A DNA stretch of 64,000 nt, taken from positions 16,408 through 80,407 of the forward strand of contig CALXPB010000001.1 of NCBI GenBank assembly GCA_944390225.1. Direction: 5' to 3'. A program made the translations under genes and the position numbers. The notes under the pieces were generated by a model. The model saw nothing but the letters and a program-made list of their open reading frames with translations. It did no database searches and had not been told where the DNA came from. The first letter of the stretch is position 1. Every line of letters begins with the position of its first letter. The DNA comes from an uncultured Alphaproteobacteria bacterium. Lineage in GTDB: Bacteria > Pseudomonadota > Alphaproteobacteria > Rs-D84. Below, piece after piece: positions 1 through 64,000 of this stretch.

Positions 1-1
1 T

Positions 2-415
2 AAGATAGGATTTGTTTATCAAAGACATAATTTATTGTCCGATTTTACAGCTCTGGAAAATGTCGTTTTACCGATGCTGGCAAATGGAGTTGATGAAGTG
101 TCTGCAAATTTGCGTGCAATGAAATTGTTAAAAGCGGCAAATGTTGCGCATAGGGCTTCGCATCTGCCGGGTGAAATGTCTGGCGGGGAACAGCAACGCA
201 CTGCTGTTGCGCGCGCATTAGCAAATAACCCAGAAATTCTGTTGGCAGATGAACCTACGGGAAGTCTTGATCCAGCACACGCAACAACCGTTTTTGATTT
301 GTTGTTGGATCTGGTTCGCAAAAATAAAATGGCGATGTTGTTTGTGACTCATGATATGAATTTGGCTTCACGTGCCGATAGACAAATTACTATAAAAAAT
401 GGTATAATAGAATAA
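2..415 (+). CDS. lolD: Lipoprotein-release ABC transporter ATP-binding protein LolD, C-terminal part (5' end outside window)
   Basis: Frame is open from the window edge (KIGFVYQRHNLLSDFTALENV). ABC signature EMSGGEQQR, Walker B ILLADEPTGSLD, H-loop FVTHD. Confidence 0.8.
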   Translation, partial: KIGFVYQRHNLLSDFTALENVVLPMLANGVDEVSANLRAMKLLKAANVAHRASHLPGEMSGGEQQRTAVARALANNPEILLADEPTGSLDPAHATTVFDLLLDLVRKNKMAMLFVTHDMNLASRADRQITIKNGIIE

Positions 416-441
416 AATAATAAAGAAGCGAGAGGGAAAAT

Positions 442-1146
442 ATGAAAAAAATATCGAAAAAAGAAATAAAAACATCTAAAACTAAAAAGGAAACCTGCAA
501 TACAAAACATAAAATTTTTGCTGCAATTGCTCTGGCAGGTTTGTTCGTATGCGGTTTATTTGTAGGTCTATCCAATAATGTTAGGTTAATTAATAAGACC
601 GAAGTCGGTTTAAGCGCAGAAGAATGTGATGCAATTGCACAAGAAATTGTAAATATTACGAAAGTAGGTGCTACGACAGAAACCGTCAATGCATTACGTG
701 ATTTGAATAATGCTTATTCAAATGGATGCGCGGGTCGTTTGATTATAATTGAAAAAGGTGTATCTGATGTTATGGCATCAGAAAATCCTAATATAATGGC
801 AACTTGCAGTCGAATAGAGCAATTGTTGAAGGAAAGGTTATACCCGGAAACAGTAAAAGAGTCGTGGAAACATGCTGCCAATGCTTATACATATAGCACT
901 TTGGCAGAAAAGGGATGTGCAGAAAATTCTGATATGTATAAATCTCTTGCCTTGCGCGAAATTGAAATTACAACTGCTTTGCAACCAGAAAAAGATATGG
1001 GGTTAGGTGAAGTAGAAACGGTTATTGACGTTTATAAAAAACTTGATATGCAAAAAGAAGCACAGGTATTTCTTGATAAAATAGAAAAATTAACCGACCC
1101 TGCCATAGATTTTATCTTACAAATGGAAAAAATAATAAATGAATAA
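442..1146 (+). CDS. Hypothetical N-terminally anchored envelope protein, Cys-motif family A (paralog of 2083..2919)
   Basis: Lys-rich N-tail plus one TM (IFAAIALAGLFVCGLFVGL). Repeated module C-x2-IE ... Y-x2-L-x3-GC-x2-N ... LA-x-R ... AL is shared with the 2083..2919 product. 26 nt after lolD. Confidence 0.65.
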   Translation: MKKISKKEIKTSKTKKETCNTKHKIFAAIALAGLFVCGLFVGLSNNVRLINKTEVGLSAEECDAIAQEIVNITKVGATTETVNALRDLNNAYSNGCAGRLIIIEKGVSDVMASENPNIMATCSRIEQLLKERLYPETVKESWKHAANAYTYSTLAEKGCAENSDMYKSLALREIEITTALQPEKDMGLGEVETVIDVYKKLDMQKEAQVFLDKIEKLTDPAIDFILQMEKIINE

Positions 1147-1825
1147 AATGAAAAAAAGTATTTTATATTGTTTCTTTTCTTTGATTATAAGTCTGCCGTG
1201 TATAGCGGCAGATGAAACGCTTTCTAGCGGTGTTTCTAATCGCATGAGTTGCACAGAAATTCAGGAAAGAATTAATGAGTTATCTAAAATTGAAAACGCA
1301 AGTGAAGATATAACAGCAGAATTGACAATGTTGCAATCTAGATATCGTAGCGATTGCTCAAAAAGCGCGTCGGGGCGTAAGACTATCGGACGAGTAAGTG
1401 CTCTTAGTGCGGCACCGGCGGTTGATACGACGCCCGTTGTAACGGAAGTTGTAAATCAAACACCTGCAAGTGTTTTAAATACTTTTTTGGAAAATCAGGA
1501 ATCTAATTGCACGTCTCTAAAAAATTCAATTGAGGATTTTAAGAAAGACACTTCTGTCTCTGCCGATGATTTGAAAAAACTAGAAAAACAATATTCTGAT
1601 GATTGTGCAAAGTATGATGATACTATCGTCATAGAAGAAGAAGTCGATCCGGAAAAGGTTTCGGCTAATTTAGCCGCAGGTTTGTGTGCTGATGGTAGTA
1701 AACCAAACCGTTTTGGTTGCTGTGAAGGAGAGACCTTTAAAGATCTGGGTAATTTAGTTTTTGCTTGTTGCCCTAATGACGGTGGAGAGTGCTATCCTCC
1801 TTTAACAACGGGGAGTCTGTTATGA
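1139..1825 (+). CDS. Hypothetical secreted protein with two CT..(Y)..DC helical repeats and a C-terminal 6-Cys module
   Basis: Signal peptide MNKMKKSILYCFFSLIISLPCIA/AD. Internal repeat SCTEIQERINEL..LQSRYRSDCSK / NCTSLKNSIEDF..LEKQYSDDCAK. C-terminus CADGSKPNRFGCCEGETFKDLGNLVFACCPNDGGECYPP. Overlaps the upstream stop (alternative start 1148). Confidence 0.65.
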   Translation: MNKMKKSILYCFFSLIISLPCIAADETLSSGVSNRMSCTEIQERINELSKIENASEDITAELTMLQSRYRSDCSKSASGRKTIGRVSALSAAPAVDTTPVVTEVVNQTPASVLNTFLENQESNCTSLKNSIEDFKKDTSVSADDLKKLEKQYSDDCAKYDDTIVIEEEVDPEKVSANLAAGLCADGSKPNRFGCCEGETFKDLGNLVFACCPNDGGECYPPLTTGSLL

Positions 1826-2067
1826 AAACAAAGTTATCTTCATATTGGTATATTTTTATTATCGTTTTTTTCCTTGGCGCTTTATCTGGTTGGGTAATAA
1901 CAGTATATTCTTATTCAATGAAGTACGAAAGCGGGATTTTATGTTCAGATGGCAAAGAACCAGATAAAAACGGCTGTTGCACGGGTGAAGTATACACAGA
2001 TATGGGAGATCTGGGTTTTAACTGTTGCCCAGAAGACGGTTCCGATTGCTTCCCACCAATCAAATAA
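1822..2067 (+). CDS. Hypothetical small TM-anchored protein carrying the same 6-Cys module
   Basis: ATG at 1822 overlaps the upstream TGA (ATGA), with GGGGAG as SD. TM YWYIFIIVFFLGALSGWVITVY. C-terminus CSDGKEPDKNGCCTGEVYTDMGDLGFNCCPEDGSDCFPP. The ORF-track start at 1789 is judged too long. Confidence 0.6.
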   Translation: MKTKLSSYWYIFIIVFFLGALSGWVITVYSYSMKYESGILCSDGKEPDKNGCCTGEVYTDMGDLGFNCCPEDGSDCFPPIK

Positions 2068-2082
2068 ATACAGGGGGGATAA

Positions 2083-2919
2083 ATGAAAAAAGAAAAACGT
2101 GAAGTAAATACAAAAAAAGAAACCCGTAAACGCCATGGTTGGTTTTGGTTCTTGATAATTATATTACTTGCAGGGGGAATCGTTTGGTTGTTACAAGAAC
2201 GCGGTGTAATAAATTTAGAAACTATTAAACAAAATTTTGTCAAAGAAGAAGTTGTTGTAGAAAATCTTGTAGAACCGCAACCTATGGAGACTTTCTCTGC
2301 AGAAACAGAGCAGGTGGAAATTCGCCCAGCGTGCGCAATTGTAGAAGATTTATTATTGCAGTATGTTTGCAGTGAAACAGATGATAGTATAGAACTTCAA
2401 TATAGCGCTGCGGGTACATATGAAGTTTTGGCACAGCGTGGATGTCCAGAAAATGCCCAGCTCTTTTCAGATTTAGCAATGCGCAGAAAAATAATTGCTG
2501 ACGCTTTGGTTGCAGCATACGGTTTTGAAGATAATGCTATGACGTCGGCAGATTATTTATATTCTGATGAAAAAATTTGTGAAACTATTGAAAATAGGGT
2601 TATGAAAAATATAAACACGCAGGCTTATCACTATGATGATTTTTTGGAAAATGCGAAGACATATGCGGCATTGTATGAATATGGTTGTTGTGACAACAAA
2701 GCAGTATATATGCGGGCGGCTTTACGAGAGTTAGGGGTTGCAGTTGCTTTGATGCCGACAGATAAAATGAAACGAGATGAAATAGTAACAGTTGTAGAAA
2801 TCTGTAAAAGTTTAGGGGTTGCGGATGCGGCGCATCTGATGCTGCAACGTTTGAAGTCTCGTGGTTATGATATGGAGTTTTTATTAGAGATGGAGGATAT
2901 TATACATAGTATAAGATAG
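2083..2919 (+). CDS. Hypothetical N-terminally anchored envelope protein, Cys-motif family A (paralog of 442..1146)
   Basis: SD GGGGGGA. Lys-rich tail plus TM (WFWFLIIILLAGGIVWLL). Two copies of the C-x2-[IV]E ... GC-x2-N ... LA/AL-R module. C-terminal helices align with the 442..1146 product. Confidence 0.65.
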   Translation: MKKEKREVNTKKETRKRHGWFWFLIIILLAGGIVWLLQERGVINLETIKQNFVKEEVVVENLVEPQPMETFSAETEQVEIRPACAIVEDLLLQYVCSETDDSIELQYSAAGTYEVLAQRGCPENAQLFSDLAMRRKIIADALVAAYGFEDNAMTSADYLYSDEKICETIENRVMKNINTQAYHYDDFLENAKTYAALYEYGCCDNKAVYMRAALRELGVAVALMPTDKMKRDEIVTVVEICKSLGVADAAHLMLQRLKSRGYDMEFLLEMEDIIHSIR

Positions 2920-2934
2920 TAGTAAATTAAAGTC

Positions 2935-2962
2935 TTGCGTTTATAGAAAATTAGTATATAAT
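2935..2962 (+). promoter_or_regulatory. Putative sigma70-type promoter of the tRNA-Gly/tRNA-Tyr operon
   Basis: TTGCGT (2935-2940), 16-nt spacer, TATAAT (2957-2962), about 20 nt upstream of tRNA-Gly. Confidence 0.5.
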
Positions 2963-2981
2963 CACAAGGCTTTAATTTGTT

Positions 2982-3056
2982 GCGGGCATAGTACAAAGGC
3001 TAGTATGCAAGCCTTCCAAGCTTGAAATGCGGGTTCGATTCCCGCTGCCCGCACCA
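2982..3056 (+). tRNA. tRNA-Gly (anticodon UCC), CCA encoded
   Basis: Acceptor GCGGGCA/TGCCCGC is perfect. Anticodon stem CAAGC/GCTTG with loop CTTCCAA. T arm CGGGTTCGATTCCCG. Ends ACCA. Confidence 0.9.
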
Positions 3057-3061
3057 AGATT

Positions 3062-3148
3062 GGGCGTGCGCCGGAGTTGGAGAGCCGGGGCAGACTGTAA
3101 ATCTGTTGGCTTAAGCCTGAGGTGGTTCGAATCCACCCACTCCCACCA
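3062..3148 (+). tRNA. tRNA-Tyr (anticodon GUA), long variable arm, CCA encoded
   Basis: D arm CCGG/CCGG. Anticodon loop CTGTAAA. Variable arm TGGCTTAAGCCTGA. T arm GGTGGTTCGAATCCACC. Acceptor GGGCGTG/CACTCCC has one C4:U69 mismatch. Confidence 0.85.
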
Positions 3149-3505
3149 AAAAAAAGAACCGACCGAGCAGGTCGGTTTTTTTTTTGGTGCTAGGGGTGGT
3201 GAGATGAGAACCACTGGTTCGACAAAGAGTAGATTTTGTAAGCGTAGCGAAACGAAATCGTCAGGAATGCCCCGCAGGCGAATAGCCGAGGGAATCCACC
3301 CACTCCCACCAAAAAAAGAACCGACCGAGCAGGTCGGTTTTTGTTTTGTGCCAGGTAGGGTGAGATGAGAACCACCGGTTCGACAAAGAGTAGATTTTGT
3401 AAGCGTAGCGAAACGAAATCGTCAGGAATGCCCCGCAGGCACAAAGTGCCGAGGGAATCACCCACTCCCACCAAAAAAAGAACCGACCGAGCAGGTCGGT
3501 TTTTT
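3129..3505 (+). repeat. Tandem array of about 2.3 copies of a ~162-bp unit. Each unit ends with the tRNA-Tyr 3' end (GAATC(C)ACCCACTCCCACCA) plus the terminator hairpin.
   Basis: CCA ends at 3148, 3311 and 3473 (period 163/162). Unit bodies 3186..3311 and 3350..3473 are near-identical, except for hairpin-preserving changes (GGC-GAATA-GCC vs GGCAC-AAA-GTGCC). Confidence 0.85.
3157..3185. terminator. Rho-independent terminator after tRNA-Tyr (first of three identical hairpins)
   Basis: AACCGACC-GAGCA-GGTCGGTT followed by a T-run and preceded by an A-run. Identical hairpins at 3319..3342 and 3481..3505. Confidence 0.8.
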
Positions 3506-3563
3506 GTATGATAGTCTTTATATTTAATGCTTTGTTAAAAATAGTAAAGCTATGGTAATAAAA

Positions 3564-3585
3564 AACTCCCAATCGGGAGTTTTTT
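3564..3585. terminator. Hairpin terminator at the 3' end of argS (bidirectional shape)
   Basis: AACTCCC-AATC-GGGAGTT flanked by an A-run and a T-run. Abuts the argS stop at 3584-3586. Confidence 0.7.
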
Positions 3586-5284
3586 ACATTTCTTCTGGAA
3601 TTTTTAAGCCCATTAAATCTAGTGCTTGGGACAAAACACGTAAAGATTGTTTTACTATCGCAAGCCTTTGCGATTTGACATCTTCTGGTATATCGTCGCG
3701 CATAATAGGGCAGGTGTGATAAAACGTGTTTATCAATTTGCACAAGTCATATGCATAGTTTGCTAAAATATACGGTGCACGACGTTCAAATGAAACTTCT
3801 ATAATTCTATTAAAGTCTAATAAGAACATTAATAAATCACGTTCTTCCGGTAATAATTTACAGTTCGTTATTTCTGCCGTTCCTTCTGCTTTTTTTATTA
3901 TGGAATTCAATCTTACCGCTGTATACAGAATATATGGACCTGTTCTGCCTTCAAAATTTGTTACTGCATCAACGTCAAATATATAGTCTGATTTTACGTC
4001 GTGCATCAAATCGTTAAACTTTAACGCGGCCAATGCTATCATTTCTATTGTTTCGTTAGGTAATTGTTTACCTGATTCTTTAACACGCGTGCGCACAGAA
4101 TCGGCAACTATGTTTAACATTTCGTCCAAACTTGGTACATTGCCGTCGCGAGTCTTAAAAGGTTTTCCATCAGCACCTGTTATAGTGCCAAAACCAATGT
4201 GTTGCAATTCTATTCCGTCTGCAAAACCTGCCAAACGTGCGGCACGAAAGATTTGCTTAAAGTGCAAAGTTTGACGATTGTCTGTAAAGTAAACAATTGC
4301 GTCTGGGTTATCGGTTCTTTCACGATAATAAATTGCTGTTAAATCTGCCGCCGCATATGTTTGTGCACCTGCACTTGATTTCCACATTACAGGTGGCATT
4401 GGTTCTGTATCTGTATCTTGCTTTACAGAAATTATTTCTGCACCGTCGCTATGTTCAATGATTCCTTTTTTGTCTAGAATTTCTTGTACTTCTGGTACGT
4501 ATTCTGCAATTAGTCTTTCGCCTTTGTTTTCATCAAAAGTTAAAATATTTAATCTTTTTAATAAACTGTTTACTTGGTTTAATGACATCGGAATAAAAGT
4601 GTCATAAATCTTTTTGTATTCTTCATTTCCGCTTTGCAATTCAACCGTTATTTTTTGCCCTTTCTCTAACCATCCTGGGTCTTCTTTTGCGCGTGTCGAC
4701 GAAGCAGGGTACATTCTGTTTACGTCATCTACATTTTGTGGCATACCGTTTTCCAGTATCCACGCAATTATTAAACCCATAGGACGTCCCCAGTCTCCCA
4801 TATGATTGTATGATTTCGTTTTGTGCCCCAAAAAACGTGCTATGCGATTAAATGTATCACCTACAACTGTCGTTCTAAGATGTCCTATATGTAATGTTTT
4901 CCCAACATTATAACCACCATAATCTAAATCTATCTTCTGTATTTTTTGAGTGTCTGGATTTAAATTATCCGTTAACGCCATTCTTTTTATATATTCGTCT
5001 TTTAGTTTTAAATTTATGAAACCCGGACCGGCAATAGAAACATTTGCAACGTTAGAGAGTTTTTCTAGATAAGGAACCATAATTTCCGCTATATCACGCG
5101 GTTTCTTACCAATAGATTTAGTTAAAAGCATTGCAATGTTAGTTGAAAAATCGCCAAAATCCCGTACTTTCGGTATTTCTATTGCTATGTTATTTAAAAT
5201 CTGTGGCGTTATGTAATCTTTTATTTCTGGTATTTCTTTTATCTTTGATAATACAGAATCTGAGATTTCTTTATAAATGTTCAT
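3584..5284 (-). CDS. argS: Arginine--tRNA ligase
   Basis: 566 aa. Class I HIGH variant (GKTLHIGHLR) and the typical ArgRS C-terminal anticodon-binding region ending ..GLKIPEEM. Confidence 0.9.
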   Translation of the reverse strand: MNIYKEISDSVLSKIKEIPEIKDYITPQILNNIAIEIPKVRDFGDFSTNIAMLLTKSIGKKPRDIAEIMVPYLEKLSNVANVSIAGPGFINLKLKDEYIKRMALTDNLNPDTQKIQKIDLDYGGYNVGKTLHIGHLRTTVVGDTFNRIARFLGHKTKSYNHMGDWGRPMGLIIAWILENGMPQNVDDVNRMYPASSTRAKEDPGWLEKGQKITVELQSGNEEYKKIYDTFIPMSLNQVNSLLKRLNILTFDENKGERLIAEYVPEVQEILDKKGIIEHSDGAEIISVKQDTDTEPMPPVMWKSSAGAQTYAAADLTAIYYRERTDNPDAIVYFTDNRQTLHFKQIFRAARLAGFADGIELQHIGFGTITGADGKPFKTRDGNVPSLDEMLNIVADSVRTRVKESGKQLPNETIEMIALAALKFNDLMHDVKSDYIFDVDAVTNFEGRTGPYILYTAVRLNSIIKKAEGTAEITNCKLLPEERDLLMFLLDFNRIIEVSFERRAPYILANYAYDLCKLINTFYHTCPIMRDDIPEDVKSQRLAIVKQSLRVLSQALDLMGLKIPEEM

Positions 5285-5351
5285 TTGTTACCCTTATGTA
5301 GATAAATATATCTTAGATTATAAAATCATATTTTCAAGAATTTAGTAAATG

Positions 5352-6962
5352 TCATTCTTCAATTTCTAGACTGTCAATATAAGTCCTGTTAACGCGTTCT
5401 AATGGTACAGATATAAAATCAGGAGATACGATTGCCTGACCTGTATCTTCTGGTAGAACTATCAGATTTTCTTGGTTAAAAAACATAGATTCGTCATATT
5501 CTGAGTTTATATTTGTTGCCCTCATTTTATATTTGCTTTGAAACCGTTCCGGAATCATAACATAATCGCCTAGATTAATTTCAATCGGATCCAGTTTTTT
5601 TGCTCCTGTCGGTCTTATATTATGCTGTTCTATGTTATAAATAGGAGCCAAAAAGTTTTGCGGAGCGTTTCTTACGATTCTTGTTGAACCGCTTCCAGTT
5701 AATTGTACAACCTGTAAAGCACGTTCACTTTCCCCAGTTGGTTTTAGTCTAAATAAACCATCAAGTCCGATGTATCCACTGGGGTCCAGAAGATATGCTG
5801 CGTTGCTTTTGTCAGAGTAAATCATACCTATTGCCATATTTGCTGCGTCATAACCAAAAGTTGCTAATCTATTTGGTGCTTTACCAGACATTTGTTCGTA
5901 TAAGTTAGTAAATTCATATGAAATTTCTGGTAATGTTGCGTACTTAGCACCGTACATTGTAAAATCGTTTGCTATATCAGAACCTTCCCATACGGCAGTA
6001 CCATAAAAGCGAACGTCTTTGGCATCAACACCATAATAGCGTAAGAAAGATGCGATGTTTTTAGTATCATCAGAAGTTCCTAAGAATAAAACGGCATCAT
6101 AAGGTAAATTACCTAATGTGTCTGATTTTGATAAGTTTTCTAATTGAATCGTCATAGATGATTTTTCAATTATTGTAAGAAGTTCGTTCGTTAAAATATC
6201 TGATAAAACTTCGCGTGCCTTGGTATTTGCTGCAACCCGCGAATCGTTCATAGATGCTTCTTTGGTTATGTTTTTTATGGACTCGGAATCATTTTCATTA
6301 TAGTAAAAAATACCGGAAACTGGTACGTTATATATTTCTGAAGCACTTACAGCAGTCCCAGCCATTAATTTACCGGATGACGTGTTAGGGGCTACAATTA
6401 TGAAACTTTTTATGCCGTCATAAAACATTTCTTTTACTATCGTTTCAATACTGTTTGTCGGCATCAATGCCATTGTCATAACACCTTTCCCGATAGAGCT
6501 AGCATCTGATGTAAACGATAAAACAGGTAAATTGTCCGGTTTAAGATTTCGCAACGCACGGGCATCATCTGAAAATACAGGTCCTATTATTATTTCAGGA
6601 TTTTCTGAAAGTGCGTCATTTATAGCGTTATAAGATTCTGTGTCATAAAAAGATACCGATAAGTTCCGAGGTGCATTTTGTAAAACAGCAGTTTCAATAG
6701 ATGTTCTGATGGTCTGACCTGTTGCAGCGTTATCGCCAGATAGCGGTAATAACACAGTCATTCTATGAACTGGTGCACCTAAAAAGTTATCAGAAGGGCG
6801 ACCCACTTGGGTTTCTTGTGAACTATATTGTATTTGAGCAGGACTACCTGTTTCAAGTTCTCTGTACCCACCGAACCAATCTTCTTGTGGTGCCCCGCAA
6901 GCAGCCAGTAATAATAATGTTAAAAAAACAAAAAATTTCTTTATATACATTGAAAAATCCAT
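5352..6962 (-). CDS. LpoA/LppC-like lipoprotein (periplasmic-binding-protein fold, putative penicillin-binding-protein activator)
   Basis: Lipobox LLLAAC. Type-I PBP-like body. Divergent from rsmI, as lpoA(yraM)/rsmI(yraL) are in E. coli. Alternative start 6950. Confidence 0.55.
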   Translation of the reverse strand: MDFSMYIKKFFVFLTLLLLAACGAPQEDWFGGYRELETGSPAQIQYSSQETQVGRPSDNFLGAPVHRMTVLLPLSGDNAATGQTIRTSIETAVLQNAPRNLSVSFYDTESYNAINDALSENPEIIIGPVFSDDARALRNLKPDNLPVLSFTSDASSIGKGVMTMALMPTNSIETIVKEMFYDGIKSFIIVAPNTSSGKLMAGTAVSASEIYNVPVSGIFYYNENDSESIKNITKEASMNDSRVAANTKAREVLSDILTNELLTIIEKSSMTIQLENLSKSDTLGNLPYDAVLFLGTSDDTKNIASFLRYYGVDAKDVRFYGTAVWEGSDIANDFTMYGAKYATLPEISYEFTNLYEQMSGKAPNRLATFGYDAANMAIGMIYSDKSNAAYLLDPSGYIGLDGLFRLKPTGESERALQVVQLTGSGSTRIVRNAPQNFLAPIYNIEQHNIRPTGAKKLDPIEINLGDYVMIPERFQSKYKMRATNINSEYDESMFFNQENLIVLPEDTGQAIVSPDFISVPLERVNRTYIDSLEIEE

Positions 6963-6998
6963 TTTATTCTGTATTATTTTACTATAAAAGGATTATAA

Positions 6999-7793
6999 AT
7001 GCAATCTGGGCTTTATATTGTTGGAACTCCGATAGGTAATTTGTCTGATATGTCTCCTCGGACAATAGAAGTCTTAAAGAAGGTAGATTTAATAGCAACG
7101 GAAGATACCCGGGTTTTCGGTAAGTTGGCAAGTCATTTTGATATAAAAACGTCTCGCGTTTCTTGTCATGAGCATAATGAAAAGCAGGTAATACCTGACC
7201 TGATTGAAAAAATTTCAAAGGGTGCCGCGGTTGCGACCGTATCTGATGCTGGTATGCCCGGAATCAGCGACCCTGGTTTTCGCTTGGTACGCGCGGCAAG
7301 GGATGCAAAATTACCTGTCTTTGTTGTACCTGGACCTGTGGCGGCAATATCGGCTTTGGTTTTATCCGGTTTCCCGACAGATAGATTTACTTTTTGCGGT
7401 TTCTTTGACGAAAAAAAATTACGCGATGATAATAAAATTCGTCACACAATTATTTATTATGAAAGCCCAAATAGAATTATGACGACTATATCTGCTTTGG
7501 CCCGCGTAATGCCAGAAAGAAAAATCGCCATAGTACGAGAAATTACCAAAATTCATGAGGAAACAATTATAGGATATCCGGCTGATTTATTAAATATAAC
7601 GCCTCCGCGGGGAGAAATCGTGATAGTTGTTTCTCCTGCCCCAGAACATAAAATGTCTGATGATGAAATTATAGAGTTGGTAAGTGAAATATCTGCTGCT
7701 TCAACGAAAAATGCTGCCGCTGATTTGGCGGTACGTGCAGGAATTTCAAAGAAAGAGGCTTATAAAAGGCTGCTAAAAAAAGAGGAAGAATAA
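6999..7793 (+). CDS. rsmI: 16S rRNA (cytidine1402-2'-O)-methyltransferase
   Basis: LYIVGTPIGNLSDMSPRTIEVLKKVDLIATEDTR and VSDAGMPGISDPG tetrapyrrole-methylase-fold motifs. Confidence 0.9.
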   Translation: MQSGLYIVGTPIGNLSDMSPRTIEVLKKVDLIATEDTRVFGKLASHFDIKTSRVSCHEHNEKQVIPDLIEKISKGAAVATVSDAGMPGISDPGFRLVRAARDAKLPVFVVPGPVAAISALVLSGFPTDRFTFCGFFDEKKLRDDNKIRHTIIYYESPNRIMTTISALARVMPERKIAIVREITKIHEETIIGYPADLLNITPPRGEIVIVVSPAPEHKMSDDEIIELVSEISAASTKNAAADLAVRAGISKKEAYKRLLKKEEE

Positions 7794-8347
7794 TGATAAA
7801 ATTTGTGGGCAGTTTTGAAACAGTTGAAAGTTTACCGAAAACTCAATTTCCTGAATACGCTTTTATCGGGCGCAGTAATGTCGGTAAATCTTCTTTGATA
7901 AATGCTGTTCTGGGTGAAAATGTCGCAAGAACATCTAATACTCCTGGTCGTACGCAATCTTTAAATTTGTTCAATGTTAATGATAAAATTATGATTGTAG
8001 ATTTGCCTGGATATGGTTATGCAAAAATCTCAAAAGAGCAGGCTGTGCGCTGGTTGCAACGACTGGAAGAATATTTGATAAATCGTCGACAATTAACACG
8101 GCTTTTTATACTGATTGATTCAAGAATAGGTGTGCGTGATTCCGATTTAGATTTGATGGATTTCTGTGATGCAAATGGAATTTCATATCAGATAGTTTAT
8201 ACAAAAAAAGATAAAAAAATACGTGAAGAAAAACAAATTAAATTATCACATGAAAATCATCCGGCAATGATTGCTGAAATATTAGAAACTTCTGCCGAGA
8301 AAAAAACAGGTCTTTTATCCATAAGGAATTTAATTGGTATTAAGTAA
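7793..8347 (+). CDS. engB: Ribosome biogenesis GTPase YihA/YsxC (EngB)
   Basis: G1 GRSNVGKSSLIN, G3 DLPGYG, G4 TKKDK. Start overlaps the rsmI stop. Confidence 0.9.
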   Translation: MIKFVGSFETVESLPKTQFPEYAFIGRSNVGKSSLINAVLGENVARTSNTPGRTQSLNLFNVNDKIMIVDLPGYGYAKISKEQAVRWLQRLEEYLINRRQLTRLFILIDSRIGVRDSDLDLMDFCDANGISYQIVYTKKDKKIREEKQIKLSHENHPAMIAEILETSAEKKTGLLSIRNLIGIK

Positions 8348-10844
8348 AAAAGTCTTTTATCCAACAAATCCTGCACATACGCTGGATGCGCTGTGGAAAA
8401 TTTTGTCCGATTCAGAAACGGACTTAGAAAATATTTTAATATTTTTACCCAGTCGCCGTGCAGTCAGATCTGTAGAAAAATTTCTGGTTAAAAAATACGG
8501 TCATTGCATTATTCTGCCTCGTTTGGTTGCATTAGGTGAGGGGATAGATGATTTAGACGATGAAACAGAATATACAGATGTAATTTCTGATACAGAGAGA
8601 CTTGTACTTTTGATAAAATTATTATCACAAGATGCAAGTATAGGGAATATTACAACAGCAATACCAATTGCTCGTGATTTATTGCGTATGCAAGATTATC
8701 TTGAAAACGAGGGAATTGATGCGTCAAAAATTTGTTGGTCTGAATTGGTAGATGAAAAATACGCAGAACATTTTCAGCATAAAGCAGATTTATTAAATAT
8801 TTTATCACAGGTACAATCTTTTTATGCTCGGAATAAACAGACTCGGGTACAGGCGCGAAATAAAGATATTCATTCATGGATAAAACATCTAGATGAATAT
8901 AAGTTGGTTGTTGTATGTGGTTCTACGGGTAGTGTACCGGCTACGGCTGATTTAATGGAGGCTGTTTTTAATAAAGATCATGGGCGAATTATATTGTCAG
9001 GAAAAATAGTAGGGCGCAAAGAAGATTTTGAAATTGATTCAAATCCTTATAATGCAGAATATAAATTTCTAAAACGTATAGGACTAAATCCGTCAGATAT
9101 ATCAACTATTGAAGTTGGAAATAGCGCAATAGATTTTTTTAATTACGCTTTCGGAAATGATGCAGAAAATCTTGGCGGGGGTGAAAGTATAACTCACTGC
9201 CATTTAATAGAATGTTCACGAGAAAGCGAAGAAGCATCTGTCGTTGCCGAGATTGCAAACCGTGCAGTGTCAGAATCTAAAAATGTTCTTGTTATTACAC
9301 CGGATGCAGCAGGAAATCAGCGAATCGCAACAGAGTTGATTGCGCGCGGTCTGAAAGCAGATTTTTCGGGTGGTGTTTCTGGTACTATGACTGCAACTGG
9401 GCGTGGGCTATTAAATATGTTTGATGAATGGATAGAAAAAGAGGACTACTCTGTTTTTGAGAAATTTTATTACGATTCTGAAAAAGATTTTTTCAAGACA
9501 ATTATAAATTTGGTTCAATATAGTGATATTGCTTTTAACCCTTCGTTTGAAATTACCGATTCGGTTTCTATGCAAATATGGGGGACTATAAAAAATCTAT
9601 CAGATTGTTTAAATAAAGCAGATCTACATTTAAATGTATTTGATGCTCGTTCTTTATTAGCAGATACAATAAATGGAATTACTGTTCGGAGTGATATGGA
9701 TGATGAAGCAAAAATATTTGTTTTGGGAACCATAGAATCTAGAATGCAAACTGCGGACGTTGTAATTTTGACAGGTTTGAACGAAGGAATGTTCCCCGCA
9801 CAAGGATATGAAAACGCTTGGTTACCAAGACAATTGTCAAAAGAAATAGGTCTGCCTTCACCTGATAGAAAGGTTTCTTTACAGGCTTTGGATTTTATGA
9901 ATTTGTCTTGCGGAAAAGAAGTTTATTGGTTGCGTAGCAGAATATCAGGTGGTGTACAAACAACCGAATCAAGATTTTTATCTCGTATTATGGCTCGATT
10001 TGGAAAAATAGATTTTAACGTTGGGCAAGATATATTAAACTCAGTTCGTGCAAAAGATGTCATAAATTTAAATCCTTTGGATTATTCGGCGCCTACGCCA
10101 CCTGCTGATTGGTCTGATGTTTTTGTAACAGAATTGGAATTACTAATACATAATCCATACGCTTTTTATGTAAAACATATTTTACGTTTACAACCAAAAG
10201 ATGATTACTGGTTGCCTCCGGATGCAAGAGTGTTTGGGAATCTTGTACATGCAGTAGTTCAAGATAGTAAAGATTTTTCTTCGCATAATTTAGTCCAAGA
10301 AATGGATAACCGGGCACATAAGGTTTTAGGAAAAGATAGCATTTTATTCCACTTCTGGCATAAACGTTTTGTTGAAATTGCACCGATAATAGAACAAGAA
10401 TTATCACAGATAAAAGATTCTTTGGCAGAGATTGAAGGAAAGGTAGAAATTGCCGGAAGAAATATTCGTGCACGCGCTGATAGAATCTGGGACGGATGTG
10501 TCGTTGATATTAAAACCGGTTCCGCACCAAAAGAAAAACAATTATTAGAAGGTAATATGCCTCAATTACCGCTGGAAGCATATATTTTAAAAAATTCTGG
10601 TTTTCCGCTTTATACAACTGAAAAATCAAAAACACCTATAATGATGTTTTTACAATTAAAAAATAATGATGTAAGAGCGATAAAATACGATTCTGAAACA
10701 ACAGAAAAAATGATTTCTGCCGCGGTCGAAAAAACAACCGGTTTAATAAATATGTTTTCTGTCGGTCGTGCTCCATATGAATACAGAGAAACAAACGACA
10801 GAAAATATAAAGCATATGATGATTTTGCCAGATGTGACGACTGA
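8334..10844 (+). CDS. addB: Double-strand break repair protein AddB (alphaproteobacterial type), relatively short (836 aa)
   Basis: N-terminus LIFLPSRRAVRSVEKFL. C-terminal PD-(D/E)xK nuclease (RADRIW..VVDIKTGSAP..EAYIL). C-terminal YDDFARCDD. No addA follows. Confidence 0.7.
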   Translation: MVLSKKVFYPTNPAHTLDALWKILSDSETDLENILIFLPSRRAVRSVEKFLVKKYGHCIILPRLVALGEGIDDLDDETEYTDVISDTERLVLLIKLLSQDASIGNITTAIPIARDLLRMQDYLENEGIDASKICWSELVDEKYAEHFQHKADLLNILSQVQSFYARNKQTRVQARNKDIHSWIKHLDEYKLVVVCGSTGSVPATADLMEAVFNKDHGRIILSGKIVGRKEDFEIDSNPYNAEYKFLKRIGLNPSDISTIEVGNSAIDFFNYAFGNDAENLGGGESITHCHLIECSRESEEASVVAEIANRAVSESKNVLVITPDAAGNQRIATELIARGLKADFSGGVSGTMTATGRGLLNMFDEWIEKEDYSVFEKFYYDSEKDFFKTIINLVQYSDIAFNPSFEITDSVSMQIWGTIKNLSDCLNKADLHLNVFDARSLLADTINGITVRSDMDDEAKIFVLGTIESRMQTADVVILTGLNEGMFPAQGYENAWLPRQLSKEIGLPSPDRKVSLQALDFMNLSCGKEVYWLRSRISGGVQTTESRFLSRIMARFGKIDFNVGQDILNSVRAKDVINLNPLDYSAPTPPADWSDVFVTELELLIHNPYAFYVKHILRLQPKDDYWLPPDARVFGNLVHAVVQDSKDFSSHNLVQEMDNRAHKVLGKDSILFHFWHKRFVEIAPIIEQELSQIKDSLAEIEGKVEIAGRNIRARADRIWDGCVVDIKTGSAPKEKQLLEGNMPQLPLEAYILKNSGFPLYTTEKSKTPIMMFLQLKNNDVRAIKYDSETTEKMISAAVEKTTGLINMFSVGRAPYEYRETNDRKYKAYDDFARCDD

Positions 10845-11615
10845 CTAGTCTAGGTGTAAAACTAGACCGCAATGATCCGTGGGTTTATTCGCAAGTCTTG
10901 GTTCAATATCTATTTCACAGTTTTTTACAAGTTTCATTGCAGACGAATTTGCTAGAAAATAGTCTAATCGAAGCCCTTGTTTTTTACCAATGGTATCGCC
11001 ACCGCGGTATCCATACCATGTGTAGTCAATTTCATCAGGATGCATTTTACGCCAAACATCTGTCCATCCGGTATTTAACCACTGCGACATAATTTCGCGT
11101 GCTTGTGGGGCTGCAATAGCAATACCTATATAGTTTTGAGGTTTCCAAACATCTCTATCTTCCAGTGCAACATTAAAATCACCGCCGATTATTACCGGTT
11201 CTTCGGAATTAGCATATTTTGAGATATGTTCAGTAAAGGCATTCATCCAATCAAGTTTATATGGAAATTTCGGCGAATCGGTTGTGTCCCCGTTTGGCAT
11301 ATATACATTTATTAAACGTATCCGACCATCTATTACGCATTCAATGAAACGTGCGCTTGTATCAGGATAATTAGGTAATCCAATAACGGTATCTTCTATG
11401 GAGTATTTAGAAAATGTTGCAACACCGTTCCAACTTTTTTGTCCGAATACCTTTATATTATAGCCATATTCATCAAATAAATTATGGGGAAATCCTGCGT
11501 TTTCCACCTTTATTTCTTGAACCATTATTACATCGTATTTACCGCTGCGCAAAATGTCTAGAAAACTTTCTGCATGGGCGCGGATAGAGTTTATATTTAG
11601 TGTAAGTATTTTCAT
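10845..11615 (-). CDS. xth: Exodeoxyribonuclease III
   Basis: MKILTLNINSIRAH..VQEIK..GGDFNV..RLDYFL..TDHCGLVL. ATG at 11615 with an AAGGAGA SD is preferred over the ORF-track start at 11699. Confidence 0.85.
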   Translation of the reverse strand: MKILTLNINSIRAHAESFLDILRSGKYDVIMVQEIKVENAGFPHNLFDEYGYNIKVFGQKSWNGVATFSKYSIEDTVIGLPNYPDTSARFIECVIDGRIRLINVYMPNGDTTDSPKFPYKLDWMNAFTEHISKYANSEEPVIIGGDFNVALEDRDVWKPQNYIGIAIAAPQAREIMSQWLNTGWTDVWRKMHPDEIDYTWYGYRGGDTIGKKQGLRLDYFLANSSAMKLVKNCEIDIEPRLANKPTDHCGLVLHLD

Positions 11616-11684
11616 ATTTGCAATATTTCTCCTTCTGGGTATAATAATTCCTGTCCAATATAAAAAAAACAAGGATTTTTTATT

Positions 11685-13265
11685 ATGAATATGTATCAAT
11701 TGCTGGAACGTGCCGCAAATACATGGCCGGATAATTTATTTCTGGTTCGTGAAAACGTTTCGTTCGTAGATTTTATTGATTTAGTAAAAGCACGTGCAAC
11801 GTCGTTGAATTCTTTGGGGGTAAAAAAGGGGGATGTAGTCGGTGTGTTGGCTCATAACATACCCGAATTCCCGATAACTTTATTCGCAATTTGGTATCTG
11901 GGTGCAACCGCTTTATTGCTGGATACGAATTTGACTCCCTTTGAATATGACAATATGACATCTATTACAGATTGTCATCTTGTTTGTGCAGAAAAGTCTT
12001 TCTTCTATAAAACTGATAAATTCAAGTTTTATGATATAAAGAAAAAAGACGGAAAGATAAACCACGATCTGAAACCTGCACCAACAGAATCATTAGATGT
12101 GGCAACGATGTCTTTTACTTCTGGGTCAACGGGTACTCCAAAAGTCGTACCGCTGACACATTTCAATTTGATAGAGTGCTCTAATTCTTTGGAAGATATG
12201 CATGAATGGATACAGCCGGGTTTTGTTATGTACGGTTTTTTACCTATGTACCATATATTCGGTTTCGCAGTTGAAATTTTGGCTACCTTACATTACGGGG
12301 CAGGGGTTTTATTACAGCCTACGGTAAACCCAAAAGAAATTTTGGAAGATTTTAAAAAGTATAAACCGCATGTAATTCCTGCTGTACCAAGATTGTGGGA
12401 GGTTTTTAGAAATAAAATTATTGATAATATAAAATCTCAGCATAAATGGTGGCTGGTTTCCATAGTATTAAAATATGGTAACCTATTAAAGAAAATAGGC
12501 TTTGGCTGGCTGGTTAAAAAGGTTCAAGAACCTGTTTTGGCAGTGTTCGGTGGGCGAGCGAAATTGCTTATTGCAGGAGGTGCCGCAACAAAACCAGAAG
12601 TTGAAACCTTTTATGAAAGGTTAGGACTGACATTTATACAGGGTTATGGGTTGACAGAATGTGTCGGACCTATTTGTATATCAAAACCTACTAAAAATCG
12701 TCTGCCGTTTGCTTTCGGAGGCCCAACTACAAATAACGAGTGCGAAATTCGCGATAAAAATGAAGATGGCGTCGGGGTTCTGTGGCTTAGAGGTCATCAG
12801 GTTTTTGGTGGTTATTTGAATAACCCAGATGTAAATAAAGAAGTCTTTGATGAACGCGGTTTCTTTAACACTGGTGATATGGTTTCTATGGATAAAAACG
12901 GTGAATTGCATTTTGCCGGACGAAAAAAACAAGTAATTGTTTTGGATTCCGGTAAAAATGTCTACCCGGATGAGTTAGAAGGACTGTATATAACAATACC
13001 TGGTGTAAAAAATGTTGCCGTGTTTGAACACAAAGTAAAAGACAAAACCGTTACTTACGGTGTGTTTAGTGTTGAACCAGATATGACAATTGAGAAATTG
13101 GCTTCGGCAATAGCACAGGCAAATAAAAAAGTTGCATCGTATAAATGGGTTACTCATTTTGCAATGACAACAGAAGATCTGCCTATGACCAGTACGCAAA
13201 AGGTAAAGCATCATATCGTTCGTCAGAACTTAATTGATGGCAAATATCCTATAAGAAAAGAGTAA
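11685..13265 (+). CDS. AMP-dependent synthetase/ligase (long-chain-fatty-acid--CoA ligase-like)
   Basis: AMP-binding motif MSFTSGSTGTPKVV, YGLTE, GDMVSMDKNGELHFAGRKK. Confidence 0.8.
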   Translation: MNMYQLLERAANTWPDNLFLVRENVSFVDFIDLVKARATSLNSLGVKKGDVVGVLAHNIPEFPITLFAIWYLGATALLLDTNLTPFEYDNMTSITDCHLVCAEKSFFYKTDKFKFYDIKKKDGKINHDLKPAPTESLDVATMSFTSGSTGTPKVVPLTHFNLIECSNSLEDMHEWIQPGFVMYGFLPMYHIFGFAVEILATLHYGAGVLLQPTVNPKEILEDFKKYKPHVIPAVPRLWEVFRNKIIDNIKSQHKWWLVSIVLKYGNLLKKIGFGWLVKKVQEPVLAVFGGRAKLLIAGGAATKPEVETFYERLGLTFIQGYGLTECVGPICISKPTKNRLPFAFGGPTTNNECEIRDKNEDGVGVLWLRGHQVFGGYLNNPDVNKEVFDERGFFNTGDMVSMDKNGELHFAGRKKQVIVLDSGKNVYPDELEGLYITIPGVKNVAVFEHKVKDKTVTYGVFSVEPDMTIEKLASAIAQANKKVASYKWVTHFAMTTEDLPMTSTQKVKHHIVRQNLIDGKYPIRKE

Positions 13266-13286
13266 TCATTTATTAAGTATAAAAAA

Positions 13287-13310
13287 CACCGCGTTTATGC
13301 GGTGTTTTTT
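13287..13310. terminator. Bidirectional rho-independent terminator between the convergent ligase gene and mnmE
   Basis: CACCGC-GTTTAT-GCGGTG with an upstream A-run and a downstream T6. Confidence 0.8.
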
Positions 13311-13322
13311 ATGTTAAAATTT

Positions 13323-14630
13323 CTATTTACCTAGACATAATTGGGAAAATGTTGCGTCCATAACCTCTGTTGCGGTAATTGTCCCAAGTATTTTTCCAAT
13401 ATTGTCTGCCGCGCGTCTGACATGTTCTGAAAATATATCGTAATTATCTTTCGGAGTATTTAACGCGTCTTTTAATTCTGTTGCGGAATCTGTCAAAAGT
13501 TTTTTTGTACGCGTATTAACAGCAATGCTAGATTCGACATCATGTGTAATTTTGTTCAGTCTTTCTTTTATTATCGACATTAAATCATTTATGCCTTCTC
13601 CTGTCTTTGTTGATATATAAATAACTTTTTTATTTTCTTTTTGTTTTATTAAATCCGATTTGTTAAATATTAAAATTTCATTTTCTTTTGTTTCTGGTAA
13701 TAGATTCTTTTTATTGCTGGCGTCAAATACTCGTAATACTAAATCTGCATTTTCTATTTCTGATTTTGTTTTTTCAATACCAATTTTTTCAACGGTATCA
13801 GTTGCGTTACGAATTCCAGCAGTGTCAGATAAGTTTATCAGATATCCGTCTATATCAAGTTGTGCAGAAACAACATCTCGTGTTGTTCCTGGAATTTCAG
13901 AAACTATCGCGCGCGATGCACCAACCATAAGATTAAATAAAGATGATTTTCCAACATTTACATCACCGATTAAAACGATGTTAAAACCGTTGCGGATAGC
14001 GCGTACCGCCATATAGCGCGAAATTGTATCATTTATTTCTTTATATAAATTTTCTGTTTTTGACCTTATTTTTTCGTTTATCTTTTGAGGTAATTCGTCT
14101 TCTGGATAATCTAAAATTGCGGCAGCATATGCGGATATTTCTATCATCTGCTTTCGCCAACTTTCATAATGTTTACTGTCTGTACCCAGCATAGATTTTA
14201 TAGCACTTTGACGTTGTTTTTCTGTTTGTGCATCCAGTAATGCAACAAGACCGTCTATGTCGGCTAAATCCATTTTATTGTTATAAAATGCGCGTTTTGA
14301 AAATTCACCAGGTGTCGCCATACGAAATTCAAGTTCGGTTAAATAAGAAAATATTTTTTCAATGACTGCGATTCCACCATGACAATGAATTTCTATTACG
14401 TCTTCGCCTGTAAAAGAGTGGGGTGCACGAAAATAAATACATATAACCTGATCTATTAAATTGTTATTAGAATCCTTTAAGTTAGAAAAATATGTATGTC
14501 GCGGTAAAAAATCGGTTTTATTTATAAATTTAGAAAATACCTGTCCAAGATTTGTTCCACTTATTCTTATGACGGCAACACCTGATTTCCCGTGCCCACT
14601 GGACAGCGCAAAGATTGTTTCGTTATTCAT
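13323..14630 (-). CDS. mnmE: tRNA uridine-5-carboxymethylaminomethyl modification GTPase MnmE
   Basis: GDVNVGKSSLFN, DTAGIR, C-terminal CLGK. Start MNNETIFALSS at 14630 lies 1 nt after the ruvA stop (ORF-track alternative 14645). Confidence 0.9.
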   Translation of the reverse strand: MNNETIFALSSGHGKSGVAVIRISGTNLGQVFSKFINKTDFLPRHTYFSNLKDSNNNLIDQVICIYFRAPHSFTGEDVIEIHCHGGIAVIEKIFSYLTELEFRMATPGEFSKRAFYNNKMDLADIDGLVALLDAQTEKQRQSAIKSMLGTDSKHYESWRKQMIEISAYAAAILDYPEDELPQKINEKIRSKTENLYKEINDTISRYMAVRAIRNGFNIVLIGDVNVGKSSLFNLMVGASRAIVSEIPGTTRDVVSAQLDIDGYLINLSDTAGIRNATDTVEKIGIEKTKSEIENADLVLRVFDASNKKNLLPETKENEILIFNKSDLIKQKENKKVIYISTKTGEGINDLMSIIKERLNKITHDVESSIAVNTRTKKLLTDSATELKDALNTPKDNYDIFSEHVRRAADNIGKILGTITATEVMDATFSQLCLGK

Positions 14631-14631
14631 A

Positions 14632-15213
14632 TTACTTATTCCCACTTATTTCTTTTAATGCAATTGGTACCAGTTTTGCAACATCGGCAGATGGATTTTC
14701 TGATACCAGTTTTTGTGCGATATCTATTATTTCTAATCTTCTGTATCCTAATGATTCAAGCGCAGACAGCAAATCTGGCAAGGCAGAAACGGTATCAGAA
14801 TTTGATTGGGCAAAATCAAATGATGAGCCACCAATTTTATTCTTTAATTCCAGTATTATTTTTTCTGCCATTTTTTTACCGACTCCTGGTGCAGTTGCTA
14901 TTGTTTTAGCGTCCCCTGTTGCAATCGCCGACATTAAAGTATCTGTCTTAATTGCACCCATTATAGCCAAAGCAACTTTTGGGCCAATGCCGGATACACC
15001 AGTTAATTGGTTAAATAAGTTCTGACCGGAAAGACTGGAAAAACCGAATAATCGTATAGAGTCTTCGCGTACCACTGTTTCTATCCACAGCGATACTTCC
15101 GCGTTAGGTTTTATATATTCAGGAGTAAATACTTTATATCCGACACCGTTTACCATAATTATTACAAAACCATCGCCGATATATTCAACTACTCCTTGCA
15201 ATTTCCCAATCAT
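14632..15213 (-). CDS. ruvA: Holliday junction branch migration complex subunit RuvA
   Basis: MIGKLQGVVEYIGDGFVIIMVNGVGYKV.., HhH motifs GVSGIGPKVALAI / APGVGKKMAEKI. Confidence 0.9.
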   Translation of the reverse strand: MIGKLQGVVEYIGDGFVIIMVNGVGYKVFTPEYIKPNAEVSLWIETVVREDSIRLFGFSSLSGQNLFNQLTGVSGIGPKVALAIMGAIKTDTLMSAIATGDAKTIATAPGVGKKMAEKIILELKNKIGGSSFDFAQSNSDTVSALPDLLSALESLGYRRLEIIDIAQKLVSENPSADVAKLVPIALKEISGNK

Positions 15214-15263
15214 TTGTTATCCTTTTGTGGTAATTCTAATCTAATAAAAGTAAAAGGTCAAAT

Positions 15264-15980
15264 ATGAGTGGACATAGTAAATGGCATAATATTCAGCACA
15301 AAAAGGGTGCAAATGATGCTGCACGTAGCGGTTTGTTTACTAAACTAGCACGTGAAATTACAATGGCGGCAAAATTAGGTGATAAAAACCCCGATAATAA
15401 TCCGCGTTTGCGATTGGCGGTTTTAAATGCAAGAAAAAACTCTATGCCGAACGATAATATCAAGCGCGCAATAGAAAAGGCCTCGGGTGCAAATACAGAA
15501 AATTATGTTGCCGTTCGGTATGAAGGTTATGGACCAGGGGCTGTTCCTGTTATTGTAGAAGCCTTGACAGATAACCCTCGTCGTACTGTCCCAGAAATTC
15601 GAAACATTTTTGCTAAGAATGGCGGAAATATGGGAGAAGAGGGTAGCGTTGTATTTATGTTTACTCGGGCAGGGCAAATATTTTATCCGGCAACGGTTGG
15701 AAAAACAGAAGATGAAATGATGGAAATTATCATGGATGCAAATGCCGATAATTTAGAAACTTCGGAAGAAGGCTTTATTATAACAACAAAACCTGATGAT
15801 TTCATGAATGTTCAGAAATTCTTGAATGATAAATTAGGTGAACCAGAAAGTGCGGATTTGACTTGGATTCCAAATATGCCTATGGAACTTGACGAAGAAA
15901 CGTATGAAAAATTAGAAAAGTTGGTAGATGCTTTGGATGATAACGATGATGTCCAAAAAGTTTTTACAGCGGCAGCATAA
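15264..15980 (+). CDS. YebC/PmpR family DNA-binding transcriptional regulator
   Basis: MSGHSKWHNIQHKKGANDAARSGLFTKLAREI.. is the canonical YebC N-terminus. Confidence 0.9.
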   Translation: MSGHSKWHNIQHKKGANDAARSGLFTKLAREITMAAKLGDKNPDNNPRLRLAVLNARKNSMPNDNIKRAIEKASGANTENYVAVRYEGYGPGAVPVIVEALTDNPRRTVPEIRNIFAKNGGNMGEEGSVVFMFTRAGQIFYPATVGKTEDEMMEIIMDANADNLETSEEGFIITTKPDDFMNVQKFLNDKLGEPESADLTWIPNMPMELDEETYEKLEKLVDALDDNDDVQKVFTAAA

Positions 15981-16001
15981 AAAATTTTTCTTTCATTAAA
16001 A

Positions 16002-16025
16002 ATGTCGCATTTGCGACATTTTTTA
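16002..16025 (+). terminator. Rho-independent terminator after yebC-like gene
   Basis: ATGTCGCA/TGCGACAT inverted repeat followed by a T-run. Confidence 0.65.
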
Positions 16026-16057
16026 TTATATAATTATTATAATAAAAGGATATAAAT

Positions 16058-16537
16058 ATGGTTCGTATAATCGGTATTGATCCAGGTTTGCTTCATACGG
16101 GTTGGGCTGTTATAGAAAGCCTGAACGCAGATAGAAAATATATCGCAAGTGGGGTCGTTTTGCCGCCCAAAACAGATACTTTACCTAACAGATTGAACTA
16201 TATTTTTAAAGAGGTTTCAAAATTATGCGAGACTTTTAAACCAGATGAATGTAGTATTGAAATTACTTTTGTAAACAAGAATCCTCAGACGACTTTAATT
16301 CTTGGGCATGCACGTGCCGCCGCAATTGTTGCCGTTGCAAATAAAGATATACCTATATTTGAATATGAACCGAATAAGATAAAAAAAGCACTCACTTCAT
16401 CAGGACATGCAGATAAAGAACAAGTCTATAAGATGGTAAGAATGTTATTGCCAAGGGCTATGCCGAAGACCCCCGATGAAAGTGATGCTGTTGCAATTGC
16501 TTTGGCGCATTCAAATATGAGTAAATTCAGTTTATAA
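16058..16537 (+). CDS. ruvC: Crossover junction endodeoxyribonuclease RuvC
   Basis: MVRIIGIDPGLLHTGWAVIE.., ..DESDAVAIALAH. Confidence 0.9.
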   Translation: MVRIIGIDPGLLHTGWAVIESLNADRKYIASGVVLPPKTDTLPNRLNYIFKEVSKLCETFKPDECSIEITFVNKNPQTTLILGHARAAAIVAVANKDIPIFEYEPNKIKKALTSSGHADKEQVYKMVRMLLPRAMPKTPDESDAVAIALAHSNMSKFSL

Positions 16538-16587
16538 AATTACCGGTTTTATGGTATTATATAAATGTAGAATTAAAGGAGACGTCC

Positions 16588-16872
16588 ATGAAGAAAGACT
16601 TTGTTGAAATTCAGAATATGAAATTATTATCAAAGCAGCGGATATGTTTTAGGGCGTTTTTGATAAATTTGGTTTTGGTTATTTTGGTTTGGTTGTTGAC
16701 ATTATGCCCAGAATTTATGTATCTGGCCGTTCGTATAACAGGGATTTCTTTACCTTATCTTTATGTTTCTGCAATCAGTTTCTTGGCAATTTGGAAATTA
16801 GCGGGTGTTATTTTCTTTTTGATACCTGCAATTGCAATTTGGTGGGAAAGAAAAATGTTGAAAAATAAATAA
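16588..16872 (+). CDS. Hypothetical small membrane protein (3 predicted TM segments)
   Basis: SD GGAGA. Hydrophobic segments FLINLVLVILVWLLTL, YVSAISFLAIW, VIFFLIPAIAIWW. Confidence 0.5.
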   Translation: MKKDFVEIQNMKLLSKQRICFRAFLINLVLVILVWLLTLCPEFMYLAVRITGISLPYLYVSAISFLAIWKLAGVIFFLIPAIAIWWERKMLKNK

Positions 16873-16875
16873 AAA

Positions 16876-16895
16876 ACCGGTAAATGCCGGTTTTT
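16876..16895. terminator. Bidirectional terminator between convergent genes
   Basis: ACCGG-TAAATG-CCGGT flanked by A6 and T5. Confidence 0.7.
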
Positions 16896-17223
16896 ATTTT
16901 CTAATACTTATTTTTTCAATTGCATCCCTGCCAAAATATTTATTTATTTTATTTTTAATCTCTTCTGACATATAAGATAGTTGTAAGGCAAGAGCAGGGT
17001 TGGTTGGTCTTATAACAACATTAAATTTGTTATTCTTGGTTTTCTTTATTGCGATGATATTGGCTTTGTTTGCAATCTCAGACCCCATTATTTCTGCCCA
17101 TCGTGCGACAAGGTCAGAATCTGATGCTCGGATACCGAAAATTTTTAATACGCCACCCATTACCCCAGCAATTGTCTGAGGACGAGATGTGCGTTGATTA
17201 AGTTTATTTGGTTGGTTTGACAT
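16894..17223 (-). CDS. DUF721/DciA-like protein
   Basis: LVARWAEIMGSEIANKANIIAIKK..FNVVIRPTNPALALQLSYMSEEIKNKINKYFG..IEKISIR matches the DUF721 pattern. Overlaps the mltA end. Confidence 0.55.
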   Translation of the reverse strand: MSNQPNKLNQRTSRPQTIAGVMGGVLKIFGIRASDSDLVARWAEIMGSEIANKANIIAIKKTKNNKFNVVIRPTNPALALQLSYMSEEIKNKINKYFGRDAIEKISIRK

Positions 17224-18307
17224 ATGTATATTCTTTCGGCATCAAGATGAACATCTGACCTTGGGCATGTTGACCGTGTGCAAATTTATATGCTTCGTCA
17301 CCTTTTCCAAAGAATATGTCTGCACGTATCCAACCGCGAATAGCACTGCCTGTATCTTGGGCAATCATAAGACGGCTGAAACGGCGACCGTCAGATAGAT
17401 TAGTATCAATGTAGACAGGCATACCCAATGTATAAATGCTGTCGTCCATGGCAATTGAACGTATCTTTGATAACGGAGTACCAAGTTTCCCAATTACATC
17501 CGGTGGAACAGATTCATAAAAATATACGTATCTTGGATTAGAATAAATGACCTCTTTTGCAAGACTGGGGTTCTTCTTTAAGTATGTCCATACTGCGTCG
17601 GCAGAATATCCGCCTTCGGGTCTGATACCTCGGTTTTTTAACTGTTCTCCTATTGATTTAAATGGCATATCATTCACTGCGGCAAAGTTTAATTTTACAG
17701 GTGTGCCGTCTTCAAGTTGTAACATACCACTGCCTTGAATTTGAATGTTTTGAACATCGACTATATTGGCCCAGTATAAAACACGACCAATTTTGTTTTC
17801 TACAATAGTTTTCTTGTCTACGCCTTTATAATTTCTGCCATCCGTGGGGACACCCATAAGAGGCTCGTTACATTGAGCAGTTTTTGTTCTGCACGCCGGT
17901 ATTATCGGAGAATAATAACCTGTGTAAGTACCTCTTTTCCCACCGTCGTCGTTATAAACTTGATACGGTTGAAAATTAGACTCAAACCAAGCCCGAACCG
18001 TTGCTGTATCTGCGCTGGCACTGGGAAGCATACGACATTTTTCTTCAAATAAAGCCCTATCTGGTATTACGCGACCGGTGTATTGTATTTTTGCTTTGCA
18101 AGAGTTCCTAAATGCTTGCAGAGCATAGCGAACATCGTCTTTGTACCAACCAGGTAAGTCGTTATAAGATACTTTTTTTAGATTGGATGGTATAACAGAA
18201 TCATTCCCTTGGTGTGTCGGAGTTGATAAGTCGCAAGATGTCAAAGTAATAGCGAAAAAAATGCTCATAATTCCGCGAAAAAAAGTCCTTGTTATCTGTG
18301 CTGACAT
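17204..18307 (-). CDS. mltA: Membrane-bound lytic murein transglycosylase A
   Basis: MltA-specific domain plus 3D domain (IAQDTGSAIRGWIRADIFFG). N-terminal lipoprotein-like signal (ITLTSC). Confidence 0.85.
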   Translation of the reverse strand: MSAQITRTFFRGIMSIFFAITLTSCDLSTPTHQGNDSVIPSNLKKVSYNDLPGWYKDDVRYALQAFRNSCKAKIQYTGRVIPDRALFEEKCRMLPSASADTATVRAWFESNFQPYQVYNDDGGKRGTYTGYYSPIIPACRTKTAQCNEPLMGVPTDGRNYKGVDKKTIVENKIGRVLYWANIVDVQNIQIQGSGMLQLEDGTPVKLNFAAVNDMPFKSIGEQLKNRGIRPEGGYSADAVWTYLKKNPSLAKEVIYSNPRYVYFYESVPPDVIGKLGTPLSKIRSIAMDDSIYTLGMPVYIDTNLSDGRRFSRLMIAQDTGSAIRGWIRADIFFGKGDEAYKFAHGQHAQGQMFILMPKEYTYVKPTK

Positions 18308-18414
18308 TTTTATTTCTCCCCCACTTGTAAAACATTTTTATAATGCTATATTATCATAAAATGGGGTGTTAAGTCCAGATGGGTTTTTATCCCGATACAC
18401 AAGGAGTAAATATA

Positions 18415-18852
18415 ATGGCTAAATTTAATATAATTTCACAGTTTTTAAAGGATATCTCTTTCGAAAGTCCCAACGTACCAGAGTTGTTCTTTAAACAAGA
18501 AAACGGTCAGGCAAAATTAGAAATCAATATTGATATTCAAATTAAAGGTGCAGAAAATAATTTGTTTATGGTTGATTTAATAACAAAGGCTCATTCAAAA
18601 TTAGAAAAAGATGATAAAACTGTTTTCTTGATAGAATCTACTTATTCTGGTTTGGTCCAGATGGAAGAAGAAAAAGACGAAGAGATAAAAAAACGGACTT
18701 TGTTAATAAATGTCCCAACATTGCTATTCCCGTCTGTTCGTGCACTTATTGCAAGACTTACTAGCGAATCTGGTTTCCCGACATTCGTTATGCAACCAGT
18801 TGATTTCGAAAAACTGTATGAAGATAAAAAACTGCAAGAAAAACAAAAATAA
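18415..18852 (+). CDS. secB: Protein-export chaperone SecB
   Basis: AAGGAG SD before the ATG at 18415. FNIISQFLKDISFESPN.., LLFPSVRALIARLTSESGFP. Confidence 0.85.
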   Translation: MAKFNIISQFLKDISFESPNVPELFFKQENGQAKLEINIDIQIKGAENNLFMVDLITKAHSKLEKDDKTVFLIESTYSGLVQMEEEKDEEIKKRTLLINVPTLLFPSVRALIARLTSESGFPTFVMQPVDFEKLYEDKKLQEKQK

Positions 18853-18870
18853 ATGTTTTCTTTTAATTCA

Positions 18871-18894
18871 ATCCGCCAATAGGCGGATTTTTTT
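18871..18894 (+). terminator. Rho-independent terminator after secB
   Basis: ATCCGCC-AATA-GGCGGAT plus T7. Confidence 0.8.
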
Positions 18895-18941
18895 CACTTA
18901 TTTTTGTCATCATATTAATTTTATGATAAACTATACTAGAT

Positions 18942-20126
18942 ATGGCAAAAGATAAATATATTTCTTTTAAAAACGGTGTAAGTGGTTTCTCGTTCTCAAA
19001 CCTAGGATTGTTTACAGGTTTTGCGGACGGTATTTATAATGCTGTTTATTCTTTGGTTATTTTGGAAATATTTAAAAATTCTGCTGTTGTTGGTATTTAT
19101 GTGGCCATTTATTCTGCATTTTGCATGATTGTCGGTTTGTTCGCAAATGAGTTATTCAGGCGTTTTTCAAAGGTAAAAGTTTTTTACTTCGTCATGATGA
19201 TGCTAGCCGTTTGCTATGCGATGATGAGTTTTTCTATAAGACCAAGCACGTTCATTATTCTGGATTATACCACCGGAATTGCAATTACTTTGGTCGGAGT
19301 ACTTATTCCTTTATTTATGTCTGATTTTTCAAAAAACATTGGAATGGCAAAATTAAATTCCAGATATCACTTGTGGGTAAATATTGGTGCCCTGTTTGCA
19401 CCGATGATAGCAGTATCAATTGCAACCCGATTTAATAATAGGGCCGCTTTCTTTGCGTCCGCATTGATATATTTAGCGGGTTGGATTTCTTTCAGATTAT
19501 TTCGTATCGTACAAGAAGATAAAAAAATAAGTCCTGTGAATCCTCGTAAGACTTTTAAAGCACTGTGGAAAAATTCTTTACATTTTTTTTCTCGTCCGGG
19601 TATGGCACGCGCTTATGCAATAAATTTTGGTTATTACTCTTTACGGGCTATGCGTTATCTTTACGTTCCGATTGTCGTAATAGAAAACGGTTTCTCTAAG
19701 GATACATTAGGTTGGGTTCTAACTCTGGGTATAGTTCCGTACCTGTTTTTATCAGAGTTAATGGCGGTATTAGTTAAAAAGTACGGTAAAAAATTATGGT
19801 TATTAATCGGTTTCGTTTCGTTTGCCATATTTTCTGCGTTGGCTACTTTCGTTACAGGAATACCGTTGCTGATGATATTCGTTGCTTGGCAAGTGTCAGG
19901 GGCCTTGATGGAATCTGTACATGATTTATTGTTCTTTGATGCGACAAAAAAGACAGAACAAACAAGATATTATGGTGTGTTTAGAACCAGCGTTAATTTA
20001 CCAAACGTAATTGCCCCTATCTTGGGTGCAGCCAGTATAACAATATTTGGAGGTACTTCTGCTGTGTGGGTTGTGACCGCTGTAATTGGGGCTTTGTCTG
20101 CTATGATTTTATTAGCAAAAAAGTGA
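18942..20126 (+). CDS. MFS-type transporter (about 12 TM)
   Basis: 394 aa, hydrophobic throughout, with a central basic loop (RIVQEDKKISPVNPRK) typical of a 6+6 MFS topology. Confidence 0.55.
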   Translation: MAKDKYISFKNGVSGFSFSNLGLFTGFADGIYNAVYSLVILEIFKNSAVVGIYVAIYSAFCMIVGLFANELFRRFSKVKVFYFVMMMLAVCYAMMSFSIRPSTFIILDYTTGIAITLVGVLIPLFMSDFSKNIGMAKLNSRYHLWVNIGALFAPMIAVSIATRFNNRAAFFASALIYLAGWISFRLFRIVQEDKKISPVNPRKTFKALWKNSLHFFSRPGMARAYAINFGYYSLRAMRYLYVPIVVIENGFSKDTLGWVLTLGIVPYLFLSELMAVLVKKYGKKLWLLIGFVSFAIFSALATFVTGIPLLMIFVAWQVSGALMESVHDLLFFDATKKTEQTRYYGVFRTSVNLPNVIAPILGAASITIFGGTSAVWVVTAVIGALSAMILLAKK

Positions 20127-20214
20127 TTCCCATATAAATTTTTTTGTATGCTTATTTTGATTGCGTGAAGTTTATTTTATTTGTATCATTCTTTAAAAAG
20201 AAAAGGGGATTTTT

Positions 20215-21306
20215 ATGGCAAAGAAAGAAGTTACAAAAGAAACAAAGACTCCCGCAAAAAATCCGGCCTTAGAATCGGCTTTGGCGCAAATTCAAAAGCA
20301 ATTCGGAAAAGAAGCCATTATGAAAATGGGGGACGGCAGTCAGCAAAATATAGAGGCTATTTCATCGGGGTCTTTGGGGTTGGATATCGCGTTGGGTATA
20401 GGAGGATATCCACGTGGTCGTATAGTTGAAATTTATGGACCAGAAAGTTCTGGTAAAACAACGCTTGCACTGCACGCCGTTGCGGAAGCGCAGAAAAAAG
20501 GTGGGACTTGCGCTTACATTGATGCAGAAAATGCGTTGGACCCTTCTTATGCTAAAAAATTGGGTGTTGATGTAGCAAATTTGATAATTTCTCAACCCGA
20601 TTCGGGAGAGCAGGCTCTGGAAATTGCAGATACTTTAATAAAATCTGGGGCGGTTGATGTTGTTGTCATAGATTCTGTGGCGGCACTGGTGCCAAAGGCT
20701 GAATTGGAGGGTAATATAGGAGACTCTTTTGTAGGAACTACCGCAAGACTGATGAGTCAGTCTCTGAAAAAATTAGCAGGCAGTGTTTCTCGTAGTAATA
20801 CTTTATTGATATTCATTAACCAGATTCGTATGAAAATAGGGGTAATGTTTGGTAATCCTGAAACTACTTCTGGGGGAAACGCGTTAAAGTTTTATGCTTC
20901 TGTACGTCTTGATATTCGCCGTACAGGACAAATTAAAGATAAAGAAAATATCGTCGGTAATGAAACGCGTGTAAAAGTGGTTAAAAATAAAGTTGCACCT
21001 CCTTTCCGAACGGTAGACTTTAAAATAATGTACGGCGAAGGTATATCCAGAATTAGCGAAATATTGGATATGGGTGTTAAATACGATTTAATCGAAAAAG
21101 CAGGCAGTTTTTATTCTTATAATGATGAACGTATGGGGCAGGGTGAAGCAAACGCTCGTCAATGGTTGAAAGAACATGAAGATGTACAAAATGAACTGCT
21201 GGAAAAAATAATGGCGCGTGCCAGTGGTATAGCAGAAGAAATGACAACAGGACCGGCAGAAGATGATACGGATATAATGCCGTCTGATTCTGCTGATGTA
21301 GAATAA
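20215..21306 (+). CDS. recA: Recombinase RecA
   Basis: [27 protein letters not shown], and others. Confidence 0.97.
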
Positions 21307-21322
21307 TAAAAAAGGTGGACTT

Positions 21323-22231
21323 ATGGGGTTGGCAAAAGCGATAGCAATGTCCGATGTAATAATCAGAGGGCATATATTAAATTGGTTCTGGCGTGACAGA
21401 AAAACTCGGCGTGCAATTCGTAGCGATGTGATATCACAAGTCATACCAAGGTATTTTAAACGCTATTTGCCTGCGGCCGCCGCTGTAAAAGAAAGAAAAG
21501 TTGTAAAGGACGATAAAAACGAAAAAATCTTTACAATTTGGTTGCAGGGTGAAGAAAATGCACCAGAGTTGGTCAAGGCTTGTTTCCGAAGCGTCAGAAA
21601 AAATTGTAAACAAGAACTTATCGTATTAGATGAAAAAACTTTATTCGATTATATAACTTTACCAGAAGTAATAATGGAAAAACGTAGAAAGGGTATGATA
21701 AAGAATGCTCATTTTGCCGATATCTGCCGTGTGGAGTTGTTATATAATTACGGTGGTTTTTGGTTGGATTCTACTGGTTTTGCAACGGCTCCTATTCCAG
21801 ATTGGATTGTGAAAGAGGATTTCTTTGTATATATGGCAGGCCAGAAAGTAGGAAGCCCGTACAGTTTTATGCAAAATTGTTTTATTCGTAGCAGGAAAGG
21901 GGCTTACCTGTTAGATGCATGGCGCGCAATGATTCTAGATTATTGGATGCATGAAAATCATAACTTTGATTATTTCATGCATCAATTATTATTCAAGACT
22001 TTGGTATTAAATGATCAAAGAGCAAAAAAGTATTTTGCAGAAATGCCACATGTAGATCAAGATCCTACTCATATGCTGTGGTGGTCTTATAAAGATAAAC
22101 CTTTTGACCAAGAAATTTTTGATAAGGTTACGTCAGGTTCCTTTTTCCAAAAACTAACTTATCGTGGTTCTAATAATCCTGTACCAGGAAGTTTCGTGGA
22201 CGTTATGATTAATAAAATGTATAAAGATTAA
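21323..22231 (+). CDS. Capsular-polysaccharide-synthesis-type glycosyltransferase (Caps_synth/GT32-like)
   Basis: IWLQGEENAPELVKAC.. and FADICRVELLYNYGGFWLDST motif. Confidence 0.65.
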   Translation: MGLAKAIAMSDVIIRGHILNWFWRDRKTRRAIRSDVISQVIPRYFKRYLPAAAAVKERKVVKDDKNEKIFTIWLQGEENAPELVKACFRSVRKNCKQELIVLDEKTLFDYITLPEVIMEKRRKGMIKNAHFADICRVELLYNYGGFWLDSTGFATAPIPDWIVKEDFFVYMAGQKVGSPYSFMQNCFIRSRKGAYLLDAWRAMILDYWMHENHNFDYFMHQLLFKTLVLNDQRAKKYFAEMPHVDQDPTHMLWWSYKDKPFDQEIFDKVTSGSFFQKLTYRGSNNPVPGSFVDVMINKMYKD

Positions 22232-22245
22232 TCAAGGAGAAATGT

Positions 22246-23283
22246 ATGCCGGCAGTATCTATAATAATACCAGTATATAATGTTGAAAAATATTTACGTA
22301 GGTGTCTGAATAGCATTTTAAATCAGACTTTTTCTGACTGGGAAGCAATCTGCGTAAATGACGGCAGTCCCGACAAAAGTGCTGATATATTATCTGAATA
22401 TGCTGCAAAAGATTCTAGATTTAAAATTGTAAATAAAGAAAATGGTGGATTGTCTGATGCCAGAAATGCGGGTATGCGCGTTGCAACGGGTGAATATATA
22501 TTATATGTAGATAGTGACGATTTTATTCATCCGCAAACCTTAGAGATAACTCATAAACTTGCGAAACGCGACGGCTCTGATATAGTTTCTTTTACTTATG
22601 ATCGGATATACAGACCACGGCTGATGATTCGTTATAAGTTAGGAATGGATACAGATACCGTCATTCCAAAACGCATTTATAAAAAATATAACGTTTCTCG
22701 GATTCCGACTGTGGTAACAAATGATGTATATGCATATGCAACAGAACGGGCACATAATGCTTTTAATGCAAAGAAAAAATGGCTGATAAAACATTGCCAA
22801 GTATGGAAAAATCTATATAAACGCGATTTAATAAAAAGTATACCCTTTATCAAAGGTATTTTGTTTGAAGACTTCCCGTGGTGGAGTGAGGTTATGTTAA
22901 AAAATCCTAGGGTTACAATTTGTGCTTTGCCTTTATATTTCTATATTCCGAACTTTGGAGGAATTGTTTTATCTGCTAAACAATTACGAATATTGCACAG
23001 TTTATGTGAAGGAATTAAAAGTGCGTATTTGTTATATAAAGATAAGGCGACAGAGTATCAAATGCAACAATGGTCTCTGAATTTTAAATGGTACTTTATT
23101 AAGTGGGCTTTTCGTAAGGTTAGATTTCTGGATAATAAGGCAGATATTGAAAGCGCGCGTAAACAATTCTGTGATCTTGAAAAAATGGGGGCGTTTGATA
23201 ATCCGCCAACAAAATGGGCCAGAAATTTACATTCAGATATTCGTAAGTTCATAAAGGAAATGTGCTCAAATGCAACAAGATAA
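22246..23283 (+). CDS. Family 2 glycosyltransferase (copy 1 of tandem pair)
   Basis: VSIIIPVYNVEKYLRRCLNSILNQTFSDWEAICVNDGSPDKSADIL, DSDDF. Confidence 0.85.
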   Translation: MPAVSIIIPVYNVEKYLRRCLNSILNQTFSDWEAICVNDGSPDKSADILSEYAAKDSRFKIVNKENGGLSDARNAGMRVATGEYILYVDSDDFIHPQTLEITHKLAKRDGSDIVSFTYDRIYRPRLMIRYKLGMDTDTVIPKRIYKKYNVSRIPTVVTNDVYAYATERAHNAFNAKKKWLIKHCQVWKNLYKRDLIKSIPFIKGILFEDFPWWSEVMLKNPRVTICALPLYFYIPNFGGIVLSAKQLRILHSLCEGIKSAYLLYKDKATEYQMQQWSLNFKWYFIKWAFRKVRFLDNKADIESARKQFCDLEKMGAFDNPPTKWARNLHSDIRKFIKEMCSNATR

Positions 23284-24301
23284 CCCAAAAATCTCAATTG
23301 TTATACCTGTATATAATGTCGAGAAATATCTGCGCAGATGTTTAGATAGCGTATTGAATCAGACTTTTTCTGACTGGGAAGCGATATGTGTAAATGACGG
23401 TAGTCCAGATAAAAGCGCTGATATATTAAAAGAATATGCAAAATTAGATCCAAGAATCAAAGTTATAAATAAAGATAACGGTGGATTATCAGATGCCAGA
23501 AATCTGGGCATTAATTTTACAAAAGGACAGTATATTTTTTTATTGGATAGTGATGACTTTATTCATAGTCAAACTTTGGAAATATTGGATTGTTTAATAG
23601 AGTCTGAAAATGCGGATATGATTTTATTTGATTTTGATAAAGTTTTTTATAAAAACGCAAGAAAAAGAATTATTCATAATAAAGAAGATTTTTCCGTAAT
23701 ATTACCTGAATCTAAAAATACTATTTATAATGTAAAAAAAATAAAAAAATATACGACAAAAAAAATTCTTTTTCATAGTACTGAACGGAATAGATCTTTA
23801 CATGTATTGCGACCAGTCCGTAGACATTGTTACCCTGTTCTTGGTTTATATAGAAGAACGATGATTGCAGGAATACCTTTTGTAAAAGGGATAATAATGG
23901 AGGATTTTCCTTGGTGGTCTACCTTATTATTAAAACGTCCTAAAACTGTAATTACAAAAATTCCTTTATATTTTTATATGCCGAATTCAACTTCTATACT
24001 CAATAGCAGTGGGGCTTTGCGTATGATAGAATCTATTACAACAGGTTTAGAACACGCTTATAAAATTTATAAAAAAGAAGCCTCGCAGAAAGAATTTAAA
24101 CATTTTGTCAGAGAATTTCTTTGGCCTTTTGCAATTATTGCTATGCGTAAAACACGCAATTTAGAAAATAAGTTTGATTTGGATGTTGCAAAAAAAGCCT
24201 TTACGAATTTATATAATATAGGAGTTTTTGATAAAGCATATGGTTTACGGGCAAAAAAATATCGTAGAAAAATAAAAAAATTTATAAAAGATAATATATA
24301 A
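23270..24301 (+). CDS. Family 2 glycosyltransferase (copy 2 of tandem pair)
   Basis: ISIVIPVYNVEKYLRRCLDSVLNQTFSDWEAICVNDGSPDKSADIL, DSDDF. Shares a 26-nt identical DNA stretch with copy 1. Confidence 0.85.
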   Translation: MQQDNPKISIVIPVYNVEKYLRRCLDSVLNQTFSDWEAICVNDGSPDKSADILKEYAKLDPRIKVINKDNGGLSDARNLGINFTKGQYIFLLDSDDFIHSQTLEILDCLIESENADMILFDFDKVFYKNARKRIIHNKEDFSVILPESKNTIYNVKKIKKYTTKKILFHSTERNRSLHVLRPVRRHCYPVLGLYRRTMIAGIPFVKGIIMEDFPWWSTLLLKRPKTVITKIPLYFYMPNSTSILNSSGALRMIESITTGLEHAYKIYKKEASQKEFKHFVREFLWPFAIIAMRKTRNLENKFDLDVAKKAFTNLYNIGVFDKAYGLRAKKYRRKIKKFIKDNI

Positions 24302-24303
24302 AA

Positions 24304-24326
24304 AACTGCGATTTACGCAGTTTTTT
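24304..24326. terminator. Bidirectional terminator between convergent glycosyltransferase genes
   Basis: AACTGCG-ATTTA-CGCAGTT flanked by an A-run and T6. Confidence 0.75.
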
Positions 24327-25173
24327 ATATCCCTGTTTTTTTGAATCTTTCTGGAATAGTTGTAACCCATTTTAAACCTAACATTGCAGGCTTGTTCAAG
24401 TCGTATATAGGGCGTAGCAAGGTTTGTAGCGCACGCGCAATTTTTGTCGATTTATTTTTATTTTTTGTGTTTGTTATTATATCAATTGTTCGTGCGCGCT
24501 TTTTTAGATGTTTTTCCCATGATGGATTTCTGTCACCAATTTTGTTTTTTATCATGTTCAGATCAACGCCGCCAAAATGCAATAAATATAAATTTTTATC
24601 TATATGAAAATTATGCCCTTTGATACTATGAAAACCGCTGCCCCATATAACAGGCTTTAACATTACAACCGGTTTTGTATACCTTGTCGATAATAAAGCA
24701 TAATTTCGCTGAGTTAAAAATGGTTCGGCCATTTTTAATGTTGATTCCGTTTTTAAATCTTGTCCTACGTCCATACCAAGCCCAGAAAGAGACGAATAGT
24801 TGCTTTTTTTTGATAGGTACTCAGATAAGGATGTGTTTAATGCAGGGTCAACAATTAAAAACTCGTCACAATCGCATCCTATTACAATTTCATAACCTCG
24901 TTTAAATAACTCATTCGCTAAATTTGAGAGTAATAAGATCCTTGTTTTATCACCTTGCTGTACGGCTTCTTCTTTGTGCGGTAATTTTTTTATGTTTGAT
25001 TTACCTGCTTTGCTGGGAGTCTTTTGGTCAAGTCCGTCTAAATAAATATAGAGATTTTCTTCACCCAATTCTTTACCATAATACGCAATCCAGCGATTAA
25101 GAAAAAACTCGTCATTACGAGCCATCGTTATAGCAGCAATTTTTTTATTATATTTGTTTTCATTGTTTATCAT
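24325..25173 (-). CDS. Glycosyltransferase (GT2-related, Glyco_tranf_2_4-like)
   Basis: IAAITMARNDEFFLNRWIAYYG..YIYLDG.. and DXD-like GCDCDEFLI. Confidence 0.55.
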   Translation of the reverse strand: MINNENKYNKKIAAITMARNDEFFLNRWIAYYGKELGEENLYIYLDGLDQKTPSKAGKSNIKKLPHKEEAVQQGDKTRILLLSNLANELFKRGYEIVIGCDCDEFLIVDPALNTSLSEYLSKKSNYSSLSGLGMDVGQDLKTESTLKMAEPFLTQRNYALLSTRYTKPVVMLKPVIWGSGFHSIKGHNFHIDKNLYLLHFGGVDLNMIKNKIGDRNPSWEKHLKKRARTIDIITNTKNKNKSTKIARALQTLLRPIYDLNKPAMLGLKWVTTIPERFKKTGI

Positions 25174-26018
25174 ATTCCACCAACATGTAGTTTATGTATA
25201 AAATATTTTATTGTTCTTGTTAGAATTTTTAAAGGGTTTTTTGTTAAAAGCCATTGTACATATTCTTCACCATATTCCTCACGAGCAGCACTTAGAATCG
25301 CTTTCTTTGCTTCTTTGTTACCGTGGTTCAGTGCGTACAGTATTTGACGTCCTAGTCTTCCATAATGTCTGGTAAACGCCAATTTTTTTATAAAAGGCAT
25401 ACCTGAATTAGAAAATTTGCGAACATTGTTATATATGCGTCGACCAATTGCATAATAAGGGGCATCATAAGAAGTTTTATGTTGGAATAACATATTTGTG
25501 AAACCATGTTCGTATTTTTTTATCACATCACCTTTTGATTCTTGGTGCGTTATGTTAAGCATAAATTCTTCGTACCATTGCGTTAAAAATATAGTAGGGC
25601 GCATCCCTATAAACCATGCCCCCAGATGCGGTTTTTTGGGATGGTTGTTGTATACCATTGCAAACGCATCTGTACCCTGACTTTCCATACTTTTTAACGC
25701 TTTTTCGATGGGTAATAAAGGACCGTATACAGAGTCATTTACCATATATAAAAAATCATAATTGTTTAATATCTTTTTTCCCTTTGCGTATTGATATGCG
25801 CGTTTATAAGAACCAAAATCATATTCCCCGTGACGTTTAGCATGGGCATATATTGTAAATTTTTTTACTAAACTTAACTCTTTTGCAGGAATATCACTAT
25901 CTACAATCAAAATTATATCGCCACATTTTTTTAACTGTTTGAGCATATATATTAGCGCATCATTGATTTTTTTCTTTGCGCTATAACCAGCAAATAGAAA
26001 CAATCTTTTAGGTTTCAT
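25170..26018 (-). CDS. RgpF/COG3754-like polysaccharide biosynthesis protein (copy 1 of tandem pair)
   Basis: LFLFAGYS.., EYDFGSYKRAY.., NDSVYGPL.., WFIGMR. About 50% identical by eye to the 26015..26863 product. Confidence 0.5.
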   Translation of the reverse strand: MKPKRLFLFAGYSAKKKINDALIYMLKQLKKCGDIILIVDSDIPAKELSLVKKFTIYAHAKRHGEYDFGSYKRAYQYAKGKKILNNYDFLYMVNDSVYGPLLPIEKALKSMESQGTDAFAMVYNNHPKKPHLGAWFIGMRPTIFLTQWYEEFMLNITHQESKGDVIKKYEHGFTNMLFQHKTSYDAPYYAIGRRIYNNVRKFSNSGMPFIKKLAFTRHYGRLGRQILYALNHGNKEAKKAILSAAREEYGEEYVQWLLTKNPLKILTRTIKYFIHKLHVGGI

Positions 26019-26863
26019 ATTTTTCCCCGTAAAAATTTTGAGATTCCGTAGGATATATTTCTGTATATTATTATAAAAGGATTTTTTGTTAAAAGCCAGT
26101 TCATATATTTTTTACCGAAATTTCTTTCTGCATTTTTTATTATTGCACTTTTAATGTTTTTGTTTGTGTGGTTCAATACATAATATATTTGACGACCAAG
26201 ACCGCCGTTATGCCTTATAAAAGATGCCTTTTTTATAAAGGGCATTTTCTTTTTATATAATTTTTTGACATCATTATAAATGCCACGACCAGAAACTGTA
26301 TATAAACAAGACCATTTTAATCCATGTTCAAGTACAAGTTTTGAGAGGCCGTGTTCGTATAATTTCGTTACACTGCCTTTATCAGATAATTTTTTTACAG
26401 ATAAAATAAAATCGTCAAACCATAATGTTTGAAAAACTGATTTTCTCATCCCTATAAACCATGATTGAATATGTGGATGAGATTTTTTAGGGTTGCACAC
26501 TAAACCAAATGCATCTGTATTGTTCGATTCCATTTTTAATAAATATGGCTCTATGTCGTACAGAGGTCCATATACAGAATCATTTATAAAATATAAAAAG
26601 TCATAATCTGATAAAATATCATGACTTTTTGCATATAAATACGCGCGTTTGTAAGAACCGAAATCATATTCTTCATGACGTTTGGCATCTGCATAAATAC
26701 AAAGATGTTTAAACTTTATAAGTTGTTCTGTATCGCAATCGCTGTCCATATATAAAATTACATCACCGCATTTTGCCATAGATTTAACCAAAAGCAGCAA
26801 AGATTCGTCTGCTATATTTTGTGGGTCGTAACCAGCAATTAAAAACAAACGTCTAGTCTTCAT
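26015..26863 (-). CDS. RgpF/COG3754-like polysaccharide biosynthesis protein (copy 2 of tandem pair)
   Basis: Start [13 protein letters not shown] at 26863 parallels the paralog's MKPKRLFLFAGYS (ORF track 26899). Overlaps the typA 3' end by 11 nt. Confidence 0.5.
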   Translation of the reverse strand: MKTRRLFLIAGYDPQNIADESLLLLVKSMAKCGDVILYMDSDCDTEQLIKFKHLCIYADAKRHEEYDFGSYKRAYLYAKSHDILSDYDFLYFINDSVYGPLYDIEPYLLKMESNNTDAFGLVCNPKKSHPHIQSWFIGMRKSVFQTLWFDDFILSVKKLSDKGSVTKLYEHGLSKLVLEHGLKWSCLYTVSGRGIYNDVKKLYKKKMPFIKKASFIRHNGGLGRQIYYVLNHTNKNIKSAIIKNAERNFGKKYMNWLLTKNPFIIIYRNISYGISKFLRGKI

Positions 26864-28685
26864 CTGTCTTTCGTGTTTTTTTACGTACATTACTATCAAG
26901 TTCTTTTTTTCGTAAACGAATCGTTGCAGGTGTAACTTCTACTAATTCGTCATCTTGTATATAGGATAACGCTTCTTCCAAAGACATTTTTCTTGGGGGT
27001 GCTAAAAATAATTTTTCATCTGCTGTGACCGAGCGTATGTTTGTAAGTTCTTTACCTTTTATCGGGTTTACCTCTAAGTCATTTTCTTTGCTATGTTCAC
27101 CGATAATCATACCCGAGTAAACTTCGGTCTGCGGACCAACAAATAGAGTACCCCGAGGCTGTAAGTTAAACAGCGCATATGTTGCAGTTATTCCGTTTTC
27201 CATAGATACTAGTACCCCCGGTCTATATTGAGAAATTGGACCGCGATATGTTTCATAACCAGAAAATACACGGTTCATAACACCGGTTCCTCGGGTGTCG
27301 GTTCTGAATTCTGATAAATAACCAATCAGACCACGTGATGGTGCAGAAAATACAATGCGAGTTTTACCCCCACCAGAAGATTTCATTTCCGTAATAGTTG
27401 CTTTGCGTTTCGTCATTTTTTCTATGACGACCCCGCTAAACTCATCGTCTACGTCAATGACCACTTCTTCTATCGGTTCCAGTTTTTCACCGTTTGGACC
27501 TTCTTGCATTACAACGCGCGGACGAGATACACTTAATTCAAATCCTTCGCGACGCATGGTTTCGATTAGTATACCCAGTTGTAATTCCCCACGCCCAGAA
27601 ACTTCGAAAGATTCGTTGTTTGCGCTTTGAGTGACTTTCAAAGCAATGTTTGTTTCTGCTTCTTTGAATAAACGTTCACCTATCATGCGTGACGTTAGTT
27701 TTTTCCCAGATTTTCCAGCAAGTGGTGAAGTATTAACAAAAAACGTCATCGTTAGAGTAGGGGGATCAATCGGCATAGCAGGAATCGGTTCGTTTACTTC
27801 CGGTGCACAAAGCGTATCCGCAACAGTTGCTTTTGAAAAACCCGCAACAACGACTATATCACCCGCAGAGGCGGAATTTAGCGATACTTTTTCAACACCG
27901 CGATGCTCGATAATTTTTGTGATTTTTGCGTTTTCTATGAATTCGCCTTTCATATTTATGGCTTTAACCGATTGACCGACTTTTACTGTTCCTGACTCTA
28001 TTTTACCCGTTAGTATCCTGCCTACGTACGGATCCGCTTCTAGCGTGGTTGCAAGCATTTTAAACGGAGCGTCCATCTGACAGCGAGTCCCGTCACAATC
28101 CGGAGCCGGAACATGATCTATTATTAATTGAAATAAAGGCGTCAGATCTTTTGGTTCGTCATCAAGATTCCTTATTGCCCAACCGTCACGTCCAACTGCA
28201 TAAAGATAGGGAAAATCTAACTGAGAATCCGTAGCACCTAATTTATCAAATAAGTCAAAAGTTTCGGTTAATACTTCATCTGGTCGTGCGTCTGCACGGT
28301 CTATTTTATTTATACAAACTATCGGACGTAACCCTAGTTTTAAAGCCTTGGATAAAACGAATTTTGTTTGCGGTAACGGACCTTCGGCGGAATCAACTAA
28401 TAATACAACCCCGTCCACCATAGACAAAATACGTTCTACTTCTCCGCCAAAATCTGCGTGCCCGGGTGTATCAACAATATTTATTTTATAACCGTTCCAT
28501 AAAATAGAAGTCGGTTTCGCGGAAATCGTAATACCTCGTTCCCGTTCTATATCACCACTGTCCATTACACGTTCTGCAACTTTTTCATTTTCTCGAAACG
28601 TTCCAGCCTGTTTTAACATATTGTCGACCAATGTTGTTTTACCGTGATCAACGTGCGCAATTATTGCAATATTACGAATTTTCAT
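26853..28685 (-). CDS. typA: Translational GTPase TypA/BipA
   Basis: [38 protein letters not shown]. 610 aa. Confidence 0.95.
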
Positions 28686-28819
28686 AAAATTACCTTATAT
28701 TCAATATAATAAAATTTTGTTTTTCATAGATTATATCATATTTTGCTTTTTTCAAGAAATTATAGATAAGGGTTGTGATTTTATCTTTTTTTTGCTATTT
28801 TTTTATTAAAGGAATTCTT

Positions 28820-29287
28820 ATGGAAGAAAAAGTAATTGATTACGAGCAAACAATAAAAAAATTCTTTGATTCTGTATGTGATTTTTTAGATAAAAAGACC
28901 AATAAAGTAAAAACTAAAAAACAATATGAAGACATCATTAAAAATATAAACATAATTCGTAAAATTCAAGAAGAGCCCAGGCGACTATCAAGTTATGAGA
29001 CAAGACTCTGGGAAGAGTTAGAACCCAAAAAAGATGGTTTTGTGAAAATTAGAAATGGAAAGATTGTTGATAATACAGCATATTTAACCTTTCGAGAAGC
29101 ATTACATGCCATAGATGATTTTTATAATACAAACTCTTCTGACAAGGAAAAAAGGCTATTGAATGCCATAAAAAATTGGAGTTATGTCAAATCTAGTTTA
29201 TGGTTCAAAGATTTCGTTTTCCCTTTTAAACGCGCAGAATCTTTTGCTGTATGGGTCCCAAAAGAAGCCGGTAAACAAAATTCGTAA
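28820..29287 (+). CDS. Hypothetical protein, tandem paralog family member 1 (about 155 aa, no signal peptide)
   Basis: SD AAAGGA plus ATG at 28820. Conserved blocks IDYEQTIKKFFDSVCDFLDKK and LNAIKNWSYVKSSLWFKDFVFPFKRAESFA are shared with 29360..29836 and the 29820..30289 pseudogene. Confidence 0.6.
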   Translation: MEEKVIDYEQTIKKFFDSVCDFLDKKTNKVKTKKQYEDIIKNINIIRKIQEEPRRLSSYETRLWEELEPKKDGFVKIRNGKIVDNTAYLTFREALHAIDDFYNTNSSDKEKRLLNAIKNWSYVKSSLWFKDFVFPFKRAESFAVWVPKEAGKQNS

Positions 29288-29359
29288 TATTATGTTGACA
29301 TTTTGTGTTTTTGTGCTATTTATTATATCATAAAAGCTCACAAACTTTAAGGATAGTTC

Positions 29360-29836
29360 ATGAAAAAAGAAAAGAAAATTATAGATTGCGATTTGACAAT
29401 TAAAGATTTTTTTAAATCTGTTATAGATTTTTTAAATAAAAGAAAAATGTCGGTAAAGGCAAAAGAAGAACGGCAAGAAATCGTTAATTGTATAGAAAAA
29501 GTTAAGAAACTTGCTGAAAACCCTAAAAAATTGGCAGATATGGATTTTTTTTATAAAGAAATAAATAGTTTCTCTGTTAAGAATTTTGCTTATGCAGAAG
29601 AAAATAGTTTCTCTGGTGATTTAATATATACGGTATTTATCGAGGTTTTACATAACATTAATAATTTTTACGGGATAAATACAAATACGAATAAAAAAAT
29701 TTATTTATTAAGGGCAATAAAACATTGGTATACTGTAATATCTCCTTCTTTTTTGAAAAGTTTTATCAGTTCTTTTAAACCGGCGAAATCTTTCGCTTCA
29801 AGAACTGTTAGTAAATTAAATGAAAAAAGTCGTTAA
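29360..29836 (+). CDS. Hypothetical protein, tandem paralog family member 2
   Basis: IDCDLTIKDFFKSVIDFLNKR ... LRAIKHWYTVISPSFLKSFISSFKPAKSFA. Confidence 0.6.
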   Translation: MKKEKKIIDCDLTIKDFFKSVIDFLNKRKMSVKAKEERQEIVNCIEKVKKLAENPKKLADMDFFYKEINSFSVKNFAYAEENSFSGDLIYTVFIEVLHNINNFYGINTNTNKKIYLLRAIKHWYTVISPSFLKSFISSFKPAKSFASRTVSKLNEKSR

Positions 29837-30289
29837 AAAATAAAAGAGTAGATTATGATTTAACAATTAAAGATTTTTTTAAATCTGTGAACGCGTTCTT
29901 GAAAAAAGAACAGAAAAGGCGAAAGATAAAAAAGAATATGAAAATATTATTAAAAATATAGAAATTATAAATAAAATCGCGCAAGACCCTAAAAGATTAT
30001 CTGATTATGGTACTCGCATAAAAGAAGATTTAGAGCCTGATTTTGAAGGTTTTTGCAAAAAAACGCGAAGGGAGTTATAGTTGATAACTCAATCTGGTTA
30101 GCCTTTACACGGGTTTTACATGCAATAGATGAATATTACAATTTTGATAAAGAAGAAAACTTGTTGTTGGCTATAAAAAAGTGGAATTACGTAAAATCAA
30201 CTTCTTTCTTTAAAGATTTTATATTTCCGTTTAGAAGTGAAAAATCTTTTGCTTCATGCGTTTCCTTAGAAGAAATAAAACAACGATAA
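29820..30289 (+). pseudogene. Tandem paralog family member 3, disrupted by three single-base frameshifts in homopolymer runs
   Basis: ATG at 29820 (MKK..). Homology continues in three frames: VDYDLTIKDFFKSVNAFLKK / TEKAKDKKEYENIIKNIEIINKIAQDPKRLSDYGTRIKEDLEPDFEGF / LQKNAKGVIVDNSIWLAFTRVLHAIDEYY..FFKDFIFPFRSEKSFA. Shifts occur at A6 29823-29828, A6 29902-29907 and T5 30050-30054. Confidence 0.7.
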
Positions 30290-30293
30290 AAAA

Positions 30294-30314
30294 ACGGGGA
30301 ATTCCCCGTTTTTT
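30294..30314. terminator. Bidirectional terminator shared by the paralog array and serS
   Basis: ACGGGG-AATT-CCCCGT flanked by an A-run and T-run. Overlaps the serS stop. Confidence 0.8.
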
Positions 30315-31593
30315 AATGCTTGCCACCAATTTTTATTCTGCCGTCCATCAAAGATTGTAATTTTTTTGGTATATTTACGGATCCATCTGCATTTTGATGA
30401 TTTTCAATAATTGGCACCAGTGCACGTGGAACTGCAATACCTGTATTATTTAATGTCGCAACAAATTTTACGTCGCCAGTTGCGTTTTCACGATATCTGG
30501 TATTTGTTCTTCGTGCTTGAAACTCCCCAATAGATGAACAACTGCCAAGTTCTTTATAGCTATTTTCACTAGGAATCCATGCTTCTACATCATTCATTTT
30601 TATTTTATTAAATCCCATGTCCCCAGTTGAATTAGTTATTACGCGATAAGGTAATTCAAAATCTTCCATTATTTCGCATAAATTATTTAACAGATGTTCG
30701 TACATCTTGTCTGATTGTTCGGGTTTACAGAAAATGTATTGTTCAACCTTGTTAAACTGATGGAATCTTGCTAAACCTCTGGTATCACGACCTGCGGCAC
30801 CGGCTTCTTTTCTGAAGCATGGTGAAAAACCAACATATTTTATAGGTAATACATTTTCTGGTAAAATCTCGTCGCTGTGCATAGAGTTTAGTATTATTTC
30901 TGCCGTTCCTGCTAAACATCTGTCTGTATCTGTTAGCATGAATACATCATTGTTCATTACGGATAGGTCTGCACCCTTGAAATGTCCGGCATCAAATATT
31001 GTTTGCGGTTTAGTAATAGACGGGCATTCAATGTACGTAAAACCCTTGGAGATAAGTTTTTTTATTACGTACGTTTCTATGGCAAGTTGTAATTCTGCCG
31101 CTTCGCCTATTAAACAATAAGTGCGCGTTCCGCATATTTGTCCGATTTTTTCCGGCGCCCACCAATTATTCATGTCCAGTAAATCCCATTGCGCCCGTGG
31201 TGTGAAATTAAATTTAGGTGGTTCCCCGACTCTTTTTACTTCTATATTTGCGCTATCATCCGGACCAATTGGTGCTTCGGGGCTTGGAATCTGAGGAACG
31301 CAATGTAATAGATTATTAAGTTTTGCTTCTTTATCCGCCAATTCCGCCAATTCTGCCGCGATTTCATCGCTAATTTTTTTTGATTTTTCAATTAATGCTG
31401 CTTTATCGGATGCATTAGGTATTTCTCGCGTTATTTTGTTCTTTTCTGCGGTCTTGGTCTGGGTTATAGTCTTTAATTCACGAACTCTGATATCAAGTTC
31501 CAGTATTTCATCTACGTAATCTTCAAAACCCTTTACTTTACATGCGTTTTTTACTATCTCTGGGTTTTCTCGTATAAATCTGATGTCTAACAT
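30313..31593 (-). CDS. serS: Serine--tRNA ligase
   Basis: MLDIRFIRENPE.. coiled-coil N-arm. Class II motifs (FRKEAGAAGRDTRGLARFHQF, GTAVPRAL-like ..TGIAVPRALV). Confidence 0.95.
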   Translation of the reverse strand: MLDIRFIRENPEIVKNACKVKGFEDYVDEILELDIRVRELKTITQTKTAEKNKITREIPNASDKAALIEKSKKISDEIAAELAELADKEAKLNNLLHCVPQIPSPEAPIGPDDSANIEVKRVGEPPKFNFTPRAQWDLLDMNNWWAPEKIGQICGTRTYCLIGEAAELQLAIETYVIKKLISKGFTYIECPSITKPQTIFDAGHFKGADLSVMNNDVFMLTDTDRCLAGTAEIILNSMHSDEILPENVLPIKYVGFSPCFRKEAGAAGRDTRGLARFHQFNKVEQYIFCKPEQSDKMYEHLLNNLCEIMEDFELPYRVITNSTGDMGFNKIKMNDVEAWIPSENSYKELGSCSSIGEFQARRTNTRYRENATGDVKFVATLNNTGIAVPRALVPIIENHQNADGSVNIPKKLQSLMDGRIKIGGKH

Positions 31594-31655
31594 GATTTAT
31601 TCTCTTGGTTTAATTGTAAATTTTTTTACGATATATCGTAATTCATTATAAATAA

Positions 31656-31721
31656 TTAATAATTAAAGCGCACCCCAAAAGGGGATGAGCGAAAACTTAA
31701 AAAGTAATATTTCTTTTTCAT
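31656..31721 (-). promoter_or_regulatory. Candidate serS leader ORF (21 codons, MKKKYYFLSFRSSPFGVRFNY) containing Ser codons fused to a CCCC/GGGG hairpin
   Basis: The serS-strand block TCA TCC CCT TTT GGG GTG is in-frame homologous to ACA ACC CCT TTG GGG GTG upstream of thrS. TTGCTT (31759-31754), 17-nt spacer, TACTAT (31736-31731), ending 9 nt before the ATG. Confidence 0.4.
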
Positions 31722-31853
31722 GACAATAGAATAGTAAAATATTACCTTTAAAAAAGCAATCAAAAATAGGCTCTGGATAGCATGTAGAAAAAAATTGCGC
31801 CGTTTTTGTGATTGTGTTATGCTATGCCCCGAAAAGATAACGAGGAGTTTTTT

Positions 31854-32765
31854 ATGAATGATGTCATAATACATGATGTTATAATTCTTGGTTCTGGACC
31901 TGCTGGTCTGACTGCCGCATTATATTGTGCGCGGGCAGGTAAAAAGACTTTGGTACTTGGTGGTGATAGACTGGGGGGGCAAACCGCAGGAATTGCAGTT
32001 TTAGAAAATTATCCAGGATGGAAAGGTAGCGGAATAGAATTGGCAGAGTTTATGAAAACTCAGGCCGAAACCTTCGGGGCAGAAATTATTTTCGCTTCTG
32101 CAAAAAATATTTCTGGTGATGCGGAAAGCGCGTTTAATATTTTGGCAGATGACGGAAAAAGATATGTTGGAAAAGCAGTAATAATAGCAACAGGAGCTTC
32201 CCCACGTAAGTTGGAAATAGAGGGCGCAAAGGAACTTTTGGGTAAGGGCGTTTCTTATTGTGCAACTTGTGACGGTTTTTTCTATGCGTATAAAGATGTA
32301 ATCGTTATGGGTGGTGGTAATTCTGCTTTAAATGATGCCTTGTATTTAGCCGATATCGCAAAAAACGTAAAAATCGTTTATCGTAAAGGGGCTTTTACCA
32401 GAGCCGAGGCCGTCTTGCGTAATCGCGTAGCCGAACGCGAAAATATAGAATGCCTGTTTAATACTGATTTAAAGAAGATTGCTATGCTTCCGAATTCAGA
32501 TAAATTGGTTGTTACTACTACGGACGATAAGGAAATTATTTGTGACGGTCTATTTGTTGCAATCGGGCATGAGGCGAATACAGATTATTTAAGAGAAGAT
32601 ATAAAACGTGATAATATGGGACGCTTGATACCCGCTGAATTACCCGAAGGAATATTTGTTGCCGGTGATGTTCAGTCTGAAATAAAAATGCAGGTTGCAA
32701 CTGCCGTAGGAACAGGATGCAGTGCAGGTATGGATGCAATAGCATATTTGAATTCGCGCGGATAA
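31854..32765 (+). CDS. trxB: Thioredoxin-disulfide reductase
   Basis: AGGAG SD plus ATG at 31854. ILGSGPAGLTAALYCARAG, redox CATCDG, GGGNSA. Confidence 0.9.
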   Translation: MNDVIIHDVIILGSGPAGLTAALYCARAGKKTLVLGGDRLGGQTAGIAVLENYPGWKGSGIELAEFMKTQAETFGAEIIFASAKNISGDAESAFNILADDGKRYVGKAVIIATGASPRKLEIEGAKELLGKGVSYCATCDGFFYAYKDVIVMGGGNSALNDALYLADIAKNVKIVYRKGAFTRAEAVLRNRVAERENIECLFNTDLKKIAMLPNSDKLVVTTTDDKEIICDGLFVAIGHEANTDYLREDIKRDNMGRLIPAELPEGIFVAGDVQSEIKMQVATAVGTGCSAGMDAIAYLNSRG

Positions 32766-32770
32766 AATAA

Positions 32771-32794
32771 AAAGACCTTTTAAAAGGTCTTTTT
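32771..32794. terminator. Bidirectional terminator between trxB and the J-domain gene
   Basis: Perfect palindrome AAAGACCTTTTAAAAGGTCTTT flanked by an A-run and T-run. Confidence 0.75.
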
Positions 32795-33296
32795 ATTTTT
32801 TACCAAAATATTTTTTTAAAGTATCGTATGCGTTAGAAATCTTGGTAAACTCTTGAGTCGAATTATTTTTATCTGACGATGTATCTGGATGATGTTTTTT
32901 TGCTAGTGCGCGGTACTTTGTTGTTATTTCGCGCCACGAAGCGCTTAGCGGTAGATCAAAAACTTTCAGTGCGGATATTACGTTTGCCGGTTTCGTAATT
33001 CGATGCGGGGTCTTATCAAAAGTTGCGCGTCCTGTTAAGAAATCGTTCAGAAATTTTATGTATTCAGATTCGCTTTTGTTGCTGTTTTTATCATCTTTTA
33101 ATGGGGTACCAAAAACTCTTGTCTCCCAGTCTGCTTCTATTTCTTCTGGGGTCATATCTGCATAGTAATTCCAGTTTTTATTGTATTCGGCGGCGTGCTC
33201 TTTACAGAATAGCCAATATTCTTTTAATTCTCGCGTTTTAGGTGCACGGCATACACCTGCCTTGGTGCAACCAGGGTGTTCGCATTTTTTTATCAT
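32793..33296 (-). CDS. J-domain protein with Cys/His-rich N-terminal segment
   Basis: C-terminal J domain (..YRALAKKHHPDTSSD..FTKISNAYDTLKK) with HPD. N-terminus CEHPGC..C..FCKEH. ATGA overlap with the xerD-like stop. Confidence 0.75.
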   Translation of the reverse strand: MIKKCEHPGCTKAGVCRAPKTRELKEYWLFCKEHAAEYNKNWNYYADMTPEEIEADWETRVFGTPLKDDKNSNKSESEYIKFLNDFLTGRATFDKTPHRITKPANVISALKVFDLPLSASWREITTKYRALAKKHHPDTSSDKNNSTQEFTKISNAYDTLKKYFGKK

Positions 33297-34159
33297 ATTT
33301 CAGAATCCTTTGATTGACCAAGCGGATGATGTTTTTGTACGGTTTCTCGTAATTTATCCGGTAAAACATGTGTATATATCTGAGTCGTAGAAATATCTTC
33401 GTGCCCCAACATCGTTTGTATCGCACGTAGGTTTGCACCCCCCGCAAGAAGATGGGAAGCAAAAGAATGACGTAGTACATGCGGACTGACACGATGCGGG
33501 TCAATTCCAGCAAGTACAGCACATTTTTTTAATATCTTAAAAAAACCGTCCCTGGTTATATGACCGTCTTTCCCGTTCGATGGAAATACATATTTTGATG
33601 TTTCGTCTTCTCTGATGTTTAACCACTTTTCAAGCGCGTTTTTTGCACGTTCATGTATAGGAACCATGCGTTCCTTGGCGCCTTTTCCATGAATTAAAAG
33701 TTTGTCTCCTAAATATGCAGAAATTGGTAATTCGCATAATTCAGATACACGCAGACCAGAGGCATATAATAATTCTATCATTGCTCGTAACCTAACAGAA
33801 TTTTTTATGTCGCCAGCAGAAGATATCAAAAGTTCTATTTCTTCAACCGATAAAAATTTCGGTAATATTCGTGTTCTTTTAGGTAGTTCTAAGTTCGCAG
33901 TCGGATTTTCTTTAATTATTTTTTCTAACATTAAAAATTTATAAAATCCTCGTAATGCGCTGGCTTTTCTGGCTATTGATGACGCCTTGTCTGGTAAACA
34001 AGATAAATAATTTTGTATGTCTGTATAAGACGCGTTCATCAGACCACCAGAAATTTTTTCGTCGGCATGACGCAAATCGCTGGAATAACTTTCTAGCGTT
34101 TTTTGACTTCGACCTTTTTCTGCCGAAAGAGCCTCTAAAAATATATCTATATAATTCAT
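33293..34159 (-). CDS. xerD: Tyrosine recombinase XerC/XerD family (XerD-like)
   Basis: Catalytic R..HxxR..Y: GLRVSEL, HVLRHSFASHLL, LGHEDISTTQIYTHV. Start MNYIDIFLEALSAEKG at 34159 is preferred over the ORF-track 34243. Confidence 0.8.
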   Translation of the reverse strand: MNYIDIFLEALSAEKGRSQKTLESYSSDLRHADEKISGGLMNASYTDIQNYLSCLPDKASSIARKASALRGFYKFLMLEKIIKENPTANLELPKRTRILPKFLSVEEIELLISSAGDIKNSVRLRAMIELLYASGLRVSELCELPISAYLGDKLLIHGKGAKERMVPIHERAKNALEKWLNIREDETSKYVFPSNGKDGHITRDGFFKILKKCAVLAGIDPHRVSPHVLRHSFASHLLAGGANLRAIQTMLGHEDISTTQIYTHVLPDKLRETVQKHHPLGQSKDSEI

Positions 34160-34301
34160 GGGTACAATACTATCTCGGTTACATTCTGAGCAGCAGGAAA
34201 GGATATTATCATAAGTATGATAATTATCGCTATCAAGCCCCATATTATAATTTTTTTTCCAGATGTATTCTTTTTTTTATGAAGCGGCATTTTTCCCCTT
34301 T

Positions 34302-35372
34302 TTATATTGTATCAAAACTTGCTATGAATGTTCCTGCACCTGCTATTATTATAAGCGGCGGTGCGACAATGGCTAATAACGGAGGCAGCGCACCCGTCGA
34401 TCCAAGCGCATTAAACATATTCGTTAAAAAGTATACGGCAAAACATGTTATTATGCCTATACCAAATTTTAATCCGAAACTGTAATTCCTACGCTGGTGC
34501 GTCTGTGAAAAAGCAACCCCAAGTGTTGCCATTGCTATCATAGTTAAGGGTAAGAATAATAATGTCCAAAATTGAACCATGTGTCCCCGAACGCTTACTC
34601 CGACGGCTTGCATTTTTTTTATGAAACTGGGCAATTCCCAAAAAGATATCTGATCTGGTTGTAAGTACCTGTCCAGAACGGTTTTTGGGGTAAGTAATGT
34701 ATTTGTGTGCCAGTCAACGTTTTTAGGTATACCGTTTTTGTCCCATGTTGTAGCATTTTTTGCATCCAGGCCTGCGTCTGAAAGAGTTAAAGTTTCTGCC
34801 TCTACACGTTGATTTAATTTGAAAGTTTCGTCTTGTAGGTATACCGTTGCTTTTTCAAATATTAATATGTCTCCTGATTTATGCATACCCTTGGCGTTCA
34901 TTGTTATATAGCCGTTTTCAGACGCTTCTCGTAACCATATCTCATTATCTATTAAAACAAGATGGTTGGATGTTATATTTTTTTGATTTAGACCGACTGA
35001 ATAAGGATTGATTAAAGTCGTTGCAATTATACCAATTAGTGTTGCGCCGATTAGGAAAGGCCTTGCCATCTGATACGGCGATAAACCAGCGCTGGCTATA
35101 ATAACTTTTTCGCTAGATTTAGTGAGGTTATAAGAAGCAAGTAAAGTCCCCATGAAAACCGCCAGCGGTAAAAACAGCGGTACGTATTCCATAAGGCGAA
35201 TCCATGTTTCTGAAAGTGCCGCAAGTACAGTCGGGTTTGACGGTAACCTTTCTACAAATGTAACTGCCATAATTATTCCACATACGACTAACATAACTAG
35301 ACCGAATCCAGAAAAAAAACGACGTAATAAAAATCTGTTTAATATATTTAGTTTAAACATAAAAATATCCAC
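34302..35372 (-). CDS. LptF/LptG family LPS export permease
   Basis: YjgP/YjgQ architecture: 3 TM, a periplasmic beta-jellyroll segment, then 3 TM. N-terminus LNRFLLRRFF. Confidence 0.7.
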   Translation of the reverse strand: MDIFMFKLNILNRFLLRRFFSGFGLVMLVVCGIIMAVTFVERLPSNPTVLAALSETWIRLMEYVPLFLPLAVFMGTLLASYNLTKSSEKVIIASAGLSPYQMARPFLIGATLIGIIATTLINPYSVGLNQKNITSNHLVLIDNEIWLREASENGYITMNAKGMHKSGDILIFEKATVYLQDETFKLNQRVEAETLTLSDAGLDAKNATTWDKNGIPKNVDWHTNTLLTPKTVLDRYLQPDQISFWELPSFIKKMQAVGVSVRGHMVQFWTLLFLPLTMIAMATLGVAFSQTHQRRNYSFGLKFGIGIITCFAVYFLTNMFNALGSTGALPPLLAIVAPPLIIIAGAGTFIASFDTI

Positions 35373-35462
35373 CGTTAGTTAAAAAAGTATACATTGTTCA
35401 ATTGACAATTGCAAAATTAAAATGAATGCTTATAATTTTTATGAAATTATAAGGATTAAGAT

Positions 35463-35933
35463 ATGGAAAAGAAACCGGTTTCAAGGGCTGGGTTTGATAG
35501 CCTGATTAAAGAATTAAAAGATTTAAAGGAAGTTCAACGTCCAGAAATACTAAAAACAGTTCAATGGGCTCGTTCCTTGGGTGATTTGTCTGAAAATGCA
35601 GATTATAGCGCTGCCAAAGAAAAACAAAGGCAGATTGATAAACGTATACAATTTATAGAAGAATTTATTAATAATGCTACAATAATAGATGTAGACTCGT
35701 TGTCTGGTGACAGGGTAGTTTTCGGTGCGCGCGTGGTCGCAGAAGACGAGGACGGTAATAAAATGCAGTGCAGAATCTTATCTGATATCGAATCTGATGG
35801 GAAACAGGTTATTTCTTGTACTTCACCGGTTGGACGTGCTTTCATTGGACGATGTGTTGGGGATACCTGCATTGTAAAACTACCAAACGGTGAAAAAGAA
35901 TACGAGATTTTAGAAATAAAGTTCAAGGATTAA
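35463..35933 (+). CDS. greA: Transcription elongation factor GreA
   Basis: ..ARSLGDLSENADYSAAKEKQ.. and the C-terminal FKBP-like domain. Confidence 0.9.
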   Translation: MEKKPVSRAGFDSLIKELKDLKEVQRPEILKTVQWARSLGDLSENADYSAAKEKQRQIDKRIQFIEEFINNATIIDVDSLSGDRVVFGARVVAEDEDGNKMQCRILSDIESDGKQVISCTSPVGRAFIGRCVGDTCIVKLPNGEKEYEILEIKFKD

Positions 35934-35938
35934 ATGGT

Positions 35939-37693
35939 ATGTCTGTACGCGTTTTACCAGATTTTTTAATTAATCAAATTGCAGCAGGTGAGGTTGTAGA
36001 ACGTCCCGCAAGTGTGGTTAAAGAATTGATTGAAAATGCTCTGGACGCGGGGGCAGATCAAATAATGATAGACGTTGTTGACGGTGGCAGAACTTCAATT
36101 TCTGTTGTTGATAACGGATCTGGTATGTCACGTCATGATCTGGAAAAATCTATAATGAGACACGCAACTTCTAAATTACCTGATGACGATTTATTAAATA
36201 TAAATTATATGGGCTTTCGCGGTGAAGCCTTACCTTCTATTGCATCGGTTTCTGATATGATTATTGATACATGTAACGGAATTGAAGAAAACGGATGGTG
36301 CCTTGATTGTTCTACTGGTGATATAAAACCGTCTAGTTGGGAAAACGGTACAAGAATACGTGTAAATAATTTGTTTTCTAAAACGCCAGCAAGATTAAAA
36401 TTTTTGCGTGGTGACAAGTCAGAAATGATTTCTGTTTTGGATGTCTTTAAACGTTTAGCAATGGCAAGACCGGATGTAGGTTTTGTTTTAAATAATAAAT
36501 GGAGGTTTCCTAAAAATCAGGAGATAACCGAACGTATAATTTCCGTTATGGGTGATGACGTTCGGGGACATATGTTAACCGTTGATGCAATTTCTTCAAA
36601 TGCGTCTTTGAAGTTAACCGGGGTAATTTCAGAACCAACTTTGCGTCGTGCTTCATCTGTAGATCAATATTTATTTGTAAACGGAAGACCTGTAAAGGAT
36701 AAGGTTTTATTCGGTGCTTTACGGGCGGCATATATGGATGTTATGCATGCACGTGAATTCCCGCTATGTGCACTGTATCTTGATCTAGACCATCGAAGCG
36801 TTGATGTTAATGTTTCACCTGCAAAAACAGAAGTGCACTTTTTAGAACCTGTTCATGTTCGTAATTTTATGATAAAATCACTACGTGACGTTTTAGCGAA
36901 AACTTTGGATGAAAAAACAAATATGAATTCATATTGTTACACCGGACAATCTATAACCAATAAAAAAATTAATTTTAATCTTGGTGATTATTCTCGGGTA
37001 TCTTCTCCGAATAGAAATGCACCCGATATCGCTTTTATGTTTAAACCGGTTAAAGACGATTCATTAGAGAACTTTTTTGAATCAGAAAAGCCTGATGCGA
37101 CTGATAGTCAGATTCAAAATGAAGGTACTTTTCCTTTGGGGCGGGTCATAGGTCAGGTCGGTAACAAATATATTTTATCGCAAAGCGGTGAAAATTTAAT
37201 AATAGTCGATCAACATGCTGCTCATGAACGTATTACTTATGAACGTTTACGGCGATATGATATAAAAAGACAACCCTTATTGACGCCAATTGTAATAAAT
37301 ATAAAATCTGAAGATGGAGAAGCAATATTATCAATTTCCGAAGAAATGAAAAAATCTGGTTTATATATAGACGCTTTTGGAAATGACGCAATTGCTATTT
37401 TTGAAAAACCTGCCGATTGGGATTTGAACTGGGATGACTTGTTCCATAGCATTGCAGACGAAGTCCGCGAATATGGTCATTCTGCTCAGTTGTCTGAAAG
37501 ATTACATTTAAAACTTGCAAATTATGCTTGTCATCATAGTGTTCGGGCAGGGCAGAAGTTAGATTATAATCAGATGGATGCTCTGTTGCGGGATATAGAA
37601 AAAACGAATCGAGGTTCAGAATGTAATCATGGTCGCCCAGTTTATAAGATAATACCTTTTGCAGAGATAGACGGTTGGTTCGAGCGTATCTGA
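35939..37693 (+). CDS. mutL: DNA mismatch repair protein MutL
   Basis: LINQIAAGEVVERPASVVKELIENALDAGA, GFRGEAL, C-terminal QHAAHERI. Confidence 0.95.
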   Translation: MSVRVLPDFLINQIAAGEVVERPASVVKELIENALDAGADQIMIDVVDGGRTSISVVDNGSGMSRHDLEKSIMRHATSKLPDDDLLNINYMGFRGEALPSIASVSDMIIDTCNGIEENGWCLDCSTGDIKPSSWENGTRIRVNNLFSKTPARLKFLRGDKSEMISVLDVFKRLAMARPDVGFVLNNKWRFPKNQEITERIISVMGDDVRGHMLTVDAISSNASLKLTGVISEPTLRRASSVDQYLFVNGRPVKDKVLFGALRAAYMDVMHAREFPLCALYLDLDHRSVDVNVSPAKTEVHFLEPVHVRNFMIKSLRDVLAKTLDEKTNMNSYCYTGQSITNKKINFNLGDYSRVSSPNRNAPDIAFMFKPVKDDSLENFFESEKPDATDSQIQNEGTFPLGRVIGQVGNKYILSQSGENLIIVDQHAAHERITYERLRRYDIKRQPLLTPIVINIKSEDGEAILSISEEMKKSGLYIDAFGNDAIAIFEKPADWDLNWDDLFHSIADEVREYGHSAQLSERLHLKLANYACHHSVRAGQKLDYNQMDALLRDIEKTNRGSECNHGRPVYKIIPFAEIDGWFERI

Positions 37694-37777
37694 TTTTTGG
37701 GATTTAAAATAATATTTCCTTTACATAATCGGCTTTTTTTACTATTCTGAACCCATAAGTATACAAGGAGAAATAAT

Positions 37778-38077
37778 ATGGAAGAAACGGCAATCGTTGA
37801 TAATGTTGCACAAACAGCACCCACAAGTGATTGGTCTGGTATGTTGCTGTATTGCGTGGTTGTTTTCGCAATCATATACATATTTATGGTTAGACCAAAT
37901 AAAAAACGTATGGCGGAATATCAGAAAATGTTAGATTCTTTAACCGTCGGTAAACGCGTTTTGGCGGCTGGTATATACGGTACAGTTAAAAAAGTAAATG
38001 AAAATACAATTGAAATGGAAATTGCAAAAGGCGTTGTTATAGAAGTAAATAAAAACGCAGTGGCAAATGTTGAATAA
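37778..38077 (+). CDS. yajC: Preprotein translocase subunit YajC
   Basis: TM plus MVRPNKKRMAEYQKMLDSLTVGKRVLAAGIYGTV. Confidence 0.85.
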   Translation: MEETAIVDNVAQTAPTSDWSGMLLYCVVVFAIIYIFMVRPNKKRMAEYQKMLDSLTVGKRVLAAGIYGTVKKVNENTIEMEIAKGVVIEVNKNAVANVE

Positions 38078-38089
38078 AAGGGTCAGGTT

Positions 38090-39652
38090 ATGTTTAAAAA
38101 ATTAGCAATAATTTTTGTTGCTGTATTTGGGGTTCTTTTGGCTGTGCCGACTTTGGCACCTAGTTTGGCTCCTTATTTTCCTTCGTGGATTCAACCTATT
38201 TCTTTGGGGTTAGATTTAAAAGGCGGGGCGCAACTTTTATTGGAAGTAGATACAGATACCATGTTTCGTGAAAAGGGCATGCAATTATATGACGAAGTTC
38301 GCAGTGCTATGGTTGATCGTGATAAGGGGGTTATCCGTTTTTCAAATCTAAGAAATAACGATGGTATGGTTTCTTTGGTCGTTCGTGATGAAACTGAAAT
38401 ATCAGATGCAAAAGGTCGTTTGAAAAGAGTATTAGGCGATTCTGTTGATATTTCTTCTGATAAAAAAACTATTTATGTCGCGTACACAGAAAAAGCAAAA
38501 ACAGAAATGGTGCAAGATGCTTTGGCTCGAAGTATAGAAATCGTTCGTCGTCGTATCGATGCATTGGGAACAAAAGAACCGTCTATTCAAAGTCAGGGTG
38601 GAAAGTATATCTTGATTCAATTACCTGGTGTTGATAACCCAGAACGTATAAAAGAACTTATAGGTCAAACCGCAAAAATGACGTTCCATCTGGTTAACGA
38701 GGATATAACACAAGAACAATTAAATTCCGGACATGCACCAAAAGGAACAGAGTTTTTACCTTTTATTATGGAATCTCCATCGCAAGTAATACCTGTATAC
38801 AGTCGTATAGAAGTTTCTGGCGAATCGTTAAAAGATTCTCAGGCTGATTTTGATCAAAATAGAATGCCTGTTGTCACAACAACTTTTGATGCAACCGGTG
38901 CCAGAAAGTTTGCGAAACTGACAACAGATCACGTTAATGAACGTTTCGCAATAGTTCTGGATGGTAAGGTTTTGTCCGCCCCCGTTATCCGAGAACCAAT
39001 ACCCGGAGGACGCGGTCAGATTTCAGGTGGCTTTACTTTACAAGAGGCAAAAGATTTAGCAGTTCTATTACGTAGTGGGGCTTTGCCGGCACCGCTGCAA
39101 GTCATAGAAGAACGTACCGTCGGTGCAGGATTGGGGGCAGATACTATTGCAGCAGGTAAAATTGCTTCTCTGGCGGGTATGATTTTTATAATGATTTTTA
39201 TGATATTCTGTTATCGGGCTTTCGGCGTTATAGCAAGTTTCGTGCTGATAATAAATCTGGCAATGATTATAGGAATTTCTGCCGTACTCGGTGCAACATT
39301 AACTTTACCTGGAATTGCCGGTATCGTATTAACTTTGGGTATGGCGGTTGATGCGAATATTTTGCCATTTGAACGAATCCGAGATGAAATCCGTGAAGGT
39401 TCAACTCCTCTTAGAGCAGTAGAGGCAGGGTTCCATAGGTCTATGAAGGCAGTAATGGACGGTAATTTAACTAATTTAATATGTTCTTTGGTTCTTTTCC
39501 AGTTCGGTGCCGGTCCAATTCGCGGGTTTGCCGTAACGTTATCTGTCGGTGTGCTGACAACTTTATTTACCTGTGTTTCTTTGTCTAAGGTCATCATCGA
39601 TTGGTATATGAACGGTAAAAATAAAAAAATCGGATACGTGAAAAATAAGTAA
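38090..39652 (+). CDS. secD: Protein translocase subunit SecD
   Basis: GLDLKGG.., a large periplasmic domain, and the 6-TM SecDF core. Confidence 0.9.
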   Translation: MFKKLAIIFVAVFGVLLAVPTLAPSLAPYFPSWIQPISLGLDLKGGAQLLLEVDTDTMFREKGMQLYDEVRSAMVDRDKGVIRFSNLRNNDGMVSLVVRDETEISDAKGRLKRVLGDSVDISSDKKTIYVAYTEKAKTEMVQDALARSIEIVRRRIDALGTKEPSIQSQGGKYILIQLPGVDNPERIKELIGQTAKMTFHLVNEDITQEQLNSGHAPKGTEFLPFIMESPSQVIPVYSRIEVSGESLKDSQADFDQNRMPVVTTTFDATGARKFAKLTTDHVNERFAIVLDGKVLSAPVIREPIPGGRGQISGGFTLQEAKDLAVLLRSGALPAPLQVIEERTVGAGLGADTIAAGKIASLAGMIFIMIFMIFCYRAFGVIASFVLIINLAMIIGISAVLGATLTLPGIAGIVLTLGMAVDANILPFERIRDEIREGSTPLRAVEAGFHRSMKAVMDGNLTNLICSLVLFQFGAGPIRGFAVTLSVGVLTTLFTCVSLSKVIIDWYMNGKNKKIGYVKNK

Positions 39653-39665
39653 AAAGGTTGATGTT

Positions 39666-40535
39666 ATGAAACTGAAATTTATGAAGTATCGCAAATTATC
39701 ATACTGGCTTTCGGGCTTGTTGGTTGGGTTATCTATTTTATCCTTGGCGACGCGCGGGTTAAATTACGGAATTGATTTCGCCGGTGGTATTTCCATGGAA
39801 GTTACACCTGTTTCTAAGGATTATACCATTGATAAAATGCGTCATGATTTAGCAGAATTTAACCCAGAATTACAATCCATTGATGATAATAGGGCTATTT
39901 TAGTTCGTGTCGGTTTGCCGAAAGGTGCAACAGATGCGCAACAGAATCAACGCGTGGCAGAAATAAAAAATATTTTAGGAGATAAAGTACAATATTCTCA
40001 GGTGCAAATCGTAGGACCTAAGATAGGAGGTGAATTAGTCCGCGGTGGTATTTTGGCTATATTGTTTTCTTTTATCTTGATGGCCGTTTATGTATGGGTT
40101 AGATATCGCGGCGGTTATGCAATAGGTTCGTTTTTGTCTTTGGTTTTAGACTTCATAATCATGTTCGGTTTCTTTTCTGTTACAGGATTAGAATTTAATC
40201 AGACTTCTATCGCGGTAATTTTAATGGGGGTAGGGTACTCTATTAACGATAAAGTTGTAAACTATGACAGAATAGAAGAAAATATTAAAAAGTATCATAA
40301 AATGCCGATGTCTGATTTGATAGATTTATCTGTAAACGAAATGTTACGTAGAACTGTTATGACAGGTGTTTCTACTATATTAGCCATGGTTGCTCTGTAT
40401 CTGTTTGGTGGAACTATGCTTAAAGAGTTTGCAATATCTATGACTTTTGCCGTCTTGATGGGTACTATGACGAGTATTTATATTTCAAATGTAATCTTGT
40501 ATCATTTTAATTTGCGGGATAACGAAGGAAAATAA
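39666..40535 (+). CDS. secF: Protein translocase subunit SecF
   Basis: LNYGIDFAGG.., YSINDKVVNYDRIEEN. Confidence 0.9.
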   Translation: MKLKFMKYRKLSYWLSGLLVGLSILSLATRGLNYGIDFAGGISMEVTPVSKDYTIDKMRHDLAEFNPELQSIDDNRAILVRVGLPKGATDAQQNQRVAEIKNILGDKVQYSQVQIVGPKIGGELVRGGILAILFSFILMAVYVWVRYRGGYAIGSFLSLVLDFIIMFGFFSVTGLEFNQTSIAVILMGVGYSINDKVVNYDRIEENIKKYHKMPMSDLIDLSVNEMLRRTVMTGVSTILAMVALYLFGGTMLKEFAISMTFAVLMGTMTSIYISNVILYHFNLRDNEGK

Positions 40536-40574
40536 AAAAAGTATTTCATATCAAGGCAAAAAAGGGGGAGTAAA

Positions 40575-42080
40575 ATGAGATTTTTTAAGTTCGTTTTATG
40601 TGCTTTCTTGGCCTTTGGTATAACATCGGCAAATGCAGAAGGGTTATTCTTTGAAGACGAACCTGTACAAGATGGGCTAAATGTTTTTGATGTTTCCGAA
40701 ACCTTTGCGGATATTTATGAAAAACTAGATAATGTAAGTTGGGGCGGTAAAAATATAAATATCGCAATAGAAAGCCTTGAAAATTTAAATAAGAATGCTC
40801 ATATCGCTGCAACAGATGAACGAGTTGTTCTTGTCTGGAACGATGCAATTATTGCAAATTACCCAAGACCAAAACACGGTGATTGGAAAGGGTTCGGTGA
40901 AATTACTACGGCGCTTATTTTAAAATTACGTGCAAACGATCCGATTCTACATAGTTCCAGTGAAAGTGAAATGTATCAATTGGTTGTCGATAGTCTTATG
41001 CGGGGAATAGACGAAAATGGACGTTATATTTATTCGCGTGAAGCGGAAGTAACAGAAGATGGTAGAATCCTTACAAGCGTTGGGTTGGAAGGAGCACGAG
41101 ATTCTCGTGGAAATTATCGAGTCTTAGGTATATACAAGGATTCTCCTGCTGATACGGCCGGCATAAGAGAAGGAGATTTAATCGCAGAAATAAATGGGGT
41201 TCCTGTCTCGCAAATGTCAGATGCAGATTTATCCGGTGTAATGTCTGGTTTTAATTCAGGAACATCAAAGATAAAATTATTAACTCCATCAGGTGAAAAG
41301 GATGTCGTTCTTCGTCGTGCAACAATAATTCTGGCAGATGCAGATGTCGTTCATCGTAGTAATCTAGATACAGGCGGAATATTAGAAATCATTGTTCATA
41401 AAATATCAGACAATTCAGTAGCAATTGTAAACGAGGCTTTACTTAAATATCCGGATATAGACGGTATAATATTAGATTTACGGGCCACCACAGGTGAAGA
41501 TGAAAGAGCCGCCGCAAAATTAGCGGGATTATTTATCGGTCCAGAACCTGTTTTGCGGGTAATTGAAACCGCAAGAGAAGAAATGGAAGTTGTCCCTGGT
41601 GGTAACGCTGTTACAGATGCACCAGTTGTTGTATTGATGTCAAATATGACACGTGGTACTGCCGAAGCGGTTGCGGCCGCATTTTATGAATATGAACGAG
41701 GAGTACTGGTAGGAACACCAACTGCTGGTAACGCCAGAATTGCAACTGTAATAAATTTGGAAAATGGCGGTGCTTTGGAGTTACTTAATAAATCTGTCAA
41801 AACAGGAAAAGGTAAGGTTATTGATGGGCGCGGTTTATTTCCTATTGTATGTTTGTCTAATATTCGCACAAAAGCTCAACAACAGGTATTCTTTTTGAAT
41901 GTTATAAATAACGATTTTAACTCAAAAGATTTTAATCGCGATACCGATGTAAGTACCGATGAAATTAGACGCGGATGTCCGAATATAACAAGTGGAACCG
42001 ATGAAGATGCACTTGCTACGGCCGTTGCGGTTAAGATATTAACCGATAAAAGGGTTTATAACAAATTAATTGCAGAATAA
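40575..42080 (+). CDS. S41 (C-terminal processing peptidase)-like periplasmic protein with PDZ domain, catalytic dyad apparently absent
   Basis: Signal peptide. PDZ GIYKDSPADTAGIREGDLIAEINGVPV. S41 core PVVVLMSNMTRGTAEAVAAAFYEYERGVLVGTPTAGNARIATV, where the usual GSASASE Ser and FGKG Lys align to Gly and Asn. Confidence 0.65.
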   Translation: MRFFKFVLCAFLAFGITSANAEGLFFEDEPVQDGLNVFDVSETFADIYEKLDNVSWGGKNINIAIESLENLNKNAHIAATDERVVLVWNDAIIANYPRPKHGDWKGFGEITTALILKLRANDPILHSSSESEMYQLVVDSLMRGIDENGRYIYSREAEVTEDGRILTSVGLEGARDSRGNYRVLGIYKDSPADTAGIREGDLIAEINGVPVSQMSDADLSGVMSGFNSGTSKIKLLTPSGEKDVVLRRATIILADADVVHRSNLDTGGILEIIVHKISDNSVAIVNEALLKYPDIDGIILDLRATTGEDERAAAKLAGLFIGPEPVLRVIETAREEMEVVPGGNAVTDAPVVVLMSNMTRGTAEAVAAAFYEYERGVLVGTPTAGNARIATVINLENGGALELLNKSVKTGKGKVIDGRGLFPIVCLSNIRTKAQQQVFFLNVINNDFNSKDFNRDTDVSTDEIRRGCPNITSGTDEDALATAVAVKILTDKRVYNKLIAE

Positions 42081-42099
42081 ATTACGAAAGGCGGGTAAA

Positions 42100-42807
42100 A
42101 TGTTTTTAACAAAAGAAAATAATATAAAATGGAACGTGATAGGATATGCCGGAATAATAACTATTGTTTTGGTACTTTTAGGAATATTTTGGTTTGATAA
42201 ACCTCTTTATTTATTTATGCGTAATTTTGACTTTAAATTATGGGGGCTATTTAATGCCGTTTTTGATGCAAAAAATTGGTTAATTGTATCTGCCGTTGTT
42301 ATGCTTTTCTTTTATTTGAAAAAAATATGGAAACAGAAACCGTCTTATAAAGACGAAAAGAGTAAGTTCAACCTTCTTGTATTCTGTAAAGACATTTTTC
42401 ATAAAGTTCGTAATAGTTATGCGTTTTATGTGTTTTGTTCCGTATTAACCGCTGGTGTTATAGGTAAGGTCTTGAAAATAATTATAGGTAGGGCGCGCCC
42501 AATTTTTTATGAGGCTTTGGATATGACGGGTTTCTTTCCTTTTTCTACGGATTGGGCGTTTAATTCTATGCCGTCTGGTCATACTTTCGCCTCTTTTGCA
42601 GGACTTGTAATGTTAGGGTTATTGGCTCCGAAAATAAAATGGTTCACTTGGTCGTTGGCTATTATAATAGGATTATCAAGAGTCTGTTACGGTGCTCATT
42701 GGCCGACAGATGTTATTCTGGGGGCGTTTATAGGTATGGTAACGGCAGATTTGGTAAAGGCTGCGTTAAAGTCAAAATTAGTTGACGGGAAAAAACAACT
42801 TTTATAA
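42100..42807 (+). CDS. PAP2-family membrane phosphatase
   Basis: KIIIGRARP, PSGHT, SRVCYGAHWPTDV. ATG at 42100 is preferred over the TTG at 42070. Confidence 0.8.
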   Translation: MFLTKENNIKWNVIGYAGIITIVLVLLGIFWFDKPLYLFMRNFDFKLWGLFNAVFDAKNWLIVSAVVMLFFYLKKIWKQKPSYKDEKSKFNLLVFCKDIFHKVRNSYAFYVFCSVLTAGVIGKVLKIIIGRARPIFYEALDMTGFFPFSTDWAFNSMPSGHTFASFAGLVMLGLLAPKIKWFTWSLAIIIGLSRVCYGAHWPTDVILGAFIGMVTADLVKAALKSKLVDGKKQLL

Positions 42808-42840
42808 CAATTATGAGTTTTTTGTGATAAAATATATTAA

Positions 42841-45060
42841 ATGGACAAACAATCAAAATTTTTACCGGATAGAGTTTCTGGTGCATTGAAATCTTTAATA
42901 AAACGTATAACCGGTGGTGCGTTGCTCGCAATTGGTATATGGGCTCTGGTGGCGTTGTTTTTGTTTGACCCTTATCTGGATGGGTTCGCGGTGGCAAGTA
43001 CTTTTGGTGAACAGTCTGTAATGGGACAGGTCGTAGGTTTCTTACGTTATAGCATCGGTTTTATTCCTGCTGTATTTATGATTCTTTGTATTGCAAGATG
43101 GGGAATCACATGGCTTGCGGGTTGGAATGAAAGCTTGGAACCGGAATATAATTTTTTACGTTTTTTTGTAGCTTTATGCTTAGGAACAGCGGGTTTGGGT
43201 TTGTTGATTCCGTCTGCTACATTCGGTGGTTTAATGGGCAGTCTTGTTGCAACAGATGTTTCTTCGGTAATCGGTTCTTGGGGGTTGCTAATAGGTGTTT
43301 TATGCCTGGGTGTGTTTTGTTTTTTAGGTGCAAGATTACTTCATATAAAATGGGAGCATATTAAAAACTTTGGAAATATATTTTATAAATCGATTCGTTG
43401 GGTGTTATCAATTTTCCATTTAACACGAAGTGATGAAAGTGTTTATGTTGAAGATGAAGAAGAAGAAACAGAAGAAGAAAAAGACGAAGAAAAAACGAAA
43501 AAAACAAAAACTGTGAAAAGAAAAGTTGCTCGTAGTACAAAAAATGTCGCGGTTGCCGATGTAGAACATGAATATGAATTACCCGATCCAGAGTTTTTAG
43601 AAAAGTCTTCTTTTGGGAAAAACTCTATTACACCGGAATTAAAGCGAAATGCAACCGCTATGGAATATCATTTTGCCGAATATAATGTACGCGGACGCGT
43701 TGTTGGTATTAAACCAGGTCCAATCGTTACTTTATACGAATTTATGCCGGAAAGTGGTGTTCGTATGGTTGATATTAATAAAACCGTAGATGATATGACA
43801 CGCGCAATGGCTACGGCTCATATCAGAATTGCTCATATTCCCAGTACTCAATTGATCGGTGTTGAAATGGTAAATCTTAAACGTCAGGAGGTGCGTTTTA
43901 GATCTTTGATTGATAACGATACGTTCATTAATTCTAAATATAAAATACCTTTGGCATTGGGGGTTGATATCGGTGGTAATCCTATGTACTTTGATTTGGC
44001 TAAGATGCCTCATGTATTAATTGCTGGGCGTACCGGTTCCGGTAAGTCCGTTTTTGTTCAGTCCATTATAATGTCTATTTTATATCATTTTACGCCGGAT
44101 AAATGTAAATTGATGATAGTTGACCCAAAAGGCGTCGATTTTACTTTGTGGAACGATATACCGCATTTAATTACACCGGTTTTAACCGATGCGAATGCTT
44201 CTGTTAACGCATTGAAATGGTCTGTTGCAGAAATGGAAGAACGATATAAACGTTTACAATTGTTGGGTGTGCAAAATATCGCAGGTTATAATGAAGCGGT
44301 TGCTCAAAAACGTGAAAAAGGTGAAAAATTAACGCGCCAGGTCGCCGTTGGTACAGACCCTGAAACAGGAGAATTGGAATTTGAAACCCAAGAGGTAGAT
44401 TTATCTGATATGCCGTATCTGGTGGTGATAATAGACGAAGTTGCAGATCTTATGTCTGTTGCCAGAAAAGAGGTAGAGGCCTGTGTGCAACGTTTAGCGC
44501 AAAAAGCCCGTGCGGCAGGAATTCATTTAGTTGCCGCAACTCAACGTCCTGATACATCTGTAATTACTGGTGTTATAAAGGCGAATTTCCCGACGCGTAT
44601 TTCTTTCCAAGCACGTAGTTCAATTGACTCTATGACGACTCTCGGTGAAAAGGGAGCAGAGCAATTGCTGTCTTGTGGCGATATGCTTTTTAGTGAAGCA
44701 GGTAGAGTCCCTGTTCGTATACATGGGGCCCTGATAGAAAATACAGAAATAAATCGTGTTGCAGATTTCTTACGGCAACAGGGGGAACCGGAATACGAGG
44801 AAGGCATTTCTTCCGGTGAAGATGGGGCAAGTGCAGGATATACAACTATACCGGGTATGGCTCCATCAAAGGCGGATAAAGACGCTGACCTTTATACGCA
44901 GGCGAAAGAATATGTCTTGCGAGATAAAAAACCTACAATTTCATATATACAACGTAGACTAGGTGTCGGCTATAATAAAGCAGCAGGATTTATGGAAAAA
45001 ATGGAAGCAGAAGGTATCGTTAGTCCACCAGATGCTAATAATAAAAGGCATATTTTGTAA
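42841..45060 (+). CDS. ftsK: DNA translocase FtsK
   Basis: N-terminal TMs, acidic/Lys linker, motor domain HVLIAGRTGSGKSV, gamma domain (..ISYIQRRLGVGYNKAAGFMEKME). Confidence 0.95.
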   Translation: MDKQSKFLPDRVSGALKSLIKRITGGALLAIGIWALVALFLFDPYLDGFAVASTFGEQSVMGQVVGFLRYSIGFIPAVFMILCIARWGITWLAGWNESLEPEYNFLRFFVALCLGTAGLGLLIPSATFGGLMGSLVATDVSSVIGSWGLLIGVLCLGVFCFLGARLLHIKWEHIKNFGNIFYKSIRWVLSIFHLTRSDESVYVEDEEEETEEEKDEEKTKKTKTVKRKVARSTKNVAVADVEHEYELPDPEFLEKSSFGKNSITPELKRNATAMEYHFAEYNVRGRVVGIKPGPIVTLYEFMPESGVRMVDINKTVDDMTRAMATAHIRIAHIPSTQLIGVEMVNLKRQEVRFRSLIDNDTFINSKYKIPLALGVDIGGNPMYFDLAKMPHVLIAGRTGSGKSVFVQSIIMSILYHFTPDKCKLMIVDPKGVDFTLWNDIPHLITPVLTDANASVNALKWSVAEMEERYKRLQLLGVQNIAGYNEAVAQKREKGEKLTRQVAVGTDPETGELEFETQEVDLSDMPYLVVIIDEVADLMSVARKEVEACVQRLAQKARAAGIHLVAATQRPDTSVITGVIKANFPTRISFQARSSIDSMTTLGEKGAEQLLSCGDMLFSEAGRVPVRIHGALIENTEINRVADFLRQQGEPEYEEGISSGEDGASAGYTTIPGMAPSKADKDADLYTQAKEYVLRDKKPTISYIQRRLGVGYNKAAGFMEKMEAEGIVSPPDANNKRHIL

Positions 45061-45132
45061 TAAAATTTGGGATAACAGTGATTGGTTTTACCGATTTTTT
45101 ATTTTTAAATGCTTTTTTGTTTCATATTTTTA

Positions 45133-45141
45133 TGGTATAAT
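45133..45141 (+). promoter_or_regulatory. Extended -10 promoter element upstream of outer-membrane protein gene
   Basis: TGGTATAAT about 22 nt upstream of the ATG at 45163. No good -35. Confidence 0.35.
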
Positions 45142-45162
45142 TTTTCTAAAAGGAGTTTTGTA

Positions 45163-46371
45163 ATGAAAAAACAAATATCTTTATTTATGATAGGTTTTAC
45201 TTTGTTCGCAATAACGCCGGTTTTGGCGGCAACAAATTTGGGAACGCGTGCAGGTTCCAGTGTCGATTTAACCGGACAGCCGGCCGTACGTGAACGTACT
45301 CAGGTTAACTACGAGAAATATGAAACTCGTACTTCTTCTAAAACTTACGATCAGAAAGACGGTAAAAATTTATATTATACTCAACCCGCCGATCGTAGCG
45401 AGGTTTATAAACAATATGCAAGCGGTACAGATTCTTCCGCAACAGTACGTACAACTCGGGCGGAAACATATACCAGTGAATTGAAGAGAAAATATTATTT
45501 GGCTCATCCTTTCTTTCAGCCACTAGAAGGTAAATTCGGTTCTGTTACAGATTTGTCTTATTCTATGAGTTCTTATGATGTTTTATTGAAACCAATCGGT
45601 GACGGTTCTGTTTCTGATGCAAACGGCAAATGGGATATGAGTCAGTTTTCAATCAAAGAGGATTTTAGTTACGGAATCACAGATCGTATAGCATTAATCG
45701 CAATGTTAAAATATGATATTTCTAAATATAAATTTGATTGGGAAACTGCTCCGGATGACGAAATGGACGATAACGATTTAAGCGTTTTAGGTTTAGGAGC
45801 ACAGTGGCGTTTTGTCGATAATGACGACTGGATTGCTACGTTGTCCGGATATTATCAGTACCAGAAAGATATTTCTAATAACTTTATTTTGGACTTAAAG
45901 GCCGGATATAAGGTTGGGTCTTCAACGATTTATGGCTTGGCCCGTACATGGTTCGTAGACTTTGACGGTAATTCATACGGTAATGGTATAGAAGGTGAAA
46001 CAGCAGAAGGGACAAAGGCTTCTTTATTCTTAGCATATGATACAGACGTAAATACTGTCTTTTATTTTGAAGGCGGTTTAGGTATTTTCAGTGTGTTGGA
46101 TGAAGACTGGACTCTGAACTTCGAGGCGATTTTAGGAAACTATGATTGGCATAACCAAGCAAGTTTGAAGGCGGCAATCGGTTGGCAACCAAACGATTGG
46201 ATGGCTTTGAACTTGTATGCCAAGACTTCTGTATACGATTCAGCAAATGGTAAAGACCTGACTTTCTGGGGAACAGATTTTGATACAGGTGTATTTACTC
46301 ATATGGGAAATGCAAGTATTGATAATATTTCTGAAACGTCAGTAGGTTTGCAAGCAATATTTTTATTCTAG
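45163..46371 (+). CDS. Hypothetical outer-membrane beta-barrel protein
   Basis: AGGAG SD. Signal peptide ..ITPVLA/AT. Alternating-hydrophobicity strands. C-terminal ..GLQAIFLF (terminal Phe). Confidence 0.6.
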   Translation: MKKQISLFMIGFTLFAITPVLAATNLGTRAGSSVDLTGQPAVRERTQVNYEKYETRTSSKTYDQKDGKNLYYTQPADRSEVYKQYASGTDSSATVRTTRAETYTSELKRKYYLAHPFFQPLEGKFGSVTDLSYSMSSYDVLLKPIGDGSVSDANGKWDMSQFSIKEDFSYGITDRIALIAMLKYDISKYKFDWETAPDDEMDDNDLSVLGLGAQWRFVDNDDWIATLSGYYQYQKDISNNFILDLKAGYKVGSSTIYGLARTWFVDFDGNSYGNGIEGETAEGTKASLFLAYDTDVNTVFYFEGGLGIFSVLDEDWTLNFEAILGNYDWHNQASLKAAIGWQPNDWMALNLYAKTSVYDSANGKDLTFWGTDFDTGVFTHMGNASIDNISETSVGLQAIFLF

Positions 46372-46377
46372 TAAGAA

Positions 46378-46412
46378 AGCATATTCAGGTCTGTGTATGA
46401 CCTGAATATGCT
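46378..46412 (+). terminator. Long perfect hairpin after OMP gene
   Basis: AGCATATTCAGGTC-TGTGTAT-GACCTGAATATGCT (14-bp stem). The downstream tract is only weakly T-rich. Confidence 0.55.
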
Positions 46413-46442
46413 AAATAATTATTTTTTATGTCGGGGGAGAGA

Positions 46443-47168
46443 ATGCGTAAAATTTTTTCAGTTTTTTTTGCACCTTTATTGGCTCTTACTTTTATAAATA
46501 GCCCTGTAAATGCAAATGTTTTAGACAGAGATACTTCAGACCCTTTATATATGTTAAAAATAGAAGACGTCCTTTCTCAGACTTCTTTAACATATTGGGA
46601 TAACGTCTTACGTTTAGGACAAACTTTTTCTTACGGTTTAAATAATCGTCTTACGATTTCTGCTAATGTTCATTATCAACAAGATTTTGACGGGCCAGAA
46701 GACGGTTTTTCTAGCATAGATTTAGGCGGAATTTATCGTGTCGGCATGGCAGATGGAAACAGTGCACACCTAATTTCAGATGTGTTATTCGGTTTGAAAT
46801 TTGGTGGCAGTTCTCGTGTTCGAACTCCTTATTTTGCTGATTCTACATACTATGCAGGGTACCGCTTTGGACGTCAATGGGCAGGGCTTACTCTGGCCGC
46901 AACAATTAAGTCTAGTTGGATCTTTGACGAGGTTCGTGGTATGGCCTATATAGATTTCGTACCAGAAGCGTATTTCCGGATAAACCAAGATTGGCGCTTG
47001 GGAACAAGTTTTACTTTACGTAAAGCAACAAATCCTCACTATAATCAAGAGTGGTTGGGTGGAAAAATCGTCCGTCAATATGGACGTACACAGTATATCG
47101 GACATCTGGATTATGAATTTGAAAGTAATGAATTACAAGTCGGAGCAAAGGTAAATATTTTATTCTAA
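46443..47168 (+). CDS. Hypothetical small outer-membrane beta-barrel protein
   Basis: GGGGGAGA SD. Signal peptide ..NSPVNA/NV. C-terminal ..GAKVNILF. Confidence 0.55.
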   Translation: MRKIFSVFFAPLLALTFINSPVNANVLDRDTSDPLYMLKIEDVLSQTSLTYWDNVLRLGQTFSYGLNNRLTISANVHYQQDFDGPEDGFSSIDLGGIYRVGMADGNSAHLISDVLFGLKFGGSSRVRTPYFADSTYYAGYRFGRQWAGLTLAATIKSSWIFDEVRGMAYIDFVPEAYFRINQDWRLGTSFTLRKATNPHYNQEWLGGKIVRQYGRTQYIGHLDYEFESNELQVGAKVNILF

Positions 47169-47176
47169 AATACTGA

Positions 47177-47218
47177 TACCATTGTGAAATTAAATAAAAT
47201 CACAGTGGTATTTTTTTT
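47177..47218 (+). terminator. Rho-independent terminator
   Basis: TACCATTGTGA ... TCACAGTGGTA (one G:U pair) plus T8. Confidence 0.7.
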
Positions 47219-47269
47219 ATTTGATTTTGTTGACATTTATCAGTTTTTGTGTAATTATCGTCGCTTGTG

Positions 47270-48235
47270 ATGAATGAAAAAATTATTTTTGTATTTCCTG
47301 GACAAGGTACCCAGTATATTGGTATGGGTAAGGACTTGTTTAAGGAGTTTGCAGTTGTTAGGTATACATTTGCAGAGATATCTGATATTTCTCATAGGGA
47401 TGTTGCAAAGATTTGTTTTGAAGGACCGAAAGAAGATTTAAATAAACCCGAAAATACTTCTTTGGGAATTTTTGCTCATTCTGTATCTGTTTCAAGAATA
47501 ATAGAAGAAAAATTTGATTGTCCATTATATGAAATGGGATATGCAATTACGGGACATTCAATGGGGCAATATTCTGCACTGTATTGTGTCGGAAGCGTTT
47601 CAATGGCAGATTTTGTTCATCTGTTGTCAGCCAGGGCTTCTTATATGTCTATGAATAGTAAAGAAAAAGGTGGCGGAATGGCCTGCATAATTGGCTTGTC
47701 TAAAGAAGATGTGGAAAGTTCTTTAATTGCTACAACAGGTCATGGATATGTAGCAATTGCTAATCATAATGCGCATGATCAATTTATAATTAGTGGGCAA
47801 AACGGTGCGCTGGAAGCAGTTATAACACGTGCAAGAGATAAGGGTGCAAAGATTGCAAAACGATTGAATATTGCAATACCTGCTCATTGTGCGTTGATGC
47901 ATAATGCGGAGATTTTATTACGAAAAAAATTGGAAAACATTAATATTAAACCACCAAGAACTAATTGGTTTTCAAATCAAACCGCAAATGTTATGGTTAA
48001 TCCGTTAGATGTAAAAGATGCTTTGGTTAATCAAATTACGCACGGTGTTAGTTGGATGGAAATAATGGAAAATTTCCCGAAATACAACATTACATGTGCG
48101 TACGAATTAGGACCTGGTAATACTTTGACCAGATTAATAAATCGCGCAGATGTAGGGTGTTTTGCAACTTCGACAGACAATATTGATAATGTTAAAAATA
48201 TGCTTAAAGAACTAGAAAAACAGAAGGCTCGTTAA
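47270..48235 (+). CDS. fabD: ACP S-malonyltransferase
   Basis: FVFPGQGTQYIGMG, GHSMGQYSAL. TTGACA (47230-47235) lies upstream. Confidence 0.9.
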   Translation: MNEKIIFVFPGQGTQYIGMGKDLFKEFAVVRYTFAEISDISHRDVAKICFEGPKEDLNKPENTSLGIFAHSVSVSRIIEEKFDCPLYEMGYAITGHSMGQYSALYCVGSVSMADFVHLLSARASYMSMNSKEKGGGMACIIGLSKEDVESSLIATTGHGYVAIANHNAHDQFIISGQNGALEAVITRARDKGAKIAKRLNIAIPAHCALMHNAEILLRKKLENINIKPPRTNWFSNQTANVMVNPLDVKDALVNQITHGVSWMEIMENFPKYNITCAYELGPGNTLTRLINRADVGCFATSTDNIDNVKNMLKELEKQKAR

Positions 48236-49512
48236 ATTTTTTTATTAATTTTTGCACGCAAAGAATCCCAATACTCTAAACGTTTTTTAATTTCTCTTTC
48301 AAAACCGCGTTCTATAGGATTATAAAATTTTTGACGCGGCATTTTTTCCGGGAAACAATTCTGACCACTAAAACCAGATTCTGTATTCGGTTCATAAATA
48401 TATCCTGCGCCATACCCCATTTCTTGCATCATTTTTGTCGGTGCATTTAATATGTTTTTAGGTGGCATTAAACTTCCTGTATCCCGCGCTGACCTGTATG
48501 CAGCACTTTGCGCACGATAATTTGCAGTGCTTTTTGGAGCCGTACCAAGATATATTACAAGTTCCGTTAATGCAAGATCCCCTTCGGGACTACCCATACG
48601 TTCATATATTTGCCATGCTGTTAAGGCCATTTGCATAGCATTTGGATCTGCAAGGCCTATATCTTCCATTGCAAATCTGCTTAGGCGTCTAAATAAATAC
48701 ATCGGATCTTGCCCCGATGTCATCATACGAGCCGTCCAATATAATGCTGCATCTGTGTCACTAGCGCGTAAAGATTTATGTACCGCAGATATTAAATTAT
48801 AATGCTCGTCTCCGCTTTTGTCAGATAAAGGAGCGCGTTTTTGTATTGCTTTGTCTAATGCCTCAGACGTCAGAGGCTTTTTAAAATTTGCAGATAATAA
48901 ATATTCTATGGTATTTAATAGAAATCTGGCGTCTCCGTCTGACATCTGTGCAAGATGTGTTCGTGCACTTTCGTCCAGAGGTAATTTTTTGTTTAGAAAG
49001 TTTTCTGCCCGAAGCATAAGTTTCATCAAGTCTTCTGTTGATAAAGGCTGTAATACGCCAATGTGACATCTTGATAGTAAAGCATTATTTAAATTAAAAC
49101 TGGGGTTTTCTGTTGTTGCACCCATAAAAACTACTGTACCATCTTCCAAATACGGTAATAGAGTATCTTGTTGAGTTTTGTTAAAACGATGTATTTCATC
49201 GATAAACAATAAAGTGTTTCTACCTATTTCGCGATTCATTCGCGCGGCTTCCATCGCTTTTTTTATATCTGCTGTGCCAGAAAATACGGCGGACATAGGG
49301 ACAAAGTCCATGTCTACTGATTTTGCAAGAGCCCGTGCAATTGTCGTCTTCCCACATCCTGGGGGACCCCAAAGTATTAGATTTGATAATTTGTGGTTTT
49401 CTACCATACGTCTAACCAGACCGCTTTCTCCAAGTATCTGATTTTGCCCGACAATATCATCTATGCTTGTAGGGCGCATTAAATCTGCAAGAGGTCTGGT
49501 TTCGCTTTTCAT
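48232..49512 (-). CDS. rarA: Replication-associated recombination protein A (MgsA/RarA AAA+ ATPase)
   Basis: LILWGPPGCGKTT, LFIDEIHRFNK, C-terminal MgsA domain. Convergent 4-nt overlap with fabD. Confidence 0.9.
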   Translation of the reverse strand: MKSETRPLADLMRPTSIDDIVGQNQILGESGLVRRMVENHKLSNLILWGPPGCGKTTIARALAKSVDMDFVPMSAVFSGTADIKKAMEAARMNREIGRNTLLFIDEIHRFNKTQQDTLLPYLEDGTVVFMGATTENPSFNLNNALLSRCHIGVLQPLSTEDLMKLMLRAENFLNKKLPLDESARTHLAQMSDGDARFLLNTIEYLLSANFKKPLTSEALDKAIQKRAPLSDKSGDEHYNLISAVHKSLRASDTDAALYWTARMMTSGQDPMYLFRRLSRFAMEDIGLADPNAMQMALTAWQIYERMGSPEGDLALTELVIYLGTAPKSTANYRAQSAAYRSARDTGSLMPPKNILNAPTKMMQEMGYGAGYIYEPNTESGFSGQNCFPEKMPRQKFYNPIERGFEREIKKRLEYWDSLRAKINKKI

Positions 49513-49589
49513 TTTTTGTTTTACTTGTATTTTATTTATAATTTATTTGTGATATAATTAATTGTATTAAATAAACAAAGGTTTATCAA

Positions 49590-49955
49590 TTGTTAAATAA
49601 TAATAAAAACTCAGATTTTACTTTGGCTGTGGCTAATCTAGCAGCAGCGGCTATGTCGGCGAACCCATCTCTTACAATAGAGGCCGCAGTAAAGGCGGCA
49701 CGTGAATCTTTGCGCGGAACTTCTGTAACTCCGCAGCAGATTGCCGATTCTGTTCAATCAGATAAAATTCAATGCCTTGAAGACGGAACATGGCACGTTA
49801 TGCTGAGACGTTATATAAAACGAAAATTTAATTTAACTCCCCAACAGTATCGTGAAAAATGGGGATTGCCAGACGATTATCCATTCGTTGCCTCTAAGTA
49901 TTCTGTAAAACGTTCTAAAATAGCCAAAAAAACTGGACTTGGGAAAAATAAATAA
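49590..49955 (+). CDS. MucR/Ros family transcriptional regulator
   Basis: C-terminal IQCLEDGTWHVMLRRYIKRKFNLTPQQYREKWGLPDDYPFVASKYS. TTG start inferred. Confidence 0.8.
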   Translation: MLNNNKNSDFTLAVANLAAAAMSANPSLTIEAAVKAARESLRGTSVTPQQIADSVQSDKIQCLEDGTWHVMLRRYIKRKFNLTPQQYREKWGLPDDYPFVASKYSVKRSKIAKKTGLGKNK

Positions 49956-49968
49956 AAAGGCTCAGATA

Positions 49969-51891
49969 ATGACAGATAAATTTAGAAATATTGTTGCACA
50001 ACCAGAAGAGCTAGCAAAAAAATTACGTAAAGCAATAGAAAAAACTAAACCCATAAAATTTATTGATGAACAGAGTAAAAATAAATCTGGTGAACCAAAC
50101 AGTCGTGAAAAAGTAATTGATACTGCAAAAAAAACTGCTTTGGTGACTGCCAAAGGAGTAGGGTGGCTTGCAGCAGGTGGGGCGCAATTTTTACTAACTC
50201 TGTCCAGATGGATCGCACTAGATAATTCCTTGTTGCGAAAAATGGAAGATATGTACAGAAATAGAAAAGTTCAAAAAAATAAGAAAGGGAAAAATAAAAA
50301 TTTACAATCTTTTACTAAAAAGTATCCGAATTTATCGGCTCATATACTTTGGTATTTTTTGCTGGCAGCAGTAATAGGTGGTGTAAAAGTATCTGTAGAT
50401 AATGGAAAGAAAATCGTTTCTACATATAAAGAAATGAAAACAGATAAAGAAATAGCAGAAAGCACAAAAGGAACTTACGCGGCATTTTTAAATAAAATGA
50501 AGCCAATAACCCCATTTTTAATAGCAGATTTAATAGCGAAAGAAGGTGTTCATATTGATAAAAAAACAGGTTTACATACACCTTATAGGGACTCAAAAGG
50601 GATACCGACAATCGGATTTGGATCTACAATTTTGAAAGATGGCACCAGTGTTACTATGAACACAAAACCAATAACAACTGAAGAGGCTTATGAATTAGCG
50701 CGTTGGCATTTGGAAGATGGTGAAACTTATTTTGTATTGTATTGTTATGATGTTGCAATTGATGGTATAAACGTTAACACGACAAACGAGGCTTTGGGTA
50801 TGAGTTCTATAATTTATAACTCTTATTCAAAATTGATAGAAAATAAAAACGACAGAAACCATAGGGAAAGATTTAGCGAATTAAGACTTTTATATGATAA
50901 GTATGGTTATGCTTTACCAGATTCTTTGGTGAAAGAAATATTTGATAAGTACCCAATAAATTCTCCAACAAGTTTTGGTAAGTCTTGGTTGGAAAACGAT
51001 AATAAAGAGATTACTGCTAATAAACTTGGCGGATTTCTTGTCGGGGGAAGAGGACTTTTTTGGAGACGTTGGTTAGAGGCAGGGCTTTTTACAGGTTATA
51101 TTACGCCACAAATGTTATTGGAATGCCCGTCTAATGGGATGTACGAATTTTTTAAAGTAATGGGAAAAAAGAAAAACGCTTTTTTTACGGGTGATATAGA
51201 AAACAGGCGTGTTAATAAACAAACATTCGAGATTTTTAAAGAATGGCTGAAAGATCCTGTTGATGAGAAAGGTAATTCTCTAGAAAACTGGCCAAAGGTA
51301 AAAGAACATTTACCAAAAGAAGTTTTAGTTTTTTGTGAACAAGGTAAATGTGAATTTGGTAACGAATATTTTGAAGAAATAATTAAAAAACGAGAACCAG
51401 AAGAAATAAAAACTTATGTTCTGGGTTATGATGATATGTATAATCAAGCTTTAAATGCTTTTAATAATGAAGATTTTAAATTGGCCGCAATCGAGTTTGA
51501 AAAGATGATTCGCAAATATCCTAATAATGCTTTATTGCATAATGATTTGGCTGCAACTTATAACAAACTTGGAAAATACGATGATGCAATAAAACAGGCT
51601 CGTATAGTTTTGTTTGAGATTGGTGATAAAAGTCAATATGGAGCAGCCCAATATAATGCCGGTATTGCATATGAAAAAAAGAACGATTTAAAAAATGCTT
51701 TAAAAAATTATAAATTAGCCGTTAAAAATGGTAATAAAAAAGTCAAATATAATCTAAACAGAGTGCAGAAAAAACTGCAAAAAAATAAAACCATTGAGTT
51801 TTTTCAGGCGGAAAATAATATAAAGAAAGATAATGTTATAGATAATAAAGACACAATATTTTCTATTTCAGATAAAACAAATTTATTATAA
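49969..51891 (+). CDS. Membrane-anchored GH24 (T4-type) lysozyme-like protein with C-terminal TPR repeats
   Basis: Two TM segments. Motif EGVHIDKKTGLHTPYRDSKGIPTIGFGS (E..D..T of T4 lysozyme). TPR-like ..YNQALNAFNNEDFKLAAIEFEKMIRKYPNNALLHNDLAATYNKLGKYDDAI. Confidence 0.65.
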   Translation: MTDKFRNIVAQPEELAKKLRKAIEKTKPIKFIDEQSKNKSGEPNSREKVIDTAKKTALVTAKGVGWLAAGGAQFLLTLSRWIALDNSLLRKMEDMYRNRKVQKNKKGKNKNLQSFTKKYPNLSAHILWYFLLAAVIGGVKVSVDNGKKIVSTYKEMKTDKEIAESTKGTYAAFLNKMKPITPFLIADLIAKEGVHIDKKTGLHTPYRDSKGIPTIGFGSTILKDGTSVTMNTKPITTEEAYELARWHLEDGETYFVLYCYDVAIDGINVNTTNEALGMSSIIYNSYSKLIENKNDRNHRERFSELRLLYDKYGYALPDSLVKEIFDKYPINSPTSFGKSWLENDNKEITANKLGGFLVGGRGLFWRRWLEAGLFTGYITPQMLLECPSNGMYEFFKVMGKKKNAFFTGDIENRRVNKQTFEIFKEWLKDPVDEKGNSLENWPKVKEHLPKEVLVFCEQGKCEFGNEYFEEIIKKREPEEIKTYVLGYDDMYNQALNAFNNEDFKLAAIEFEKMIRKYPNNALLHNDLAATYNKLGKYDDAIKQARIVLFEIGDKSQYGAAQYNAGIAYEKKNDLKNALKNYKLAVKNGNKKVKYNLNRVQKKLQKNKTIEFFQAENNIKKDNVIDNKDTIFSISDKTNLL

Positions 51892-51901
51892 GGATAGTCT
51901 T

Positions 51902-53914
51902 ATGAAAGTTTTTATCAGTTATAATGATAATAGATGGAAAAAATACCATATAGATTTTGCAGAAATTGCAAACGCCGTTGTTGAACATACTAATAAAAAC
52001 GCCGAGGTTTCAATTGTTTTAACAAACGATACAGAAATTCACGAATTAAATAAAAAATATAGAAATATTGACAAGCCCACTAACGTTTTATCTTTTGAAT
52101 TAGATGATGATATTTTATTGGGAGATATTTATATATCTTTGGATACCGTTTTTCGTGAAGCAGATGAACTAGGTATATCTGTTGAAGACCATACCGCTCA
52201 TATGGTTGTACACGGGGTTTTACATTTATTGGGCTATGATCATATTAAAGATGAAGACGCAATTGTTATGGAATCAAAGGAAATAAAAGTGCTTAAAAAA
52301 CTAGGTATAAAAAATCCCTATGAATCAGAGTTAAACATTTGTTGTGATTCTTCTTGTTGTCCTGGTGGTCGTTTGCTTTCTTGGTTAAAAAAACTTAAAA
52401 TTCGTAAAAATAGTTTAGAGCAATATATTTTATTGTTTCTATTAGGTGGTATCGCTTCGCTTGGCTTTGCACCGTTTTATATGTGGTGGGCTACTGTTAT
52501 TGCCATTGCGTGTGCGTATAAATTAATTGTGCGCTCTGCAAATAAGAGTGACGGTTTATTTAAATGCTTTTTACGGGTCTTGCCGTTTAGTGCAACTTAT
52601 GCAGTTTCTATGTTTTGGTGGGTTTTACATTCTATATACGTTGTACCAGAATTAGCAACTCAGTTTGCAATATGGACTGCACCTGGAATATTGAGTATCG
52701 CGCTTGTCGGAGGTTTTGTTTTTTCTATTCCTTTTGTTGTAATATCTCGTATGTGCACGGTTCCTGCATATAGACCGATTTTTTTCGCTGCAACTTGGAC
52801 TTTTGTTTTATGGCTGCGAGAATGGTTGTTTACAGGTTTCCCTTGGAATCCAATTGCAAATATAACAATGACTTTACCTGTTTTGGCAAACTCTATGTCT
52901 GTGTTTGGGGCCTTGGGATTATCTTTCATTATAATAGGTTTAACCGCAACGATAGTAGAGTTGTTATCAGATAAAAAATCAAAAATAAATTGGTTAAATT
53001 TTTTAATTTTTATAATGCTTGGTGTTATAGGATCTATGCTCGGATATCGTAATATCCAAATTGCGCAAAAAGAAGAAAATATTTCTCCTGTTATTCGTGT
53101 CGTGCAACCCGCACAAAGTGCTGTTCAAAAGGCGTCTCATTCCAGAGCTGAAGCACTGAAAAACGCAGAAGAAAATATTAAAAATTTAATATTACTAGCA
53201 GTTGCTCCATATAAACCTGATTTAATAATTTTCCCCGAGACCTCTTACCCTTTTGTCGTAGTCAGAGATGATGTTTTGCCTATTGCTGATGCTATACAGG
53301 CTAAGGTTTTAATAGGCGCCACATCTTATGATGAAAAAGGTTTACATAATTCTATGCTAATTCTTTCGCCAGACGGTGTAATTCAAAATATTTATAGTAA
53401 ATCTCATCTTGTGCCGTTCGGAGAATACAGACCTTTCGGAGATCTTATACCTACTCCGGGGCAATTGGTTGCAGGTAACGGACCAGAAATTTTTACTTTA
53501 AAAATTAATGAAAAAGATTTTTCATTTATCCCGGCAATATGCTATGAGATAATTTTTTCTGATTCTTTGCAACCCCAAGAAAATATGCATATAGACGCGA
53601 TAGTTAATATCACAAATGATACCTGGTTCGGGAAAACACCAGGAACATATCAACATCTTGATATGGTGCGGAGATATGCGATTGAATCTGGATTACCTAT
53701 TATAAGAGCAAATTATTCTGGAATTAGTGCCTTTATATCTTCTGATGGTGAAATAATTTCTTATTTACCAATAGGTCAAGTTGGTCATCTGGACGGATTT
53801 GTGTGGGGAGCGCATAAAACTCTATATCGTACTGTCGGACGTGACGGCTGGATGATAATTATATTGGCGTTTTCGATTATATATGTTGCTATATTGGATA
53901 AAAGAAGAAAATAA
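51902..53914 (+). CDS. Fusion protein: YbeY endoribonuclease domain plus apolipoprotein N-acyltransferase (Lnt)
   Basis: One uninterrupted 670-codon ORF. N-terminus HGVLHLLGYDH (YbeY Zn site). A Cys-rich linker ICCDSSCCPGG, then Lnt TMs and nitrilase domain (FPE.., K in YSKSHLVPFGEY, C in PAICYEIIF, NITNDTWFG). Confidence 0.8.
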   Translation: MKVFISYNDNRWKKYHIDFAEIANAVVEHTNKNAEVSIVLTNDTEIHELNKKYRNIDKPTNVLSFELDDDILLGDIYISLDTVFREADELGISVEDHTAHMVVHGVLHLLGYDHIKDEDAIVMESKEIKVLKKLGIKNPYESELNICCDSSCCPGGRLLSWLKKLKIRKNSLEQYILLFLLGGIASLGFAPFYMWWATVIAIACAYKLIVRSANKSDGLFKCFLRVLPFSATYAVSMFWWVLHSIYVVPELATQFAIWTAPGILSIALVGGFVFSIPFVVISRMCTVPAYRPIFFAATWTFVLWLREWLFTGFPWNPIANITMTLPVLANSMSVFGALGLSFIIIGLTATIVELLSDKKSKINWLNFLIFIMLGVIGSMLGYRNIQIAQKEENISPVIRVVQPAQSAVQKASHSRAEALKNAEENIKNLILLAVAPYKPDLIIFPETSYPFVVVRDDVLPIADAIQAKVLIGATSYDEKGLHNSMLILSPDGVIQNIYSKSHLVPFGEYRPFGDLIPTPGQLVAGNGPEIFTLKINEKDFSFIPAICYEIIFSDSLQPQENMHIDAIVNITNDTWFGKTPGTYQHLDMVRRYAIESGLPIIRANYSGISAFISSDGEIISYLPIGQVGHLDGFVWGAHKTLYRTVGRDGWMIIILAFSIIYVAILDKRRK

Positions 53915-53918
53915 AAAA

Positions 53919-54122
53919 TTATTTTTTTACTTGTTTTAAAACCCATACTCGTATAGCAGAGGATAAATTTTCTTCGGGGCTACGTATAGAGTCAATTTCT
54001 GATATTATTGAAGCAATAGATTTTTTTTGCTCTTTTGCAATTTTTTGCAGGCATTCTATGAATTCTGGCTCCATTGATATGCTCGTTTGGTGACCTGATA
54101 AAGAAACAGATAACTTCTTCAT
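53919..54122 (-). CDS. Ribbon-helix-helix (RHH_4/PF13467-like) protein
   Basis: LSVSLSGHQTSISMEPEFIECLQKIAKEQKKSIASIISEID...NLSSAIRVWVL. ATG at 54122 is preferred (ORF-track TTG at 54143). Confidence 0.7.
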   Translation of the reverse strand: MKKLSVSLSGHQTSISMEPEFIECLQKIAKEQKKSIASIISEIDSIRSPEENLSSAIRVWVLKQVKK

Positions 54123-54126
54123 GTCT

Positions 54127-54561
54127 TTAATTTTTCCCCGCAATTAAACAATCTGTTAATGCCTTATATGAATCGTCATATTTACGTAATGTCTTTAAGT
54201 TTAAGTTGTCCAACATAAAACATTTACCAAAAGAATCAAAAGCAAACCAAAATAAATCATTCCTGCCAAAAACTGTTTTACCACGCATTTGTGGGTGTTT
54301 TATTACAGGACGATTTATATCAATAATGTTAGGTACGGGAAAATTTATACCGATATTAAATTCAGATGGACCAAATATATATCCACTACCAAGATTTATG
54401 CCTCCTGTTTTTATATATAGTTTTTGTATGAAATCTGGTATCATAGCAGCATACATTTGTTGCAGATAGGTATTTGTTATTTTTATATCTTTTTCAGGTA
54501 CGCTAGGCGCAAAATAGGCACCTTGGGATTTCATTGTAGATAAAAATTCTTCTTGTGTCAC
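54127..54561 (-). CDS. SUKH/SMI1-KNR4-like protein (putative immunity-type fold)
   Basis: IPDFIQKLYIKTGGINLGSGYIFG and LFWFAFDSFGKCFMLD match the SUKH pattern (LPxDYxxFxxxxNGG ... FaxDgxGnxxcxD). GTG start with a GGGGG SD. Confidence 0.5.
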   Translation of the reverse strand: MTQEEFLSTMKSQGAYFAPSVPEKDIKITNTYLQQMYAAMIPDFIQKLYIKTGGINLGSGYIFGPSEFNIGINFPVPNIIDINRPVIKHPQMRGKTVFGRNDLFWFAFDSFGKCFMLDNLNLKTLRKYDDSYKALTDCLIAGKN

Positions 54562-54575
54562 GGTTGCCCCCGTTC

Positions 54576-55079
54576 TTATATGTCCCTGTCATTTGCCAAT
54601 TGGGCCGCAAGTTGAGATAACCTGTCTTCTGTTGCATTACCACCGTCGCCCCCAGATGCCGTGTGGGTGGGTACGTAAACCTTTTTTGCCGGATTCGGTA
54701 ACCATATGTTGTCGTTTCCTTGTTGATCTATGATGAATAAGTCAAGATTATGAGATTGTGGAAATGTTCGGCACATAAAAAGATTTTCTAATTCTAATTT
54801 TCCGCCCCATACCAGTGGTATTCTGAAACGTATAGACAGATTTTCAGGTAGTTTTCGCCCCATTATTAATTCCATAAAATCGTCTTGCTTTATGTTCATA
54901 AATACTAATTCTTGTACAGAATCGGTTAAAGAAGACATAAATTCTCGGCATAATTTTTTATATGTTTTAAACCAATCTGGTGATACAGTGCATAAACTGG
55001 GCGTTATATTCATCAGCGGCATATCTTTCATATTCATACCCGCTAGTTTTTTTTCTGCTGTTTCCTTACTTATCTGCAT
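54576..55079 (-). CDS. Hypothetical protein with HNH (beta-beta-alpha-Me)-like motif lacking the canonical first His
   Basis: SIRFRIPLVWGGKLELENLFMCRTFPQSHNLD resembles DH-I-x-P-x3-GG-x5-NL-x3-C-x6-H. TGATG overlap with the upstream gene. Confidence 0.45.
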   Translation of the reverse strand: MQISKETAEKKLAGMNMKDMPLMNITPSLCTVSPDWFKTYKKLCREFMSSLTDSVQELVFMNIKQDDFMELIMGRKLPENLSIRFRIPLVWGGKLELENLFMCRTFPQSHNLDLFIIDQQGNDNIWLPNPAKKVYVPTHTASGGDGGNATEDRLSQLAAQLANDRDI

Positions 55080-56023
55080 CAAATTTTCCCTATATATTTT
55101 AACACTGTATCAATATATTCTGAATATGCATCAAAATCTCCTTTGTCATCAGAAGATACAGGTGGATTCGGTACATTTTTCATATATTCACGTAATTCAG
55201 ATATTGTGTTAAACATAAGAATATCTTCGTTTTCAGAAGTTGCGGCATCAGGAGCACTTATCACAAAACCGTTTATGTTTATGTATATGTCATCCAAAGT
55301 GTCAGAAAATATTTGCGATAATCTTTCGATTATTGTGCGTAAATTTGTTGTCTTTATTCCAACCGCACCAATCCATAAATTTTCATCTGTACCAATTGCA
55401 AATAATGCAATTTTTGTACCATTAATATAAGGACTTGGTTTTACTACATATCCTGCATTAGAAAATATTTCTTGTATTTCTGGGTAGTCTTGAATTGGTG
55501 TTTTCTCAGTATTCATTGTATTTTCTTGGACTTGTGTTGATTTTTGTGTGCTTATAAAATTATTGTTGTTAAGTGTCGGTAGATTTAATCTTGGTGGTCG
55601 CATACTGACCGGTGCCACAGGAGTTTTCTGTACAGGAGCATATTGGTATTCGGATGGCAAAATATCCAATGTAGATGCGTCGTTGTTAATATTATCGCCC
55701 ATTGATTTATTTGATTCTTGCCCAATTTCTGATTTTGTATCTTTTTTTGAAGGGGTATATATCTGAGTCAGTTTCATTTTACGTAGTTTTGGACGTAAAA
55801 TCGCATAAAAACCAAATAGTGCTATAAAAACAATTACGATCATGGATACATAAAACGTGTAATTTATAGGCGATTTTGCTGCTTGTAAATATGCAAGGTA
55901 CTCCCAATGATGTATAGAAAATATATTAAAACCAAAAATTGTGTTGAACCAAAAACTTGCCACCAAAGTAACGGCAACTAACCATAATAAGCCAAGTAAA
56001 ATATTATCTATTCTTTTTTTCAT
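55079..56023 (-). CDS. Hypothetical 2-TM membrane protein with low-complexity linker and cytoplasmic C-terminal domain
   Basis: TMs LLGLLWLVAVTLVASFWF and FYVSMIVIVFIALFGFYAIL. P/N/Q/T-rich linker. About 130-aa C-terminal globular region (..TKIALFAIGTDENLWIGAVGIKT..). Confidence 0.55.
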   Translation of the reverse strand: MKKRIDNILLGLLWLVAVTLVASFWFNTIFGFNIFSIHHWEYLAYLQAAKSPINYTFYVSMIVIVFIALFGFYAILRPKLRKMKLTQIYTPSKKDTKSEIGQESNKSMGDNINNDASTLDILPSEYQYAPVQKTPVAPVSMRPPRLNLPTLNNNNFISTQKSTQVQENTMNTEKTPIQDYPEIQEIFSNAGYVVKPSPYINGTKIALFAIGTDENLWIGAVGIKTTNLRTIIERLSQIFSDTLDDIYININGFVISAPDAATSENEDILMFNTISELREYMKNVPNPPVSSDDKGDFDAYSEYIDTVLKYIGKI

Positions 56024-56066
56024 TTGTTTTTAATTATATCATATTTATGATAAAGTAAAAAGAGTT

Positions 56067-56732
56067 ATGATGAATACAGACTTTTTTCTTGATGAGGATT
56101 TATATACCATTGCTTTATGGTGTCGGGCAGGGGCAGAACCTACGGATCTTGCGTATGCGGCAGAGTGTGCAATTGAACATGAACTTGACGTTATATCCGT
56201 AGTACCTGAGGCCGTATCTATATTATGGCCGTGGTTAGAAACAGAATCAGTAAAAATTCTTGCTAGATTTTATTTGGATGACTTCATAGATTCGGATTCG
56301 ATGTCAGAGTTTACTGCAAATGTAAATACCGTATTAAAACAGGGGGCCGATGGAATACAAGTTTTTATTCGATATAAAGATTTAGAAACTTTTGTGGAAC
56401 AAATATATTCTATTCGTGATGATTTGTTTTTTAATAAAGAATTATTCATAGGTATAGATATAAATGACATAAATCCTTTTGATTGGGAAAATGTTTTAGA
56501 GGCTTTGAATAAAATTCATGCAACTGGTTTGATTTTGGTTTTACCTAAAGACAAAGGTGATAAGTCAGATTATGTCGGACGTTTATATGCTGCACTGGAA
56601 GCATGGAAAAACGATTTTAATTTATATTTCTTTCTTGGAGATAATCTTCTGCGGATAGAGCAGACCAAGCGTTTGATAAAATCTATGCAACCGAATTTAT
56701 TAGACCGTGTAAAGTTTTTTATAAATGTTTAG
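56067..56732 (+). CDS. Hypothetical protein (221 aa, cytoplasmic, alternating beta/alpha pattern)
   Basis: Long ORF with no recognised motif. Its 3' end overlaps convergent trmB by 4 nt. Confidence 0.5.
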   Translation: MMNTDFFLDEDLYTIALWCRAGAEPTDLAYAAECAIEHELDVISVVPEAVSILWPWLETESVKILARFYLDDFIDSDSMSEFTANVNTVLKQGADGIQVFIRYKDLETFVEQIYSIRDDLFFNKELFIGIDINDINPFDWENVLEALNKIHATGLILVLPKDKGDKSDYVGRLYAALEAWKNDFNLYFFLGDNLLRIEQTKRLIKSMQPNLLDRVKFFINV

Positions 56733-57361
56733 TTTTTGATTATCAGATATTTAGGGTGATTTGTTTCTGCCATATTTTTATTTTGATATCTAGTTTGTAT
56801 GACAGGTATATTTAAAAGGTCTATTTTTAATTTTGTCTTTTTTATTTCTTGTATAATCCAATCGTAATATTCCCAATGATCTGTTCCGATTATGATTTCA
56901 CCTTTGTTTGCTAGATGATCAGATAAAGATTTTATAAATTCTGAGTGTAATAATCTGCGTTTTTCATGTTTTGCCTTCGGCCATGGGTCAGGATGTAATA
57001 TCCAAATCTGTTTAAATTTCGAATCGGTATCTTTTAAAAATTTACGTACGTCATCTGGATATATACGGATATTTTTATATTCAGGTCGAATTGAATTTTT
57101 TTCATCTGTAATTGCAGATAATAAAGATGCGATGCCATTCATAAAAGGCTCTGCGCCAATTATGATTTTTTCCGGATTTTTTATAGCAAGTTCCCGTAAA
57201 TGCTCTCCTGCACCAAAACCTATTTCTAGTATGTTTAGTTCGTTTCCCGATTCGTTTTTAGGTAATAAGGTTGGCAAAATATTATCCAACAGCCATTGTT
57301 GCCGAGCAGATAACTTTTTCCCGTGTCTGCGTCCAAATGTTCTTATTTCTTGTTTTTCCAT
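56729..57361 (-). CDS. trmB: tRNA (guanine46-N7)-methyltransferase
   Basis: LEIGFGAGEHL, IWILHPDPWPKAKHEKRRL. Confidence 0.85.
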   Translation of the reverse strand: MEKQEIRTFGRRHGKKLSARQQWLLDNILPTLLPKNESGNELNILEIGFGAGEHLRELAIKNPEKIIIGAEPFMNGIASLLSAITDEKNSIRPEYKNIRIYPDDVRKFLKDTDSKFKQIWILHPDPWPKAKHEKRRLLHSEFIKSLSDHLANKGEIIIGTDHWEYYDWIIQEIKKTKLKIDLLNIPVIQTRYQNKNMAETNHPKYLIIKN

Positions 57362-57410
57362 ATATTTAGTATAAAATTCAATAAATAAGAAAACAAGGGG
57401 TTATAAAAAA

Positions 57411-57956
57411 ATGATAGAGTTTCCCAAAATAATAAAGGGTGACGGGTTTGATTTGGTTAAGGTTGAACCGACGTTTGATACCGCAAAATATTTATTTGAA
57501 TTAGTAGACGCACAAAGAGATTTTCTGGCTAAGTGGTTAGAGTGGGTTGATAAATCGAATCGTCCAGAAGATATGTACCCACATATGATTAAATCATCAG
57601 AAACAACAAACGGAAATTATTATATTGTTTTAGATAATAAAATAATCGGAGTCATAAGTTTTGTTGAGTTTTCAGAAAAACATAAATTTGCGGAAATAGG
57701 GTATTGGTTATCAAAAGATTATAATGGTCGTGGTATAATGACTAGTGCTGTTAAAATGCTTGAAAAATTTGCTTTTGAGGTATTGGGTATGAATCGTGTT
57801 GTGATAAAAGCAGATTTTGAAAATAAAAAATCGCGGGCTATTCCGGAAAGGTGCGGATATAAAGAAGAGGGCGTGCTTCGTCAAACTAGAATATTACGTG
57901 GGGTTTTGCGTGATATAGTTGTTTACTCGAAATTAAAATCAGAATGGGAAAAATAA
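57411..57956 (+). CDS. GNAT family N-acetyltransferase (RimJ/RimL-like)
   Basis: ..IGYWLSKDYNGRGIMTSAVKMLEKFAFE..GMNRVVIKADFENKKSRAIPERCGYKEEG. Confidence 0.8.
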   Translation: MIEFPKIIKGDGFDLVKVEPTFDTAKYLFELVDAQRDFLAKWLEWVDKSNRPEDMYPHMIKSSETTNGNYYIVLDNKIIGVISFVEFSEKHKFAEIGYWLSKDYNGRGIMTSAVKMLEKFAFEVLGMNRVVIKADFENKKSRAIPERCGYKEEGVLRQTRILRGVLRDIVVYSKLKSEWEK

Positions 57957-57957
57957 A

Positions 57958-59532
57958 ATGCGTAATGGGTTAAGTAAAGATTTAATTACTCGTGTTTTGG
58001 GCGCGGAGCCTAAATACACGTTGGTAGAACTGGAAGAAAAATATCCGTTGCGCGATTTGCCAGATGGGGCTTTTGTAACGCGATTCGCACCAAGCCCAAC
58101 CGGATATATGCATATAGGTGGTTTATATCAGGCGTTGATAGATTGTAAATTGGCTCTACAATCTGGTGGAGTTTTTATGCTTCGTATAGAAGATACCGAT
58201 ACAAAACGAGAAGTTGAAGACGCAGTTAAGATAATAGAGGACTCTATCCATCGGTTCGGTCTGAAATATAATAATGATGAAAAGTATGGACCATATTACC
58301 AATCGAAACGTAAAGATATTTATCATAGCGTTGCTGCAGATTTATTGGCACGTGGCTTGGCATATCCTTGCTTTTTGACGGCAGAAGATATGGATAAAAT
58401 TCGTGAAAAACAAAAGGCTGCTGGCTTTGCAACAGGTATTTATGGCGAGTTTGCACGTGACCGTGATTTAACAGAAGAAGAAATAATTGCGCATTTGGAT
58501 AATGGTGAAATACCAACGATTCGTTTATATTCAATGGGTAACCCAGAGAATAGAATTTTTTGCAAAGACGCCGTGCGCGGCTCTATCGGATTTCCTGAAA
58601 ATAACGAAGATATCGTTTTGATAAAATCTAATGATGGGTTACCAACTTATCACTTTGCGCATTTATGCGATGACCATTTTATGCGTACTACGCACGTGGT
58701 GCGTGGAGAAGAATGGTTGCCTTCGTTCCCGCTACATATACAGTTGTTTCGTATGATGGGGTGGACACCGCCTATGTATATTCATACATCTACTATTGAT
58801 AAAATTGATTCGGAAACAGGTAAACAAAGAAAATTATCAAAACGTCATGATCCAGAGGCAAATGTTGCATTCTTCTTAGCAGACGGTTGGCCGACCGAGG
58901 CTGTGTTGGAGTATCTCGGTAATATTGCCGCATCTGGTTATGAAGAAGCAAAAGCAAAAGGGCAGGTTAAATCAATTTGGGACTATGAAATGAAACCAAA
59001 GAAAATACCAATGTCTGGTGCGTTGTTTGATATGAAAAAATTAGAATGGTGGTCAAAAGAATTTATCGCGTCGTTGCCCGTTGAAGAACTTGTTAAGCGC
59101 GTCGTTACTTGGGCGGATGAATATGATGCACAGTGGGCGGCACGAATCGCAGTCAATCCAGAATACTTAAAAAGTATTTTGGCAATTGAACGAGATAATC
59201 CAAAACGTATTCGTAAAGATTTTATTACTTGGAAGCAAACTTTACAGGAAATATCTTACTTCTGGGACGATTTGTTTGCTCCAAATAAAGAGTATAATTT
59301 TAATTCTGATTTATTATCTGCATTTTTAGAAAACTTTGATATAGCAGACGATAAAGACGTTTGGTGGGGAAAGATAGTTTCAATTGCGACAGAAAAAGGT
59401 GTAAGTAATGGAGAGGTTGCAATGAACCTGCGCGTTGCGCTGACAGGTCGCACGAATACACCAGACTTGTATTCTATTATGCAGGTTATGGGGCAAGAAC
59501 GTGTTGTGCAAGGAGTAAAAAATGCAATTTAA
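57958..59532 (+). CDS. gltX: Glutamate--tRNA ligase
   Basis: RFAPSPTGYMHIGG (HIGH), KLSKRHD (KMSKS). 524 aa. Starts 1 nt after the GNAT stop. Confidence 0.85.
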   Translation: MRNGLSKDLITRVLGAEPKYTLVELEEKYPLRDLPDGAFVTRFAPSPTGYMHIGGLYQALIDCKLALQSGGVFMLRIEDTDTKREVEDAVKIIEDSIHRFGLKYNNDEKYGPYYQSKRKDIYHSVAADLLARGLAYPCFLTAEDMDKIREKQKAAGFATGIYGEFARDRDLTEEEIIAHLDNGEIPTIRLYSMGNPENRIFCKDAVRGSIGFPENNEDIVLIKSNDGLPTYHFAHLCDDHFMRTTHVVRGEEWLPSFPLHIQLFRMMGWTPPMYIHTSTIDKIDSETGKQRKLSKRHDPEANVAFFLADGWPTEAVLEYLGNIAASGYEEAKAKGQVKSIWDYEMKPKKIPMSGALFDMKKLEWWSKEFIASLPVEELVKRVVTWADEYDAQWAARIAVNPEYLKSILAIERDNPKRIRKDFITWKQTLQEISYFWDDLFAPNKEYNFNSDLLSAFLENFDIADDKDVWWGKIVSIATEKGVSNGEVAMNLRVALTGRTNTPDLYSIMQVMGQERVVQGVKNAI

Positions 59533-60538
59533 ACCAGACGAAACTTTAATTGATATGGGAAAGCCAACGGAAGCTGGTATGCGTCGGCCACCGTATGTTG
59601 CAGTATTTGAACGAGACGGAAAAAAATTATTTTATTTAGCGGAAACGCATTCGACTGTCGAATCGTTTAATATGGTTAATGATTGCTTTAAACATAAAGA
59701 TTTGCCTGATGTTTTTGTTGTTGAGTATGAAAGTTCCGGGCGAAAACTACATGATTTAGATAGCGATGCATTGGTATCTCGTATAAAGTTTTATAACATA
59801 TTATCGGCGATGCAAAAATTGGAACCCGGTAAAGAATTTACAATTAGTAGTGATAAGAGTTTGAATACATTAGAGTACGGAGCGGCTATGGCCACAAGTC
59901 TGGGTGTTCCAGTCGTCTTGGCAGATATTGGGCACGATGCGTGTCAAGCGGCATTAAATGATGCATTTCCTGGGCATAAAATAGATGTTCGGGCAGCGGT
60001 TGCGGCGACGCCGAAAACTGGATGTACTAATATGGTTAAGGCGTTTGAGCTTCAGGTTTTTAATGCATTGCAAGAAATTTATCCCGGTTATAAATTTGAT
60101 AGGCAGAAATTATTGCGTGTTTTTAATGCTGGATGCGGGGAAAATTGTAATGTAGCGGATATTTCGGTTCAAAAGTTATTACGACGAAATATGGTACGCG
60201 CATGGAATGAAAATTTCCCAGATTTACCAATTGATATTAATGGTATGAATAATATTTTGAATTCAAAGTGGGTTCAGGATTTTGAGTTTTTGAAACAAAA
60301 TCCAAATGCATATCTGCAAATGACTATGCTGTTTCGTGATACGTATATGTTGAATCAAATTGCTGATGCGTTAAATAAAAATGATACTGTATGGTGTCAT
60401 TTTGGTGAAGGGCATTTCCGCAGCCAGTATAAAAATCTTGTTAAGTGGATGGGTATGCCAAAATATTATATTGATTATGCGAATAATCGTAAAAATAAAG
60501 TAAATTTAAAGCAATTGGAACAGGAGTACGATAAATGA
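59522..60538 (+). CDS. Hypothetical protein (338 aa), translationally coupled between gltX and the hemolysin-III gene
   Basis: Overlaps gltX by 11 nt and hlyIII by 4 nt. LFYLAETHS near the N-terminus and VWCHFGEGHF near the C-terminus faintly resemble the Tiki/ChaN/TraB-GumN superfamily. Confidence 0.5.
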   Translation: MQFKPDETLIDMGKPTEAGMRRPPYVAVFERDGKKLFYLAETHSTVESFNMVNDCFKHKDLPDVFVVEYESSGRKLHDLDSDALVSRIKFYNILSAMQKLEPGKEFTISSDKSLNTLEYGAAMATSLGVPVVLADIGHDACQAALNDAFPGHKIDVRAAVAATPKTGCTNMVKAFELQVFNALQEIYPGYKFDRQKLLRVFNAGCGENCNVADISVQKLLRRNMVRAWNENFPDLPIDINGMNNILNSKWVQDFEFLKQNPNAYLQMTMLFRDTYMLNQIADALNKNDTVWCHFGEGHFRSQYKNLVKWMGMPKYYIDYANNRKNKVNLKQLEQEYDK

Positions 60539-61290
60539 CAAAAACAACAAAAGTTATACGTAAAAAACTGAAAGAAGTAAAGCATAATCCTCGTGGTAAT
60601 CGTTTGTTGCGCATTCTACGTGCTACGGGCTTGTTTCGCTGGGAAAGACCCTCAACAAAATCAGAAGAAGTATTAAATATACTTACGCATGGTATAGGTA
60701 TCGGCTTGGCAATAGCAGGATTAACGTTATTAGTTGTATTCGCTGCTTTGGCAGGTAATGTGTGGGCTATCGTTTCTTGCGCTATTTTCGGTTTGACTAT
60801 GTTTACATTATATTTCGGTTCAACTATGTGTCATGCAACAATAGGACAGAAAAGTGAGTGTTTTTTTGAGGTTTGGGATAGTGTTGCCATCTATGCCTTG
60901 ATAGCCGGCACATACACGCCTTTTTTACTAGTTAATTTACGTGGTTGGATTGGGTGGACTGTTTTTGGAATATTGTGGGCGGTAGTTGTATTCGGAGCAA
61001 TCATGAAAATTCGTAATCCAAAACAGCAACCGAAGTGGATGGTTGCATTATATCTGATTATGGGTTGGACTCTGTTGTTCATTTTACCGGCAATGTTACG
61101 TTCTATACCTGTGCGAGGTTTGTGGTTCATTTTAGCCGGAGGTTTGTCGTATACTTTGGGGGTTATTTTTTACTTGTGGCGTAAAATGAAGTACTCTCAT
61201 GCAATTTGGCATATATTTGTAATTGGAGGAAGTGTCTGTTTCTTTTTCGCGGTTTTGTTCGGTTGTATCATAGATTTTCATGTTTTATAA
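60535..61290 (+). CDS. Hemolysin III / PAQR family membrane protein
   Basis: 7 TM. EVLNILTHGIG.., STMCHA.., YSHAIWHIFVIGGS. Confidence 0.85.
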   Translation: MTKTTKVIRKKLKEVKHNPRGNRLLRILRATGLFRWERPSTKSEEVLNILTHGIGIGLAIAGLTLLVVFAALAGNVWAIVSCAIFGLTMFTLYFGSTMCHATIGQKSECFFEVWDSVAIYALIAGTYTPFLLVNLRGWIGWTVFGILWAVVVFGAIMKIRNPKQQPKWMVALYLIMGWTLLFILPAMLRSIPVRGLWFILAGGLSYTLGVIFYLWRKMKYSHAIWHIFVIGGSVCFFFAVLFGCIIDFHVL

Positions 61291-61332
61291 AAGTTGACTT
61301 ATTTTAATAACAGTATTAATATATTTATTGAT

Positions 61333-61386
61333 ATGATAAAAAATATATTGTTCTTTATCACAGCAACAACCCCTTTGGGGGTGTAG
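61333..61386 (+). promoter_or_regulatory. Candidate thrS leader ORF (17 codons, MIKNILFFITATTPLGV) with Thr codons forming the 5' arm of a terminator-like hairpin
   Basis: ACA GCA ACA ACC CCT TTG GGG GTG TAG. Inner CCCC/GGGG hairpin. Outer stem ACAGCAA (61360-61366) / TTGCTGT (61394-61400) plus TTTTCTT. TTGACT (61294-61299), 17-nt spacer, TAATAT (61317-61322), ending 10 nt before the ATG. Confidence 0.4.
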
Positions 61387-61407
61387 TTTCTATTTGCTGT
61401 TTTTCTT
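61360..61407 (+). terminator. Compound hairpin plus U-tract between hlyIII and thrS (terminator or attenuator)
   Basis: 7-bp outer stem enclosing a CCCC-TTTG-GGGG hairpin, followed by TTTTCTT. Confidence 0.55.
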
Positions 61408-61456
61408 ATGTAATGTATAATTAAAATACTATAATTATAAAAATAAGGGTTTTATT

Positions 61457-63190
61457 ATGTCTTATCCAATCGAAACGGTACGTCATTCTCTGGCGCATGT
61501 TATGGCGGCTGCGGTACAGAAACTTTATCCGGATGTAAAATTTGCCGGTGGACCAGCAATTGAAAACGGTTTTTATTATGACTTTGATACAGAACATCGT
61601 TTTTCAGAAGAAGATTTTGCAAAAATAGAAAAAGAAATGCGCGACTTGATAAAGTCAAACGGCAAATTTGAACAACGTAATGTAAGTCTGAACGAAGCCA
61701 AAGAAATTTTTGCAAATCAACCTTATAAAATGGAATGGTTAAATGAATATGATGCAGCAGGCGAGGATTTGTCTATTTATAAATTCCGAGACTTTACGGA
61801 TTTATGTCGCGGGCCGCACGTTGAAACTTCCAAAGATTTACCACGTGACAGTTTCAAAATTCGTAATGTCGCAGGGGCATACTGGAAAGGCGATTCGAAA
61901 AATAAGATGTTACAACGAATTTATGTAGATGCTTTTGCAAGTAAAGAAGAACTTGATCAACATCTGAAAAATATGGAAGCAGCCGCCGCTCGTGATAATC
62001 GTAAACTTGGTAAAGATATGGACTTGTTCCATTTTGAACCAGATTATGCACCGGGGGCTGTTTTTTGGCATGACAAGGGCTATAAAATATATCGTAAACT
62101 TATAGAATACGTTCGTCATCGTCAAGAGCTGGCAGGTTATCAAGAAATTTCTACTCCATCCGTTATGGATAGGTCTTTGTGGGAACGCAGCGGTCACTGG
62201 GCTAAATATGGGGAACATAATTATTCTGGAAAAACTCAAGATGGTAAAACATTCTGTGTTAAGCCAATGTCTTGCCCAGGGGGTATGTTGGTATTCGGGC
62301 AGGGCATTAAATCTTATAAAGATTTGCCGTTGTATTTGGCAGAATTCGGAAAAGTTAATCGTTACGAAGCGGCTGGCGGATTGTCCGGACTGATGCGCGT
62401 TCGTGAATTTACGCAAGACGATGCACATATTTTCTGCACGGAAGAACAATTAGAAGAAGAAGTTGTTAAAATATTGCGCTTTATTAAAGATATTTATTCC
62501 AAATTCGGCTTTGAAAAAATTTCTACTAAATTAGCAACGCGTAAAGAATCTGAATTCCGTATCGGTTCAGATGAAATTTGGGATAAGGCCGAAGGGGCTT
62601 TAAAGCATGCTTTGGATGCAAATGGTATCGAATATGAAATTGCAAAAGGTGACGCCGCTTTTTATGGTCCTAAAATAGACATTTATTTAAAAGATTCTAT
62701 CGGACGTACTTGGCAATGCGGTACTGTGCAGTTGGATATGAATTTGCCTGAACGCTTTGATTTGTCCTATATAGGCGAAGATGGCGAAAAGCATCGCCCA
62801 ATTATGTTACACCGTGCAATGCTGGGTTCAATTGAACGTTTTATGGGCGTTTTGTTAGAATCAACAGGTGGTAATTTACCGTTATGGTTATCGCCAGAGC
62901 CCGTCGTTGTGACCCCTATTTCCGAGAAGTTCAAAGATTATGCAATAGAGATAGTTGATGAATTGCGTAAGAACGGTGTTTATTGTCGTGCAGATTTGCG
63001 TGATGAAAAAGTTAATTATAAAATTCGTGAATTATCTTTGGCTAAAACTCCTATCATCGCAATCGTCGGTGAAAAGGAGGCAGCAGATAAAATGGTAACT
63101 TTACGTTATCTTGGAATAGAAAAACAGGAAACGAAACCGTTGGCAGAATTTGTAGAACAAATGAAACGCGATACAAAAATGCCTTTGTGA
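61457..63190 (+). CDS. thrS: Threonine--tRNA ligase lacking the N-terminal TGS domain
   Basis: Starts at the editing-domain HxxxH region (VRHSLAHVMAAAV). Class II core (FRDFTDLCRGPH, RVREFTQDDAHIF, GSIERF). 577 aa. SD AAGGG. Confidence 0.9.
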   Translation: MSYPIETVRHSLAHVMAAAVQKLYPDVKFAGGPAIENGFYYDFDTEHRFSEEDFAKIEKEMRDLIKSNGKFEQRNVSLNEAKEIFANQPYKMEWLNEYDAAGEDLSIYKFRDFTDLCRGPHVETSKDLPRDSFKIRNVAGAYWKGDSKNKMLQRIYVDAFASKEELDQHLKNMEAAAARDNRKLGKDMDLFHFEPDYAPGAVFWHDKGYKIYRKLIEYVRHRQELAGYQEISTPSVMDRSLWERSGHWAKYGEHNYSGKTQDGKTFCVKPMSCPGGMLVFGQGIKSYKDLPLYLAEFGKVNRYEAAGGLSGLMRVREFTQDDAHIFCTEEQLEEEVVKILRFIKDIYSKFGFEKISTKLATRKESEFRIGSDEIWDKAEGALKHALDANGIEYEIAKGDAAFYGPKIDIYLKDSIGRTWQCGTVQLDMNLPERFDLSYIGEDGEKHRPIMLHRAMLGSIERFMGVLLESTGGNLPLWLSPEPVVVTPISEKFKDYAIEIVDELRKNGVYCRADLRDEKVNYKIRELSLAKTPIIAIVGEKEAADKMVTLRYLGIEKQETKPLAEFVEQMKRDTKMPL

Positions 63191-63203
63191 TATAAAAAAA
63201 TAT

Positions 63204-63227
63204 GGCGCGTTTCTTTACGCGCCTTTA
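63204..63227 (+). terminator. Hairpin after thrS
   Basis: GGCGCG-TTTCTTTA-CGCGCC followed by a short T tract. Confidence 0.5.
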
Positions 63228-63257
63228 TAATTACTATGTAAAAGAAAGGGAATATAT

Positions 63258-63401
63258 ATGAAAAAAATATTTTTTTTGGTTTTTGTTTTAGTTACACCTA
63301 TGGTGTTATCTGCTTGTGCGACTAAGTGCGAGACCGAGCCTATTGTAGAGGAAAATCATAAATTGATTGTACCACCTAATTTTGGACAAAAGCCAAAATA
63401 A
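63258..63401 (+). CDS. Small lipoprotein (47 aa), not in ORF track
   Basis: MKKIFFLVFVLVTPMVLSAC.. lipobox LSAC. SD AAGGGAA. ..LIVPPNFGQKPK. Confidence 0.55.
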   Translation: MKKIFFLVFVLVTPMVLSACATKCETEPIVEENHKLIVPPNFGQKPK

Positions 63402-63473
63402 TGTATAGATATTCTTTGTTAAGTGGCTTTTTTTGTGATATAATTAGCACAAAGAACAAATGGGAGAGTCCAG

Positions 63474-64000
63474 ATGAATAATGATGATAATTTAGAATTA
63501 TTAGACTTAAATGACGATGATGCCGAAACTATGGATGCATTACCAGAGGCAACTCCGTTCGCTGCACCCCGTCCAAAGAAACCTTGGTTATTACTGGGGG
63601 TAGGGGTATTGGTAATTGTTTTGGCTACTTATATCATCATACGAGTAATTGGTGGGGACTCTTCGTCTTCAATAGAGGTTGATTTAGACGCGCCGGCCGT
63701 TATAGTTGACGGTGAAAGTACTGTGCCAATTGACTTAAAACCGGCACCGATGCCAGTAAACGTTGAAACAACTGGTAAAGCACAGAAGTTGGTCGTACCA
63801 GAAAAACAACCGGCAAAGCGCCCGGTAGAACCGGCCGTTGTACAAGCACCAAAAACTCCGCAGTATGCTCCGCAACCTGCACCTGTTCCAAAACAAGTAC
63901 AACAGGAAAAAGTTGGTACGCCAGTTCGCGTTGTAGAAGATAGAAAGGAAGTTACGTTTAATCCTGATAAACCAGTTGCACAGAAACCTGCTGCAAAAAC
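63474..64000 (+). CDS. Hypothetical single-TM, Pro-rich envelope protein (3' end outside window)
   Basis: SD GGGAGAG. Acidic N-tail, TM WLLLGVGVLVIVLATYIII, then a P/A/V/Q/K-rich extended region. Open to the window end. Confidence 0.55.
   Translation, partial: MNNDDNLELLDLNDDDAETMDALPEATPFAAPRPKKPWLLLGVGVLVIVLATYIIIRVIGGDSSSSIEVDLDAPAVIVDGESTVPIDLKPAPMPVNVETTGKAQKLVVPEKQPAKRPVEPAVVQAPKTPQYAPQPAPVPKQVQQEKVGTPVRVVEDRKEVTFNPDKPVAQKPAAK

Follow-up and report, generated by a model that had tools for sequence, protein, structure and literature searches.

The window analysed here, a stretch of 64 000 nucleotides, originates from Candidatus Enterousia, an uncultured alphaproteobacterium of the gut; its order, Rs-D84, is an uncultured and genome-reduced gut lineage that lacks amino-acid biosynthesis (PMC12306168). 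NCBIfam profiles confirm the identities of serS, thrS and trxB, and the reading of serS and trxB as a divergent pair, made in a preliminary description of this DNA, was upheld. Of the four aminoacyl-tRNA synthetase genes in the window, two, serS and thrS, carry a short leader open reading frame (ORF) with a hairpin; argS and gltX are without one, and a check of the other intergenic regions of the window brought up nothing leader-like. The two genes proposed to be regulated are:

30313–31593, minus strand: serS (TIGR00414, E = 1.9e-122)
61457–63190, plus strand: thrS (TIGR00418, E = 1.8e-204)

The following elements lie upstream of serS:

31731–31759, minus strand: P1, a promoter-like pair read from the sequence, TTGCTT (31759–31754), a 17-nt spacer and TACTAT (31736–31731)
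31656–31721, minus strand: predicted leader ORF, MKKKYYFLSFRSSPFGVRFNY*, with an in-frame ATG near the promoter that is kept in relatives
31683–31688, minus strand: putative sensing codons TCA TCC (Ser-Ser), from codon conservation in relatives
31668–31690, minus strand: hairpin A, GC-U-CA-U-CCCC [UUUU] GGGG-UG-C-GC, −11.7 kcal/mol by folding, with conserved columns
31650–31667, minus strand: U/A-rich tract UUUAAUUAUUAAUUAUUU, with the leader stop codon inside; its TTTAAT columns are conserved
31613–31641, minus strand: P2, a second promoter-like pair, TTACGA, 17 nt, TACAAT, from sequence reading and relatives
31627–31640, minus strand: hairpin B, UACGAUAUAUCGUA, inside the P2 spacer, by folding

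The serS leader ORF reads ATG AAA AAG AAA TAT TAC TTT TTA AGT TTT CGC TCA TCC CCT TTT GGG GTG CGC TTT AAT TAT TAA (31721 down to 31656), with an extra Ser codon, AGT, at 31695–31697, and its Ser and Pro codons make up the 5′ arm of hairpin A. The ATG stands 9 nt past the end of the −10 element, which leaves no space for a Shine–Dalgarno (SD) sequence. Among 36 serS leaders the −35 TTG and the −10 TA..AT of P1 are invariant or nearly invariant columns. An equivalent of P2 with its hairpin (TTGCGN-17-TAnnAT) is present in many, not all, serS leaders, and the TTTAAT columns are kept even in those that have no P2. A mechanical ORF list stretches the leader frame across the promoter to an ATG at 31874 (72 amino acids); in most relatives the frame upstream of the leader is not open as far as the equivalent of 31874.

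Upstream of thrS the corresponding elements are:

61294–61322, plus strand: P1, a promoter-like pair, TTGACT, 17 nt, TAATAT, invariant columns in 50 thrS leaders
61333–61386, plus strand: predicted leader ORF, MIKNILFFITATTPLGV*, with orthologous ORFs in 115 distinct sequences, each holding 3–8 Thr codons
61366–61371, plus strand: putative sensing codons ACA ACC (Thr-Thr), from codon conservation in relatives
61367–61383, plus strand: hairpin A, CA-A-CCCC [UUUG] GGGG-UG, the sole RNAalifold consensus helix in 50 sequences
61387–61397, plus strand: U-rich tract UUUCUAUUUGC, immediately after the stop codon, with TTTCT invariant or nearly so
61394–61421, plus strand: P2, a promoter-like pair, TTGCTG, 16 nt, TATAAT, with TTGC and TATAAT invariant or nearly so at constant spacing in 50 thrS leaders

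Here the ATG lies 10 nt beyond the TAATAT of P1. A further ACA is found at 61360–61362, and in the window the Thr run is broken by GCA (Ala). Hairpin B is absent from the thrS leader of the window. At the other end of the gene, the terminator of thrS (63204–63233) has a tail similar to the U/A-rich tract of the serS leader. The preliminary description had listed the codons of the serS leader, the promoter pair and a gap of 9–10 nt to the ATG at both loci, and all of these sequence statements were correct.

It had also set the 18-nt block TCA TCC CCT TTT GGG GTG of the serS leader against ACA ACC CCT TTG GGG GTG of the thrS leader; the two indeed differ by exactly three mismatches (T/A, T/A and T/G). 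When up to two mismatches were allowed, CANCCCCTTTNGGGGTG matched at two places only in the 64 kb, namely in the serS and thrS leaders. In a shuffled window 0.04 matches are expected, and two matches occurred in none of 100 shuffles. The suggestion that each block folds as a hairpin followed by a U/A-rich tract also stood: a simple terminator scan picks out both window hairpins, and the arrangement is conserved in relatives. Furthermore, ~60 nt are common to some serS leaders and the thrS leaders, from which it appears that the two are paralogous modules, retargeted via the first bases of codons. Two serS leaders (L077 and L079) have a perfect CAUCCCC/GGGGAUG stem in which the U is paired with an A; in thrS leaders the A of ACC pairs with a U behind the G run, in another register. 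This suggests a compensatory exchange at base 1 of the final cognate codon, but it was not counted as covariation.

Relatives yielded 154 distinct leader ORFs, with the ATG in frame and open in all of them. Leaders with a Thr run (3–8 Thr, then Pro-x-Gly-Val-stop) are upstream of thrS in 115 out of 115 cases, and those with Ser-Ser(-Ser)-Pro (2–6 Ser) are upstream of serS in 39 out of 39; the variable codons thus track the downstream synthetase, as they should if the initial proposal holds. Whether the motif is common without a link to synthetase genes was examined by scanning one genome per species from 185 579 species for CCCC-N3-4-GGGG-N-TGTAATTTCT. This was not the case. The scan returned 119 stretches: ~100 lie directly before thrS and have Thr runs, 3 are before serS with Ser-Ser-Pro, 1 is truncated by a contig end, and 14 are chance matches in unrelated phyla that have no leader ORF. 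A looser serS-type pattern gave, among the matches listed, mostly ordinary terminators of other phyla, and 11 of the 11 listed clade matches with TCATCCCC precede serS. When 1.26 Mb of clade sequence was searched for short ORFs that contain residue runs and start close to a promoter, nothing beyond the Thr and Ser leaders and noise turned up in this set, which covers other synthetase genes poorly, especially alaS and proS. The serS leader is present in 38 of the 46 loci with divergent serS and in none of the 31 in which serS follows trxB as an operon; it occurs only where serS starts what appears from gene order to be its own transcription unit.

A short ORF with its own promoter (P1) and its own terminator (hairpin A) could also be an independent micro-gene, the synthetase being expressed from P2 only and without any regulation in cis. 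P2 (TTGCnn, 17 nt, TATAAT) is invariant or nearly so in 50 thrS leaders, and in this clade a gene end and the next promoter usually have such a layout, with TATAAT behind a hairpin. However, neither the motif scan nor the clade screen found the leader ORF apart from serS or thrS. Moreover, the codon run matches the adjacent synthetase in both paralogous contexts, the peptide is conserved, apart from this run, only where the hairpin dictates the residue, and P2 is missing in several serS leaders. Three of these (L004, L017 and L040) are without any promoter-like pair downstream of hairpin A and ahead of serS, and serS, an essential gene, must there be read through the hairpin. We therefore regard an independent micro-gene as very unlikely.

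In serS leaders codon −1 is TCC in 39 of 39 and codon −2 is TCA (33) or TCG (6); in all 115 thrS leaders codon −1 is ACC and codon −2 either ACA or ACG. The thrS codons −3 to −6 are ACN for the most part, any of the four bases occurring in the third position, and over positions −6 to −2 the Thr codons ACA, ACT, ACC and ACG are used with bases 1 and 2 fixed. The leader ATG is an invariant column of the thrS leader alignment, 6–13 nt after the conserved −10, which indicates a leaderless ORF. ORF length ranges from 14 to 25 amino acids and is mostly 17–21. The stop codon, 1–5 codons beyond the G run of hairpin A, is found 4 codons past Pro in 109 of the 115 thrS leaders; all 39 serS leaders have a promoter-proximal in-frame ATG and a stop 4–8 codons past Pro. 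Synonymous-only variation, together with a fixed ATG and a confined ORF length, is the pattern of a decoded ORF. The peptide beyond the cognate run is not conserved, and the residue encoded by the loop can be F, L, A, T, V or W, which suggests that selection acts on the hairpin and not on the peptide. Relatives also bear out what was proposed at the outset for the window: a common reading frame, leaderless geometry and homologous blocks.

T-box elements for Ser and Thr usually have UCC and ACC as their specifier codons, and the hairpin might accordingly belong to an untranslated RNA element. Its ligand would be either uncharged tRNA, UCC or ACC being the specifier as in a T-box, or the synthetase itself, as in the E. 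coli thrS operator, where a mimic of the tRNA-Thr anticodon arm is bound by ThrRS at the ribosome-binding site. A point against such an element is that SerRS does not read the anticodon. E. coli thrS is autoregulated through its own mRNA (mentioned in PMC2965389). However, the candidate specifier is base-paired instead of looped, and the loop of hairpin A varies freely (UUUG, GCG, ACG, GUUG and others), whereas the E. coli thrS operator has an anticodon-like loop that overlaps the SD. Unlike that operator, hairpin A lies 70–110 nt upstream of the thrS SD and is also used before serS. Rfam gave no match in the window at the gathering score, and at E up to 10 the two leaders had chance-level matches only (RsaE, miRNA and lncRNA models); neither matched the T-box model (RF00230) or the Thr, His, Leu, Trp and Phe leader families even at E = 10. 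The element has one conserved helix and a length of only ~70 nt, and its 5–8 ACN triplets with synonymous variation and its fixed in-frame ATG and stop make sense only if it is translated. An untranslated element is thus extremely unlikely.

In thrS leaders the CCCC/GGGG columns are invariant, and in serS leaders nearly so. The last cognate codon (ACC or TCC) and the Pro codon constitute the 5′ arm, the loop has 3–5 nt, 2–4 flanking pairs are added, and behind the hairpin come the stop codon and a U-rich tract. Hairpin A has a predicted strength of −7 to −13 kcal/mol, compared with −13 to −23 kcal/mol for gene-end hairpins of the clade, which often have no U runs. It is flagged by the terminator scan and has a conserved U-rich tract, though it is weak and often separated from the U run (4–6 nt lie between G run and U run in many leaders). 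No antiterminator (2:3) or pause helix (1:2) was found: RNAalifold on 50 thrS leaders gives hairpin A only, no second C-rich partner for its G-rich 3′ arm was detected by eye, and hairpin B is complementary to neither arm.

Several other pairings were considered and rejected. In minimum free energy folds of both window leaders the 5′ end pairs with the start of the synthetase gene. This is seen in about half of the folds of relatives and is no commoner than when the first 30 nt are shuffled or swapped, and it is regarded as a composition artefact. The CCCC arm could act as an anti-SD for the synthetase, but the SDs vary (AAGGGG, AAAGG, AAGAG) and the local hairpin would always win. Likewise, the G-rich 3′ arm as SD of a second upstream ORF (starting at the UUG in TTGCGG) is not conserved: this frame is open in some sequences (such as L088) and is stopped immediately in others (such as L096, TTG CGA TAA).

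We consider it probable, judging from comparative sequence analysis, that each locus is a cis-acting leader-peptide attenuator through which the matching synthetase gene responds to the amount of charged tRNA-Ser or tRNA-Thr available. The P1 transcript would begin with the AUG of a 17–21-codon ORF or a few bases upstream of it, so that translation would be leaderless and would need no SD. The last 2–8 sense codons ahead of Pro specify only Ser (serS) or only Thr (thrS), and the final one (UCC or ACC) would build, with the Pro codon, the 5′ arm of hairpin A, which with the stop codon and U-rich tract behind it could be a weak intrinsic terminator or a pause. When cognate charged tRNA is scarce, the ribosome would linger on the Ser or Thr codons. 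With its A site at any of codons −4 to −1, its front edge (~12 nt past the A site) would cover CCCC, hairpin A would be unable to form, and RNA polymerase would continue into serS or thrS. When charged tRNA is plentiful, hairpin A would form on more transcripts, which would end ahead of the gene. P2, just downstream in most loci, would give the basal synthetase level. The sequences themselves show the leader ORF with its cognate codons, hairpin A, the U tract and the promoter-like pairs, and the conservation of these; we infer that the leader ORF is translated, that transcription terminates at hairpin A, that stalling relieves this and that the response has the direction given above.

Several points count against attenuation in this simple form, among them the missing antiterminator and separate pause hairpin, the low stability of hairpin A and, in many leaders, its distance from the U run. 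By our own reasoning, the sequence alone gives no account of termination when tRNA is plentiful: at the base of the hairpin the stop codon adjoins the U tract or lies within it, and the ribosome therefore cannot finish the leader before polymerase leaves the terminator. In addition, a stall on the first of 6–8 Thr codons leaves the CCCC/GGGG core free. Finally, P2 could in most loci make the leader unnecessary for expression.

Rho-dependent termination, as in the tna operon, would remove the kinetic difficulty posed by one hairpin with the stop codon at its foot. The sensor and its logic would be the same. Once a well-fed ribosome had finished and left, Rho would load on exposed leader RNA rich in C and devoid of G (the ACN or UCN run and CCCC) and on the untranslated region, which is rich in A and C, and would halt polymerase ahead of the synthetase gene or inside it. 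A ribosome stalled on the cognate codons would mask the loading site, and hairpin A with its U tract would mainly be a pause. The codon run and the 5′ arm are C-rich and have no G, hairpin A is weak as a terminator, and the gene-end hairpins without U runs are a hint of factor-dependent termination in the clade. The same proposal was made by Seliverstov et al. for actinobacterial leader peptides that have no terminator (PMC1262725). On the other hand, the stretch available for loading is short, the same untranslated region is on P2 transcripts and would expose these to Rho too, and a conserved U tract straight after the hairpin is what an intrinsic terminator requires. We judge the Rho-dependent variant unlikely.

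Coupling of the pyrBI type would reverse the sign of the response. A closely following ribosome would unwind hairpin A, and slow decoding of the cognate codons would make it lag, let the hairpin form and lower synthetase expression. As in pyrBI, the leader ORF, if translated as predicted, crosses the sole hairpin, by the positions of the stop codons. In our geometry, a ribosome touching polymerase on the U tract decodes exactly the last cognate codons, and the first hungry codon of long Thr runs is too far upstream for CCCC to be covered. However, this would place an essential synthetase under positive feedback (less charging, less enzyme), against every studied case including T-box and pheST, and the invariant cognate codons are −1 and −2 (in serS often these and −3 only), where a stall always covers the 5′ arm. 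This reading is therefore distinctly unlikely, and attenuation by ribosome stalling as set out above is preferred.

A more far-reaching interpretation can be put forward only tentatively, and we hold it to be somewhat less likely than not to be right in full. The sequences would describe a minimal retargetable attenuator, in which the 5′ arm of the sole regulatory hairpin is built from the sensing codons themselves and no antiterminator is used. The unit of promoter, leaderless ORF, hairpin, U tract and embedded second promoter would have been copied from thrS to serS, and an A-to-U change at the first position of the cognate codons would have been enough to retarget it. Since the last codon must end in CC, only Ser, Thr, Ala or Pro could be served by this design. 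It may be the main amino-acid-specific gene control in a bacterium of <1 Mb that makes no amino acids.

If the attenuator reading is true, leader-peptide attenuation would be extended to seryl-tRNA synthetase and to the order Rs-D84, where control at the level of the synthetase would be one of the few responses to amino-acid supply that are left. The paralogous leader pair would represent a natural experiment in the change of sensor specificity, the same module with its codons swapped and the rest kept. The one-hairpin leaderless layout, with the stop codon at the hairpin foot, raises the questions of how little RNA suffices for amino-acid-specific attenuation and of how the well-fed state terminates. 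At ~70 nt the element would be a very small part for synthetic amino-acid sensors, and a label can now be given to >150 intergenic regions of metagenome-assembled genomes in public databases.

Synthetase genes with a leader peptide upstream are known from earlier work, for example with pheM, the thrL of Streptomyces and the leader of Caulobacter trpS. The novelty claimed in the preliminary description was too strong in this respect, given the leaderless thrL-thrS of Streptomyces lividans (PMC8079986); what stands is that no paper describing a serS leader was found in the literature. In S. lividans leaderless leader peptides precede synthetase genes in thrL-thrS, alaL-alaS, leuL2-leuS and trpL2-trpS (PMC8079986, PMC1262725), and Streptomyces leader peptides before leuS and trpS have been reported (PMC1262725). 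By their published description these resemble the leaders analysed here in having a leaderless short ORF of cognate codons directly before the synthetase gene, then a hairpin, and several of them have no U tract or antiterminator, a further likeness. The thrL peptide of S. lividans, MKRVRPFLETTPGFVPAR*, also has Thr-Thr-Pro-Gly, which fits an ACC-CCN-GGN embedding of Thr codons in a C/G hairpin; this likeness is one of description. The S. lividans thrL has two Thr codons only and belongs to another phylum of very different GC content. No paralogous Ser version has been described for Streptomyces, and the Streptomyces cases rest on RNA-seq transcription start sites whereas ours rest on sequence comparison only. 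Caulobacter crescentus, also an alphaproteobacterium, has a translated small leader ORF before trpS (PMC4117421), which concerns a different amino acid and gene and has no known relation to the serS/thrS module. A His leader is found before hisS paralogues (PMC2965389).

The T-box riboswitches of Firmicutes before serS and thrS act on the same genes and on the same signal, uncharged tRNA. The leaders described here differ in having no T-box sequence or structure and about a quarter of the length, and in that a ribosome, instead of free tRNA, is proposed to read the codon. With the E. coli pyrBI attenuator they share a single hairpin within the leader ORF, a terminator in pyrBI and a putative one here, and in pyrBI, too, a ribosome on the 5′ arm prevents termination, as proposed for the present leaders; however, pyrBI senses UTP via polymerase pausing and has no cognate codon run. 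Compared with the classical attenuators of E. coli (trpL, thrL, hisL and pheM-pheST), the serS and thrS leaders have no sequence or Rfam match and no conserved 2:3 or 1:2 helix. In them the only hairpin has the sensing codons for a 5′ arm and the stop codon at its foot; the ORF is leaderless, and a second promoter is embedded just downstream. They share with the classical systems the following: a short upstream ORF with a codon run for the amino acid of the downstream gene, a GC hairpin and U tract between leader and gene, in pheM-pheST a synthetase as the target, and the same expected logic, in which scarce charged tRNA would stall the ribosome and lead to read-through. The serS and thrS leaders are probably a compact and undescribed version of the classic amino-acid sensor.

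Two leaders, by which we mean short ORFs with cognate Ser or Thr codons upstream of serS or thrS, together with promoter-like pairs read from sequence before (P1) and just downstream of (P2) each ORF, are located in the window as follows:

31759-31731, minus strand: serS P1, TTGCTT, 17 nt, TACTAT
31721 to 31656, minus strand: serS leader ORF, 21 codons, MKKKYYFLSFRSSPFGVRFNY and stop, beginning 9 nt after P1
31613-31641, minus strand: serS P2
61294-61322, plus strand: thrS P1, TTGACT, 17 nt, TAATAT
61333-61386, plus strand: thrS leader ORF, 17 codons, MIKNILFFITATTPLGV and stop, beginning 10 nt after P1
61394-61421, plus strand: thrS P2

Re-reading of the ORFs, the promoter-like pairs and the shared in-frame block showed the preliminary description of both leaders to be correct, and the identities of serS, thrS and the divergent trxB were confirmed with NCBIfam, upholding the serS/trxB divergence. 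The blocks TCA TCC CCT TTT GGG GTG (serS) and ACA ACC CCT TTG GGG GTG (thrS) share one reading frame, with three base differences between them; their common core has no further copy in the 64 kb (chance expectation 0.04; G+C of the window, 36%). No Rfam family matched the leaders, even at E = 10. Such a leader is absent from the two other synthetase genes noted in the window, argS (3584-5284, minus strand, 67 nt behind its upstream gene) and gltX (57958-59532, plus strand, 1 nt behind its upstream gene). Elsewhere in the window, YbeY (rRNA maturation RNase, residues 11-137) and apolipoprotein N-acyltransferase Lnt (residues 229-618), usually encoded by separate adjoining genes, share a 670-aa ORF (51902-53914, plus strand), an apparent gene fusion. 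Two ORFs, of 650 aa (49939-51891, plus strand) and 420 aa (45109-46371, plus strand), are without a Pfam match at E <= 1e-8; for the 650-aa ORF, NCBIfam likewise gave none at E <= 1e-10.

At 78-90% protein identity, the nearest serS and thrS genes belong without exception to uncultured gut or rumen Alphaproteobacteria, many named Candidatus Enterousia, a lineage classified in GTDB as order Rs-D84. Rs-D84 genomes are < 1 Mb and without amino-acid biosynthesis (PMC12306168). The thrS leader was found upstream of thrS in every close relative, its peptide ending in a Thr run followed by Pro-x-Gly-Val-stop (e.g. MKIYFIGFFTTTTTTPAGV and MKQIWFIFTTTTTTTTPAGVR, each with its stop), and ...Ser-Ser(-Ser)-Pro-Phe/Leu-Gly... 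precedes serS in 41 of 80 relatives. When all fetched sequence was pooled, giving 154 distinct leader ORFs, 115/115 of Thr type had thrS next downstream and 39/39 of Ser type had serS; the variable codons do track the downstream synthetase, as had been proposed. A reverse scan for the hairpin and thrS-type tail, with the codons left free, covered one genome per species (185,579 species) and returned 119 stretches. About 100 stand before thrS and carry Thr runs, 3 stand before serS with Ser-Ser-Pro, 1 is ended by the contig end and 14 are chance matches in unrelated phyla with no leader ORF, so that the motif is tied to aaRS genes. One of the thrS matches comes from a bin with just 48% ThrRS identity. 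Among the matches listed for a looser serS-type pattern, the 11 from the clade, with TCATCCCC, are all before serS. In distant alphaproteobacterial ThrRS genes (L136-L160, ~60% identity), coding sequence and no leader lies upstream of the aligned start, presumably an N-terminal domain absent from the 577-aa Enterousia ThrRS.

Indirect but consistent evidence suggests that the leader ORF is decoded. In the alignment its ATG never varies and follows a likewise invariant -10 by 6-13 nt, which would leave a 5' untranslated region of ~0-6 nt and hence a leaderless ORF. The reading frame (~17-21 codons) is open in all leaders, and the stop falls 4 codons past Pro in 109/115 thrS leaders. At Thr codons -6 to -2 (counted back from the Pro codon) all four third bases are used after a constant AC. 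The remaining peptide is not conserved, the loop-encoded residue being F, L, A, T, V or W, which argues for selection on the codons and the RNA hairpin and not on the peptide product. It is unlikely that the leader represents an independent micro-gene, or an untranslated tRNA- or protein-binding element.

Among the relatives' serS loci (L001-L080), serS is divergent from trxB in 46, of which 38 have the leader, and lies behind a co-directional trxB in 31, none of which has it (spacing of 8-36 nt in 30 loci, 207 nt in one further locus). A short divergent spacer characterizes 8 leaderless loci. Because leaderless loci are of these two kinds, the leader is associated with serS as the first gene of its own transcription unit; gene order and regulation of serS have changed together across the clade.

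Hairpin A, the stem within the leader ORF, is the sole helix in the consensus fold. It comprises CCCC(C), a 3-5-nt loop and GGGG(G), mostly with 2-4 extra pairs (CA/UG, UACA/UGUA), at -7 to -13 kcal/mol. The Pro codon and the cognate codon just before it make up the 5' arm; the stop codon is at the 3' foot, with a conserved U-rich tract (UUUCUAUUU in thrS, UUUAAUU in serS) after it. Both window copies were scored as terminator-like in a simple terminator scan, and the terminator at the end of thrS in the window carries a tail like theirs, UUUAUAAUUA. Since gene-end hairpins of the clade are far stronger (-13 to -23 kcal/mol), hairpin A would be a leaky terminator, as expected before an essential gene. 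The gene-end hairpins are strong GC stems, often with TATAAT and not a U run directly after (L081-L128, 0-90 nt past thrS stop; window 63204-63233), a pattern that points to terminators and promoters packed very closely together or to factor-dependent termination.

As proposed in the preliminary description, the leaders would probably act by ribosome-mediated attenuation with negative feedback, the interpretation that is best supported and for which the comparative evidence is now strong. By established footprint geometry, the front edge of a ribosome lies ~12 nt past the start of the codon in its A site, so that a ribosome held up at codon -4, -3, -2 or -1 would cover CCCC and prevent hairpin A. 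In both families, codons -1 and -2 are cognate without exception (in serS leaders often joined by -3 alone), which fits a design where stalling blocks the hairpin. The well-fed state is not accounted for by the sequence: the leaders have no antiterminator, the stop codon lies inside or adjoining the U tract, and a ribosome in contact with a polymerase halted on that tract would be reading just the cognate codons. Of three possible explanations, the most plausible is a lagging pioneer ribosome, followed by tna-like loading of Rho on the C-rich leader once the ribosome has left it bare; a reverse, coupling-type logic (pyrBI-like) ranks third and would imply positive feedback on an essential enzyme.

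P2 (TTGCnn, 17 nt, TATAAT) occurs at constant spacing in 50/50 thrS leaders and many serS leaders (~10-45 nt past the leader stop in L081-L134). Hairpin B, a stem of 4-6 bp, occupies the P2 spacer from the G of TTGC onward; its pairing is kept via compensatory changes in 48/50 thrS leaders (GCGG/CCGC, GCGC/GCGC, GCAC/GUGC, GCGA/UCGC, GCGU/ACGC), and it is absent from the window's own thrS leader. Only transcripts that start at P1 and read through would contain hairpin B as RNA. Some serS leaders (L004, L017, L040) lack P2 altogether, which means that serS there must be read through hairpin A. In the window thrS leader (plus strand), ACAGCAA (61360-61366), which includes the Ala codon interrupting the Thr run, can pair with TTGCTGT (61394-61400), the P2 -35, with hairpin A and the U tract lying between them; this pairing appears lineage-specific.

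Alignment of serS leaders L077 and L079 with thrS leaders over ~60 nt (C-A-[U/A]-CCCC-UU(U/G)-GGGG-(A/G)UGUAAUUUCUAUUGCG...UCUAUAAUC) indicates that both leaders are copies of one module, whose main difference, judged from the aligned sequences, lies at the first positions of their cognate codons. They are a clear example of a leader retargeted through a change of codons. Because the stem needs two C residues from the last cognate codon, the design would serve only Ser, Thr, Ala or Pro.

In E. coli, a leader peptide precedes synthetase genes in pheM-pheST. Other cases are His leaders upstream of hisS paralogues in bacilli (PMC2965389), attenuators of leuS and trpS in Streptomyces (PMC1262725), a leader ORF upstream of trpS in Caulobacter (PMC4117421) and leaderless leader peptides before alaS, leuS, trpS and thrS in S. 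lividans, mapped by RNA-seq (PMC8079986). Literature searches found no description of a serS leader, of this leader family or of Enterousia gene regulation; the claim of novelty therefore holds for the Ser/Thr family and not for its kind, which is classical, with several cases at synthetase genes. New here are the sequence family, the target serS and the unusually compact one-hairpin leaderless layout. Leaders that lack attenuator components are on record for Actinobacteria too (PMC1262725). S. lividans thrL (...Glu-Thr-Thr-Pro-Gly-Phe...) has one hairpin and no U tract (PMC8079986), and its Thr-Thr-Pro-Gly is strikingly like the Thr-Thr-Pro-x-Gly of the Enterousia-clade thrS leaders.

Follow-up and report, generated by a model that had tools for sequence, protein, structure and literature searches.

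A conserved core operon of Rs-D84 Alphaproteobacteria as a possible non-toxic, membrane-tethered derivative of a VirD4-linked nuclease effector/immunity module

Toxin/immunity pairs are usually viewed as fast-evolving, dispensable conflict genes. In the 64,000-nucleotide stretch of Rs-D84 DNA analyzed here (the window), an operon with the grammar of a toxin/immunity or conflict system is surrounded by housekeeping genome, which raises the question of what such genes do in this setting. The operon lies on the minus strand at 53919-56023 and comprises four tightly coupled open reading frames, g1 to g4, which encode proteins of 314, 167, 144 and 67 aa. The first-pass annotation of the window described a TGATG overlap between the first two genes, in which one nucleotide is shared, followed by a 14-nt gap and a 4-nt gap, and this arrangement is confirmed by the sequence. 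Of 84 orthologous loci, 71 have the one-base overlap of g1 and g2, and the remaining gaps are nearly always shorter than 20 nt, which indicates that the coupling is not due to chance. A scan for promoters and terminators found none within the operon.

The product of g2 (54576-55079, minus strand; 167 aa counted from the ATG) is a degenerate HNH (His-Me finger) protein. An HNH-like beta-beta-alpha motif had been noticed in the protein from its sequence, and the motif is supported by an AF2 model (pLDDT 88.8, pTM 0.82) with a core of that type (E81-85, E100-104, H105-117), by Foldseek matches that are singly non-significant and mostly to HNH domains, and by homology to E. coli YhhZ. By profile comparison, g2 is a homolog of the C-terminal toxin domain of YhhZ (Hcp-HNH), reached transitively via distant alphaproteobacterial relatives. 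Direct comparison of the g2 profile with YhhZ gives a weak, at most suggestive match (hhalign E = 0.1 with an Enterousia-only profile; 5 bits in hmmsearch), and the link reaches significance only when the distant relatives bridge the two proteins. The g2 ortholog profile reaches these relatives at whole-library E-values of 1e-5 to 1e-39 in an exhaustive profile search, and a family profile built without YhhZ matches YhhZ residues 253-362 with 66 bits (E = 1e-22). The homology extends over about 110 residues that include an RRDFL-type helix, a PxN..GG..N..P core and an invariant Q, and the homologous region of YhhZ is the one matched by Pfam HNH. The g2 family differs from YhhZ in lacking Hcp or any other trafficking domain, in the loss of active-site histidines, and in possessing an extra conserved N-terminal region and a C-terminal tail. 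The tail motif, GGDGGNATxDRL, is nearly invariant (G146, G147, N148, T150, D152 and R153 are invariant in 94 sequences) and is followed by a helix in the AF2 model. Searches of Pfam, NCBIfam, PADLOC and PHROGs assigned g2 to no family; g2 is a stand-alone protein in which Pfam and NCBIfam found no trafficking domain, and PDB sequence searches with single sequences and profiles gave no match for g2, g3, g4 or u221, the gene divergent from g1.

Whether g2 could act as a nuclease depends on its catalytic residues, which were tabulated for 241 sequences, comprising 178 short forms (the g2 orthologs) and 63 distant forms. YhhZ H325, which we take to be the equivalent of ColE9 H103, the general base at the end of strand 1, is replaced by F85 in the window, by F, L, M or C in 178/178 short forms, and by L, I, V, F or M in all 63 distant forms; histidine occurs in this column in 0/241 sequences. 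At the metal-ligand column of YhhZ H324 the short forms have Arg without exception (178/178; R84 in the window), and at that of H349 they have Ser or Ala in 175/178 cases (S109 in the window), whereas the distant forms keep His in 49/63 and 42/63 sequences, respectively. The structural residue N99 and the GG loop G92-G93 are invariant, as are R84 and R86, which occupy the place of the former metal-binding and base histidines. Since the general-base and metal-ligand histidines have been lost in the orthologs, a role for g2 as a nuclease toxin is unlikely. A non-canonical catalytic mechanism may be conceivable for the protein.

The partner of g2 is encoded by g3 (54127-54561, minus strand), which has a GTG start codon preceded by a GGGGG run. 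It is an immunity-type partner related to the YrhA family. The window protein scores 26.4 bits (E = 5.3e-6) against NCBIfam NF038335 (YrhA family), for which the curated cutoff is 55 bits, and 84 of 97 g3 orthologs match this model (best E = 6.5e-11). The same model gives 122 bits for E. coli YrhA and 64-77 bits for the g3-like partners from the VirD4-linked loci described below. Given that the window score falls below the cutoff and those of the relatives above it, g3 is best regarded as a diverged relative of YrhA rather than a curated member of the family. No link was found by hhalign between g3 and the truncated YrhA fragment of strain K-12, and the N-terminal fragment of E. coli YrhA has no Pfam match. 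In E. coli, yrhA overlaps the end of yhhZ, and g3 is likewise located directly downstream of a YhhZ-type HNH gene. In its size, its place after a nuclease-fold gene, and its weak similarity to Pfam SMI1_KNR4 (matching 7/97 orthologs) and to SUKH_5 and SUKH_6 (E = 0.04-0.11), g3 resembles SUKH (SMI1/KNR4) immunity proteins, and it possibly belongs to the SUKH superfamily. It differs from them in that its Pfam matches fall far short of the threshold (the best has E = 0.022) and in that it is not polymorphic (dN/dS 0.08). Literature searches on RHH_4/PF13467 and on YrhA/SUKH found nothing relevant.

The operon could be an active toxin/immunity, toxin-antitoxin/addiction or defense system in which g2 is the nuclease toxin, g3 its neutralizer and the ribbon-helix-helix (RHH) protein g4 the regulator. 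Homology of g2 and g3 to a pair consisting of an Hcp-HNH toxin and a downstream immunity-type gene (a class reviewed in PMC6099711) fits such a system, as do the RHH gene and the tight coupling of the genes, and fixation of addiction modules is possible. YhhZ (Hcp + HNH) resembles the Hcp-ET1/ETi1 effector-immunity pairs of T6SSs in its architecture class alone (PMC6099711). Against an active toxin stand the loss of the HNH histidines across the 178 orthologs and the way in which the operon is inherited. The four genes occur in the same order, syntenic and with housekeeping flanks, in 84/84 loci, a co-occurrence that the first-pass annotation had proposed to look for, and g2 is carried by 249 species representatives. 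The expectation of a variable island failed, as the operon is fixed and vertically inherited in all of these loci. There is no presence/absence variation and no diversifying selection; dN/dS is about 0.08-0.16, which denotes strong purifying selection. Identity of the operon to the window sequence is similar to that of trmB and lnt, with g2 as conserved as trmB, and PADLOC gave no matches on the window. As for the type II toxin-antitoxin layout, an RHH protein is present, though as a separate fourth gene. In view of the lost histidines and the mode of inheritance, an active toxin seems improbable. A mobile element or defense island was rejected on the basis of the housekeeping flanks, the lack of an integrase or relaxase next to the operon and the negative PADLOC result, and a prophage origin because PHROG matches were negligible. 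What stands of the proposed conflict grammar is ancestry, since g2 is homologous to YhhZ, g3 is related to YrhA, g4 is an RHH_4 protein and g1 is weakly PD-(D/E)xK-like; the idea of a variable or mobile conflict locus does not stand. Rs-D84 genomes are all reduced (PMC12306168).

A source for such a module is suggested by deeper-branching uncultured Alphaproteobacteria, in which the gene order is one or more g1-like membrane proteins, VirD4, a long g2-like HNH gene and a YrhA-family g3-like gene. VirD4 is directly upstream of the long g2-like gene in 20/20 loci with upstream DNA, though several of the VirD4-linked loci are near-duplicates and the independent sample is smaller than 20. The g3-like gene is present in 24/24 of the VirD4-linked loci with downstream DNA, and g1-like genes in 16/16 of those with enough upstream sequence. 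The g1 ortholog profile matches the membrane proteins encoded upstream of VirD4 with E-values of 1e-6 to 1e-11, and the VirD4 of the relatives is a bona fide type IV coupling protein (T4CP; PF02534 193 bits, TraG-D_C, TrwB). No virB genes were recognized within 7 kb of the VirD4-linked modules inspected (in locus L105, two flanking genes were scanned with Pfam), and look-ups of loci L087-L089 returned no VirB Pfam families, so that VirD4 looks orphan in these relatives. The absence of any of the usual trafficking domains from the operon, remarked on in the first-pass annotation, is borne out by Pfam and NCBIfam and is explained by the relatives, where a type IV coupling protein is encoded between these genes. 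The g2 of the Rs-D84 / Ca. Enterousia lineage lacks the N-terminal extension of the long forms. The VirD4-linked arrangement would be the ancestral one, judging from outgroup character states, with His kept in YhhZ and in the long forms, rather than from a rooted phylogeny.

Conjugative operons of the Dtr type, such as trwA-trwB-trwC of plasmid R388, combine the gene for an RHH accessory protein with those for a type IV coupling protein and an enzyme that processes DNA. One VirD4-linked locus, L089, has the order RHH_4, g1-like, VirD4, HNH-like, g3-like, and the VirD4 of the relatives has the TraG-D_C 'TraM recognition' domain. The likeness is one of gene grammar only; no genes for a relaxase, an integrase or mating-pair formation were seen, and the RHH gene is absent from the other VirD4-linked loci. 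A second comparison is with the killing T4SSs (X-Tfe/X-Tfi, and the HNH/EndoVII effector LtdD of Lysobacter), in which recognition of nuclease effectors by VirD4 is established (PMC13600162, PMC11253643). The relatives similarly encode an HNH-fold protein and an immunity-type gene beside VirD4, but no XVIPCD domain was detected in a Pfam search, which gave no matches, no virB was recognized near the loci inspected, even the VirD4-linked forms lack the canonical general-base His, and the hosts are Alphaproteobacteria rather than Xanthomonadales.

Alternatively, g1, g2 and g3 could still serve a VirD4/T4SS encoded elsewhere in Rs-D84 genomes, whether as its accessory subunits, as adaptors or as its substrate, comparable to VirD4 effector recruitment in bacteria-killing T4SSs or to coupling-complex adaptors. 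The homologous genes of the relatives are always wrapped around a bona fide T4CP, the TM region of g1 is conserved beyond the need of a simple anchor, the tail of g2 with its helix could be a recognition signal, and HNH-domain T4SS effectors recognized by VirD4 are known (PMC13600162). However, tblastn with three VirD4 sequences found no VirD4 in the 64-kb window, virB is absent from the window also, and neither was found in the ~10-kb flanks of the orthologous loci examined. The window operon thus differs from the killing T4SSs in having no VirD4, the VirD4 of the relatives looks orphan itself, and the word 'secretion' is absent from the comparative paper on Rs-D84. Dependence on a distant T4SS is accordingly an unlikely explanation, if less so than an active toxin.

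How a complex of g2 and g3 could be positioned in the cell is suggested by g1 (55079-56023, minus strand), the inner-membrane protein of the operon. The protein had been described as having two TMs, a P/N/Q/T-rich linker and a folded C-terminal domain, an architecture that holds up in an alignment of 96 orthologs and in the AF2 model. The two TM helices (about residues 2-30 and 55-76) are conserved and have a short helix between them. Beyond them lie a basic RPKLRK segment, about 100 residues of disordered linker with the conserved short motifs ASTLD and RPPRLN, and an alpha/beta domain of about 135 aa (residues ~180-314) that is predicted to be cytoplasmic. In the AF2 model, pLDDT is >90 in the TM region and the C-domain and <55 in the linker. 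The fold of the C-domain weakly resembles PD-(D/E)xK nucleases. The top Foldseek match is NucS (2vld; E = 0.015, prob 0.84), no match reaches E <= 0.001, and further weak matches to SPO1766, Cas4-family proteins, cap-snatching endonucleases, Bax1 and PspGI are mostly to PD-(D/E)xK proteins. A vague likeness of one segment to the core of such nucleases, without a clear E-x-K, had been pointed out before; the resemblance remains weak, and no conserved D...(D/E)xK catalytic motif was found in the C-domain of the 96 orthologs, in which the invariant residues are K195 and otherwise mostly hydrophobic residues or Gly. Pfam, NCBIfam, PADLOC and PHROGs assign g1 to no family. The one-base stop/start coupling of g1 and g2, the long flexible linker with docking-type motifs and the dead nuclease-fold head suggest that g1 tethers the g2-g3 complex to the cytoplasmic face of the inner membrane.

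The last gene, g4 (53919-54122, minus strand), encodes a small RHH protein, as was recognized from the sequence, and matches Pfam RHH_4 (PF13467) with 75.4 bits (cutoff 25; E = 3.6e-21). It has the same position in 84/84 loci and also occurs in L086 and L091, which are diverged forms with four genes. The protein is a probable DNA-binding regulator of the operon, and a candidate binding site is located in the divergent intergenic region of 43 bp between g1 and u221 (56024-56066). This spacer, which is 42-45 bp long in 76 of 81 loci measured, contains a nearly invariant 30-nt core at 56033-56062, CTTTTTACTTTATCATAAATATGATATAAT, with a mean column identity of 94.6% over 77 species versus 70-75% in the flanking coding DNA. 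The core includes an imperfect palindrome, TTTATCATA-AA-TATGATATA, at 56035-56054. The intergenic region also has two extended -10 elements that lie face to face, TGATATAAT directed towards g1 and TGATAAAGT towards u221. A simple sigma-70 scan does not call the g1-u221 promoter because the -35 is weak. We infer that the region acts as a promoter in both directions, and it is a candidate operator for g4.

The first-pass annotation placed the operon between lnt and an unrelated hypothetical gene. The former is correct, in that a ybeY::lnt fusion (51902-53914) flanks the operon on the g4 side, but the latter gene, u221 (56067-56732, plus strand; 221 aa), is not unrelated, since it is present in 82/84 loci and has its putative promoter region in common with g1. 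In the intergenic regions measured, u221 is adjacent and divergent in 79/81 cases, and its dN/dS is 0.15. Homologs of u221 are adjacent to the operon in L086 (E = 3e-38) and nearby in L091 (E = 4e-29), and none was seen in the VirD4-linked loci. Searches of Pfam, NCBIfam and PDB sequences found no match for u221. It is conceivable that the YhhZ/YrhA homology is incidental and that the genes form a lineage-specific housekeeping operon, for example in envelope or cell division functions, with no conflict or secretion ancestry. The core-genome context and purifying selection, the resemblance of g1 to membrane tethers (a ZipA-like TM-linker-globular architecture), and the adjacency of lnt, which as ybeY::lnt recurs even in the diverged L086, are in keeping with this. 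In L091, however, the lnt adjacency is not kept, the homologies of g2 and g3 to two adjacent E. coli genes are statistically strong and independent for each partner, and intermediate VirD4-linked forms connect the families. A purely housekeeping origin is therefore very improbable.

The explanation favored here, with modest confidence and from sequence comparison, is that the operon is a domesticated (exapted), non-toxic, membrane-tethered complex derived from a VirD4-linked nuclease effector/immunity module. In the Rs-D84 / Ca. Enterousia lineage, VirD4 is no longer part of the operon, and g2 has lost its N-terminal extension together with all HNH active-site histidines. An RHH_4 gene closes the operon, and all of the genes are retained in single copy in the core genome, under strong purifying selection. 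On the favored explanation g2 would have ceased to be a DNase toxin and would be stably bound to g3, formerly its immunity protein, g1 would hold this complex at the membrane as described above, and g4 would bind the palindromic bidirectional promoter and co-regulate the operon and u221. The operon probably now does a non-toxic job, because the catalytic residues have been lost and the set has been kept as strongly conserved core genes across the sampled clade. The complex most likely acts by binding without catalysis, its target being nucleic acid or a partner machine. Nucleic-acid binding is proposed because the invariant R84 and R86 sit at the former metal-binding and base His sites of g2. 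This arrangement differs from that of YhhZ/YrhA, in which the HNH gene is likewise followed directly by its partner gene, in that the g2-g3 pair shares its operon with genes for a membrane protein and for an RHH protein and is core and vertically inherited rather than sporadic.

A bolder and more tentative reading is that g1, g2 and g3 belong to an undescribed family of machines of uncultured Alphaproteobacteria, whose ancestral form would consist of an orphan VirD4-type ATPase, a membrane protein with a dead PD-(D/E)xK head, an HNH protein with metal ligands and without a general base, and a YrhA-type partner. Such a machine would be a DNA- or protein-handling device unlike conjugation and the known killing T4SSs, which Rs-D84 would have stripped to a VirD4-less, fully non-catalytic and indispensable core complex. 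If this were true, it would show clearly that a toxin/immunity pair can be exapted into essential cell biology. As far as we could find, the VirD4-linked gene set has not been described in the literature searched; it suggests either a new class of alphaproteobacterial T4SS effector/immunity modules or that an orphan coupling ATPase has been put to a new use.

Under the favored explanation, both HNH toxin/immunity partners would have become fixed parts of the core genome in a clade with genomes of 0.7-1 Mb, the toxin being disarmed and a membrane tether and a regulator being gained. The comparison also provides an initial evolutionary foothold for the four 'hypothetical' core genes, or five when u221 is counted, of widespread uncultured gut bacteria. 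If the explanation is true, the operon would be a tractable example of the recruitment of conflict modules into core cell functions.

The operon comprises four ORFs on the minus strand, which lie where the first-pass annotation had placed them: g1 (55079-56023, 314 aa), g2 (54576-55079, 167 aa counted from the ATG), g3 (54127-54561, 144 aa, start codon GTG) and g4 (53919-54122, 67 aa). The stop codon of g1 overlaps the start codon of g2 (TGATG), a 14-nt gap containing GGGGG separates g2 from g3, and 4 nt separate g3 from g4. In a simple scan, neither promoters inside the operon nor terminators between its genes were convincing, in keeping with a single transcription unit. The right neighbour, u221 (56067-56732, plus strand, 221 aa), is divergent from g1. 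The left neighbour (51902-53914, plus strand) is a single 670-aa ORF in which the endoribonuclease YbeY is fused to apolipoprotein N-acyltransferase, Lnt (Pfam YbeY, LNT_N and CN_hydrolase); wherever a contig look-up covered it, the diverged locus L086 included, the fusion was called as a single gene, of 596-670 aa. This gene and g4 are convergent, with stops at 53914 and 53919 and 4 bp between them (53915-53918), a distance too short to accommodate a terminator, and nothing terminator-like is found nearby. Adjoining ybeY::lnt here (49939-51891, plus strand), and conserved there in most relatives, is a gene for a 650-aa protein with a weak phage-lysozyme-like segment (residues 213-264) and C-terminal TPR repeats.

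The sole operon product recognized outright by direct search is g4, whose earlier assignment to RHH_4 was borne out (PF13467, E = 3.6e-21). Neither g1 nor g2 matched a family in Pfam, NCBIfam, PADLOC or PHROGs, and none of g1, g2 and g3 had a match among PDB sequences. The NCBIfam model NF038335 ("YrhA family") matched g3 of the window below threshold (E = 5.3e-6) and 84 of 97 g3 orthologs (best E = 6.5e-11). The model, whose curated cutoff is 55 bits, gives 122 bits to reconstructed E. coli YrhA and 64-77 bits to the g3-like proteins encoded after long forms of g2; those of other diverged loci score 35-47 bits, with the L086 protein as the lone exception that has no match to the model. Membership of g3 in the SUKH superfamily is only hinted at by profile matches, as Pfam SMI1_KNR4 matches 7 of 97 orthologs weakly (best E = 0.022) and SUKH_5/6 reach E = 0.04-0.11.

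The match of g3 to YrhA led to YhhZ as a homologue of g2. In E. coli K-12 yrhA overlaps the end of yhhZ, whose product carries an Hcp domain and an HNH domain in one protein. A profile search run exhaustively over 1.84 billion representatives returned 73 matches to g2. About 40 of these are distant relatives, 170-420 aa long and in many cases starting with MWDWS, that have P/Q-rich N-terminal regions and a g2-like C-terminal domain. Those with a traceable source also come from uncultured Alphaproteobacteria, and ten that were scanned had no Pfam family. The whole g2 family aligns with the C-terminal domain of YhhZ (MAFFT), and a family HMM built without YhhZ matches YhhZ residues 253-362 with 66 bits (single-target E = 1e-22). 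A profile built from Enterousia sequences alone is too diverged (5 bits), and the homology of g2 to YhhZ is therefore transitive, by way of the distant relatives. Both g2 and g3 are thus homologous to the products of two adjacent E. coli genes. Hcp-HNH proteins with a downstream immunity gene include the characterised T6SS effector/immunity pair Hcp-ET1/ETi1 (reviewed, PMC6099711), to which E. coli YhhZ is likened here on its Hcp-HNH architecture class alone.

The AF2 model of g2 (94 sequences; pLDDT 88.8, pTM 0.82) opens with a helical N-terminal part, continues in a beta-beta-alpha unit (E81-85, E100-104, H105-117) and closes with a conserved low-confidence tail and a helix after it. Foldseek gave no significant match for it in PDB or BFVD, and HNH domains predominate among the weak matches. 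The HNH motif of colicin E9 reads HHDKP...GG...N...HxxxH. We take H325 of YhhZ to be the equivalent of the general base H103 of colicin E9. In an alignment of 178 short forms of g2 and 63 distant forms mapped onto YhhZ, the H325 column holds F85 in the window and His in none of the sequences of either group. At the metal-ligand column of YhhZ H324, all 178 short forms have Arg and 49 of the 63 distant forms have His; at that of H349, 175 of the 178 short forms carry Ser or Ala and 42 of the 63 distant forms carry His. The structural Asn N99 and G92-G93 are retained in nearly all sequences. Read from these columns, g2 of the short forms keeps the scaffold and none of the catalytic chemistry; the HNH-like beta-beta-alpha motif first ascribed to g2 is borne out by the model. 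Taking YhhZ as outgroup, the complete loss of histidines in the short forms would most simply be a derived state. The long forms (L087-L111, e.g., L105 6482-7543) begin with MWDWS and a long P/Q/Y-rich low-complexity region and end in a conserved tail, GGK..DRSVYAGF...KSMPGR; they keep the likely metal site, with three candidate metal-binding His and the invariant Tyr of an EYGG motif, and lack the canonical general base. The first-pass annotation had seen in g2, g3 and g4 the grammar of toxin/immunity or conflict systems. Their homology to YhhZ and YrhA is in keeping with such an origin; an active toxin is nevertheless unlikely given the residues lost in the short forms, although g2 may have some non-canonical activity.

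Distribution of the operon also differs from that expected of a conflict system in a variable island. At least 460 relatives of g2 were found, with a constant length of 166-170 aa and 61-72% identity, and their named sources are uncultured gut or rumen Alphaproteobacteria with one exception, a record labelled Lachnospiraceae. The host clade is Ca. Enterousia/order Rs-D84, members of which have reduced genomes throughout (PMC12306168); g2 is encoded by 249 GTDB species representatives, with closed genomes of 0.72-0.96 Mb. The order and orientation g1-g2-g3-g4 are identical in all 84 fetched loci, 71 of which retain the one-base g1/g2 overlap, and the wider neighbourhood is usually kept as well (gltX, GNAT, trmB, u221, operon, ybeY::lnt, TPR protein, MucR, RarA). 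Mean identities to the window over the 84 loci are 45% for g1, 64% for g2, 58% for g3 and 65% for g4, as compared with 60% for lnt, 68% for trmB and 79% for gltX. All genes are under purifying selection, with dN/dS of 0.158 for g1, 0.079 for g2, 0.081 for g3, 0.086 for g4 and 0.153 for u221 (Nei-Gojobori, 34-39 closer pairs per gene; approximate, as dS is 1-2.5). Outside the operon, the 64-kb window carries ordinary core genes (RuvABC, RecA, SecDF, MutL, FtsK and others). The operon is core, and in appearance the opposite of a polymorphic toxin locus or defence island. A few records place this alphaproteobacterial operon under foreign labels, "uncultured Muribaculaceae bacterium" or "Lachnospiraceae bacterium OttesenSCG-928-E19" (L040, OZ246409.1; L081, CAZJGX010000010.1; proteins P0052 and P0199). 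L040 has the typical Enterousia neighbourhood and L081 is too short for it to appear; the labels are probably taxonomic errors or bin contamination.

An alignment of 96 orthologs divides g1 into three parts. Its two transmembrane helices are conserved, and each cytoplasmic end bears basic residues; the linker spans about 100 aa and is variable, but includes the conserved motifs ASTLD and RPPRLN (R142 and P143 are invariant); the C-terminal domain is again conserved. AF2 predicts the transmembrane region and residues 180-314 with pLDDT > 90 and a disordered linker. The best Foldseek matches of the C-terminal domain are all PD-(D/E)xK folds, none of them significant: NucS/EndoMS (E = 0.015, prob 0.84), SPO1766, Cas4-family ACE1, bunyavirus cap-snatching endonucleases, Bax1 and PspGI. 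No conserved D...(D/E)xK motif was found in g1, and the suggested resemblance to these nucleases extends to the fold level only.

Contexts of the distant g2 relatives, together with 20 metagenome loci (several being near-duplicates), fall into two arrangements. The four-gene order ending in RHH_4 recurs in two more diverged lineages, L086, where ybeY::lnt adjoins and u221 is divergent as in the window, and L091, which has different flanks; a short distant form, L090, has g2 and g3 only. In the long form, one or two g1-like membrane proteins are followed by VirD4, long g2 and a g3-like protein. With near-duplicates counted, VirD4 lies directly upstream of long g2 in 20/20 loci with upstream DNA, a g3-like gene downstream in 24/24 with downstream DNA, and a g1-like gene upstream in 16/16 with sufficient sequence. 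The Enterousia g1 profile recovers these membrane proteins with E-values of 1e-6 to 1e-11, and their VirD4 is a clear T4CP (PF02534 with 193 bits, TraG-D_C and TrwB_AAD_bind). In L089, RHH_4 precedes the set. The modules usually have two tandem g1-like paralogs (L104/L105/L107 3067-4020; L088 1332-2486; L092-L099 upstream of VirD4), and in some of them a further ORF, of 317 aa and similar to VirD4's N-terminal membrane part, lies between g1-like and VirD4. Beside the L089 module is a gene (6156-7016) whose product has a type IV pilin-like N-terminus and, about 3 kb beyond it, the competence protein ComEC (8685-10616). In Xanthomonadales, VirD4 recognizes nuclease effectors that have immunity proteins, one effector being of the HNH/EndoVII type (PMC13600162, PMC11253643); unlike these, the relatives described here had no detected XVIPCD-type domain. 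The main alternative, which we consider rather improbable, is that the operon proteins continue to work for a VirD4/T4SS whose genes lie elsewhere in the genome. The VirD4-linked relatives speak for this alternative; on the other side, VirD4 was not found in the window, and no virB genes were recognized within about 7 kb of the VirD4-linked modules (Pfam tables for L087-L089; ORF listing and partial Pfam scan for L105).

The region between g1 and u221 is 42-45 bp long in 76/81 loci. Across 77 species, column identity averages 94.6% in its 30-nt core (56033-56062), as against 70-75% in flanking coding DNA. The core contains an imperfect palindrome, TTTATCATA-AA-TATGATATA, formed by a pair of extended -10 elements that face each other, TGATATAAT directed to g1 and TGATAAAGT to u221, with a leader of a few nucleotides on each side. 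From its sequence, we infer that the core serves as a compact bidirectional promoter and at the same time as the operator for the RHH protein g4. No family is detectable for u221 (Pfam, NCBIfam, PDB sequences). It had been described as an unrelated hypothetical gene; it is co-conserved with the operon, and it and g1 are read in opposite directions out of the nearly invariant 43 bp that they share. Homologues accompany the four-gene forms L086 and L091 and are absent from the VirD4-linked forms. The shared conserved core, a candidate promoter for both, makes u221 part of the operon unit.

The preferred reading is that of an exapted complex, in which g2 would be non-toxic, the g2-g3 complex inherited from a toxin/immunity pair would persist, g1 would tether this complex to the membrane, and g4 would autoregulate.

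Follow-up and report, generated by a model that had tools for sequence, protein, structure and literature searches.

The 64,000-nucleotide stretch of DNA analyzed here (the window) belongs to a gut alphaproteobacterium resembling Candidatus Enterousia, in the order Rs-D84 (genomes below 1 Mb). It carries thrS on the forward strand (61457-63190), whose ATG at 61457 is preceded by the Shine-Dalgarno sequence AAGGG (61445-49) and whose 577-amino-acid product, ThrRS, has the Pfam domains tRNA_SAD, tRNA-synt_2b and HGTP_anticodon and lacks a TGS domain. The upstream gene, hlyIII, ends with its stop codon at 61288-61290, only 3 nt before the TTGACT of a predicted promoter, P1, and has no terminator of its own in the window. 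Between P1 and thrS lie a short open reading frame (ORF) rich in Thr codons, a GC hairpin formed partly by those codons, U-rich tracts and a second promoter-like element, P2. Every element that an initial annotation of this locus had listed was recovered from the sequence.

The leader ORF, MIKNILFFITATTPLGV-stop, spans 61333-61386 on the forward strand (ATG at 61333, TAG at 61384-61386) and comprises 17 codons, including the putative regulatory codons ACA (61360), GCA (61363), ACA (61366) and ACC (61369), which together encode Thr-Ala-Thr-Thr (61360-61371). The initial annotation took it for a leader peptide gene with codons cognate to the downstream synthetase, and comparative genomics upholds that identification: every one of the 53 related species-level genomes with a readable thrS upstream region (74-90% ThrRS identity) has the ORF, the Thr run and the hairpin there, while the next relatives, at about 60% ThrRS identity, have no leader. 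In the relatives the ORF has 17-23 codons and ends in T(4-8)-P-x-G-V-stop, and both its frame and the T(n)PxGV-stop ending are kept in 54/54 loci. Counting backward from the Pro codon, Thr occupies the six preceding positions in 49, 49, 44, 40, 35 and 34 of 49 distinct sequences; the Thr share of ThrRS itself is 3.3%. The third base of these Thr codons is free, with all four bases in use, and A and C are fixed at positions 1 and 2. Similarly, the Val codon (GTG/GTC/GTA/GTT) and the stop codon (TAA/TAG/TGA) vary synonymously across the leaders, the stop following Val directly in 43/49 sequences. The N-terminal half is hydrophobic (F/I/V/L) after M-K/N and is otherwise poorly conserved, and the peptide has no Pfam or NCBIfam match. 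The species of the window has three Thr codons, the fewest of all, versus four to eight in the relatives; position 61363 is polymorphic, however, and a G-to-A change in one strain of the same species (L162) turns GCA (Ala) into ACA (Thr), giving a fourth. Judged by this pattern of substitutions, the leader ORF is a genuine, conserved element under selection for its translated frame.

P1 (61294-61322, forward strand) consists of TTGACT (61294-61299), a 17-nt spacer and TAATAT (61317-61322), 10 nt from the leader ATG. Promoter-like hexamers might have been chance products of AT-rich DNA, as the initial annotation cautioned, and their number here is indeed close to that in shuffled sequence (10 found, 8.0 expected), but the sigma70-type architecture of P1, TTGAC/T(A/T)-17 nt-TAnnAT, is retained in 53/54 loci. 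The leader ATG follows the P1 -10 element by 6-10 nt in 51/54 loci and has no Shine-Dalgarno sequence, unlike ordinary genes of the window such as argS and thrS, both of which have AAGGG. Because of this short distance and the missing Shine-Dalgarno sequence, the leader ORF is probably leaderless or nearly so, with a predicted P1 start site a few bases before the ATG.

Hairpin 1 (ACCCC-TTTG-GGGGT, 61369-61382, forward strand) pairs ACCCC at 61369-73 with GGGGT at 61378-82, and its 5' arm consists of the last Thr codon, ACC, and the CC of the Pro codon. Its four C-G pairs are invariant in 55/55 sequences and its loop varies freely; thrS leaders close the stem with A-U, two serS leaders with U-A. 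The initial annotation described a compound hairpin, with an outer stem (61360-61400, forward strand) in which ACAGCAA (61360-66) and TTGCTGT (61394-61400) enclose hairpin 1. In the window this structure is stable (-15.1 kcal/mol, z = -2.6, with 2/200 shuffles folding as well), but the outer stem is absent from most relatives, only L001 folding a comparable one, and it is polymorphic within the species, being broken by the G-to-A change in L162. An ACA/UGU extension of the hairpin 1 stem is possible only where Val is encoded by GTG (29/49 sequences).

The U-rich tracts (61387-61407, forward strand) comprise the conserved TTTCTATTT after the stop codon and TTTTCTT (61401-07) after the outer stem, the latter peculiar to this species; TAATTTCTATTT is almost invariant in thrS leaders and has the counterpart TTTTCATTT in serS leaders. 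The compound hairpin of the window with its TTTTCTT resembles a terminator, and a terminator scan flags the inner hairpin there, but the likeness weakens in the relatives, in most of which the U tract begins about 4 nt after the stem: hairpin 1 satisfies a lax terminator rule in 30/54 loci, always at the borderline, with the U tract interrupted and offset. Folding gave no sign of an antiterminator. The RNAalifold consensus of 50 sequences contains hairpin 1 alone, single-sequence folds place hairpin 1 and a further hairpin (hairpin 2, below) side by side with no alternative pairing, and no complementarity was seen among hairpin arms, U tract and Thr run except for the outer stems in the window and L001. 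Masking of the thrS ribosome-binding site was also rejected as an output, as partition-function folding of 51 P1 transcripts showed no consistent effect on the Shine-Dalgarno-to-AUG region (median unpaired probability 0.51 without and 0.48 with a stalled ribosome).

P2 (61394-61421, forward strand; TTGCTG at 61394, a 16-nt spacer and TATAAT at 61416) had been pointed out by the initial annotation as a possible alternative thrS promoter, and it proves to be among the best conserved parts of the module, at least as conserved as P1. In the relatives its form is TTGCNN-17-TATAAT, the spacer measuring 17 nt in 43/54 and 16 nt in 8/54 loci and the -10 element reading TATAAT in 35/54 and AATAAT in 14/54. 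P2 could supply all thrS transcription. The -35 element and spacer of P2 in the relatives also form a covarying RNA hairpin, hairpin 2, which the species of the window has lost in both its thrS and its serS modules. The loops of the hairpins are 4-9 nt long, unconserved and without an NGU anticodon-like triplet. As a terminator hairpin 2 was discarded, the rule being passed in just 3/54 loci, and a protein operator is likewise improbable, given the covariation of the half-sites and a spacing between them that ranges from 4 to 9 nt.

The genomic context varies around the module. The module travels with thrS and not with hlyIII, which is the upstream gene in only 26/54 thrS loci; it always immediately precedes the synthetase gene, in the same orientation, and in at least nine loci a separate strong terminator precedes P1. 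The base composition is skewed, with a C/G ratio of 2.72 in the leader ORF and 2.35 in the spacer versus 0.66 in the thrS coding sequence, and C exceeds G in 50/50 leaders and 42/50 spacers.

A second copy of the module lies upstream of serS on the reverse strand (31764-31645), where TTGCTT (31759), 17 nt, TACTAT (31736) and a further 9 nt lead to an ORF at 31721-31656 encoding MKKKYYFLSFRSSPFGVRFNY, with the hairpin CCCCTTTTGGGG at 31684-31673, TATAAT at 31650-31645 and serS itself at 31593-30313. The motif CCCCTTTNGGGGTG has only two sites in the 64 kb, one in each leader, and 0/100 shuffles give two. The partnership of the two modules, and the swap of the amino-acid-defining bases to suit each synthetase, had been proposed from this single pair, and both extend to the relatives: the run is of Thr codons at thrS and, in about 17 relatives, of 3-6 Ser codons at serS (such as MKNRFVFFSSSSSSPLGE and MRHWFVSFSSFSSSPLGE), followed in both by the same hairpin and downstream block. 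Homology is supported by a covariance model trained on thrS leaders, which detects serS leaders at E = 1e-6 (L142) and E = 2e-4 (L159). The serS copy sits between the divergent genes trxB and serS, so no upstream gene needs terminating there. The argS and gltX genes in the window have no leader, and neither a scan of the window for small ORFs with codon runs nor motif scans of 1.3 Mb of thrS/serS neighborhoods found copies beyond those at thrS and serS.

No known RNA family accounts for the module. At the gathering threshold Rfam models identified only two tRNA genes across the window, and a search of the window and L007 leaders relaxed to E up to 10 yielded nothing credible near the leader and no T-box. 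Thr_leader (RF00506) had no match in the window and in L007 reached only 18.3 bits (gathering score 55; E = 0.29) on the opposite strand. T-box leaders and the E. coli thrS operator have the same physiological role, to increase ThrRS in response to undercharged or excess tRNA-Thr, but there the tRNA or ThrRS is sensed directly by RNA structure and no translated ORF is needed; the distinction from both drawn by the initial annotation thus stands, given the lack of a T-box match and of an anticodon-like triplet in the loops. The leader of the thr operon, thrL (RF00506), also uses a run of Thr codons as a sensor of Thr-tRNA, but it controls thrABC biosynthesis, contains Ile codons as well and is a classical multi-hairpin attenuator.

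Closer likenesses are found among the leader peptides of other synthetase genes. In pheST of E. coli, a short ORF rich in the cognate codon (the Phe-rich leader pheM) lies between promoter and synthetase gene, and the ribosome acts as the sensor of charged tRNA. The pheST leader has a Shine-Dalgarno sequence, terminator and antiterminator hairpins that form alternatively and, well beyond its ORF, a strong terminator with a U run, whereas the thrS module has a probably leaderless ORF, a sole hairpin inside that ORF, no antiterminator and a second promoter behind. Attenuation control of pheST (Fayat 1983; Springer 1985) is cited in PMC4082710. Comparative genomics has predicted further cognate-codon ORFs, namely a candidate leader-peptide attenuator at trpS2 of Streptomyces avermitilis (PMC1262725) and a His leader ahead of the hisS paralogs in bacilli (PMC2965389), which concern other phyla and amino acids and were described as classical attenuators or premature terminators. 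The mycobacterial polycysteine ORFs are likewise short and carry a run of a single kind of codon, and they are leaderless, as the thrS leader ORF probably is; at several loci, termed a 'ribulon', stalled ribosomes block mRNA structure by occupancy alone (Canestrari et al., bioRxiv 10.1101/834739). In the module described here, the ribosome-binding site of thrS lies 85 nt off and does not pair consistently with the leader, and the targets are synthetase genes and not biosynthesis genes. Literature searches returned no prior description of a thrS or serS leader peptide.

We consider it probable that the module is a cis-acting sensor of charged tRNA-Thr built on a very short, probably leaderless ORF. 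The conserved promoter, ORF, match of codon run to synthetase, hairpin, U-rich tract and P2 would fit together as follows. Transcription from P1 would begin a few bases before the leader ATG, and a ribosome translating the leader would have to read the Thr run, whose final ACC, with the following CC, is the 5' arm of the GC hairpin. When Thr-tRNA-Thr is scarce, the ribosome would dwell on the Thr run and keep the hairpin from forming, so that P1 transcripts would reach thrS; in the species of the window, the dwelling ribosome would also block the outer stem, whose 5' arm is ACA-GCA-A. With good charging, the hairpin and U tract would stop or destabilize P1 transcripts before thrS, and a constitutive P2 downstream would provide the basal ThrRS required of an essential gene. 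Rs-D84 organisms lack amino-acid synthesis, including Thr biosynthesis (PMC12306168), and in organisms unable to make amino acids the sensing of charging at synthetase genes is plausible.

The sensor is the solid part of this scheme; the output step may work by occluding a terminator, through Rho or through mRNA stability. The simple occlusion proposed initially meets a kinetic difficulty. Where the run has 6-8 codons, a ribosome that stalls at its first or second codon would not be expected to reach the hairpin, and a closely coupled ribosome that does not stall would presumably mask hairpin 1 as well, and pure occlusion therefore does not obviously yield induction on starvation. The same sensor may possibly, though we regard this as rather unlikely, have a different output, in which the stalled ribosome masks a C-rich, G-poor Rho loading site or protects the P1 transcript from decay that depends on its 5' end. 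By either route scarcity of Thr-tRNA would give more full-length thrS mRNA, and the timing problem would be avoided, as such an output acts after the first ribosome has passed. Rho-dependent leaders have precedents in tnaC, mgtL and corL, and leader-induced mRNA stability has one in ermC. The candidate Rho site would be the Thr or Ser codon run with CCCC and the CA-rich spacer, in line with the strong excess of C over G in leader and spacer; both known versions of the module use NCN codons (ACN, UCN), gltX (GAR codons) and argS being without a leader, and the intrinsic U tract is weak with no antiterminator. Yet AT-rich bacteria commonly have 5' regions rich in A and poor in G, which makes the composition unspecific, the C-rich tract is short (about 25 nt), and the invariant hairpin stem is left unexplained. 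A tblastn search with E. coli Rho gave no match, which is uninformative as it covered only the 1.3 Mb of thrS/serS neighborhoods.

Stall geometry also bears on an inverse, coupling-type control resembling that of pyrBI, in which fast reading of the Thr run would permit read-through and an early stall would uncouple the ribosome, release the hairpin and stop P1 transcription. From the footprint of the ribosome, in runs of 6-8 Thr codons 15-21 nt separate the first stall sites from the hairpin downstream, which is left free; the ORF crosses the hairpin and stops just past it, as the pyrBI leader does, and a leaderless start would favor early ribosome loading. Under such control, which we nevertheless find improbable, P1-derived ThrRS would track translation capacity instead of rising on starvation: wherever cognate codon runs at synthetase genes have been studied (T-box, pheST), starvation induces them, placing an essential charging enzyme under positive feedback is hard to justify physiologically, and Thr- or Ser-specific codons would not be needed. 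The exact switch of the run from Thr to Ser with the downstream synthetase is likewise not predicted if the small ORF encodes a functional hydrophobic micro-peptide, or if the P1 transcript is an independent small RNA, with thrS transcribed from P2 only. The consistently hydrophobic N-terminal half and the high conservation of P2 would suit such a role, for which the leader peptide peTrpL and the attenuator RNA rnTrpL of Sinorhizobium, acting in trans (PMC7298713, PMC6614838), offer a precedent, but the N-terminus is poorly conserved, neither Pfam nor NCBIfam has a match, and the module is always on the same strand directly upstream; we judge it very unlikely. Less credible still is the view, offered as a caveat in the initial annotation, that the hairpin merely terminates hlyIII and that the ORF and promoter hexamers arose by chance. 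That hlyIII ends so close to TTGACT without a terminator of its own, and that hexamers are barely in excess, would agree with it, but 53 species conserve P1 and the ORF together with its frame and Thr run, the upstream genes change, separate upstream terminators occur, and the serS copy has a divergent neighbor, by which this view is in effect ruled out. We give as little credence to the hairpins being a protein- or tRNA-binding operator, whether for ThrRS autoregulation of the E. coli type or for T-box-like tRNA sensing. Two hairpins upstream of a synthetase gene would be in keeping with an operator, and it could give a role to hairpin 2; but 45-85 nt separate the hairpins from the thrS ribosome-binding site, the loops are unconserved and lack an NGU triplet, and serS has the same hairpins, which is not expected of a ThrRS-specific operator.

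The thrS/serS module is thus a well-supported new variant of leader-peptide control of aminoacyl-tRNA synthetase genes. Leader-peptide control is a textbook mode of regulation known almost only from amino-acid biosynthesis operons, with few synthetase cases (pheST, trpS, hisS paralogs). The modules span a whole order of uncultured gut bacteria with genomes below 1 Mb, in which, without amino-acid synthesis, no site for a response to charging remains except the synthetases. The design is minimal: some 18 codons behind a probably leaderless start, and a single hairpin that takes its stem from the regulatory codons. As the two paralogous versions differ exactly in the amino-acid-defining bases, they offer a clean natural test bed for a minimal ribosome-based sensor. 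They also supply ready-made components, one each, for building sensors that report Thr or Ser charging.

The occlusion model gives no role to hairpin 2, which lies inside P2. The position of this hairpin in a conserved promoter may hint at a link between attenuation and the downstream promoter, and its loss from both the thrS and the serS module of one species would point to a shared trans-acting partner. We tentatively raise, as a possibility that we do not favor, that leaderless cognate-codon ORFs run a small synthetase regulon in Rs-D84 whose output passes through hairpin 2 inside P2 and not through a simple terminator; hairpin- or sigma-dependent pausing with Rho, for example, or promoter occlusion, may couple read-through of the sensor ORF to P2. 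The copy in the window, with its three Thr codons and no hairpin 2, is the most degenerate of all.

The features that the initial annotation had placed between hlyIII and thrS were all found there. Downstream of the hlyIII end (61290), the promoter P1 (TTGACT at 61294, a 17-nt spacer, TAATAT at 61317) is followed 10 nt later by the ATG (61333) of a 17-codon leader ORF, MIKNILFFITATTPLGV, which ends with TAG at 61384-61386. Its regulatory codons, ACA GCA ACA ACC (61360-61371), continue into hairpin 1, an ACCCC/GGGGT stem at 61369-61382, and an outer stem (ACAGCAA/TTGCTGT, 61360-61366 and 61394-61400) surrounds it, with TTTTCTT next. All three Thr codons fall in the 5' arms of this compound hairpin, which folds at -15.1 kcal/mol (z = -2.6). 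The promoter-like site P2 (TTGCTG, 16 nt, TATAAT; 61394-61421), an AAGGG Shine-Dalgarno sequence (61445) and the thrS ATG (61457) complete the region. The 14-mer CCCCTTTNGGGGTG has only two sites in the 64 kb, in the thrS and serS leaders, and none of 100 shuffles reached two.

To follow this arrangement across species, we collected relatives with a ThrRS protein scan, taking one genome per species. It yielded 55 loci with 74-90% identity, from the guts of humans, chickens, ruminants, rodents and termites, whose records name them uncultured Alphaproteobacteria, Rickettsiales or Candidatus Enterousia, and 25 more at ~60% identity from other gut Alphaproteobacteria. Enterousia is a member of the order Rs-D84, with genomes below 1 Mb that lack amino-acid biosynthesis (PMC12306168). 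A small ORF lies 80-95 nt upstream of thrS, or farther where insertions occur, in 53/53 loci of the 74-90% group in which the upstream region is present. No leader ORF precedes thrS in the ~60%-identity group (L056-L080), whose ThrRS retains the N-terminal TGS domain and ~65 extra N-terminal residues; the ThrRS of the leader-bearing clade (577 aa; 61457-63190 in the window) begins at the editing (tRNA_SAD) domain without a TGS domain, and leader presence coincides with TGS loss.

The thrS leaders end in ...T(4-8)-P-x-G-V-stop (for example MKKYFVFFVTTTTTPAGV, MKEFMIILTFTTTTTTPLGV and MKQIWFIFTTTTTTTTPAGVR). Among 49 distinct sequences, the two codons preceding Pro always encode Thr, as do the four codons further 5' in 44, 40, 35 and 34 sequences, respectively; the Thr share of ThrRS itself is 3.3%. 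Within the run, the first two codon positions are A and C and the third is any of the four bases. The Pro and the Gly never vary, the intervening residue is unconstrained (L, A, T, F, W or V), the Val codon varies synonymously, and a stop (TAA, TAG or TGA) directly follows Val in 43/49. On this comparative evidence we consider the leader to be a translated ORF and not an RNA motif alone, because it has three-base periodicity and retains its start and stop codons. Of the whole set, the window's species carries the shortest run (T-A-T-T). Its leader region is identical across six independent assemblies except for one G-to-A change at 61363 (position 1407 of L162), which converts GCA (Ala) to ACA (Thr), so that four Thr codons follow one another and the outer stem loses a C-G pair.

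The module belongs to thrS, since the upstream neighbor is hlyIII in only 26/54 loci and separate strong terminators stand just 5' of P1 in at least nine. The proposed serS counterpart was also borne out, as a minus-strand ORF (31721-31656, MKKKYYFLSFRSSPFGVRFNY) carrying TCA TCC CCT TTT GGG GTG between the divergent trxB and serS. Similarly, a Ser-run leader lies ahead of serS in L025 and in L016 (MKNRFVFFSSSSSSPLGE, confirmed directly upstream), and in 14/73 metagenomic serS loci for which upstream sequence was read (e.g., MRHWFVSFSSFSSSPLGE, MKKFIYLSYSFSSSPCGY), for a total of 17/76 including the window. The more divergent Ser leaders (L118, L142, L149, L150, L158, L159) have the entire thrS-type downstream block of stop, TTTTCATTTGCG, second hairpin and TATAAT, and a covariance model built from thrS leaders alone detects divergent serS leaders at E = 1e-6, 2e-4 and 0.02. 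Hairpin 1 closes with A-U (ACCCC...GGGGU) in thrS leaders and with U-A (UCCCC...GGGGA) in two of the serS leaders. The suggestion that the amino-acid-defining bases are swapped to suit each synthetase therefore holds across many genomes, with Thr runs at thrS and Ser runs at serS. The whole clade carries the thrS module, while the serS module has disappeared repeatedly, including in many rumen relatives; many rumen metagenome loci (L082-L141) have serS on the same strand right after trxB, or a plain promoter only, and no Ser leader. Neither argS nor gltX in the window has a leader.

In relatives, P1 reads TTGAC/T(A/T) then TAnnAT, with a 17-nt spacer in 53/54 loci and 6-10 nt between the -10 element and the leader ATG in 51/54. 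No Shine-Dalgarno sequence was found at the leader ORF in the 54 loci; ordinary genes do carry one, including thrS (AAGGG) and argS (AAGGG, 32 nt past its -10). The leader is probably leaderless, and standard sigma70 geometry would put the transcript start at its ATG or a few bases away.

Hairpin 1 comprises four invariant C-G pairs and the closing pair around a 3-4-nt loop whose sequence is free to vary, and is extendable by ACA/UGU over a bulged A where Val is GTG (29/49). The TAATTTCTATTT that follows the hairpin and stop is nearly invariant, but makes a weak terminator tail, because the U run starts ~4 nt past the core stem and a lax terminator rule is passed in only 30/54 loci, each time with no more than the required 5 T in 8. 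The outer stem, initially taken as part of the hairpin, did not generalize: it is absent in most relatives, only L001 folds comparably, and the L162 polymorphism breaks it. This makes it, in our view, a recent, lineage-specific addition and not a defining part.

Downstream of the U-rich tract, TTGC(G/A)N is present in every one of the 54 loci, with TATAAT (35) or AATAAT (14) after it at a spacing of 17 nt (43 loci), 16 nt (8) or 18 nt (2). In nearly all relatives (L001-L054) the -35 and spacer of P2 hold hairpin 2 (GCNN-loop-NNGC), which lies ~25-60 nt after hairpin 1, begins with the GC of TTGC and has a span of 12-17 nt and loops of 4-9 nt. The constant -35 to -10 distance, although this span varies, argues for P2 being a real sigma70 promoter. 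Hairpin 2 also covaries like an RNA helix: its stems include GCGG/CCGC, GCGC/GCGC, GCGA/TCGC, GCAC/GTGC and GCGT/ACGC, a perfect 4-bp stem occurs in 39/50 distinct sequences against 1.2 expected by shuffling, and pair 4 of the model-fitted alignment is GC in 19, CG in 14, AU in 6, GU in 4, UG in 3 and UA in 2. This alignment, itself fitted to the structure, gives a covariation score of 0.171, compared with 0.046 in shuffles (0/500 reach 0.171) and at most 0.045 with slid partners. As a terminator it was rejected, the rule being passed in 3/54 loci. In the window's species it is missing from the thrS and serS modules alike (61394-61421; 31645-31672, minus). This loss from both modules points to a function or a partner common to them.

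The evidence best fits a ribosome-based sensor of Thr-tRNA-Thr, and the sensing part is well supported. Because the final Thr codon contributes to the hairpin stem, a ribosome paused at any of the last three or four Thr codons would hold the hairpin open. In the simplest output, the hairpin and U tract would halt P1 transcripts unless a stalled ribosome prevented hairpin formation, with P2 supplying basal thrS expression. Against such occlusion, the terminator is weak, we found no antiterminator pairing in the leader folds or consensus, a ribosome stalled at the start of a long run should, from footprint geometry, leave the hairpin free, and an unstalled but closely coupled ribosome would also mask it. 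The same sensor is compatible with a stalled ribosome masking a Rho loading site, which escapes the timing problem of occlusion and fits the excess of C over G (C/G of 2.72 in the leader and 2.35 in the spacer vs 0.66 in thrS), although this composition is not specific. A variant in which the ribosome shields the 5' end of the P1 transcript from decay escapes the timing problem as well. Masking of the thrS ribosome-binding site, in the style of the mycobacterial Cys short ORF (10.1101/834739), was not supported by folding.

The ribosome-based sensor functionally resembles the pheST attenuator (papers cited in PMC4082710), the predicted trpS2 attenuator (PMC1262725) and hisS-paralog leaders (PMC2965389), and is similar to mycobacterial poly-Cys short ORFs in its probably leaderless, occupancy-only design. 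However, it lacks both the alternative hairpins that classical attenuators require and the ribosome-binding-site sequestration on which the mycobacterial type depends. No family in Rfam, Pfam or NCBIfam matched the leader, and our literature search turned up no earlier description of a leader peptide at thrS or serS.

The serS leaders carry an extra small hairpin after the downstream TATAAT (window 31600-31645, minus, TACGATATATCGTA; L016 10395-10425, minus, TGCGAAACACATCGCA), which would be located at the 5' end of any P2-type transcript. Some relatives have insertions between P2 and thrS: a ~130-nt element with long terminal inverted repeats (TGTCATTCCCGCGCAGGCGGGAATAGGG...) in L053 (~5830-5990) resembles a miniature inverted-repeat element, and L027 has a GC-rich hairpin (~5935-5965). 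In L041 the predicted thrS start is far downstream of the module. Immediately 3' of thrS in the window, a 47-aa ORF (63258-63401, plus) with a lipoprotein-like signal (MKKIFFLVFVLVTPMVLSAC...) is a gene call in 6/6 same-species contigs. Elsewhere, a single 670-aa ORF (51902-53914, plus) combines an N-terminal YbeY endoribonuclease with apolipoprotein N-acyltransferase domains (LNT_N plus CN_hydrolase), and results either from gene fusion or from the ORF caller joining two genes.
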